Shown in pieces: positions 1-32,313 of a stretch of DNA of 32,313 nucleotides (positions are counted from its first letter, which is position 1; every line of letters begins with the position of its first letter). The stretch is from an uncultured Flavobacteriales bacterium (GTDB lineage: Bacteria; Bacteroidota; Bacteroidia; Flavobacteriales_E; Vicingaceae), in NCBI GenBank assembly GCA_965369165.1, contig CBDUPT010000001.1:1-32313 (forward strand). Direction: 5' to 3'. Both the position numbers and the translations under genes were made by a program. Under the pieces are notes generated by a model. That model had not been told where the DNA came from, searched no databases, and saw nothing but the letters and a program-made list of their open reading frames with translations.

Positions 1-2
1 TG

Positions 3-1154
3 AGTTGGGCACCTACTGCTTCTTTTTGGGCTTCAACTAATACAGGATCAATACACCCTTCAACTTTAACTGATAATGTTGGTATTGGTGTTAATAATGC
101 TTCTTCACCATTAACAATTAACACAAAAGCCGGAACTGAAATTGAATTTGCTGGAGGTTTTAATTCAGATATTTCAGCCCCATCTCAGTTAAACCTTATT
201 TCAGGTGGTCTATCATTATTTGAGGCGACTCATTTTAATTTTTATACAGCATCTACTAACAGGATGACCATCTTAAATAATGGTAATGTTGGGATAGGAA
301 CAACAATTCCAAGTAGAATTTTAGATATTCAAACAAGTACTTCTACAGTTAGCGAAGCTTTAAGGGTTATAAATACAACCTCTACAAATTCAGAAAGTCA
401 TGGTATTAGAGCTGAGGCAAGTGGAGCTCCAAATACTAATGAAGGTATTTGGTCTCAAGCCACAGGAGGAAATTATAGTAAAGGACTTTACGCAAGAGGA
501 TCTGCTGGAAATTTTGAATCTGTGGGAGTTGAAGTTGATGCCTATGGATCTACAAATAACTATGGATTAAAAGCAGATTTGCAGTTTGCAACAACAGGCT
601 CATCCCGTGCTGTTTATGGTAATGCAAGAGGTTCTGGTAGTACAAATAATTATGGTGTTTATGGTATAGGTAGAGAAGCTGTAAATAATTATGGTGTATA
701 TGGAAGTGCTTATAATGGTACTAATAATTGGGCTGGTTATTTTGAGCAAGGAAATGTTCATATCCAAAATGATTTAGGTATTGGCACAACAACGCCAAAC
801 ACATCTTTAGATGTTGCAGAGGATATAAGTGTGAAGGAACACCTTATTCCTATTTCTATAACTGCAATATCAAATATGGGAGGAACACAAGGGAAATCAT
901 TTCTTAATTTCAATAGTGCTCCAGGAAATTTTACAATTTTTGGAATAGCCAATGGGGTTGATGGAAAAATATTAAGACTTTATAATTCTACAAACTTTAA
1001 TATGACTTTGGCAAATGAGCAAACTTCTAACACAGCACAGAATAGAATTCTTACAATGTCTGGATCGAATGTTTCAACTATTGGAACAGGAGTTATTACA
1101 CTTCAATATAGTGCAAATCAGCAGAGATGGATTGTAGTTTCAATTGTTCAGTAA
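3..1154 (+). CDS. Repeat-rich surface/secreted protein, tail-fibre-like (5' end lies outside the window)
   Basis: The frame is open from nt 3 with no stop, so the track start at 264 is only an internal Met. There are three copies of an xGIGxxxP..L motif (DNVGIGVNNASSPL, GNVGIGTTIPSRIL, NDLGIGTTTPNTSL) and several NNYG/NNW repeats. Composition is rich in G/S/T/N. No catalytic motif was recognised. Confidence 0.6.
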   Translation, partial: SWAPTASFWASTNTGSIHPSTLTDNVGIGVNNASSPLTINTKAGTEIEFAGGFNSDISAPSQLNLISGGLSLFEATHFNFYTASTNRMTILNNGNVGIGTTIPSRILDIQTSTSTVSEALRVINTTSTNSESHGIRAEASGAPNTNEGIWSQATGGNYSKGLYARGSAGNFESVGVEVDAYGSTNNYGLKADLQFATTGSSRAVYGNARGSGSTNNYGVYGIGREAVNNYGVYGSAYNGTNNWAGYFEQGNVHIQNDLGIGTTTPNTSLDVAEDISVKEHLIPISITAISNMGGTQGKSFLNFNSAPGNFTIFGIANGVDGKILRLYNSTNFNMTLANEQTSNTAQNRILTMSGSNVSTIGTGVITLQYSANQQRWIVVSIVQ

Positions 1155-1232
1155 AGAGTAATTTAAAGAAGTCGATAAAAAAATGAATATAGGTTATAAT
1201 ATATAAATTAAAGAGGTTAAAACATTATTAAT

Positions 1233-1991
1233 ATGAAACGTATACATTTAATATCTATAATTACATTATTATTTATAAGTACTTGTTCTTTTAGCCAAAC
1301 TACTATCTCAAGACAAGTAATTGGTAGTACAGGGTCTTATTCTGTAGGAACCTCTATGACTATTTCTTCAACAGTTGGTGAAGCGGTGGTTCAAAGTTTA
1401 TTCTCGGTAAATAGAATATTAACACAAGGCTTTCAGCAGCCAGAAGGTGAAAATGATTCTATTGTTACTTATGAGGTAATTAACGAATCTTGTCCCGGGG
1501 CGAAAAATGGGTCTATTTACATAGAGAATGTTTTAGGTTGTCCAGGACCATATTCAGTTGACATTAGTTTGGTGGGAGATACTGTAAATGTTCTTGGAGC
1601 AGATACTCTTAGTACAGGAATGTATAATGTAACTATATATGGAAGTAATAATTGTTCATATACAATTCAAATATTTGTTGGATTAGATAGTGATGAAGAT
1701 TGTACATTGAAATTTTATACAGGAGTAACACCTAATGGAGATGGAAAAAATGATGTATGGATAATTGAAAATATTGAACTATTTCCAGACAATGAAGTTA
1801 GAATATTTAATAGGTGGGGAGAACAAGTTTGGAAAGGTGAAGGATACGACAACTCTAAAGTCGTATGGCCAGGAGGTGAAGGGTCAACATTAAATGGAGG
1901 TATAGGTGAGGAGTTTGGAACAGCAACTTATTTTTACGTTGCAGATGTTAGTGGTAAAATTTATAAAGGTTGGGTAGAATTAACTCGATAA
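1233..1991 (+). CDS. T9SS type B sorting domain (gliding motility-associated C-terminal domain) protein with a SprB-like repeat
   Basis: It has an N-terminal signal peptide. A SprB-repeat-like segment reads CPGAKNGSIYIENVLGCPGPYSV. The C-terminal hallmark is TPNGDGKNDVWIIENIELFPDNEVRIFNRWGEQVW. Confidence 0.85.
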   Translation: MKRIHLISIITLLFISTCSFSQTTISRQVIGSTGSYSVGTSMTISSTVGEAVVQSLFSVNRILTQGFQQPEGENDSIVTYEVINESCPGAKNGSIYIENVLGCPGPYSVDISLVGDTVNVLGADTLSTGMYNVTIYGSNNCSYTIQIFVGLDSDEDCTLKFYTGVTPNGDGKNDVWIIENIELFPDNEVRIFNRWGEQVWKGEGYDNSKVVWPGGEGSTLNGGIGEEFGTATYFYVADVSGKIYKGWVELTR

Positions 1992-2006
1992 AGAAATAAA
2001 GAAACG

Positions 2007-2924
2007 ATGAAGAAGATACTTTTTATAATAACGATTCTTATTACTATACAAGGTTTTGCTCAGCAAGATCCACAGTATAGTTTATATATGTTTAATCCTC
2101 TTGGGGTTAATCCTGGGTATGCTGGAAGTAGAGAGGTTTTAAGTGCTGTACTGGTTCATCGTAGCCAGTGGGTTGGCTTAAAAGGAGCGCCAGAAACCCA
2201 AGTACTATCTTTGAATACTCCATTAAAAAATAAAAAAATGGGTGTTGGTTTGCAAATAGTAAACGATAAAATAGGCCCTAGAACTACTCAGCACCTATCT
2301 GCATCATATGCATATCGTTTAAAATTAGGTAGAGGTAAATTGGCATTTGGATTAAGAGCTGGTATGATTAACTATAATTATGATTGGAATAAGATCGAAT
2401 ATAAAGATGAAGAGGATGCTATTCCTACAACTGCTCCTGAAAGCTTTATTAAACCTAATTTTGATTTTGGAATTTATTATAATACTAAAACCTTTTATAT
2501 GGGTGTTGCTATAGATCATTTAAATCGAGCTGAATATAATTTATTATCTGCATCTGATACTGTTTCTTCTGTTGCAAAACAAAGTGCAAATTTTACAGGA
2601 ACAATTGGTAAAGCGTTTATATTAAATGATAATCTTGTATTAAAAACATCGTTGTTAATGAGAGCGGCAAATGCTTCAGGTAATATTGACATTAATGGTA
2701 GTCTTTTAATTAAAAATAAAGTATTATTTGGGTTAACTTTGAGGTCTTCTCAAGCATTTGTTTTAATGACTGAATTTAATATTACTAAGAATTTACGCTT
2801 AGGAGCAGGGTATGATTTTGATGGGACTGAAGTTGCTAAAACTACATCAGGATCTTTTGAGATATTTTTGGGTTATGATGTAGGAATATTTAAATCAAAA
2901 ATTGTGTCTCCAAGATATTTTTAA
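2007..2924 (+). CDS. PorP/SprF family type IX secretion system membrane protein
   Basis: A signal peptide is followed by the family hallmark QQDPQYSLYMFNPLGVNPGYAG. The rest has a beta-barrel-like alternating pattern. It lies directly downstream of a type-B cargo gene. Confidence 0.9.
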   Translation: MKKILFIITILITIQGFAQQDPQYSLYMFNPLGVNPGYAGSREVLSAVLVHRSQWVGLKGAPETQVLSLNTPLKNKKMGVGLQIVNDKIGPRTTQHLSASYAYRLKLGRGKLAFGLRAGMINYNYDWNKIEYKDEEDAIPTTAPESFIKPNFDFGIYYNTKTFYMGVAIDHLNRAEYNLLSASDTVSSVAKQSANFTGTIGKAFILNDNLVLKTSLLMRAANASGNIDINGSLLIKNKVLFGLTLRSSQAFVLMTEFNITKNLRLGAGYDFDGTEVAKTTSGSFEIFLGYDVGIFKSKIVSPRYF

Positions 2925-2930
2925 TAAGGA

Positions 2931-5228
2931 ATGGTAAAAAGTACAATTATAAAAATAGGCGTTTTTCTTGCTATATATGTGACTTGTATAGGGGTATCAT
3001 TTGCTCAATTAAATAGAGCGAATAAATATTTTGAGCAAGAAAATTATAGTGATGCGATAGCTTATTATCAAAAGGTTTTAAAGAAAAATAATGACGATAA
3101 AGTGGCAAATCAAAATATTGCCTACGCTTATCGTAAGTTAAAAGATTATCAAAATGCAGAAATTTATTTTGCTAAGGCTATAGAATTAAATCCAACTGAA
3201 AGCTCAAATTTTTTATACTATGGGCAGACATTAAAAAATAATAATAAGATTAATAAAGCAAAAATTCAATTTGAAAAATTTGTAGAAAAAAATCCAAAAA
3301 GCTTCATAGGAAAGCTGATGATTCAATCATGCGGAGACATTTCAGAGTGGGAGTCAGAAGAAAAAGAGTTTGAAGTAGAGATAGTTCAAAACATCAATTC
3401 TAAAAATTCTGATTTTTGTCCTTTAGTTTATAAAAATGGGTTAGTATTTGTTTCAGAAAGAGGGCTAGATTTGGTAAATGAAAATAATAGCTCATTTTCT
3501 AACAAACCTTATTTATCAATTTTTTATGCTGAAGAGAGTAAAGAATATGAAAAAGCAAAAAGATTTTCTACTCAATTAAATAGCGCCTACCATGATGGGC
3601 CAGTATCTATTTCCGGAGATAAAATTTATTTCACAAGAGTAAATAAAAAAGAGTTAGGGAAAAGCTATGTAAATCGACTTAAGATTTATTCAGCAACATT
3701 AGATGGTAAAAAATGGAAGGATATAACTCCATTTGAGTACAATAATAACGATTATTCTGTCGCACATCCATGGATTTCAGAAGATGGTTCTAAATTGTTT
3801 TTTGCATCTGATATGTCTGGTGGTCAGGGAGGGATGGATATTTATGTGTGTCATAAAAATGGAGAATCATGGGGTAAGCCTCAGAATTTAGGAACGAAAG
3901 TTAACACGTCAGAAAATGAAGTTTTTCCTTACTATAGAAAAGGATTACTGTACTTTTCTTCTGATGGGCATTCAGGTTACGGAGGTTTAGATATATTTTC
4001 TTCTAATGAAGAAGGTAATTGGCAAGAGATTGTTAACCTTAAGTCTCCATTAAACTCATCAAAAGATGATTTCGGAATTTTTTATAAAGATGATGAAACA
4101 GGTTATTTTTCTTCAGATAGAGAAGGTGGTGTTGGAAGTGATGATATATATAGCTTTAAGTGGCACAGTTTATCACCAAAAACGGAAGTTTCAGGGTTGT
4201 TGGAGTATGAAAAATTAGGTGTTGCTGGGGCAAATATTAATTTACTTGATGAAGAAGATAATATAATCAAAACAGTAGTTACAGATGAGTTTGGGAAATT
4301 TAAATTTGATAAATTAGATTTAGATGAAAATTATTTATTAGCAATTGATTCTGAAGATGATAGTTTTCTCGATAAGGTGAAACTATTTTTCACAAACTCT
4401 AAAGGGCAAAAAGTTATCCAAGCCAATAAAGTTGCAAAGGGGAAATTTAAGTTTCAAGCGCTACCATATGCATACTATGATGAACTTGAACTTTTAGTAG
4501 AAGAAGATGAGAGCTTATTTACAATAAGCGTTTTTGGTCAGGTTTATGAAAAATTACCTGGAGATTATTCTGGAGGTATGGATGTTTGGGTGGTAGATGA
4601 CGAAGGTAATATCATTGGGAAAGCTAAAGCGGATAAAAATGGAAAATTTAGATTTGATAAGCTATCTCCAGATGAAGAGTATTTGTTTATGCTTTCTGAA
4701 GATGATGAAAACTTAAATGTTATAATTATTGATGAAAATGGGAATGTGTTAGAATCTACCAAACGATTAATGGATGCTAAATACAGGTATATCAGATTAG
4801 ATTCTGATGAGAATGTAATTACATTAATTAATGAAGTAGATGAAGTAATTAAAATTGCTGAAAATGAAAACTTTGTTATTTCTAAAATATTATATGAATA
4901 TCGTTCTGCAGATATTAGTGAGGCAGCAGCAAAAGAATTAGATAAACTTGTTCTTATCTTAAAAAAGAATAAAGATGTAGGAGTTGAATTGAGTTCACAT
5001 ACGGATTCTAAAGGAACAGATTCTTATAATTTAGAGTTATCACAAAAAAGAGCAAACAATGCTGCTGAATATATGAAATCTAAAGGGATAGAAGAAAATA
5101 GAGTGATGGGTAAAGGTTATGGAGAAACTCAACCAGTTGCTCCTAACGAATTACCTAATGGGAAAGATAACCCTGAAGGCAGAGCGAAAAACAGAAGAAC
5201 TGAGTTTAAGGTAATAAAGTTAAAGTAG
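2931..5228 (+). CDS. OmpA family protein with TPR and PD40 (TolB-like) repeats
   Basis: The N-terminus has TPR-like repeats (YSDAIAYYQKVL, YQNAEIYFAKAIELNP). PD40-type repeats are present (SEDGSKLFFASD..GGMDIYV, LYFSSDGHSGYGGLDIF, GYFSSDREGGVGSDDIY). Internal GKFKFDKL..DE.YL repeats occur. The C-terminal OmpA domain reads SSHTDSKGTDSYNLELSQKRANNAAEYM..NRRTEF. Confidence 0.9.
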   Translation: MVKSTIIKIGVFLAIYVTCIGVSFAQLNRANKYFEQENYSDAIAYYQKVLKKNNDDKVANQNIAYAYRKLKDYQNAEIYFAKAIELNPTESSNFLYYGQTLKNNNKINKAKIQFEKFVEKNPKSFIGKLMIQSCGDISEWESEEKEFEVEIVQNINSKNSDFCPLVYKNGLVFVSERGLDLVNENNSSFSNKPYLSIFYAEESKEYEKAKRFSTQLNSAYHDGPVSISGDKIYFTRVNKKELGKSYVNRLKIYSATLDGKKWKDITPFEYNNNDYSVAHPWISEDGSKLFFASDMSGGQGGMDIYVCHKNGESWGKPQNLGTKVNTSENEVFPYYRKGLLYFSSDGHSGYGGLDIFSSNEEGNWQEIVNLKSPLNSSKDDFGIFYKDDETGYFSSDREGGVGSDDIYSFKWHSLSPKTEVSGLLEYEKLGVAGANINLLDEEDNIIKTVVTDEFGKFKFDKLDLDENYLLAIDSEDDSFLDKVKLFFTNSKGQKVIQANKVAKGKFKFQALPYAYYDELELLVEEDESLFTISVFGQVYEKLPGDYSGGMDVWVVDDEGNIIGKAKADKNGKFRFDKLSPDEEYLFMLSEDDENLNVIIIDENGNVLESTKRLMDAKYRYIRLDSDENVITLINEVDEVIKIAENENFVISKILYEYRSADISEAAAKELDKLVLILKKNKDVGVELSSHTDSKGTDSYNLELSQKRANNAAEYMKSKGIEENRVMGKGYGETQPVAPNELPNGKDNPEGRAKNRRTEFKVIKLK

Positions 5229-5232
5229 AGTT

Positions 5233-8200
5233 GTGAAGAAGATATTTCTTGTAGGGTTATTAGCAATAAGTTCATTAGTGACTTTTGCTCAGCAAAGTAA
5301 TATTAAGTTTAGGCACTTAACAATTAAAGACGGGCTCTCGCAAAGTGATGTTAGTTCTATTTTACAAGATGATAAAGGGCTAATGTGGTTTGGAACTCAA
5401 GATGGACTTAATGTTTATAACGGCTTTAATTTCAATGTGTTTTCTCACGATTTATCAGATTCTAATTCAATTTCAAATAATTTTATAAGAGCTGTTTTAC
5501 AAGATAGTAGCGGACTGATATGGGTTGCTACAGAAAGTGGGTTAAATGTTTTTGATAGAGGCTCTTATGCTTTTAAAACAGTTTTTAAAACCAAAACAAA
5601 ACACAATACTTGGGCATTAACTGAAACAAAAAAACACATTTGGGCAGGAACAGAAAAAGCTTTAATCAAAATTGACAAATATACTTTAAAGGCAAGTAAA
5701 GTTAATTTAAACCTTAGTACTCTCTCTCAAAAACTAAAGGTTAGAAAATTAACTTATTTAGAAAAAACTCGAGATATCTTAATTGCAACAGAAGGTAATG
5801 GATTAATAAAATATAATATTGATTTAAAAGAGTCGGAACAATTTTATCAAGATAATAGTTTACTTAAAAGCGATGTGGTTTGGGATGTTTTGGTTGATAC
5901 GGAATCTAAAATTTGGATAGCCACAAATCAAGGAATTAATTTTTATGATTTAAAATCTAAACGATTAAAGTCTGACTCTAGATTAGACAAAATTGTCGGA
6001 AACAAACTTATTAAATGTATTTATGAAGATAAATCTGGAATACTTTGGTTAGGAACCGAAGCCAATGGATTATATAAATATGCTTCTTATAATAATGTTG
6101 ATCATTACGTATATAATGCAAATGTGTCTACAAGCTTAAGTAGTAATAAAGTAAATACTATTTATGAAGATAACTCTGGTATTATATGGGTAGGAACTCA
6201 ATCTGGAGTGGATAAATTTGATAAGCAGAAACAATTTTTTAAGCATTATCAATATTGGCCAAACAAGGTCAACTCCATTAATAGTAATATGGTTTGGTCT
6301 ATCTTTCAAGATAATGGAGATTTCCCTTCATTGTGGGTAGGGACAGATAAAGGAATTAGCATTTTCGATAAAAGCACTGGAGATGTTAGTCATATTACTC
6401 CAACTTTTAAAAGTTCAGACTCTAAAAATACTGGAGTATATTCATTTTGTAAGGATTATTCAGGGAAAATAATCGCAGGTACAGATGGCGGTGCTTTTGA
6501 GGTAATTAATAATAGATTAGTTCCAGTTGGAGGTATTTTTAATGAGAAAAACACTTATAGAACCTATACTATTTTTGAAGATAATCAAAAGCGATTGTGG
6601 TTAGGTACAAAAGAAGGCCTGGTTGTAATTAGTAAAAACAGGAAAGAATTTAAACATATTATTAGTAGTGATTCTGCCGGAGCATTGTCTAGCGATGTTG
6701 TCAGAGCTATAACTCAAACCAAAGCTGGAACAATATGGATTGGTACAGATGGAGGAGGCTTATGTAAAGTAATTGAAGAGGAAAATAGAGTGTTTAAATT
6801 TAAAAGTTATACTCGAGATTCTGACAATCCTAAATCCTTATCAAATAATACAGTACTAAGTATTCATGAGGATAAAAGCGGAAAATTGTGGATAGGTACT
6901 TTTGGTGGTGGATTAAATGTTTTTAACCCTAAAACAGAGAAATTTTTCGCATACACTGAGAAGAATGGGTTATCTAATAATGTTATTTATGGAGTTGCTG
7001 AAGATAAAAAAGGCAACTTATGGATGAGTACAAACAAAGGAATCTCTCAATTTTTTATAAAGCGAAAAAAGTTTAGAATTTTTGAAGAAAGTGACGGGTT
7101 ACAAAGTAATGAGTTTAACACTGGAGCATACTTTCAAAGCTCAACTGGCGAATTATTTTTTGGTGGAATAAATGGATTTAATGCTTTTTATCCTGAAGAT
7201 ATCCATATTAATAAATCAAAACCAAAACCAATAATTACTAATTTTTACTTATTTAATAAGCCTGTTAAAGTTGGTGAAAAAGAAATATTAAAGAAGCATA
7301 TTTCTGAGCTAGATGTAATTGTTTTAAAACATCGTCAAAATGTTATTTCTTTTGAGTTTGCTTCTTTACATTATTCTTACCCCCTTAAAAATTTACATAA
7401 ATATAAGCTTGAAAACTTTAATGAAGAATGGGTTGAAATTGGAAATAGTAGAAGAGCAAATTACACCAATTTAGACCCAGGGGAGTACGTTTTTAAAGTA
7501 ATGGTAGCTAACAGTGATGGGATTTGGAGCGATGAGGTTGCAAAAGTTAGGGTAATTGTTGAGCCTCCTTTTTGGAGAACTTGGTGGTTTATTTTAATCG
7601 TGTATATTTTACTTCCCTTATTATTAGTTTACGTATTTGTTCGTTATAGAATTAACCAAGTTAAACGACAAAAAATGTTACTAGAGCTTCAGGTGAAAGA
7701 ACGTACACAAGAAGTAACTAGGCAGAAAGAGTTGTTAGAGAAGGAGAAAGAAAAAACAGAAAAATTACTCTTAAATGTTTTGCCGGCTGAAACAGCTGAA
7801 GAACTTAAATCTAAAGGAAAAGCAACAGCTAGGAGTTATCGAATGACCTCAATAATGTTTACTGACTTTAAAAGCTTTACTCAGATTGCAGAAGTAACCA
7901 AACCACAAGAATTAGTTGCTGAATTAGATGGTTACTTTGTAAATTTTGATGAGATTATTGAGAAGTATGATGTAGAAAAAATCAAGACTATAGGAGACGC
8001 ATACATGTGTGCAGGAGGTATTCCTATTAGAAACAAGAGTAACCCTATAGATACTGTTTTAGCAGGATTAGAGATTCAGCGTTTTATGAAAACGTACAAT
8101 AAGATTAGGACTAAAAATGGAGAATCTGCCTGGGGTTTAAGGGTAGGTATACATACAGGTAACGTGGTGGCAGGAGTTGTTGGTATAAAACGGTTTGCTT

Positions 8201-9054
8201 ATGATATTTGGGGAGATAGTGTAAATATTGCAAGTAGAATTGAAGCAGCAAGTTCTGTAGGGAAAGTTAATATTTCAGGAGCTACTTATGAGTTAATAAA
8301 AGAATTTTTTACTTGCGAGTACAGAGGTAAGATAAAGGCTAAAAATAAAGGGAATATTGATATGTACTTTGTACATTCAATAAAACCAGAGTTATCAATT
8401 GATGGGAAAGGGGTTGAACCTAATGAACTATTCCAAAAATATGTTGATTTACATATTTATAGTGGAATTAATTATCGTAAAGCTGAAAAGTATATTGTAA
8501 AACGTTTAAAGAAAGAGTTGCCAGATAATTTACATTATCATGATTTAAGGCATACAACTGATGTTTGTGCTGCAGTAGAGCGTTTAGCATTAATGGAAGG
8601 AATTGAGGGTGATGATATCTTCTTATTAAAAACAGCAGCGCTTTATCATGATGCCGGTTTTGTACATCAATATGCTAATAATGAAGATATCGGAGCTGCA
8701 TTAGCAAGAGAAGTGTTGCCACGTTTTGGATATACAGAAGACCAAATAAATACGATTTGTAAGCTAATACAAGCTACTAAAGTGCCGCAAAAGCCTAGTA
8801 ATCATTTAGAGCAAATTATTTGTGATGCTGATTTAGATTATTTAGGTGGAGATGAGTTTCATTTTATTGCAGATAAGTTGAAGCGAGAATTAATGGAACG
8901 TGATATTGTACAATATGATAAACAGTGGGATGAATTACAAATTAAGTTTTTAACTGCTCATACTTATTTTACTAAAACTGCAATTCGTTTACGCCAAGCA
9001 AACAAGCTAGAACGAATACAGGAAATAAGAGATAGATTGAAAGATTACAAGTAG
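5233..9054 (+). CDS. Sensor protein: two-component-regulator propeller repeats + Y_Y_Y + TM helix + class III adenylate cyclase + HD domain
   Basis: A GTG start gives a complete signal peptide (MKKIFLVGLLAISSLVTFAQQ). There are many (L/I)W(I/V)GTxxGL propeller repeats and a Y_Y_Y-like segment (YKLENFNEEWVEIG..PGEYVFKVMVANSDGIWS). The TM helix is WWFILIVYILLPLLLVYVFV, about aa 784. The cyclase motifs are IMFTDFKSF, EKIKTIGDAYMCAGG and FAYDIWGDSVNIASRIE, about nt 7831-8380. The HD motifs are HYHDLRHT, AALYHDAG and ICDADLDY, about nt 8530-8840. Confidence 0.9.
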   Translation: MKKIFLVGLLAISSLVTFAQQSNIKFRHLTIKDGLSQSDVSSILQDDKGLMWFGTQDGLNVYNGFNFNVFSHDLSDSNSISNNFIRAVLQDSSGLIWVATESGLNVFDRGSYAFKTVFKTKTKHNTWALTETKKHIWAGTEKALIKIDKYTLKASKVNLNLSTLSQKLKVRKLTYLEKTRDILIATEGNGLIKYNIDLKESEQFYQDNSLLKSDVVWDVLVDTESKIWIATNQGINFYDLKSKRLKSDSRLDKIVGNKLIKCIYEDKSGILWLGTEANGLYKYASYNNVDHYVYNANVSTSLSSNKVNTIYEDNSGIIWVGTQSGVDKFDKQKQFFKHYQYWPNKVNSINSNMVWSIFQDNGDFPSLWVGTDKGISIFDKSTGDVSHITPTFKSSDSKNTGVYSFCKDYSGKIIAGTDGGAFEVINNRLVPVGGIFNEKNTYRTYTIFEDNQKRLWLGTKEGLVVISKNRKEFKHIISSDSAGALSSDVVRAITQTKAGTIWIGTDGGGLCKVIEEENRVFKFKSYTRDSDNPKSLSNNTVLSIHEDKSGKLWIGTFGGGLNVFNPKTEKFFAYTEKNGLSNNVIYGVAEDKKGNLWMSTNKGISQFFIKRKKFRIFEESDGLQSNEFNTGAYFQSSTGELFFGGINGFNAFYPEDIHINKSKPKPIITNFYLFNKPVKVGEKEILKKHISELDVIVLKHRQNVISFEFASLHYSYPLKNLHKYKLENFNEEWVEIGNSRRANYTNLDPGEYVFKVMVANSDGIWSDEVAKVRVIVEPPFWRTWWFILIVYILLPLLLVYVFVRYRINQVKRQKMLLELQVKERTQEVTRQKELLEKEKEKTEKLLLNVLPAETAEELKSKGKATARSYRMTSIMFTDFKSFTQIAEVTKPQELVAELDGYFVNFDEIIEKYDVEKIKTIGDAYMCAGGIPIRNKSNPIDTVLAGLEIQRFMKTYNKIRTKNGESAWGLRVGIHTGNVVAGVVGIKRFAYDIWGDSVNIASRIEAASSVGKVNISGATYELIKEFFTCEYRGKIKAKNKGNIDMYFVHSIKPELSIDGKGVEPNELFQKYVDLHIYSGINYRKAEKYIVKRLKKELPDNLHYHDLRHTTDVCAAVERLALMEGIEGDDIFLLKTAALYHDAGFVHQYANNEDIGAALAREVLPRFGYTEDQINTICKLIQATKVPQKPSNHLEQIICDADLDYLGGDEFHFIADKLKRELMERDIVQYDKQWDELQIKFLTAHTYFTKTAIRLRQANKLERIQEIRDRLKDYK

Positions 9055-9078
9055 CCAAAATATTATTTAATTAGTAAT

Positions 9079-9477
9079 ATGCTTAAAAATTTATTCTATA
9101 CTTTTTTGTTTATTATCAGTTTAACATCATGCGTTAAAAATGAGTATCAAGATGATGAAATAGACCCCACCTACGTTTATGGGAGTGTGAGAGATTATAA
9201 GACAGGAGAACCAATAGAAGGAGTTAATTTAAAAATAAGTATTGGAGATCCAGAATCGCCATTCGGATATTGGGTTTATGACAGTGTAATTACAAATTCG
9301 GAGGGTTATTACGAAATGAAGTTTGATACTTATTCTGATTATTGGTTATCGATAGCTCCAAATGAAAAATCGTCTTTACCAATTATAACAGCAGGTAAGC
9401 AGGGTTATTATGATAGTTTTTTTTATGTTTATCCTGAAGATATTCAAAAGATTGATTTCAAATTAATAAAAAGATAA
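9079..9477 (+). CDS. Small lipoprotein with a carboxypeptidase-regulatory-like fold
   Basis: It has a lipobox-like signal (FIISLTSC). The segment GSVRDYKTGEPIEGVNLKI is typical of CarboxypepD_reg-like beta-sandwich domains. Its stop overlaps the next start (TAATG). Confidence 0.55.
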   Translation: MLKNLFYTFLFIISLTSCVKNEYQDDEIDPTYVYGSVRDYKTGEPIEGVNLKISIGDPESPFGYWVYDSVITNSEGYYEMKFDTYSDYWLSIAPNEKSSLPIITAGKQGYYDSFFYVYPEDIQKIDFKLIKR

Positions 9478-10064
9478 TGAGAAACCCTATTGCTTTAATG
9501 ATACTATTTTTAATTAGTAGTCTTTGTTTAAAAGCTCAAGATAGTTCTTCATTAATTTCAGATAATAAATACAAAGAAATTAGTTTTATAGGCGGTACAC
9601 AACCAATAGAGAGTGGTTTGTATTTTAGTATAGGATATAATTGGAGAAATACTGATAAGTTTATCAATCTAGAAGTGGGTTATGATGCTTTGCTGTATGA
9701 TTACATTATGTTAAATCAGGTTGGTTATAAAGGTTTTCAAGCGAGTTTGTATAACTTCAACTTTTTGTTAACACATTCTATTGGTAAACAAAAATTGCAA
9801 GTGAATATAGGTTTAGGCCCTTTTCTAGGAGCAGGAATTGCACGCTTAACAACAACTAGAATTGATTATTATCATTACAATGAAGAATATATTGTTGGTG
9901 GGAAAGGGATTTTTGACATTACTTATCAATTGAATAATAGGTTTAAAGCAGTTTTAAGAAATTCAGTTTTTAGTGCTTTTACTTTAGGTGGGGATTCTTT
10001 CACGTTATATGGAGTGCAGCTAGGTTTAGCTTTTAAGTTTCAAAAAAAGCCGAAAGAAGGTTAA
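9477..10064 (+). CDS. Hypothetical secreted protein, possibly a small outer-membrane beta-barrel
   Basis: It has a signal peptide (ALMILFLISSLCLKAQD). The sequence shows an alternating hydrophobic/aromatic pattern and a near-C-terminal LGLAFKF motif. It is translationally coupled to 9079..9477. Confidence 0.5.
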   Translation: MRNPIALMILFLISSLCLKAQDSSSLISDNKYKEISFIGGTQPIESGLYFSIGYNWRNTDKFINLEVGYDALLYDYIMLNQVGYKGFQASLYNFNFLLTHSIGKQKLQVNIGLGPFLGAGIARLTTTRIDYYHYNEEYIVGGKGIFDITYQLNNRFKAVLRNSVFSAFTLGGDSFTLYGVQLGLAFKFQKKPKEG

Positions 10065-10090
10065 TCTTCTTTCGGCCTTGTGTTTTATTT
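10042..10090. terminator. Bidirectional intrinsic terminator between convergent genes
   Basis: An 11-bp perfect stem pairs gccgaaagaag (10049-10059) with cttctttcggc (10066-10076). The 6-nt loop contains the TAA stop of the upstream gene. An A7 run lies on one side and a T-rich tract on the other. Confidence 0.8.
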
Positions 10091-10101
10091 AAAAGGTTGG
10101 G

Positions 10102-11151
10102 TCAAAAAGCCCAGTTTCCTTTATCTAATTCAGCTAAACAAGCAGTTAATAAATCAATACTTCCTCTAATGTCATCTTTATCTGCCATTTCTATTGATTG
10201 GTGTATGTGTCTTGTTGGAATAGATATTGCACCAGCAATTGCTCCTCCTGGATTCATACGTTGAATACCTGCAGTATCTGTTCCACCAGCAGTTAAAATT
10301 TCTTTTTGAGTTTTAATGCTATTTCTATCAGCAACTTCTTCCATGTATTTTACCATACGGTAATCGCAAATAGTAGAACTATCCATAATTTTAATAGCTG
10401 TTCCTTCTCCTAATTTGGTAATCATTTCTTCTGGTTTAGCACCTGGTACATCAAAAGCAATAGTTGTATCTAATCCAAAACCGTAATCAGGTTTAATTTC
10501 TAAAGCAGCAACATTTGCTCCTCTAATACCAACTTCTTCTTGTACAGTAAATACACCATATATATCATAAGGCACTTCTTTACCTTTTAAAGCACGTAGG
10601 CTTTCAATTAAAATAAAAACAGCTAATCTGTTATCTAAAGATTTACAGTTTACACAGGTTCCCATTTCAATTAATCCACGCTCACGCGTAATAGGATTAC
10701 CTACACTAACAATCTTTTCTACCTCTTCCTTTTTCATTCCTAAATCAATAAAAAAGTCGGTAGTTTTTAATGATTTAGTTCTTTCTTCAGCACTCATTAC
10801 GTGTATAGGTTTAGAACCCATTACACCAATAACATCTTCTGTTCCGTGAATAATTACTCGTTGTGCAGTTAATGTTTTAGGGTCAAAACCACCTAAGGTA
10901 TGAAACCTTACAAACCCGTTATCATCAATATGTGTAACAATAAAACCAATTTCATCCATGTGAGCTCCAACCATTACTCTTTTATCGGTTGCACCTTTTT
11001 TAATGGCATAAACATTTCCCATATTATCTATGTTAATGTCATCTACCAATGGAGTAACTTCTCTAAGTACTACTTCTCTAATTCTTTGCTCGTGTCCTGG
11101 CGCTCCAGCAACTTCGGCAATCTCTCTTAATAAATCTACGTTAATAGGCAT
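10102..11151 (-). CDS. M42 family metallopeptidase (glutamyl aminopeptidase / FrvX-like)
   Basis: Family motifs are GAHMDEIGFIVTHI, VQEEVGIRGA and a late IPTRHIHQ segment. The length is typical at about 350 aa. Confidence 0.85.
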   Translation of the reverse strand: MPINVDLLREIAEVAGAPGHEQRIREVVLREVTPLVDDINIDNMGNVYAIKKGATDKRVMVGAHMDEIGFIVTHIDDNGFVRFHTLGGFDPKTLTAQRVIIHGTEDVIGVMGSKPIHVMSAEERTKSLKTTDFFIDLGMKKEEVEKIVSVGNPITRERGLIEMGTCVNCKSLDNRLAVFILIESLRALKGKEVPYDIYGVFTVQEEVGIRGANVAALEIKPDYGFGLDTTIAFDVPGAKPEEMITKLGEGTAIKIMDSSTICDYRMVKYMEEVADRNSIKTQKEILTAGGTDTAGIQRMNPGGAIAGAISIPTRHIHQSIEMADKDDIRGSIDLLTACLAELDKGNWAF

Positions 11152-11206
11152 TGTTATTTGTTTTTAAGTGTTATTATTAATTGTTTAATTCTAGTCTTCC
11201 ACAAAT

Positions 11207-11230
11207 GTCATCCTGAGTTTATCGAAGGAT
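11207..11230 (+). repeat. Short hairpin repeat, gtcatcctgag...cgaaggat type
   Basis: The sequence is gtcatcctgagtttatcgaaggat, with arms atcct/aggat. From memory it resembles a dispersed intergenic repeat class in Bacteroidota and other phyla. Only one copy occurs in this window. Confidence 0.4.
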
Positions 11231-11274
11231 TGTTTTGAAGAATAAAAATCATAAAATTATAAAGGAAAGTAAAA

Positions 11275-11299
11275 CCTACCCCTAACCCCTCCAAGGAGG
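11275..11299 (+). repeat. GC-rich motif related to the upstream (5', gene-sense) end of the metH cassette
   Basis: The sequence cctacccctaacccctccaaggagg is followed by T7. The metH cassette end, read in gene sense, is cctccccaacccctccgaaggagg. They are the same apart from two 1-nt indels and one further small difference at the hairpin loop. It abuts the pyk stop codon at 11305. Confidence 0.6.
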
Positions 11300-11304
11300 T
11301 TTTT

Positions 11305-12732
11305 TTATTCAATATAACTTAATTTCATCATGTTAGACTGGCCTTTTTCGGCAATAGGCATGCTTGCTATGTTTATAATTAAATCATCCTTCTTTAAAAA
11401 GCCATCTTTTTTAAGTCTGTATTTAATATCTGCTATGGTATCATCAGTACTTACAAATTTATCGTAATGAAAAACCTTAGCGCCCCAAACTAAGCTTAAC
11501 ATATTAATTATAGCCTTATTTCCAGTAAATACAAAAATACCAGCCTTAGGTCTAAAGCTAGCAATTTTAAAACCCGTGTACCCAGAGAATGTCATAGTAA
11601 CTATACCTTTAGCATCAACTCTTTGAGCTAAACGACAAGAGTTGTAACAAATACTATCAGTAATAAAACGTTCAAAATTATCTTCATCAGGTGGATATTC
11701 ATAATGGTAAAGAGATTCAGCAGTTTCCACATCGTTAATAATGCTTGCCATAGCTTGGATTACTTTTTCAGGATGTTCACCTACAGAAGTTTCACCACTT
11801 AACATAACAGCATCTGCTCCATCTAAAACGGCATTGGCAACATCATTCACCTCTGCTCGAGTTGGAGTAATGTTTGTTATCATACTCTCCATCATTTGTG
11901 TTGCAATAATAACTGGTTTAGCAGCTTTCATGCTCTTTTTTACAATAGATTTTTGCATTAAAGGAACTTCATGAAAAGGAATTTCAACTCCTAAATCTCC
12001 ACGAGCAACCATTATAGCATCAGTAACCTCTATAATTTCATCTATGTTTTTTAAAGCTTCTGGCTTTTCAATTTTTGCAATTACTTTTGCAGTACTATTT
12101 GCTTTTGTAATATGTTCTTTCAGCTCAATAATATCATTAGGGTTTCTAACAAAAGATAAACCTATCCATGCAATATCCATAGATAAAGCAAACTTTAAGT
12201 CGGCCAAATCTTTTTCTGTTAAACACGGCATAGAAATTTTAGTATTTGGTAAATTAACCCCTTTGTTTGAAGATAAAATACCACCATGTAAAACCATTGC
12301 TACTACTTCATCTTTTTGATTGGTACTTTTAATTACAAACATTAATTTTCCATCGTCTAATAAAATGTTTTCGCCTGGAGAAACATCTTTTGCGAAATTT
12401 TTGTAGCTGATATAAATTTTTTCTTTTGTACCTAAACATTCTGTATTGGTAAAAGTAATTTGATCTCCATTTTCTAATAAAACGCCATTATTTTCAATTT
12501 TACCAACTCTAATTTTAGGACCTTGTAAATCGGCTAAAATAGCAGTGAATTTACCTGTTTCAGTATTAATCTCTCTAATGCTGTCGATTACCTTCTTATG
12601 GTCTTCATGCGAGCCATGAGAAAAGTTTATACGACAAACATTAACACCACTGTTAATGATTGCTGAAAGCATTTTTTTTGATGCTGTTGCAGGACCTATG
12701 GTTGCAACAATTTTTGTTTTTCTATAATTCAT
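11305..12732 (-). CDS. pyk: Pyruvate kinase
   Basis: Canonical motifs are KIVATIGPA, INFSHGSHEDH, LADLQGPKIRVG and MVARGDLGVEIP. The length is 475 aa. Confidence 0.95.
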   Translation of the reverse strand: MNYRKTKIVATIGPATASKKMLSAIINSGVNVCRINFSHGSHEDHKKVIDSIREINTETGKFTAILADLQGPKIRVGKIENNGVLLENGDQITFTNTECLGTKEKIYISYKNFAKDVSPGENILLDDGKLMFVIKSTNQKDEVVAMVLHGGILSSNKGVNLPNTKISMPCLTEKDLADLKFALSMDIAWIGLSFVRNPNDIIELKEHITKANSTAKVIAKIEKPEALKNIDEIIEVTDAIMVARGDLGVEIPFHEVPLMQKSIVKKSMKAAKPVIIATQMMESMITNITPTRAEVNDVANAVLDGADAVMLSGETSVGEHPEKVIQAMASIINDVETAESLYHYEYPPDEDNFERFITDSICYNSCRLAQRVDAKGIVTMTFSGYTGFKIASFRPKAGIFVFTGNKAIINMLSLVWGAKVFHYDKFVSTDDTIADIKYRLKKDGFLKKDDLIINIASMPIAEKGQSNMMKLSYIE

Positions 12733-13133
12733 TAAAACAATAAGTTTTGTTTGGATTTAAGTTTATTCGGATCGATATTAAACGAGGTTAAAACTACTGA
12801 TATAGCATTGATTTTACAAGTAAAATCATCAGTTAAACTATCGCTAACATTTCCTTTAGTTATCAATAAAAAATCAACTGTTTTTTGTTCAGGTATTAAG
12901 AATCCATTGTCTCCTCTGTTTGCGATAAAATAATGCTCTAAAAAATTGTCCTCGTCAATATATTCATAAAAAGAAAAGGAAGCTTTTTCGAGTTGATAAT
13001 CAGTTGTTCTTTCTAATTCAATATTAAGTGTCTTATTTAATTCCCAACACAATCGGTAATCTTTACTGTGACAGCTTATTCCAATCAAAGTAAAATCATA
13101 CTCCTCAATTACATCTAATACAAATTTTGACAT
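12732..13133 (-). CDS. IPExxxVDY family protein
   Basis: It contains the motif IPEQKTVDFLLI. Size is typical at about 133 aa. Its stop overlaps the pyk start (TAATG). Confidence 0.75.
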   Translation of the reverse strand: MSKFVLDVIEEYDFTLIGISCHSKDYRLCWELNKTLNIELERTTDYQLEKASFSFYEYIDEDNFLEHYFIANRGDNGFLIPEQKTVDFLLITKGNVSDSLTDDFTCKINAISVVLTSFNIDPNKLKSKQNLLF

Positions 13134-13274
13134 GTAGCAAAGATAAACAGAAGAAGTACATATTTATGTTTTTTTTAAGTTAAATATAAAGCTCATAAAG
13201 GTTAATATTAGAGCGGTATAGAACCGTTTATCAAATGTTTATTTTATGCTAAAAATTAATTGTAACTTCGCTTA

Positions 13275-14105
13275 ATGAAAAAATATACTGCATTAGTATT
13301 TTTGATTATCAGCATGCTTAATTTAGCGATGGCTCAATGTCCTGCTACAATTCAAATTAATCGGACTCCAGAAGATCCTGTCTGTAAAAACACACCAGTA
13401 ACTTATACAATTACTCCAAGTGCTGGAGGGATTACAAATTATATTTGGGTTGTAAATGGAGATACTGTTTCTAATTTACCTAGTATAACAACGAGTATTA
13501 ATTTTGCGCATGTTGAAATTTATGCAGTATCAGACACTTGTAATTTGGATACAATGTATACTGATGATAACATTGATCATGTTATTTTATCTGCAGAATA
13601 TAATGTGATTATTGAAGAATGTAATCAAACTGTAGCTGATATTGAGATACTTAGCATTTCTGGAGGGAAAGAGCCTTATAGTTATAATTTATATGCAGGA
13701 GCTGGAGGCTTAGGTGAGCAAACAACTTATAAAGATGTACCAGTATCTTCGTATCCGTTAGTGATTGAAGATGATAATGGTTGTGTAGATACTGTTTGGG
13801 TAGATATGACAATATTAGAGTGTCCACCACCATTACCAACTCAAGTTATTACTCCTAATGGAGATGGTTATAATGATATGTGGAGAATTCAATTTATTGA
13901 GTTATACCCTAACAACGAAGTGTTTATTTATGACAGGTGGGGACAGCGAGTTTATCATAAAAAAGAATATACAAATGCCGAAGGTTGGGAAGCAAAATAT
14001 ATTGGTAGCGATATGCCAGTTTCAACGTATTATTATATTTTAAAAATAAAGTACGATAAGAAGGAAGAGGAAGTGTTTAACGGTCCAATATCTGTGTTTA
14101 GGTAG
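13275..14105 (+). CDS. T9SS type B sorting domain (gliding motility-associated C-terminal domain) protein
   Basis: It has a signal peptide and a SprB-repeat-like segment GGKEPYSYNLY. The C-terminal hallmark is TPNGDGYNDMWRIQFIELYPNNEVFIYDRWGQRVY. Confidence 0.85.
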   Translation: MKKYTALVFLIISMLNLAMAQCPATIQINRTPEDPVCKNTPVTYTITPSAGGITNYIWVVNGDTVSNLPSITTSINFAHVEIYAVSDTCNLDTMYTDDNIDHVILSAEYNVIIEECNQTVADIEILSISGGKEPYSYNLYAGAGGLGEQTTYKDVPVSSYPLVIEDDNGCVDTVWVDMTILECPPPLPTQVITPNGDGYNDMWRIQFIELYPNNEVFIYDRWGQRVYHKKEYTNAEGWEAKYIGSDMPVSTYYYILKIKYDKKEEEVFNGPISVFR

Positions 14106-14106
14106 G

Positions 14107-15039
14107 ATGAGAAAGTTAGTTGTAATATTATTTTTAATAGCGGTTATCCAAACTTTCGGACAACAATCTGCTCAATACTCGCAGTACACATTCAATAATT
14201 TTGGTTATAATCCTGCTTTTGCTGGTACAGCTAAATGTTTAGATTTTAGATTAGGAACAAGAATTCAATGGTTAGGATTTGAAGGTGCTCCTCGATCAAC
14301 TTTTGTTAGTGGGCACACGCGAATAGCAACTAAGCATTACCGTGGAAAAGGATTTCATGCTTTGGGTGGATATATTGAGCAAGATGATGTTCATTTAACT
14401 ACGAGAACAACATTAAAAATTGGTTATGCATACCACACCAAACTATCCTCTAAATACACTATGGGGTTAGGTATTTTTGCTGGAATTCAACAATACTCTA
14501 CAGATGATGTGTTTGGAGGAGAGGTTAATCCAGATCCTGTTTTAGCAAGTGCTGCAGGTTCTGTTATTAGATACCCTGATATTATGCCAGGAGTTTTGTT
14601 GTACAGTAAAAATTTATATTGGAGTTTTTCTATTAACCAATTGTATTTTAAAAGTATCAATTTAGGGCAAGAGCAAAAACAAGTTAATCAGTACTATTTT
14701 GGTGCAGGACATCGTTCCGTTTTAGGTCATTGGACTGTTTTCAAATCTTTTTTATTAAAGCAAAATGTTATGGGACCACCTGCTCTAGATTTAAATCTTG
14801 CTTGGGTTTATTATGAAGCTTTAACTTTTGGTTTGGGTTATAGAGTTGGAGAGTCGGCTATAGCACAATTAAAAGTTAAACTTGGTAAAATATCTATTGG
14901 TTATGCATTTGATTTCCCTTTAAATAAAATTTATGGCAACTATGGTCATGAAATTATGATAAGCTTTAATGCCTGTAAAGGTGGTGGTGTTGGGGATGGT
15001 GCAGGAGGAAAATCTTTTGATTGTCCAGCATACAATTAG
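14107..15039 (+). CDS. PorP/SprF family type IX secretion system membrane protein
   Basis: A signal peptide is followed by QQSAQYSQYTFNNFGYNPAFAG. The start is 1 nt after the cargo gene stop. Confidence 0.9.
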   Translation: MRKLVVILFLIAVIQTFGQQSAQYSQYTFNNFGYNPAFAGTAKCLDFRLGTRIQWLGFEGAPRSTFVSGHTRIATKHYRGKGFHALGGYIEQDDVHLTTRTTLKIGYAYHTKLSSKYTMGLGIFAGIQQYSTDDVFGGEVNPDPVLASAAGSVIRYPDIMPGVLLYSKNLYWSFSINQLYFKSINLGQEQKQVNQYYFGAGHRSVLGHWTVFKSFLLKQNVMGPPALDLNLAWVYYEALTFGLGYRVGESAIAQLKVKLGKISIGYAFDFPLNKIYGNYGHEIMISFNACKGGGVGDGAGGKSFDCPAYN

Positions 15040-15263
15040 GAATGGTTTAGGCTAGCCAGAATATCATTGCACCCATAACTTATTAATTTTTCATCTTTAA
15101 CCAATGCCGGAATTACCATCAATTTAAAAGGTAATTGGTATTGTTCAGTATCAATATTTACGGTTGGCACATTAAGGTTATTCTCTTTAAGTTTTAATAA
15201 AGTGTGATTACAACTATCGCAACCATCACTAATAAATAATCGATATTTACTGAGAGGATTCAT
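15036..15263 (-). CDS. Small thioredoxin/glutaredoxin-fold protein
   Basis: It has a CxxC motif (GCDSCN) and a downstream VIPAL segment consistent with the thioredoxin-fold cis-Pro. Its start overlaps the Crp/Fnr stop (TAATG). Confidence 0.6.
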   Translation of the reverse strand: MNPLSKYRLFISDGCDSCNHTLLKLKENNLNVPTVNIDTEQYQLPFKLMVIPALVKDEKLISYGCNDILASLNHS

Positions 15264-15943
15264 TAACTTAAACTATCAATATCTCTAATTAAAAACTGAT
15301 TTCTTTCTAAATGTATTTGATTTTGTTCCTTCAATTCGTTTAAAACAGTAGTTACTGTTTGACGAGAAGTAGCAGTTAAATTTGCAATGTCAGCATGTGT
15401 AAGGTTGTGTTTTACCAACAACTCTTTTCCAATAGGTTTGCCTTTTTCTTTACCAAAATCAATAATAAAATCTATAATTCTACTTCTAGCATCTTTAAAA
15501 ACTAAGGACTCTAATCTGCGTTCAATTTTTTGCAATCTAAACCCAATCATCTTGGTAATTTTTAATCCAATTAAAGGGTTTTTTTCTATCATGGATTCCA
15601 TTTCCTCCAAACTTAATGAGCAAACAGTTATTTTATTATCCAAAGCAATAGCAAAATCGTTACGTTTTTCTTCACCAGCCAAGCTAAGTTCTCCAAAAAC
15701 TTCTCCTGGAGTTAAAATGGCTTTAATAATTTCTTTTCCAGTATCTGAATATGAACCAATTTTAACTCTTCCTCCTTTTAAAAAATAAATGGATGAAGAA
15801 GGGTCTTCTGGAAAATAGATATATTCATTCTTTTTTAAATAATCATGTTTTACTTTAGTAGACATCGTTATTTTTTCTAACGCAGAAAGCGTTTTAAAAA
15901 GGTTAAAATTCTCTAAATGCCAAAGTTTGGTTTCGGTTGCCAT
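15263..15943 (-). CDS. Crp/Fnr family transcriptional regulator
   Basis: The cNMP-binding-fold segment reads GEVFGELSLAGEEKRNDFAIAL. The C-terminal HTH reads LTHADIANLTATSRQTVTTVLNELK. The length is 226 aa. Confidence 0.85.
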   Translation of the reverse strand: MATETKLWHLENFNLFKTLSALEKITMSTKVKHDYLKKNEYIYFPEDPSSSIYFLKGGRVKIGSYSDTGKEIIKAILTPGEVFGELSLAGEEKRNDFAIALDNKITVCSLSLEEMESMIEKNPLIGLKITKMIGFRLQKIERRLESLVFKDARSRIIDFIIDFGKEKGKPIGKELLVKHNLTHADIANLTATSRQTVTTVLNELKEQNQIHLERNQFLIRDIDSLS

Positions 15944-15954
15944 AGTTTAATCGT

Positions 15955-15970
15955 TTATCTTTAAAGATAA
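15955..15970. promoter_or_regulatory. Perfect 16-nt palindrome (5-6-5), candidate operator
   Basis: The sequence is ttatctttaaagataa, i.e. TTATC-N6-GATAA. It lies 12 nt upstream of the Crp/Fnr start codon in the divergent intergenic region. Confidence 0.3.
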
Positions 15971-16009
15971 ATATTAACTACAAATTAACTAAGCTTTTGC
16001 TTTATTAAT

Positions 16010-16025
16010 TGTCAATCAAATGACG
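16010..16025. promoter_or_regulatory. Near-palindrome TGTCA-N6-TGACG, candidate Crp/Fnr-type site
   Basis: The sequence is tgtcaatcaaatgacg, with the same 5-6-5 geometry as CRP-type boxes. It lies about 40 nt upstream of the ORF at 16062. Confidence 0.25.
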
Positions 16026-16061
16026 TAATGGATTTTAATAAGAACTAATAGGTAATGTCTT

Positions 16062-16847
16062 TTGGTGTTTAAAAGTCTAATTTCGTTTAATCTAAAACCT
16101 AAAGGTAATATCACAATCCATTTGAGAACATTTATCATTTTCGGCAGTTTGTTTTTGCTCATGTTAAATACATGTGATGCTCAAGAATGGAAAAATTTAA
16201 GGCAATATAAAAAAGAAACAGGAAGTAAGTCGCTTAATGATGGTTGTTGGTTAAAAAAAGATAGAACGAAGCAGAGTGAGGTTTGGAGAGCAGCAAACAA
16301 ATATAACTTACAACAAGAAAAAGGTTTTGAGAAATATGAAAGCATTACTCAAATACGAGATTTTTATTTTTGGTTTGATAGTGAGCGAATAAAACAAGGT
16401 CACGAAATAAAATGGATAGGAATTGCTGGCGTTGCAGCAAATCAACTATCTAAAATTGATGTTGGCATTATTCGTTTTTTATTGGTTAGAAACCAAGAGA
16501 TTGTGAAATTTGCAAATGAAGGTTCAAAAAAAGTATTGCAATTTGCTTTCCCGCTTTTAAAAGCACTTTATTTTTCAGGCAAAGTTATTAAAGGTGAAGC
16601 CGCTAAAGAGTGGGAAGTAACCTATGGCAAAAAAGAGCAATGCAAAATTCTTCAACCAATATATGATGAGTTATCTCCGAAAGCAATGAAAAAGTTAGAA
16701 CGAATGGCAAAAGGAAAAGGCTTGTTTTGTTTTGGTGTACCTAAACAATTAAAATATAAAGGGAAAATTGAAGATTGCCAAGCTAGGTATGAGCATGGAT
16801 TAAATGAATTGATTCCTTATTATTTGTTAAAGCATAGAAATCAATAA
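16062..16847 (+). CDS. Hypothetical secreted protein or lipoprotein (family not recognised)
   Basis: The ORF opens with a TTG start. Its hydrophobic signal-like segment FIIFGSLFLLMLNTCDAQ would be lost if the first ATG (MLNTC) were used, so the start is uncertain. No motif was recognised. Confidence 0.5.
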   Translation: MVFKSLISFNLKPKGNITIHLRTFIIFGSLFLLMLNTCDAQEWKNLRQYKKETGSKSLNDGCWLKKDRTKQSEVWRAANKYNLQQEKGFEKYESITQIRDFYFWFDSERIKQGHEIKWIGIAGVAANQLSKIDVGIIRFLLVRNQEIVKFANEGSKKVLQFAFPLLKALYFSGKVIKGEAAKEWEVTYGKKEQCKILQPIYDELSPKAMKKLERMAKGKGLFCFGVPKQLKYKGKIEDCQARYEHGLNELIPYYLLKHRNQ

Positions 16848-16869
16848 GTTCAATTTAGTAAATTTGATT

Positions 16870-17046
16870 ATGAGTTTTGGCAAGCAAGATTGGGGTAAAA
16901 TTGTAGGTGCCTTTTACACCCCTACTGGACAAAAAGGTGGTTTTTGGGGAAGAGGAGATGGAGGTTGTTTAAGATATTTGATTATGCTAGTAATATTAAT
17001 AGGATTAATGTTCTTATTATTATACATATTAGATAACATAAATTAA
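16870..17046 (+). CDS. Small membrane protein with one C-terminal TM helix
   Basis: The first ATG is at 16870; the track starts at a TTG at 16864. The N-terminus is Gly-rich (GQKGGFWGRGDGG), followed by YLIMLVILIGLMFLLLYIL. It ends 14 nt upstream of the RES gene. A short ORF like this could be spurious. Confidence 0.4.
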   Translation: MSFGKQDWGKIVGAFYTPTGQKGGFWGRGDGGCLRYLIMLVILIGLMFLLLYILDNIN

Positions 17047-17060
17047 TCTATTACAAGATT

Positions 17061-17912
17061 ATGAACTCAATTGAATTTTTACAAAAACTAAGTGAATCTG
17101 ATTTATCTAAAATTGGACATAGAAAAATTATAAATCATATCAAACAAAATATTCCTATTCCAATATTAACTACTATAATTAAAAAAGGAACCCCCATTTT
17201 TCGAGGGAGAACAGAGGAAAATATAAAATCCTTTAATAATGAATTTGAAATATCCTATAGAACTGATTTTGCTAACATCAAAGAATATGGGAGGTCTAAT
17301 AGACCTTATCAATCCGTTTTTTATGGATCTGTTCCTGAATCAAAAAATGATTATGCCCCAATAACCCTTTTAACTGAAATTCTTCCTGATTTTTTTGAGG
17401 ATGAGAAGCCTGTTAATAATAAACACATAACTATTGGCTTGTGGATAGCAAAAAAAGATTTTGAAGTTGCTGACATATGTTATAGCAAAGATTATAATCA
17501 TAACCCATTAATGATTGAAAAACAAAAGCTTTGGAATAAAAAACTAAAAGAAGAATATAGTGATAGTGTAAATAATTATAAAGATACCTTAGAGTTTATA
17601 TCGAATCAGTTCTCCAAAAAAAACATTAAAGACCATTGGGACTACAAATTATCCTCTGTTTTCTTTGACATAATTCAACAGAAAAATATTCATGGAGTTT
17701 TATACCCAAGTGTAAAACGGGATTTTGAAGGCTTGAACTTAAGTTTAACTCATGAAGTTGTCGATGAATTCTTAGAGCTTAAAAGTGTTAGTGTACACGA
17801 ATTGTCGAAGGAAAGAAAAAAAATCTATCCAATTCTTTTTTCAGATGATTTAGGGTTTATGAATTCAAATTTTCAATGGGAAAAAGTAGTTGCTGAAACG
17901 AGTTCTAAATAA
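17061..17912 (+). CDS. RES domain-containing protein (NAD+-degrading toxin family)
   Basis: The three RES blocks appear in order. The R block is YGRSNRPYQSVFYGS, the E block is APITLLTEIL, and the S block is HGVLYPSVKRDFEGLNLSL. Confidence 0.7.
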   Translation: MNSIEFLQKLSESDLSKIGHRKIINHIKQNIPIPILTTIIKKGTPIFRGRTEENIKSFNNEFEISYRTDFANIKEYGRSNRPYQSVFYGSVPESKNDYAPITLLTEILPDFFEDEKPVNNKHITIGLWIAKKDFEVADICYSKDYNHNPLMIEKQKLWNKKLKEEYSDSVNNYKDTLEFISNQFSKKNIKDHWDYKLSSVFFDIIQQKNIHGVLYPSVKRDFEGLNLSLTHEVVDEFLELKSVSVHELSKERKKIYPILFSDDLGFMNSNFQWEKVVAETSSK

Positions 17913-17920
17913 CTTTTTCA

Positions 17921-20900
17921 TCAATAATTCAAACTAGCACTCACCCATTTTTCAGCTTCATCAAAAGTTAAATTACTTGCATCCGCATAAGCTTGTACTT
18001 GGTCTTTTTCAATTTTACCTACTCCAAAATATTTAGCTTCTTCATTACCAAAATACATTCCGCTAACTGCTGCAGTTGGGTACATGGCTAAGCTTTCTGT
18101 TAAGCTAACCCCTGTTAATTCTTGGGCATTTAAAATTTTAAACAACTCCGTTTTTAAGGTATGGTTCGGACAAGCAGGGTAACCTGGTGCTGGTCGTATG
18201 CCTTTGTAACTTTCTTTTATTAATTCTTCGTTAGTTAGATTTTCAGCAGTATCATACCCCCAAAACTCTTTACGCACTTTTTCGTGCATTAATTCTGCAA
18301 AAGCTTCTGCTAATCTATCAGCTAATGCTTTTATCATAATAGAATTATAATCATCATGGTCGGCTTCAAAACGTGCAATATGCTCTTCAATTCCGTGTCC
18401 GGTGGTTACTACAAAGCCACCAATATAATCTGTTTTACCTGTTTCTTTTGGAGCAAGAAAATCTGCTAAACTAATATTTAAAGCTGCTTTAGCTTTTTTA
18501 CTTTGTTGTCTTAATTGGTGTAATTGAGTTATTTTAGTTCCGTTTTCATAAACTTCAATTGTATCATCATTTACGGTATTAGCTTCCCAAATTCCAATTA
18601 CAGCTTTGGCAATTAACCAATTCTCATCAATAATCTGTTGTAGCATTTTTTGAGCATCGTTAAATACTTTTGTTGCTTCAGCACCAACTACATCATCGGT
18701 TAAAATGTTAGGGTATTTTCCCGCTAGCTCCCAAGTTCTAAAAAACGGAGTCCAATCAATGTAAGTCGCAATTTCTTCTAAACTGTAATTCTCAAATTGT
18801 TTGGTGCCTAATAAGTTTGGTTTTGTGATTTTACTTGTTTCCCAATCAATTTGATATTTATTAGCTCTAGCTCCTTCTAGCGAAAGCATTTCTTTACGAA
18901 CTTGTTTGTTGTTGTAATGTGTTCTTACAGTATCGTACTCTGTCTTTAATGCTTTAACGTATTCTGTTTTTTTATCGCTTAATAAACTATCTGCAACAGT
19001 TACCGAACGCGAAGCATCTAACACATAAACTGCTTGTCCTTTTGTGTAATGTTCTTCAATTTTTACCGCAGTATGAACTTTAGAAGTTGTTGCTCCACCT
19101 ATTAATAGAGGAATAGAAAAATCTCCACGTTCCATTTCTTTGGCAACGTTGACCATCTCATCTAACGAAGGTGTAATTAACCCAGATAGACCAATTAAAT
19201 CAACATTTTCTTCTTTGGCTACTCTCAAAATTTCCTCACAAGGAACCATTACCCCCAAATCAATTACCTCATAATTGTTACAGCCTAAAACAACCCCAAC
19301 TATGTTTTTACCAATATCATGCACATCTCCTTTTACAGTTGCGAGTAATACTTTTCCGTTATTCTCTTTAGCCCCTCCAGACCTCCCCGAAGGGGTGGCT
19401 TCTGTAACATCTTGCCTTTGATTAACTTCACGCAAAATTGAATCTAAAGTGTTATCTGTATCTGCTAAAACTTGCTCATTACTATAACGAATTACTTTAA
19501 ATTCTTTTTCTTCTAACCACTCTGTTCTAACACTATCTCTTTCTTTATTTTCTGGTAGTTGGTGAATTTTACCATCTATTTCAACTATCAACCTTCTTTT
19601 CAAACAAACAAAATCGGCAATATATTGACCGATAATATGCTGTCTTCTAAACTTAAATCCTTCTAACTTTTTATTTCGTAGCAATTCCCACATTGCTTTT
19701 TCTGCTTCGGTAGGATTAGCTTTTTGTTCTTTTGCAAACTCTTTCAATTTTCCATATAGCATCACATCTGCTGTACGAAAACTATCAAAAGCCCCTCCTT
19801 CGGAGGGGTTGGGGAGGCTTTTTTTAGCCTCTTCAATATATGGGAGAAGATATGCAACAGCTTTTTTCATTACCCTTGCAGATTTTACTACTTGAGGCAA
19901 AAACATTTTCCCAGAACCAAATAAATCACCAACCACACCCATTCCATTCATTAGATATTCTTCAATAACTTGTAAAGGCCTATCAACAATTAAACGAGCT
20001 TCTTCCGCATCTTCTTCAATAAAATCAGCATTTCCTTTTACTAATCCGTGAGTAATTCTTTCTTGTAAAGTTCCTTTACGCCACTCTAAATCTAGCTTTT
20101 GCTCTTTAACCGTTCCTTTTACATTGTCAGCATAATCTAACAAACGCTCAGTTGCATCATCCGTTCTGTCCAATAAAACATCTTCAACTTTATCTAATAA
20201 TTCTTTAGGAATATCACTGTAAACCTCTAACATTTCTGGGTTTACAATTCCCATATCCATTCCTTCTTTAATGGCGTGATATAGAAATGCTGAGTGCATT
20301 GCCTCACGAACAGTATTGTTTCCTCTAAAAGAAAAAGAAGCATTACTTACGCCTCCACTTATGTGAGCTCCTGGTAAATTTTCACGAATCCATCGTGTTG
20401 CTAAAAAGAAATCTAGGGCATTTCTTCTATGTTCTTCCATTCCTGTTGCCACAGGAAAAATATTAGGATCAAAAATGATGTCTTGTGGAGGAAAACCTAC
20501 TTTATCTACTAAGATCCGATACGATTTTTCGCAAATTTCTATTCTTCTTTCATAAGTATCAGCTTGCCCTTGTTCATCGAATGCCATCACAATAACTGCT
20601 GCTCCATATCTTAAAATGGTTTTAGCTTGCTCAATAAATTGTTCTTCTCCCTCTTTTAAACTGATAGAGTTTACCACACATTTACCTTGAGCATTTTTTA
20701 ATCCAGCCTCAATAATTTCCCATTTACTGGAATCTATCATTATTGGCACTCGGCAAATATCTGGTTCGGCAGCAACCAACTTTAAAAAGTTAATCATGGC
20801 TTCTTTTCCATCAATTAAACCATCATCCATATTAATGTCAATGATTTGTGCTCCACCTTCTACTTGCTGACGAGCAATGCTCAATGCTTCTTCAAATTGT

Positions 20901-21076
20901 TTTTCGTTAATTAAACGCAAAAACTTTTTAGAACCAGCAACATTTGTACGCTCACCTATATTAATAAAGTTGACTTCTGGTGTTACAACCAATGGTTCTA
21001 ATCCACTCAACTTCATGTAAGGAATATCCTTCCACTTGTATTCGTAATCTCCTGTATAATCTGGGTGTAAACTCAT
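17921..21076 (-). CDS. metH: Methionine synthase, cobalamin-dependent: pterin-binding + cap + B12-binding + AdoMet-activation domains, carrying a DUF559 insertion
   Basis: It is collinear with E. coli MetH from LSGLEPL onward. Shared motifs are [60 protein letters not shown] and [11 protein letters not shown]. About 150 residues (S420-A569) have no MetH counterpart. Confidence 0.95.
19370..19400. repeat. Downstream (3', gene-sense) end of the cassette: GC-rich quasi-palindrome
   Basis: The plus strand reads agcccctccagacctccccgaaggggtggct, which is 22 of 31 nt G+C in an AT-rich window. It contains the cccc-gaag-gggg hairpin. It starts with the 9-mer agcccctcc that is also found at 19790. Confidence 0.75.
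19790..19819. repeat. Upstream (5', gene-sense) end of the cassette: GC-rich quasi-palindrome
   Basis: The plus strand reads agcccctccttcggaggggttggggaggct. It contains the perfect hairpin cccctcc-ttc-ggagggg. Like the other end, it starts with agcccctcc and ends with ggct. Confidence 0.75.
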
Positions 21077-21078
21077 GC

Positions 21079-22068
21079 TTAATTATTTTTTGGAGAATAG
21101 TTTGATGCCAAATCGGCAATTGCTTTAATGTGCTCAGGAGTTGTTCCACAACAACCTCCAACTATATTTACTAAACCTTCATCTAAAAAGGTTTTTATTT
21201 GTTCAGCCATAAATTCAGGAGTTTCATCATAAGCTCCCATCTCATTAGGTAAACCAGCATTTGGATGTGCACTCACCAAACAGCTTGATTTTTCTCTAAT
21301 AGTTTTCAGATATGGGCGTAAAGCTTCAGCTCCTAATGCACAGTTTAAACCTATGCTTAATGGTTTTGAATGTTCAACTGAAATAACAAATGCTTCTGTA
21401 TTTTGTCCGGATAAAGTTCTACCACTTGCATCAGTAATTGTTCCTGAAATCATAATGGGTAAATCTGTTCCTTTTTCTTGTTGAATTTCATCAATTGCAA
21501 ACAATGCAGCTTTTGCGTTTAAGGTATCTGTAATGGTTTCTACTAACAATAAATCTGCTCCACCATCAATTAAACCAGAAGCTTGTTCTTTAAAAGCATC
21601 TACCAATTCATCAAAACTAATGTTTCTAAAACCAGGGTCATTTACATCTGGAGACATAGAAGCTAATTTGGTTGTTGGCCCCATAGAACCTGCTACAAAA
21701 CGAGGTTTGTTTGGCTCTTTTGCTGTAAACTCATTAGCTACTTCTTTTGCAATTTTTGCCGATTGATAGTTAATATCATAAACAGCTGAAGCTAATTCAT
21801 AATCATCTTGTGCTACCCATGTTCCACCAAAAGAATTGGTTTCGGCTATATCAGCTCCTGCTGCATAATATTCAGCATGAATGCTTTTAATGATATCTGG
21901 TCTGGTAATAGAAAGTAAATCGTTATTCCCTTTTAAAGAACATGGATGGTCTTTAAAACGTTCACCACGAAAGTCTTCTTCAGTTAGTTGATGCCTTTGA
22001 ATCATAGTTCCCATAGCACCATCCAACACCAAAATTCTTTCTTTTAATATATCTCTAATATTTGCCAT
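21079..22068 (-). CDS. Homocysteine S-methyltransferase domain protein (N-terminal module of split MetH)
   Basis: It starts [24 protein letters not shown]. The Zn-ligand motifs are GLNCALG and [11 protein letters not shown]. Its TAA lies 2 nt before the metH ATG. The 72 codons upstream in the track ORF overlap a riboswitch and terminator and were discarded. Confidence 0.9.
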
Positions 22069-22071
22069 AAA

Positions 22072-22108
22072 ACAAAAAACCCTTCTGTTTAAATAAGCAG
22101 AAGGGTTT
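22072..22108 (-). terminator. Riboswitch expression-platform terminator
   Basis: In gene sense the sequence is aacccttctg-cttatttaaa-cagaagggtt followed by T6. It lies between the aptamer and the ATG at 22068. The cttat in its loop and 5' arm could pair alternatively with the P1 3' strand. Confidence 0.8.
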
Positions 22109-22120
22109 TCATATATTTTT

Positions 22121-22248
22121 CTACTTATCTTTTTCCGATTAAACGGAATAGGATTTAGCACCGGTTTTCCAATCCCGCACATGCGGGACTTATAGTTGGT
22201 TGCCAAAGCTTCACAGGGCCTAATCCCTCCACTTTTCTTGATAAGCAC
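22121..22248 (-). promoter_or_regulatory. SAM-I (S-box) riboswitch aptamer
   Basis: In gene sense it reads gCTTATCAAGAaaaGTGGAGGGAttaGGCCCtgTGAAGctttGGCAACC...ccGGTGCTAAATCCtattccgtttaatcggaaaaAGATAAGtag. This matches the conserved S-box core, with P1 formed by cttatc/gataag, and has an extended P3. Confidence 0.85.
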
Positions 22249-22288
22249 GGAGTCCGTGCAGACAATTTTTATTTTAAAGAACAAAAGG

Positions 22289-22296
22289 CAAAAGTA
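22289..22296 (-). promoter_or_regulatory. Candidate Bacteroidota -7 promoter box (TAnnTTTG)
   Basis: The minus strand reads TACTTTTG about 40 nt upstream of riboswitch P1. This rests on a motif match only. Confidence 0.35.
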
Positions 22297-22370
22297 TTTA
22301 CACTTTTTTCAATTTCCTAATAAAATTTGGAAATTATACTCTAAAAAGAGTGTTAGCCAAATTTAATTTT

Positions 22371-23831
22371 TTAAAATTCAGCGTTTTTTGGTGTTCTTGG
22401 GAAAGGTATTACATCTCTAATATTTGTCATACCAGTTACAAACAACATTAAACGCTCAAATCCTAAACCAAAACCAGCATGAGGAACGGTTCCAAATTTA
22501 CGTGTATCTAAATACCACCAAACATGCTTTTCAGGAATATTAAAATCTGCAATTTTTTGTTTTAATACATCTAAACGTTCTTCTCTTTGAGAACCCCCAA
22601 CAATTTCTCCAATACCTGGGAATAAAATGTCCATTGCACTTACCGTTGGACCAACTTCCATTCCTGGTTTTGGTTCTGGCAATTCGTCATCTTGACGCAT
22701 GTAAAATGCTTTTATTGTTGCAGGGTAGTTGGTTAAGATTACAGGTTTTTTAAACTCTTTCTCTACTAAATATCTTTCATGTTCAGATTGTAAATCAGCT
22801 CCCCATCCTTCAATTTTATATTGAAATTTTCCTTTTTTGTTGGGTTTGCAATTTCTTAAAATGTCAATAGCATCTGTATAAGTTAAACGCACAAAGTCAT
22901 TATCAACAACCATTTTTAATTTTTCAATCAATTCCATTGATTGTTGGTCTTGTGGCTTTCCTTTTTCTTCTTCTTTAACTCGGTTGCTCAAAAATTCTAA
23001 ATCAGCTGCACAGTTATCTAAAGCATATTGAACACAATACTGTAGCATTTCTTCTGCTAAATCCATATTGTCGTGTAAATCCGCAAAAGCAACCTCAGGC
23101 TCTATCATCCAAAATTCTGCTAAATGACGTGTAGTATTTGAATTTTCAGCTCTAAAAGTTGGTCCAAAAGTATAAACTTGACCCAAAGCTAAAGCTGCTA
23201 ACTCAGCTTCAAGCTGCCCAGAAACTGTTAAGTTTGTTTCTTTACCGAAAAAATCTTGTTTCACATCAATTTTCCCATCCTCTGTTTTTGGAATATTGTC
23301 CAAATCAAAGTTGGTAACTCTAAACATTTCCCCTGCGCCTTCAGCATCAGAACCAGTAATTATGGGTGTATGGATGTTGTAAAAATCTTTATCATTAAAG
23401 AATTTATGCACAGCAAAAATCATGTTATGACGAATACGAGAAACCGCACTAAATGTGTTAGTTCTAAAACGTAAGTGAGCATTTTCTCTTAAGAACTCTA
23501 AGGAGTGCTTTTTTGGTTGTAACGGATATTCATCTGGATGAGCATCACCAATTACTTCAAAAGATTTTACAACAATCTCTATCGATTGCCCTCTTCCTTG
23601 AGATTCTACTATTTCTCCAACAATTGAAACTGCAGCGCCAGTAGTAATTCTTTTTAATTGAGCCTCATCTTCGTTTTCAAAATCAACAACTGCTTGAATA
23701 TTATTAATAGTTGAACCATCGTTTAACGCAATAAACCGATTACTTCTAAAAGTTCTTACCCAACCTTTTACTAATACCTCTTCGCTAATTTTTGCCGAAG
23801 CTAGCAAGTCACTAATTTTAATTCTTTTCAT
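22371..23831 (-). CDS. asnS: Asparagine--tRNA ligase
   Basis: Class II aaRS motifs are [21 protein letters not shown] and GFGLGFERL. The C-terminus [10 protein letters not shown] is typical of AsnRS. The N-terminus has an OB-fold anticodon-binding region. Confidence 0.92.
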
Positions 23832-24077
23832 CTCAATTAATTTTAGGCGAAATTAATGCTCTTTTTTAATAGAATAAAAACTATCTATAAATCATTTTAT
23901 AACGAAAACAATTTTTATCTTTACAGAAGTGATATTATCCACTGTTTTAAAGATTAAATATTTAACAAATTCGATTAAATTGGTTTTTATTACGATAAAA
24001 AACCGAAAAATATTTTGAATATCTTAAATAAGGTTTTAATATTGCAGACTAATAACGTGTTTAAAGAACATTGACTT

Positions 24078-24866
24078 ATGAAAAAATTATTTTTCGTCTT
24101 ATTAATTTCACTTTTCGCATTGCATGTAAATGCAACTGGAGTTATTGTGTTAGAAGGGCATTACCAAGGTAAAAACTTATACGTTCAAAATCCTTTTGCG
24201 GGTAGTGGGGTAGGATTTTGTACTTTCGAAGTAACTATAAATGGAGAAGTAACTACTGATGAAGTTAACTCTAGTGCTTTCGAAATTGATTTTGCAAATT
24301 TCCAATTAAAGGTTGGAGATCCTGTTATAGTAAAGATAAAGCATAAAGATGATTGTAAACCTAAAGTTTTAAATCCTGAAGTTTTAAAACCAAAAAGTAC
24401 TTTCGAAATTGTTTCAATGAAAATATCTAAAGAAGGAAACTTTGATTGGGTAACAAAAAACGAAACAGGAAAGTTAACTTTTATTGTAGAGCAATTTAGA
24501 TGGAATAAGTGGATTAAAGTAGGTGAGGTTGATGGAAATGGAACTTCTGCTGAAAATACTTATGATTTTAAAATTACTCCTCACTCAGGTGAAAACAAAT
24601 TTAGAGTAAAACAAATTGATTATTCTGGTAAGCCAAGATATTCTCAAGCATCTAGATATATCTCTCCAGTAGGTGAGATTACTTTTAGCCCTATTAAAGT
24701 AAAAGACATTATTAACTTTACTGGCGAAACTTTATTTGAAGTTTATGATAGTTATGCTAACATCGTGAAAAAAGGATATGGTGGAAAAGTAGATGTAACT
24801 AACCTTAAAAAAGGTATCTACTACTTAAATTATGATAACAAAACTGAAACTTTTGTAAAGAAGTAA
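24078..24866 (+). CDS. Secreted protein with a T9SS type A C-terminal sorting domain
   Basis: It has a signal peptide. The C-terminal segment FEVYDSYANIVKKGYGGKVDVTNLKKGIYYLNYDNKTETFVKK resembles Por secretion-tail domains. The passenger domain was not recognised. Confidence 0.6.
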   Translation: MKKLFFVLLISLFALHVNATGVIVLEGHYQGKNLYVQNPFAGSGVGFCTFEVTINGEVTTDEVNSSAFEIDFANFQLKVGDPVIVKIKHKDDCKPKVLNPEVLKPKSTFEIVSMKISKEGNFDWVTKNETGKLTFIVEQFRWNKWIKVGEVDGNGTSAENTYDFKITPHSGENKFRVKQIDYSGKPRYSQASRYISPVGEITFSPIKVKDIINFTGETLFEVYDSYANIVKKGYGGKVDVTNLKKGIYYLNYDNKTETFVKK

Positions 24867-24884
24867 TACAGTTAAATATATTTT

Positions 24885-24916
24885 AATCCCGACTTATTTA
24901 GTCGGGATTTTTTTTG
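24885..24916 (+). terminator. Intrinsic terminator
   Basis: A 10-bp stem pairs aatcccgact with agtcgggatt around a 5-nt loop. A T-rich run (9 T in gattttttttg) follows. Confidence 0.85.
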
Positions 24917-24923
24917 CTCCATT

Positions 24924-25325
24924 ATGAATAAGATAGAACATTTAGGTATAGCGGTTAAAAATTTAGTAGAAGCTAATGAAGTGTATTCAAAGCTTTTTAA
25001 TCAAGAACCTTATAAATTAGAAACTGTTGAAAGTGAAGGTGTTTCTACTTCTTTTTTTAAAGTTGGAGAGAATAAGATTGAATTATTAGAAGCAACAAAC
25101 CCTGATAGTGCTATTGCAAAATTTATAGAAAAGAAAGGAGAAGGAATACATCATGTAGCATTTGATGTAGCTGATATTTACGCTGAAATGGAAAGATTAA
25201 GAAGTGAGGGATTCATCATTCTTAATGAAGAACCAAAAAAAGGTGCTGATAATAAATTGGTATGTTTTGTTCATCCAAAGTCAGCAAATGGTGTGTTAAT
25301 TGAACTTTGCCAAGACATCAAGTAA
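24924..25325 (+). CDS. mce: Methylmalonyl-CoA epimerase (VOC family)
   Basis: Motifs are IEHLGIAVKNL, KIELLE, IAKFIEKKGEGIHHVAF and GVLIELCQ. The length is 133 aa. Confidence 0.85.
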   Translation: MNKIEHLGIAVKNLVEANEVYSKLFNQEPYKLETVESEGVSTSFFKVGENKIELLEATNPDSAIAKFIEKKGEGIHHVAFDVADIYAEMERLRSEGFIILNEEPKKGADNKLVCFVHPKSANGVLIELCQDIK

Positions 25326-25895
25326 TACCTTCCCTGCTTCTTGTAAATTTTCACCAAAAGCAATTAAACCTTCATCATGCCCTCCCATTACCATAATTTT
25401 TTCATCTATTAGGGCAGTATCATTAAAAAGACGTTTAATTTCTGAAGCCATTTCTGAAGTTCCGTAAGGTACATTTCGTTTAGAAGTTGGAATTTTATCA
25501 ATTAAATTATCCCATAATTCTTTATTATGAATATGTATAACTGCCTTAATTGAAGAATCTGCATCATAGAATGCTGCATGAGTTAAACTCTCAGCAGAAG
25601 CTTTTATTTGACCAATGCAATCCAAGCTATTTTTATCCATATCATAAGATGTAACTAAAGAGAAGTCTTTTGCAGCTATCGGATAAATATTTCCTGTTTG
25701 AGTGCCAGAGATTAAAATTCCTAAGGGAGTTTGAATACTAATGTTCCCATACCCTATTTTTATATCCTTGTACTCTCCAATTAACTTGAGTTCATGCATT
25801 TTGTCGCGCCATTCCATTAATTGAACAGGAACATTAATTGGCAATTCATTGTCTTCCCAATTGCAATTAAATTTTATGACTCCTTCATCTATCAT
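25296..25895 (-). CDS. Class II aldolase/adducin-fold protein (MtnB dehydratase-like or Ald2 aldolase-like)
   Basis: Motifs are GNISIQ, KASAESLTHAAFY, the metal-ligand-like AVIHIHNKE and GGHDEGLIAFG, and VPYGTSEMA. It overlaps the mtnA stop by 4 nt (ATGA). Confidence 0.7.
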   Translation of the reverse strand: MIDEGVIKFNCNWEDNELPINVPVQLMEWRDKMHELKLIGEYKDIKIGYGNISIQTPLGILISGTQTGNIYPIAAKDFSLVTSYDMDKNSLDCIGQIKASAESLTHAAFYDADSSIKAVIHIHNKELWDNLIDKIPTSKRNVPYGTSEMASEIKRLFNDTALIDEKIMVMGGHDEGLIAFGENLQEAGKVLLDVLAKFN

Positions 25896-27004
25896 ACTTC
25901 AAATTTTTCTGGGAACAATGCTTTTATACCTTCTTCTGAAGCTTTGCAAATTCCTCTTTCGGTAATTAAACCTGTTACATATTTAGCAGGCGTAACATCA
26001 AAGCCATAATTAAGTGCTGGAGTTGTTTCAGGGCAAATCAAAACTGATTTTATTTCTCCATCAACTTTTCCCTGCATGTATTTTACTTCATCTTCACTTC
26101 TTGTTTCAATAGGAATATCTCTTACCCCATTTTTAATACTGCAATCTAATGTTGAAGATGGTAGCCCAACATAAAATGGAACATTGTTATCATGAGCAGC
26201 TAATGCCTTTAAATATGTTCCGATTTTATTTGCTACATCTCCATTTCCAGCTGTTCTGTCTGTCCCCACAATCACTATATCAACCATTCCATGTTGCATT
26301 AAATGTCCACCAGTATTATCATTAATTAAAGTATGTTTTACGCCTTGTTGGTTTAATTCGAAAGCCGTTAAATTGGCTCCTTGGTTTCTTGGTCGAGTTT
26401 CATCTACCCAAACATGAACATCTATACCTGCTTGTTGTGCTTGATATATTGGAGAGGTAGCTGTTCCCCAATCTATAGTTGCTAACCAACCTGCATTACA
26501 ATGAGTTAAAATGTTTACAGTGTCACCCTTTTTTCTCTTAGAAATTTCTTCTATCAGCTTTAAGCCATGTTGACCAATGTTAAAACATATATCGATATCC
26601 TCTTGCTTTATTTCATTAGCACGATTAAAAGCTATAGCAATTCGCTCATCAGCATCAACAATATCCTTTATTGCTTCTTCCATCTCTTTAACAGCCCAAG
26701 CTAAGTTAACTGCAGTAGGTCTAGTAGCGTTAAGCTTATTTACGACTTGTTTTAAATATTCTTCAGGATTATTCTGATTCTTAGCTTCAATACAACCTAT
26801 ATATATTCCGTAAGCAGCAGTAACACCAATTAATGGAGCTCCTCTAACTACCATTTCTTTAATTGCAAAAGCAGCTTCATCAGTAGTAGAAATATTAAAC
26901 ACATCTATTTGATGTGGGAAATAACGTTGATCAAAAACTTGAATGAGTTCTATATTATTTTCATCTACCCAAATGGTATTATAATGTTGTCCGTTAATAT
27001 TCAT
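25892..27004 (-). CDS. mtnA: S-methyl-5-thioribose-1-phosphate isomerase
   Basis: Motifs are FDQRYFP, AIKEMVVRGAPLIGVTAAYG, VGTDRTAGNGDVANKIGTY and PFYVGLPSSTLD. Confidence 0.9.
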   Translation of the reverse strand: MNINGQHYNTIWVDENNIELIQVFDQRYFPHQIDVFNISTTDEAAFAIKEMVVRGAPLIGVTAAYGIYIGCIEAKNQNNPEEYLKQVVNKLNATRPTAVNLAWAVKEMEEAIKDIVDADERIAIAFNRANEIKQEDIDICFNIGQHGLKLIEEISKRKKGDTVNILTHCNAGWLATIDWGTATSPIYQAQQAGIDVHVWVDETRPRNQGANLTAFELNQQGVKHTLINDNTGGHLMQHGMVDIVIVGTDRTAGNGDVANKIGTYLKALAAHDNNVPFYVGLPSSTLDCSIKNGVRDIPIETRSEDEVKYMQGKVDGEIKSVLICPETTPALNYGFDVTPAKYVTGLITERGICKASEEGIKALFPEKFEV

Positions 27005-27623
27005 TAAATAGCTGCGTTAATGTTTGGTTATCTTTTAAATTTAAATAATGTGTTATAATTCCTAGAGATGTTGCCGCTGAAATATGTTCTTCAGAATCAT
27101 CTATAAAGTAAGTTTCTTCTGATTTTAAACTGCTATCATTCAAAACAAATTCAAAAATACCTTTATTTGGTTTTCTAAGCTTTATTTCATGAGATAAATA
27201 CACTTTATTAAAAAGGGAGTTAAAGTCTAAACCTTCAAAATTTATTTTAACATAATCTTTAATAAATTGATAATGAATTTCATTGGTATTGCTTAATAAA
27301 TAAACATCATGGGTTTTAGTGAACCTTACAATTAACTCAATTCTTTCCTTAGGAATATCTAACAGCATGCTATTCCAAGCATTAGTTAATTGTATATCTG
27401 TAATCTTATTATCAAATTGTTTAAACCAATTCAAAAACTCTTTAGAAGAAAATTCTCCTAACTCATATCTTTCTAGCCAATTAGTAACTTCTAATTGTTT
27501 TAAAACCTCATCAAAAGCTAAAGGGAAAATGTTGTGAAAAGCTTTGTAAGTCAAATCTTGATTAAGATTTATTATTACTCCTCCTAAATCGAAAATAATA
27601 TTCTTTGCTGTATTTATCTTCAT
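26994..27623 (-). CDS. HAD family hydrolase (subfamily IA-like)
   Basis: Motif I is IIFDLGGVII, followed by LLSNTN and a late FIDDSEEHI. It does not carry the MtnC-type DIEGTT motif. It overlaps mtnA by 11 nt. Confidence 0.8.
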   Translation of the reverse strand: MKINTAKNIIFDLGGVIINLNQDLTYKAFHNIFPLAFDEVLKQLEVTNWLERYELGEFSSKEFLNWFKQFDNKITDIQLTNAWNSMLLDIPKERIELIVRFTKTHDVYLLSNTNEIHYQFIKDYVKINFEGLDFNSLFNKVYLSHEIKLRKPNKGIFEFVLNDSSLKSEETYFIDDSEEHISAATSLGIITHYLNLKDNQTLTQLFNEY

Positions 27624-27719
27624 TATAGAACAAAGCTAGTTAAAAATAGTAAAGTTTATTATTGGTAAATTAACAACTTATACGTTAATTTGCAGCCTGT
27701 TTCTAATCAATTTTAGAAC

Positions 27720-27793
27720 GGGCCTATAGCTCAGCTGGTTAGAGCACCTGACTCATAATCAGGGGGTCCAAGGTTCGAGTCCTTGTGGGCCCA
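27720..27793 (+). tRNA. tRNA with anticodon CAT (elongator Met, or Ile2 if lysidine-modified)
   Basis: The cloverleaf folds by hand. The acceptor stem is gggccta/tgggccc, the D arm is agctcagctggttagagc, the anticodon arm is cctga-ctCATaa-tcagg (CAT at 27754-27756), and the T arm is caagg-ttcgagt-ccttg. The discriminator is A and CCA is not encoded. Confidence 0.9.
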
Positions 27794-27805
27794 CAAATAA
27801 AAAGA

Positions 27806-27835
27806 AACCCTCAACTAATGTTGGGGGTTTTGTGT
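27806..27835. terminator. Bidirectional intrinsic terminator after the tRNA
   Basis: A 10-bp stem pairs aaccctcaac with gttgggggtt, including one G-U pair, around the loop taat. T-rich tracts lie on both sides, so it could also serve the convergent gene at 27861..28124. Confidence 0.7.
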
Positions 27836-27860
27836 TACTAGAAAGTTCAGTGATACAACC

Positions 27861-28124
27861 CTAGGTTTCAAAATCATTAATGCCAGCATCCATATTTCTT
27901 ATGAATGTTAGCATGTTTTCATCAATTTTCCATTTTTCACCATCATTTAACACAATAACTTCCTCAGCATGATGATGCTCTTTTTCTATAATAACTTCTT
28001 CTTGAACATTTATTTCTTCAGAGATATTTACTTTATTAATATCTTCATCTGTTTTTTTCTCAGAATTATTACAACCTATGAAGCTAATAGTTATAGTGGA
28101 AAGTAGAATAATAGCTTTTTTCAT
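27861..28124 (-). CDS. Small lipoprotein, His/Glu-rich (possibly truncated)
   Basis: It has a lipobox (ISFIGC), an acidic low-complexity region, then EKEHHHAEEVIVLNDGEKWKIDENM. Confidence 0.5.
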   Translation of the reverse strand: MKKAIILLSTITISFIGCNNSEKKTDEDINKVNISEEINVQEEVIIEKEHHHAEEVIVLNDGEKWKIDENMLTFIRNMDAGINDFET

Positions 28125-28275
28125 TCTCTATATAGATTTTGTAACTCACAAGTTTATCAAAAAAAATGAGCACTAAAAGCTTTATATTACTCATTTATAA
28201 ATCAAATTATTTGGCTAAAAAGTTATTATAAACTTAGCTCATTTCTTATTTAAGAAATTTATAGTCATTTTAGTA

Positions 28276-29058
28276 TTATTCTAAAGCTTTATTAATTGCT
28301 TCGGTCAATTTTTCAATTACATCTCCATCTTTAATAACATAATCACTAGCACCTTGATTCATCAATGAAACCGCTTTTTTAAGATCGTTTTGAGAGGAAA
28401 CCATAATCACTTTAGTTTCGGGTGATAATTCCTTGAATCGCTCTAAAACAATTGATCCATTCATTTTTTTTAAGTTAACATCTAAGATCAATAAATCAGG
28501 GAAATTAATGGCTTCGTTTATCGCTTTTGTTCCATCATTAAATATTTCTAATTGACAATTTTTTAGAGTTTCAATCTTAAACTGAACTATAAAATTAAAT
28601 ACCTCATCATCATCGACAAGATAAACTAAAGGTTTTGCTCTTTTTTTTGTTTTATTAAAAAATTTACTAAGTTTTTCAAGTGTTGTTTCAACTTTTTCAC
28701 CTTCAACTATACTGTGAAAAAATTTGGATAGATTTTGAGGGAAATTATCATCCTTAATAATGTATTTACAAGCTCCAGCTCTAATAGCTTGTTCAAATAC
28801 TCTAATATCTGTTTGTGCTGAAACACTTACTATTTTACAATTGGGCAACTTTTCTTTAATTATTTCTATTGTGTCTGTTCCATTAATACCATTCAAAAAA
28901 TGATCAACAAATACGATATCTGGTAGTAATGTGCTTAATTGACCTACAGCCCTTTCTGCAGTTTCAAAAAGGTAAACATCGTGAACTCTTGTAGATTCAA
29001 TTTCGTATTGAAATTTCCTAGCAAATAATGGGTCATCTTCTACAATAAATATTTTCAT
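28276..29058 (-). CDS. Tandem receiver-domain response regulator with no output domain
   Basis: REC1 reads KIFIVEDDP..IVFVDHFL..KYIIKD. REC2 reads LVYLVDDDE..LLILDVNL..DYVIKD. It starts 2 nt downstream of the kinase gene. Confidence 0.85.
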   Translation of the reverse strand: MKIFIVEDDPLFARKFQYEIESTRVHDVYLFETAERAVGQLSTLLPDIVFVDHFLNGINGTDTIEIIKEKLPNCKIVSVSAQTDIRVFEQAIRAGACKYIIKDDNFPQNLSKFFHSIVEGEKVETTLEKLSKFFNKTKKRAKPLVYLVDDDEVFNFIVQFKIETLKNCQLEIFNDGTKAINEAINFPDLLILDVNLKKMNGSIVLERFKELSPETKVIMVSSQNDLKKAVSLMNQGASDYVIKDGDVIEKLTEAINKALE

Positions 29059-29060
29059 GA

Positions 29061-32000
29061 TTAGTTTTTTAAATACAATTCAAGTGCGTTAAATATTTTT
29101 GATGATATGTTATTTAGCAATTGAATGTCTTGATTTATATCTTCTTTATTTTTATAGTTTTCTATTAACTCAAGTTTAGTTACTATGTTATAGGCATCGT
29201 TCATTTTAAACATACCAAAACTAGATTTTAATTTGTGGGCGATTGCTGAAATTTCTTTTTTATCGTTATTAATGCCAGCACTATTTAAGGAGGAAATACT
29301 TGATTTTACATTTTTTAAAAATATATTCACCATTTCTAATACAAAATCCTCATTTCCATCACTCAATTCCCTTATACCTTTAAGATATTCTTCGCATACT
29401 CCTATATTAGAACTTTCTTTAATATCATTATTATGGTTAATAAATTTTGACAATTTGCTTAAAAGCTCTTGTTGAGTGTAAGGTTTTGAAATGTAGTCGT
29501 TCATTCCTAAATCAATACATTTCTTTTGCTCTCCAACTAGTGAATGGGCTGTCATTGCTATTATTGGAATATTCAATTTTAATTCATTTCTTATGTGTTT
29601 AGTTGCCTCATAGCCATTCATTATAGGCATTTGCAAATCCATCAACACCACATCGTATTTATTAGGGTTATTAATAATTTCCTCAACACCAGCTTTCCCA
29701 TCATCTGATATAGTTAAGTTAACCCCTTCCTTAATTAATATTTGCTTGGCTAAAATTTGATTTAATGGATTATCCTCAATCAATAAAACCTCTGCATTTG
29801 ATATGTTTTTACGCTGTTTAACATTTAATTCCTTTTTAACGTCAGATGAAGATTTTGTTTTTAAACACATTAGTACAAAAGAAAATTCTGATCCTTCACC
29901 CAATTTACTTTCTACTTTTAGTTTTCCGCCTAAAGCTTCAATTATTTTACTTGATATACTTAACCCAAGCCCCGTCCCTCCATATTTTCTAGTAGTATAT
30001 TCTTCAGCTTGCTGGAATCTCGAAAATATTTTATCTAGTTTATCTTCTGCAATTCCAATACCGCTATCTTTTACTTTAAATTCTATTTCATATGAATTAT
30101 TTGTTTCACTTAGCAAAGAAGTAAAGACTTGTACTCCGCCTTTTTCGGTAAACTTTATAGCATTACCTATTAAATTAACTAAAACTTGATTTAACCTACC
30201 AACATCACCTAATACAGGACTAACTAAATCAGTTTCTGTGAAAAATTGTAGACTTAAACCTTTCTTTTGGGCTAAAGATTTTAAGGTTTTTTTTGTAAGG
30301 TTTAGAGCCTCACTTACAATAAAAGGTTCAGAATTCAAAGTTAGTTGGCCAGATTCAATTTTTGCAAAATCTAAAATATCATTAATTATAGTAAGTAAGT
30401 TACCACTAGCAGCTTTAATCGAACTTAAATAGTCTATTTGTTCATCGTTAAGTTCAGTTGATTCAATTAACTCAGTAAAACCTACAATAGCATTCATTGG
30501 GGTTCTGATTTCATGACTCATGTTAGCCAAAAACTCATCTTTAGCAATAGTTGCTTGCTTAGCAAGAGCAACAGCATTTTTAAGATCCTCTTGTAATGAA
30601 ATACTTTCTGATACATCGTAAGCAATTTTAATTATTCGATCAATTTTCCCTTCACTATTTTTTACAGGAATGTAACTCCCTCTTATCCAGATAATAGTTC
30701 CATTTTTTGTTACTCGTTTAAATATACCTTGTTGGGAAACACCTTGTTTAAGATTGTCCCAAAAAATATTATAAGACTCTTGTTCTTTTTCTTCTTTAGA
30801 AATTAAAGCAGAATGATGAAGATCAATAATATCTTTTGATTTATATTTTGTTAGTTTCAAAAAATTATCATTCGCACTTATTATTTTTCCTTTCACATCA
30901 AGTTCAACTCTCAGTGCAGAATTATTAATTGCTTTTATTTCGAAGTCTAAATCGTTTTTTAATCTTTCTATTTCAGCAATTTTATTCTTTTGGTCGGTTA
31001 AATTTTTTCCTATTCCTAAATAGCCGGTAATTTCATTTTTTGAATTAAATAGAGCAGTAATCGACAGTTCGACCGGAATACTTTGCCCAGTCTTCGTGAT
31101 GTAAGTCCACTCATTTATGTCTGCACCTCCTGATTTTGCTTTGGCGACAAAGACCTCAAAGCCAGGTTCAATTTTTGTTTTTAATTCTTCGCTTAATTCT
31201 TTGGATCGTTCAACAACCTCATTAATGTCGTGAAAAATAGCAGGGGAAGTTTTTCCAATCACTTCTTCTTTCGAGTAACCTAATAAAGATTGAGCCCCTT
31301 TATTAAATGCAGTTATAGTTCCGTCTTTATCAGTAGCAATAATAGAATAATCAGCACCATCTAAAACAGTATTTTGAAAGATATTTAAATTTACTATTTC
31401 ATCTGTTTTAATAATCTCTGACGTGACATCTCTAGCAACAGCAAACATGTTTCCACTATCCTTATCAATATCTGCATTCCATGAAAGATGGACATAATTT
31501 CCTTTCTTAGTTTTAAATCTATTTATAAAGGAAATTATTTTACCACCTGCAACTAACTTTTGTATTTCCCTGGAAGTTTGATCAACATCTTCAGGGTGAA
31601 TAAGAGAAGCAAATGGCCGGTCTAATAATTCATTTTCAGAATAGCCCAACACTTCAGTAAAACTTGGATTAATTTTTTTGAAAAACCCATCATCCCCAGC
31701 TATACAAATTAAATCTAATGCTTTATTAAAATAATTTTCAATTTCTTTAAATTCAATATTTTTTCTTCTAATTGTAAATTGTGCAATTACTTCTTTCCCT
31801 AGTAAGTCAAGAGCTTCTTTCTGAGTTTTAGAAAGTTTTTTTGGTTCTGTATGAATAACACATAATGTTCCTAAATTATAGCCATCTTCATCCTTTAATG
31901 GTGTGCCAGCATAAAACCTAATGTTGGGGTCTCCTGTCACTAAAGGGTTGTCAGAGAAAATTGGGTTTTCTTTTGCATTTGAAACTTCAAAAACTTCTTC

Positions 32001-32252
32001 ACCCATAATGGCATATTGGCAAAAAGAGATATCTCTAGGTGTTTCTTTCGCTCCTAAACCTACTTCTGCCTTAAACCATTGTTTTTCCTGGTTTACAAGA
32101 CTAATTAATGCGATTGGTGTTTCACAAATAATAGATGCAAGTTTTGTAATGTTATCATAAACACCTTCAGGGAGTGTATCCATGATATCATAACTATTAA
32201 GAGCAGCTAATCTGTCTTTTTCATTTTCAGGTATTGGAACATTTTTACTCAC
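29061..32252 (-). CDS. Hybrid sensor histidine kinase: GAF + 3 PAS + HisKA/HATPase + REC + HPt
   Basis: The N-terminus is GAF-like. There are three PAS-like repeats. The H-box is FLANMSHEIRTPMN. ATPase boxes are NLIGNAIKFT, DSGIGI and GGTGLGL. The REC reads VLLIEDNP..VVLMDLQMP..IIAMTAH. The HPt reads AHKLKSSFGMF. No TM helix is evident. Confidence 0.9.
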   Translation of the reverse strand: MSKNVPIPENEKDRLAALNSYDIMDTLPEGVYDNITKLASIICETPIALISLVNQEKQWFKAEVGLGAKETPRDISFCQYAIMGEEVFEVSNAKENPIFSDNPLVTGDPNIRFYAGTPLKDEDGYNLGTLCVIHTEPKKLSKTQKEALDLLGKEVIAQFTIRRKNIEFKEIENYFNKALDLICIAGDDGFFKKINPSFTEVLGYSENELLDRPFASLIHPEDVDQTSREIQKLVAGGKIISFINRFKTKKGNYVHLSWNADIDKDSGNMFAVARDVTSEIIKTDEIVNLNIFQNTVLDGADYSIIATDKDGTITAFNKGAQSLLGYSKEEVIGKTSPAIFHDINEVVERSKELSEELKTKIEPGFEVFVAKAKSGGADINEWTYITKTGQSIPVELSITALFNSKNEITGYLGIGKNLTDQKNKIAEIERLKNDLDFEIKAINNSALRVELDVKGKIISANDNFLKLTKYKSKDIIDLHHSALISKEEKEQESYNIFWDNLKQGVSQQGIFKRVTKNGTIIWIRGSYIPVKNSEGKIDRIIKIAYDVSESISLQEDLKNAVALAKQATIAKDEFLANMSHEIRTPMNAIVGFTELIESTELNDEQIDYLSSIKAASGNLLTIINDILDFAKIESGQLTLNSEPFIVSEALNLTKKTLKSLAQKKGLSLQFFTETDLVSPVLGDVGRLNQVLVNLIGNAIKFTEKGGVQVFTSLLSETNNSYEIEFKVKDSGIGIAEDKLDKIFSRFQQAEEYTTRKYGGTGLGLSISSKIIEALGGKLKVESKLGEGSEFSFVLMCLKTKSSSDVKKELNVKQRKNISNAEVLLIEDNPLNQILAKQILIKEGVNLTISDDGKAGVEEIINNPNKYDVVLMDLQMPIMNGYEATKHIRNELKLNIPIIAMTAHSLVGEQKKCIDLGMNDYISKPYTQQELLSKLSKFINHNNDIKESSNIGVCEEYLKGIRELSDGNEDFVLEMVNIFLKNVKSSISSLNSAGINNDKKEISAIAHKLKSSFGMFKMNDAYNIVTKLELIENYKNKEDINQDIQLLNNISSKIFNALELYLKN

Positions 32253-32313
32253 ACGTATTTTTTTTAATTTAGTTTAAAGTTAAAATTTATAATTTAACCC
32301 TATTCCTAAAACT

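Follow-up and report, generated by a model that had tools for sequence, protein, structure and literature searches.

A hairpin-ended DUF559 nuclease cassette in frame in the cap-to-B12 linker of a bacterial methionine synthase

The metH locus and the architecture of the insert

Methionine synthase (MetH) is encoded on the reverse strand of the window, the whole 32,313-nt stretch of DNA analysed here, by a single unbroken ORF of 1051 residues in the ORF listing (Table 1). Pfam assigns to it, in order, Pterin_bind (residues 41–279), B12-binding_2 or cap (337–410), DUF559 (PF04480, 443–551), B12-binding (574–665) and Met_synt_B12 (766–1032); DUF559 apart, these are the pterin, cap, B12 and activation domains of MetH in order, with the DxHxxG motif present as GDVHDIG, which contains H586. 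The match to NCBIfam TIGR02082 (1198 bits vs a cut-off of 1011) falls into two stretches, broken at residues 419/568. The gene is split: the pterin domain comes first in this ORF, and the homocysteine-binding (Hcy) domain lies on the adjacent upstream ORF, for which M73 of the listed ORF is the likely start, with a SAM riboswitch upstream of it. Judging by a dN/dS of 0.05 relative to the Vicingus orthologue, the host metH appears to be functional.

Table 1 Features of the metH locus and its insert, in window coordinates.
Feature	Position	Strand	Basis
Separate homocysteine-binding (Hcy) domain ORF of MetH	21079..22068	(-)	PF02574, E=7.6e-100
Host gene metH (pterin, cap, B12, activation domains)	17921..21076	(-)	TIGR02082, 1198 bits
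Cap (B12-binding_2) domain, directly upstream of the insert	19847..20068	(-)	PF02607, residues 337–410; aligns to 1BMT
Entire in-frame insertion: hairpin unit A, DUF559 ORF, hairpin unit B; 150 codons, S420–A569	19370..19819	(-)	Missing from closest orthologues L005, L006, L008
5' terminal unit A, AGCCTCCCCAACCCCTCCGAAGGAGGGGCT; encodes 12 residues, GC 0.70	19790..19819	(-)	Direct reading of sequence
Perfect 7-bp hairpin CCCCTCC-GAA-GGAGGGG, then CTTTTG; terminator-like by prediction, in sense orientation	19792..19808	(-)	Fold calculation
DUF559 / Vsr-like PD-(D/E)xK endonuclease domain, residues 443–551	19424..19750	(-)	Pfam PF04480
3' terminal unit B, CCACCCCTTCGGGGAGGTCTGGAGGGGCT; encodes part of a 10-residue peptide	19370..19398	(-)	Direct reading of sequence
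9-bp direct repeat GGAGGGGCT; partner at 19790-19798, 420 nt (140 codons) off	19370..19378	(-)	
Cobalamin-binding Rossmann domain, GDVHDIG motif (His586)	19082..19357	(-)	PF02310, residues 574–665; 1BMT alignment

In the linker that joins cap and B12 domain, about 151 residues stand where E. coli MetH (PDB 1BMT) has 2: residues 331–419 align with residues 3–91 of the 1BMT chain, and residues 571–719 with residues 94–242. The inserted codons run from S420 (19817-19819) to A569 (19370-19372).

At the ends of the insert are two GC-rich hairpin repeats that encode linkers, a feature missed by the sequence-only reading of this DNA. The hairpin of unit A (dG −10.6 kcal/mol, z −2.45) is the sole strong GC hairpin of its type across the 32-kb window. 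Unit B is an imperfect inverted repeat of unit A (arms 19381-19404 and 19786-19809, 79% complementary), and its hairpin is slightly decayed, with CCACCCC vs the CCTCCCC of a consensus drawn from doublets and a weak fold (z −0.38). The direct repeat GGAGGGGCT has two matches in the window, both counted here, vs 0.08 expected, and a deletion from one copy to the other would leave a solo unit A in frame. No second copy of either cassette end was found within the 32-kb window. Both hairpin units are stop-free in all six frames and encode tethers rich in Pro, Gly and Ser.

The domain between the hairpin units matches PF04480 with E=3.1e-36 and 124 bits vs a cut-off of 20.6, covering profile positions 2–108 of 109. 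It resembles the DUF559 crystal structure 3HRL in sequence (E=1.4e-18) and in predicted fold (Foldseek TM 0.89, r.m.s.d. of 2.2 Å over 99 columns); no sequence-level match to 3R3P was found. All the family-invariant residues are present (T456, E459, R478, Q479, H480, D488, E499, D501, H505, D514 and R517). Across 151 homologues, D488, E499, D501, D514 and R517 are invariant, and H480 and H505 are conserved at 0.99 overall and at 1.0 in the MetH-embedded copies. The acidic/histidine core, comprising the D of xDF, E-x-D-G-x-x-H and D..R, is (near-)invariant in embedded as in free copies, and on this conservation the active site of this member of the DUF559 Vsr-like PD-(D/E)xK nucleases is judged intact. 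With its match to NCBIfam PRK09767 below the equivalog cut-off, the insert does not qualify as an orthologue of E. coli YcjD. At 50% identity DUF559 forms about 23,000 clusters, and our search turned up almost no literature on the function of the family.

The AlphaFold model has a pLDDT of 89.6, with values below 50 just at model residues 96–103 and 230–240, which are the hairpin-coded peptides; its folds match 1BMT and 3HRL. The model predicts a folded nuclease domain on two disordered, hairpin-encoded linkers. No splicing would be required, because the hairpin units are stop-free and the ribosome would read through them, and MetH apparently carries the nuclease as an additional translated domain. 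Much of the sequence-only reading is borne out by these results: its coordinates for the extra residues (about 150, S420–A569, 19370-19819) are exact, M439 and H586 lie where it placed them, the full DUF559 domain and the stop-free passage into the B12 domain are as it described, and the structure it suggested modelling does give a folded domain on disordered tethers. The collinearity with E. coli MetH that it proposed holds from the pterin domain onward and breaks down at the separately encoded Hcy domain.

The linker in relatives and the cassette at other sites

Among 80 related species representatives, the linker is a site of presence and absence, as expected of a homing endonuclease: five loci hold a DUF559 domain, one a remnant (L014), and 74 neither, including the scar-like L036. 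In the closest orthologues (L005, L006 and L008) the site is empty and unscarred. The MetH of Vicingus serpentipes (L005) shares 91.7% amino-acid identity across 902 residues, and its linker is scar-free and like that of E. coli, an insertion-free allele of the kind that the sequence-only reading had looked to relatives for. We propose that the cassette entered the linker after this lineage split from its Vicingus-like relatives. Within Aquimarina alone, L001 and L002 are filled, L036 is scarred and other alleles lack the cassette. The remnant in L014 spans 87 nt and has both cassette ends, the nuclease having been lost; it retains the first cassette codons (SYEMAE vs SYEMAD in P0122), and the unit A 29-mer is identical at the same metH site.

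In at least 35 database protein clusters, from Bacteroidota and Ignavibacteria, a DUF559 domain separates the cap from the B12 domain, and isolate genomes are among the carriers (for example, Rufibacter sp. XAAS-G3-1). All six cases seen at the DNA level, and about 35 protein clusters, keep the frame across both junctions; the 5' junction shifts by up to about 12 codons among lineages. In a DUF559 tree the MetH-resident domains cluster and the activation-domain copies are monophyletic, and L004, L038 and P0129/143/145 show the linker to be occupied by several unrelated lineages of DUF559; domain and host gene show partial co-divergence (r=0.47). MetH::DUF559 is recurrent rather than unique, already in the databases and unremarked. 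The sequence-only reading knew of no description for MetH, and our literature searches on DUF559, nuclease insertions in frame, palindromic elements of Bacteroidetes and insertions in MetH returned no account of the hairpin/DUF559 element. Copies of metH that seem 'fractured' at the cassette (P0001, P0007, P0029, P0144 and P0153) were rejected: they trace to assemblies rich in frameshifts, to a gap in a scaffold or to what may be a mis-join at the repeat.

Outside metH, free-standing cassettes separate pta from ackA and one capsule gene from another; further copies follow sucC or are N-terminal to RNase H. The sucC-adjacent copy (L229) has unit B only. In the others, unit A comes just past the stop codon of the preceding gene, and the DUF559 ORF is followed by a unit B-type hairpin, which in the pta–ackA and capsule-gene copies is directly ahead of the next start codon. 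MetG, Type ISP restriction enzymes, RNase H, an alpha/beta hydrolase, CinA and GDP-mannose dehydratase contain the cassette in frame, and so do the activation and Hcy domains of MetH. A C-rich perfect hairpin lies no more than 170 nt away in 16 of 17 cassettes vs 0.4% of random windows. The best 150 DUF559 relatives yielded 140 new representatives, of which 59 are proteins of at least 300 aa bearing 88 different Pfam families. Every cassette examined has imperfect terminal inverted repeats, clearer in L004, L224, L237 and L244, and the stems vary by lineage with complementarity kept (CCCCTCC/GGAGGGG, CCCCC/GGGGG, TCTCTCCC/GGGAGAGA and CCCCTCTCC/GGAGAGGGG). Taken together, these copies suggest that the cassette is a small selfish DNA element composed of hairpin unit A, a DUF559 ORF of ~115 codons and hairpin unit B.

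Far commoner than cassettes are their ends, which the sequence-only reading had suggested counting elsewhere: the unit A core occurs at >120 metagenome loci among the matches listed, and on 15 viral contigs. A DUF559 gene is nearby for 4 of 138 hairpin units. ORF-less doublets of 85–125 nt share the ends of the cassette (for example, L087, L090, L105, L193 and L195), and ORF-less remnants with cassette ends are seen in L014 and L135. Other arrangements are A+B doublets in tight spacing and a tandem array of three copies. Thirty-eight of the 138 units lie in long ORFs, so that a short palindromic repeat is found in frame in many unrelated genes; confirmed hosts are NrdJ-like RNR, UvrA, IleS, PolA, PurL, IspG and RarA-like proteins. 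Solo units are present in both orientations within PurL, UvrA, IspG and primases. In real genes, 14 of the 38 are antisense, and not every solo unit can be the footprint of a cassette that was in frame. On viral contigs there are 121 DUF559 relatives, nearly all 30–45% identical and one at 52%; some carry hairpins, and one phage primase has a solo unit. Phages as the main vector were rejected because the viral relatives are too distant.

Origin and spread of the cassette

That the segment is a copy of the cassette and is read through in frame we regard as very probable. For its origin we favour, at a probability of roughly 0.6, a selfish nuclease cassette with homing-like spread, residing in MetH as an in-frame passenger domain. 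The cassette would have landed in the metH linker, a flexible site, in the right orientation and frame; its stop-free hairpin units, read through as Pro/Gly/Ser tethers, would give a MetH with a nuclease domain on its hinge, and the nuclease would be kept catalytically intact as the element depends on it. The enzyme would nick or break DNA at cassette-free or hairpin-bearing target sites, and recombinational repair from a cassette-bearing copy would insert the element, as in homing; to this spread step we give somewhat less than even odds. Hints of homing are the clustering of the MetH-resident domains, the monophyly of the activation-domain copies, the partial co-divergence with the host gene and the published grouping of the family with Vsr-like homing endonucleases; the variable 5' junction counts against it. 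Internal deletions would leave the doublet and solo hairpin footprints. In the comparison with L005, identity falls only in the linker window, to 73% at the nucleotide level, with no extended low-identity tract beside the insert; a co-conversion tract as proof of homing is not seen there. Homing endonuclease genes, to our knowledge, normally have no terminal inverted repeats. With its 3' hairpin decayed, the copy studied here may no longer be mobile, and a 5' hairpin resembling an intrinsic terminator within a gene would come at a cost to the host.

The terminal inverted repeats, and ORF-less derivatives with the same ends elsewhere, are also what a transposon-like or REP/RAYT-like element would have, in which the hairpin units are mobile ends cut by DUF559, which would move the full cassette in cis and the solos and doublets in trans, MetH being one landing site that happened to tolerate it. 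Stems that differ yet remain complementary on each examined cassette, the doublets and the tandem array, solo units in both orientations, the scarcity of DUF559 beside hairpin units and the very broad host gene range all fit such an element. Its junctions in the window, however, show no clear target-site duplication, just a 13-nt imperfect direct repeat (TGRAGRGGCTAAA); the MetH-resident copies cluster by site, which is unexpected for a promiscuous transposon, and the L014 doublet shows that internal deletion of a cassette suffices. No recognised transposase (DDE, HUH, Ser or Tyr) was found, the PD-(D/E)xK nuclease being the sole cassette ORF, and we know of no 110-residue nuclease of this kind that does strand transfer alone. 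We hold this origin to be unlikely. A domesticated fusion, in which the nuclease serves the host in Vsr-like mismatch repair or defence and MetH is its expression platform or regulatory partner, is improbable: its occurrence is patchy, a single genus already showing loss and scars, the same cassette sits in dozens of unrelated proteins and intergenic sites, and the nearest relatives lack it. Membership of a defence system was rejected, as defence models match only weakly (a single marginal PADLOC match, E=7e-4). Consistent with service to the host are the strong purifying selection and intact catalytic residues of embedded copies, the long residence in Aquimarina (dN/dS of about 0.05–0.08 between two nuclease copies, dS saturated), the host-like GC and GC3 of the cassette core and the action of a Caulobacter DUF559 protein as a Vsr-like enzyme (PMC12907096). 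'Tolerated' and 'domesticated' are not separable from sequence.

Occupation of the same linker in Bacteroidota and Ignavibacteria, and the partial co-divergence of domain and host, would fit an ancient, vertically inherited MetH domain that was lost many times, but about 74 of the 80 loci have no nuclease, 92%-identical orthologues with scar-free linkers among them, and unrelated DUF559 lineages, junctions that vary by lineage and cassettes outside MetH make this history very improbable. Less probable still is that the segment is excised from the mature product (as an intein, a self-splicing intron or by translational bypass) or is an assembly artefact. The insert has no intein or Hint Pfam domain, and its roughly 40 residues outside DUF559 are predicted to be disordered; intein Hint splicing blocks we take to need about 130 aa or more. 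It ends in SGGA followed by K570 rather than in HN followed by C/S/T, and the junction peptides of 36 other insert-bearing MetHs lack the intein motif as well. An intein is thus excluded by the missing Hint domain and junction residues and by insufficient space, in agreement with the sequence-only reading, which saw no intein chemistry. A scan of the window at Rfam gathering thresholds returned the SAM riboswitch and a tRNA only, with no group I or II intron in the insert, where an intron or structured RNA was accordingly rejected. The Ser at the start of the insert, the strong hairpins at both its ends and the occurrence of Vsr-like nucleases in inteins and group I introns (PMC2677866) speak for excision; the frame kept at both junctions speaks against it, as it would not be selected were the segment removed. 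An assembly chimera was rejected because the arrangement recurs in many independent assemblies, including those of isolates such as Rufibacter.

Returning to the selfish cassette, it is conceivable, with the odds leaning against it, that it belongs to a hitherto unrecognised class of prokaryotic mobile element, PD-(D/E)xK-driven and REP/RAYT-like, that colonises coding sequence through its stop-free Pro/Gly ends. We are just as tentative about the nuclease being expressed solely as a passenger of essential proteins (MetH, MetG, tRNA synthetases and restriction enzymes). If such a mobile element is real, it would represent a third route, besides introns and inteins, by which a selfish nuclease lives within a gene. 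If the cassette reading holds, a selfish nuclease can persist in an essential gene with no splicing machinery, by bringing its own flexible linkers and using surface hinges, and the range of gene-invading elements would extend beyond introns, inteins and gene-splitting free-standing nucleases. The large DUF559 family would gain a biological context, and odd Pro/Gly-rich inserts in Bacteroidota housekeeping proteins would be explained, as would the misannotation of free-standing DUF559 proteins as methionine synthase. The insert would also serve as a natural experiment on the extra mass tolerable in the cap-to-B12 hinge, bearing on recent structural work on MetH conformational cycling, and protein engineers would gain linkers and domain-insertion sites already validated in nature.

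Comparison with known systems

The Vsr-like/EDxHD homing genes (Dassa et al. 2009, PMC2677866; I-Bth0305I, PMC3239194), with which DUF559 has been grouped (PMC3424549, PMC2677866), share with the cassette the small Vsr/PD-(D/E)xK fold, sporadic presence in or between operon genes and a pattern of gain, decay and loss. They use a split intein, a group I intron or gene splitting, whereas the cassette nuclease is in the host frame, and hairpin terminal inverted repeats belong to the cassette. Also similar is the ShiLan domain, a non-splicing homing insertion tolerated in frame in a phage DNA methylase (PMC11855218): both are stop-free in the host frame, have no intein or intron features, are predicted to loop out and are linked to a homing nuclease. 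The HNH nuclease of ShiLan, however, is in another frame than its host, unlike DUF559, which is part of the protein, and ShiLan has a phage host and no hairpin repeats, in contrast to a cassette with hairpin repeats in a bacterial chromosome.

REP/REPIN–RAYT systems and MITEs likewise consist of a gene flanked by inverted hairpin repeats, with ORF-less copies far commoner, and in them, too, repeat sequence and enzyme lineage vary together. Their enzymes are HUH or DDE transposases rather than a PD-(D/E)xK nuclease, and REP elements are extragenic, whereas the cassette hairpin units are often within coding sequence. Rickettsia palindromic elements are short palindromic repeats found in frame in many housekeeping genes and tolerated as peptide segments. 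They resemble the solo and doublet hairpin units described here, which are tolerated in frame as extra peptide, and the analogy drawn in the sequence-only reading is apt for the hairpin ends; these elements carry no gene, whereas the cassette family includes members with a complete nuclease ORF, is unrelated in sequence and has Bacteroidota hosts. Inteins with a homing endonuclease are, like the cassette, in-frame selfish nuclease insertions in a conserved enzyme, but they possess a Hint domain and splice-junction residues; the insert has neither, and must therefore stay in the mature protein.

Domain structure of the window methionine synthase

The minus-strand metH ORF of the window is a single frame of 1051 uninterrupted codons. 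Inserted between its B12 cap and Rossmann domains is a full-length DUF559 domain, as the sequence-only reading had proposed, and the insert boundaries, M439 and H586 named there are all correct. The NCBIfam metH model matches the ORF in two pieces, with breaks at residues 419 and 568. In the alignment with the E. coli MetH fragment (PDB 1BMT), residues 331–419 correspond to chain positions 3–91 and residues 571–719 to positions 94–242, so that about 151 residues of the window protein stand in place of 2 in E. coli. The insert alone matches the DUF559 crystal structure (PDB 3HRL) with an E-value of 1.4e-18. The proposed collinearity with E. coli MetH holds from the pterin domain onward, but the homocysteine-binding (Hcy) domain is a separate upstream ORF (PF02574).

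Features of the window and of its methionine synthase
Feature	Position	Strand	Evidence
metH ORF	17921–21076	−	
Pterin_bind	MetH residues 41–279	−	Pfam
B12 cap	MetH residues 337–410	−	Pfam
DUF559, full-length	MetH residues 443–551	−	Pfam, E=3.1e-36, profile positions 2–108 of 109
B12 Rossmann domain	MetH residues 574–665	−	Pfam
Activation domain	MetH residues 766–1032	−	Pfam
Insert, S420–A569	19370–19819	−	
5′ end of insert, AGCCTCCCCAACCCCTCCGAAGGAGGGGCT	19819–19790	−	Read from DNA; holds perfect 7-bp hairpin
3′ end of insert, CCACCCCTTCGGGGAGGTCTGGAGGGGCT	19398–19370	−	Read from DNA
13-nt repeat, host copy just before cassette	19823–19835		
13-nt repeat, copy spanning cassette 3′ end	19367–19379		
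Hcy ORF stop codon	21079–21081	−	
SAM-I riboswitch	22122–22247	−	RF00162, 75 bits
283-aa ORF convergent on metH 3′ end	17061–17912	+	Pfam match none
ORF	16062–16847		Pfam match none
ORF	24078–24866		Pfam match none
tRNA gene	27720–27793	+	RF00005, 73 bits

The pterin-to-activation ORF starts 2 nt after the Hcy stop codon. This split metH seems common to the closest relatives, as their matches begin at residue 1 of the second ORF. Directly upstream of the Hcy ORF is a SAM-I riboswitch, indicating that the metH operon is SAM-regulated; the listed 401-aa Hcy ORF with a TTG start is over-extended, the likely start being M73 at 22068. The remaining window is ordinary Flavobacteriales chromosome (T9SS PorP/SprF, CHU_C, pyruvate kinase, asnS and hybrid histidine kinases).

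Bounding the nuclease ORF are two hairpin units, referred to here as unit A (5′ end) and unit B (3′ end). The two ends are imperfect inverted repeats sharing the 9-mer GGAGGGGCT, one copy offset from the other by exactly 420 nt, with no match elsewhere in the 32-kb window. Their GC content is 67–70%, compared with 32% for the genome, and the composition of the nuclease core is host-like. With −10.6 kcal/mol and z −2.45, the 5′ hairpin is a stable one; read in the sense direction, it resembles an intrinsic terminator. The hairpin at the 3′ end departs from the family consensus by one mismatch. This layout is identical in all other MetH cassettes, with stems that are lineage-specific yet complementary. 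An imperfect direct repeat, TG(A/G)AG(A/G)GGCTAAA, may stem from microhomology, or from mimicry of the target, when the cassette integrated.

Residue conservation was measured over 151 DUF559 homologues. The invariant or near-invariant residues (T456, E459, W463, R478, Q479, H480, D488, E499, D501, H505, D514, R517, R530 and N533) are all present in the window copy and, as in free-standing copies, are 100% conserved among 35 cap-site MetH copies except for N533 (0.97). Between two Aquimarina cassettes synonymous sites are saturated, with a dN/dS of ~0.05–0.08 (0.012 for flanking metH). An AlphaFold2 model built from a 103-sequence alignment has a mean pLDDT of 89.6, falling below 50 only at model residues 96–103 and 230–240 (MetH 425–432 and 559–569), exactly the peptides that the two hairpin units encode. 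By Foldseek, the model has structural matches in 1BMT (cap plus B12) and 3HRL (TM 0.89, r.m.s.d. 2.2 Å). The predicted product is a MetH with a nuclease domain that folds on its own and is attached by two disordered tethers at the hinge, where the sequence-only reading had placed it. The host gene is under purifying selection, which suggests that MetH with the insert is still active.

Filled, empty and decayed alleles

A MetH protein scan with one genome per species yielded 80 orthologous loci, five of which carry DUF559 in the cap-to-B12 linker (two Aquimarina species, Rufibacter and two Bacteroidetes MAGs); further Aquimarina species do not. Nearest to the window are Vicingus serpentipes (L005) and other Vicingaceae (L006, L008). 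Insertion-free alleles, bearing on the earlier proposal of an inserted cassette, are present in these relatives: the L005 MetH is 91.7% identical to that of the window over 902 residues (dN/dS 0.05), and its linker is short and E. coli-like, with no trace of an insert. An Aquimarina allele (L036) retains a ~30-nt scar matching the outer ends of the Aquimarina cassette. At the window's insertion place in a Flavobacteriales MAG (L014) is an 87-nt remnant without the nuclease, its 5′ 29-mer identical to the window's and its 3′ end nearly so; it retains the first cassette codons (SYEMAE; SYEMAD in protein P0122). By sequence comparison, the linker DUF559 is an insertion. That it is an old MetH domain is rejected, given the empty nearest orthologues, the five filled loci of 80, the L036 scar and the L014 remnant.

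In neighbour joining, the majority of MetH-resident DUF559 domains form one cluster, within which activation-domain copies are a single clade; linker copies L004, L038, P0129, P0143 and P0145 are placed elsewhere. Pairwise identities of DUF559 and the adjacent B12 domain are only moderately correlated (r=0.47, Mantel p ~0.0005). The nearest relatives of the window cassette are 68% identical to it and reside in MetHs 74–79% identical in the B12 domain, where the empty Vicingus allele is 95% identical to the window MetH. The 5′ junction shifts by up to a dozen codons among lineages, the usual 3′ junction is ...GGAG^K(I/V)L(L/M)ATVKGD (caret, junction), and no long foreign-sequence tract was found in insert-flanking DNA. 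We read this as one tolerant linker colonised several times, followed by vertical descent and repeated decay.

With the cap–insert–B12 segment as query, DUF559 lay between the cap and B12 domains in at least 35 protein clusters, from Lutibacter, Flavisolibacter, Raineya, Ignavibacteria and unnamed Bacteroidetes, named only 'DUF559 domain-containing protein' or 'methionine synthase'. The arrangement, which the sequence-only reading did not know as described for MetH, is thus not unique and the fusion is already in databases, unexplained there; the openly accessible literature searched contains no description of it, of DUF559 cassettes or of their hairpin ends.

Cassettes and hairpin units at other sites

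Near-related free-standing DUF559 genes lie between co-oriented housekeeping genes: between pta and ackA, between two capsule epimerase genes, downstream of sucC and downstream of argS, the last fused to the N-terminus of RNase H. The copy next to sucC has unit B only. In the others, unit A comes after the stop codon of the preceding gene and a hairpin of unit B type after the DUF559 ORF; where the neighbours are pta and ackA or the capsule genes, the next start codon comes directly after unit B. In-frame copies occupy two more MetH sites, in the activation and Hcy domains, and are found outside MetH in MetG, Type ISP restriction enzymes, an alpha/beta hydrolase, CinA and a sugar dehydratase. 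Of 17 independent cassettes, 16 have a C-rich perfect hairpin no more than 170 nt away, compared with 0.4% of random windows, an association that reaches distant DUF559 genes in high-GC hosts. On two viral contigs (L237, L244; GC ~0.65), such genes have perfect inverted hairpins on both sides, CCCCTCTCCC-TGACGC-GGGAGAGGGG and CCCCTCTCCC-GCGTCA-GGGAGAGGGG, so the nuclease–hairpin link is not confined to Bacteroidota.

Exhaustive comparison with 1.84 billion representative proteins gave 23,312 relatives of the domain, the top match (P0241, 377 aa) having three tandem DUF559 domains. The best 150 include 140 new representatives; 59 of these have at least 300 residues and together contain 88 different Pfam families, including SpoIIE phosphatases, class I tRNA synthetases, chorismate synthase and DegT aminotransferases. 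Small free-standing DUF559 proteins (P0040, P0046, P0055; 123–152 aa) bear the JGI name '5-methyltetrahydrofolate--homocysteine methyltransferase', probably because MetH::DUF559 chimeras in reference sets passed on their annotation. At L230:1–340, no cap or pterin sequence lies upstream of a DUF559–B12–activation ORF; the assembler may have joined sequences wrongly at the hairpin repeat, or the locus may truly be rearranged.

The 5′ unit core occurs at a minimum of 120 metagenome loci and on 15 viral contigs, the conserved motif being longer than the pattern searched. Among the matches listed, DUF559 is nearby in only 4 of 138 instances, and 38 of the 138 lie within long ORFs (24 sense, 14 antisense). 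Frequent forms are 85–125-nt doublets (unit A, AT-rich spacer, unit B), tight A+B pairs and tandem arrays. In the subset tested with Pfam, real host genes are PurL, UvrA, IspG and primases (antisense) and Type ISP enzymes and MetG (sense); further sense hosts, from translated sequence only, are IleS, PolA, an NrdJ-like reductase and a GH3 glycosidase. Read directly, the consensus unit is stop-free in all six frames, its encoded peptides including SPSFGGVGE. At the same Type ISP site, L094 and L132 have the full cassette and L135 a doublet remnant; at the same site in a RarA-like gene, L188 has a doublet and L153 a solo unit. L163:286–390 has three tandem copies of unit A with a 34-nt period, L141 two adjoining copies of it, and L094, ahead of DUF559, three in-frame tandem unit-plus-spacer repeats (ERTSxxPPKEGLSxxGYITD).

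Spread of the element and related systems

The element is a discrete cassette, bounded by hairpins and encoding a nuclease. Its presence varies among orthologous loci, deletion derivatives of it exist, its host sites are many and its active site is conserved; we infer that its spread is driven by the nuclease. Cutting or nicking of a site that is empty or bears a hairpin would be followed by recombinational copying. Phage homing genes sit in operons, like the free-standing DUF559 copies. This location, the clustering of MetH copies by site and the family's Vsr-like grouping lead us to favour such a homing-like route; the DUF559 family is classed with Vsr-like homing endonucleases (PMC3424549, PMC2677866). 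The chief alternative is that the element works like REP/RAYT or a MITE, its nuclease acting on the hairpins at the ends; the inverted repeats, the antisense solo units and the preponderance of units lacking an ORF speak for this. The two may also be combined, the nuclease gene homing into pre-existing hairpin doublets.

The element fails the defining tests of an intein, as the sequence-only reading had anticipated, and those of an intron and a classical transposon; it tests positive for a DUF559 nuclease, site polymorphism and in-frame palindromic repeats. The broader family appears unrecognised. Among the closest described systems are inteins, Rickettsia palindromic elements, REP/RAYT and Vsr-like homing endonucleases, the last of these known from fractured genes and introns. 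Also among the closest is the ShiLan insertion, which does not splice and is tolerated in frame, although its HNH nuclease lies in a different one (PMC11855218).
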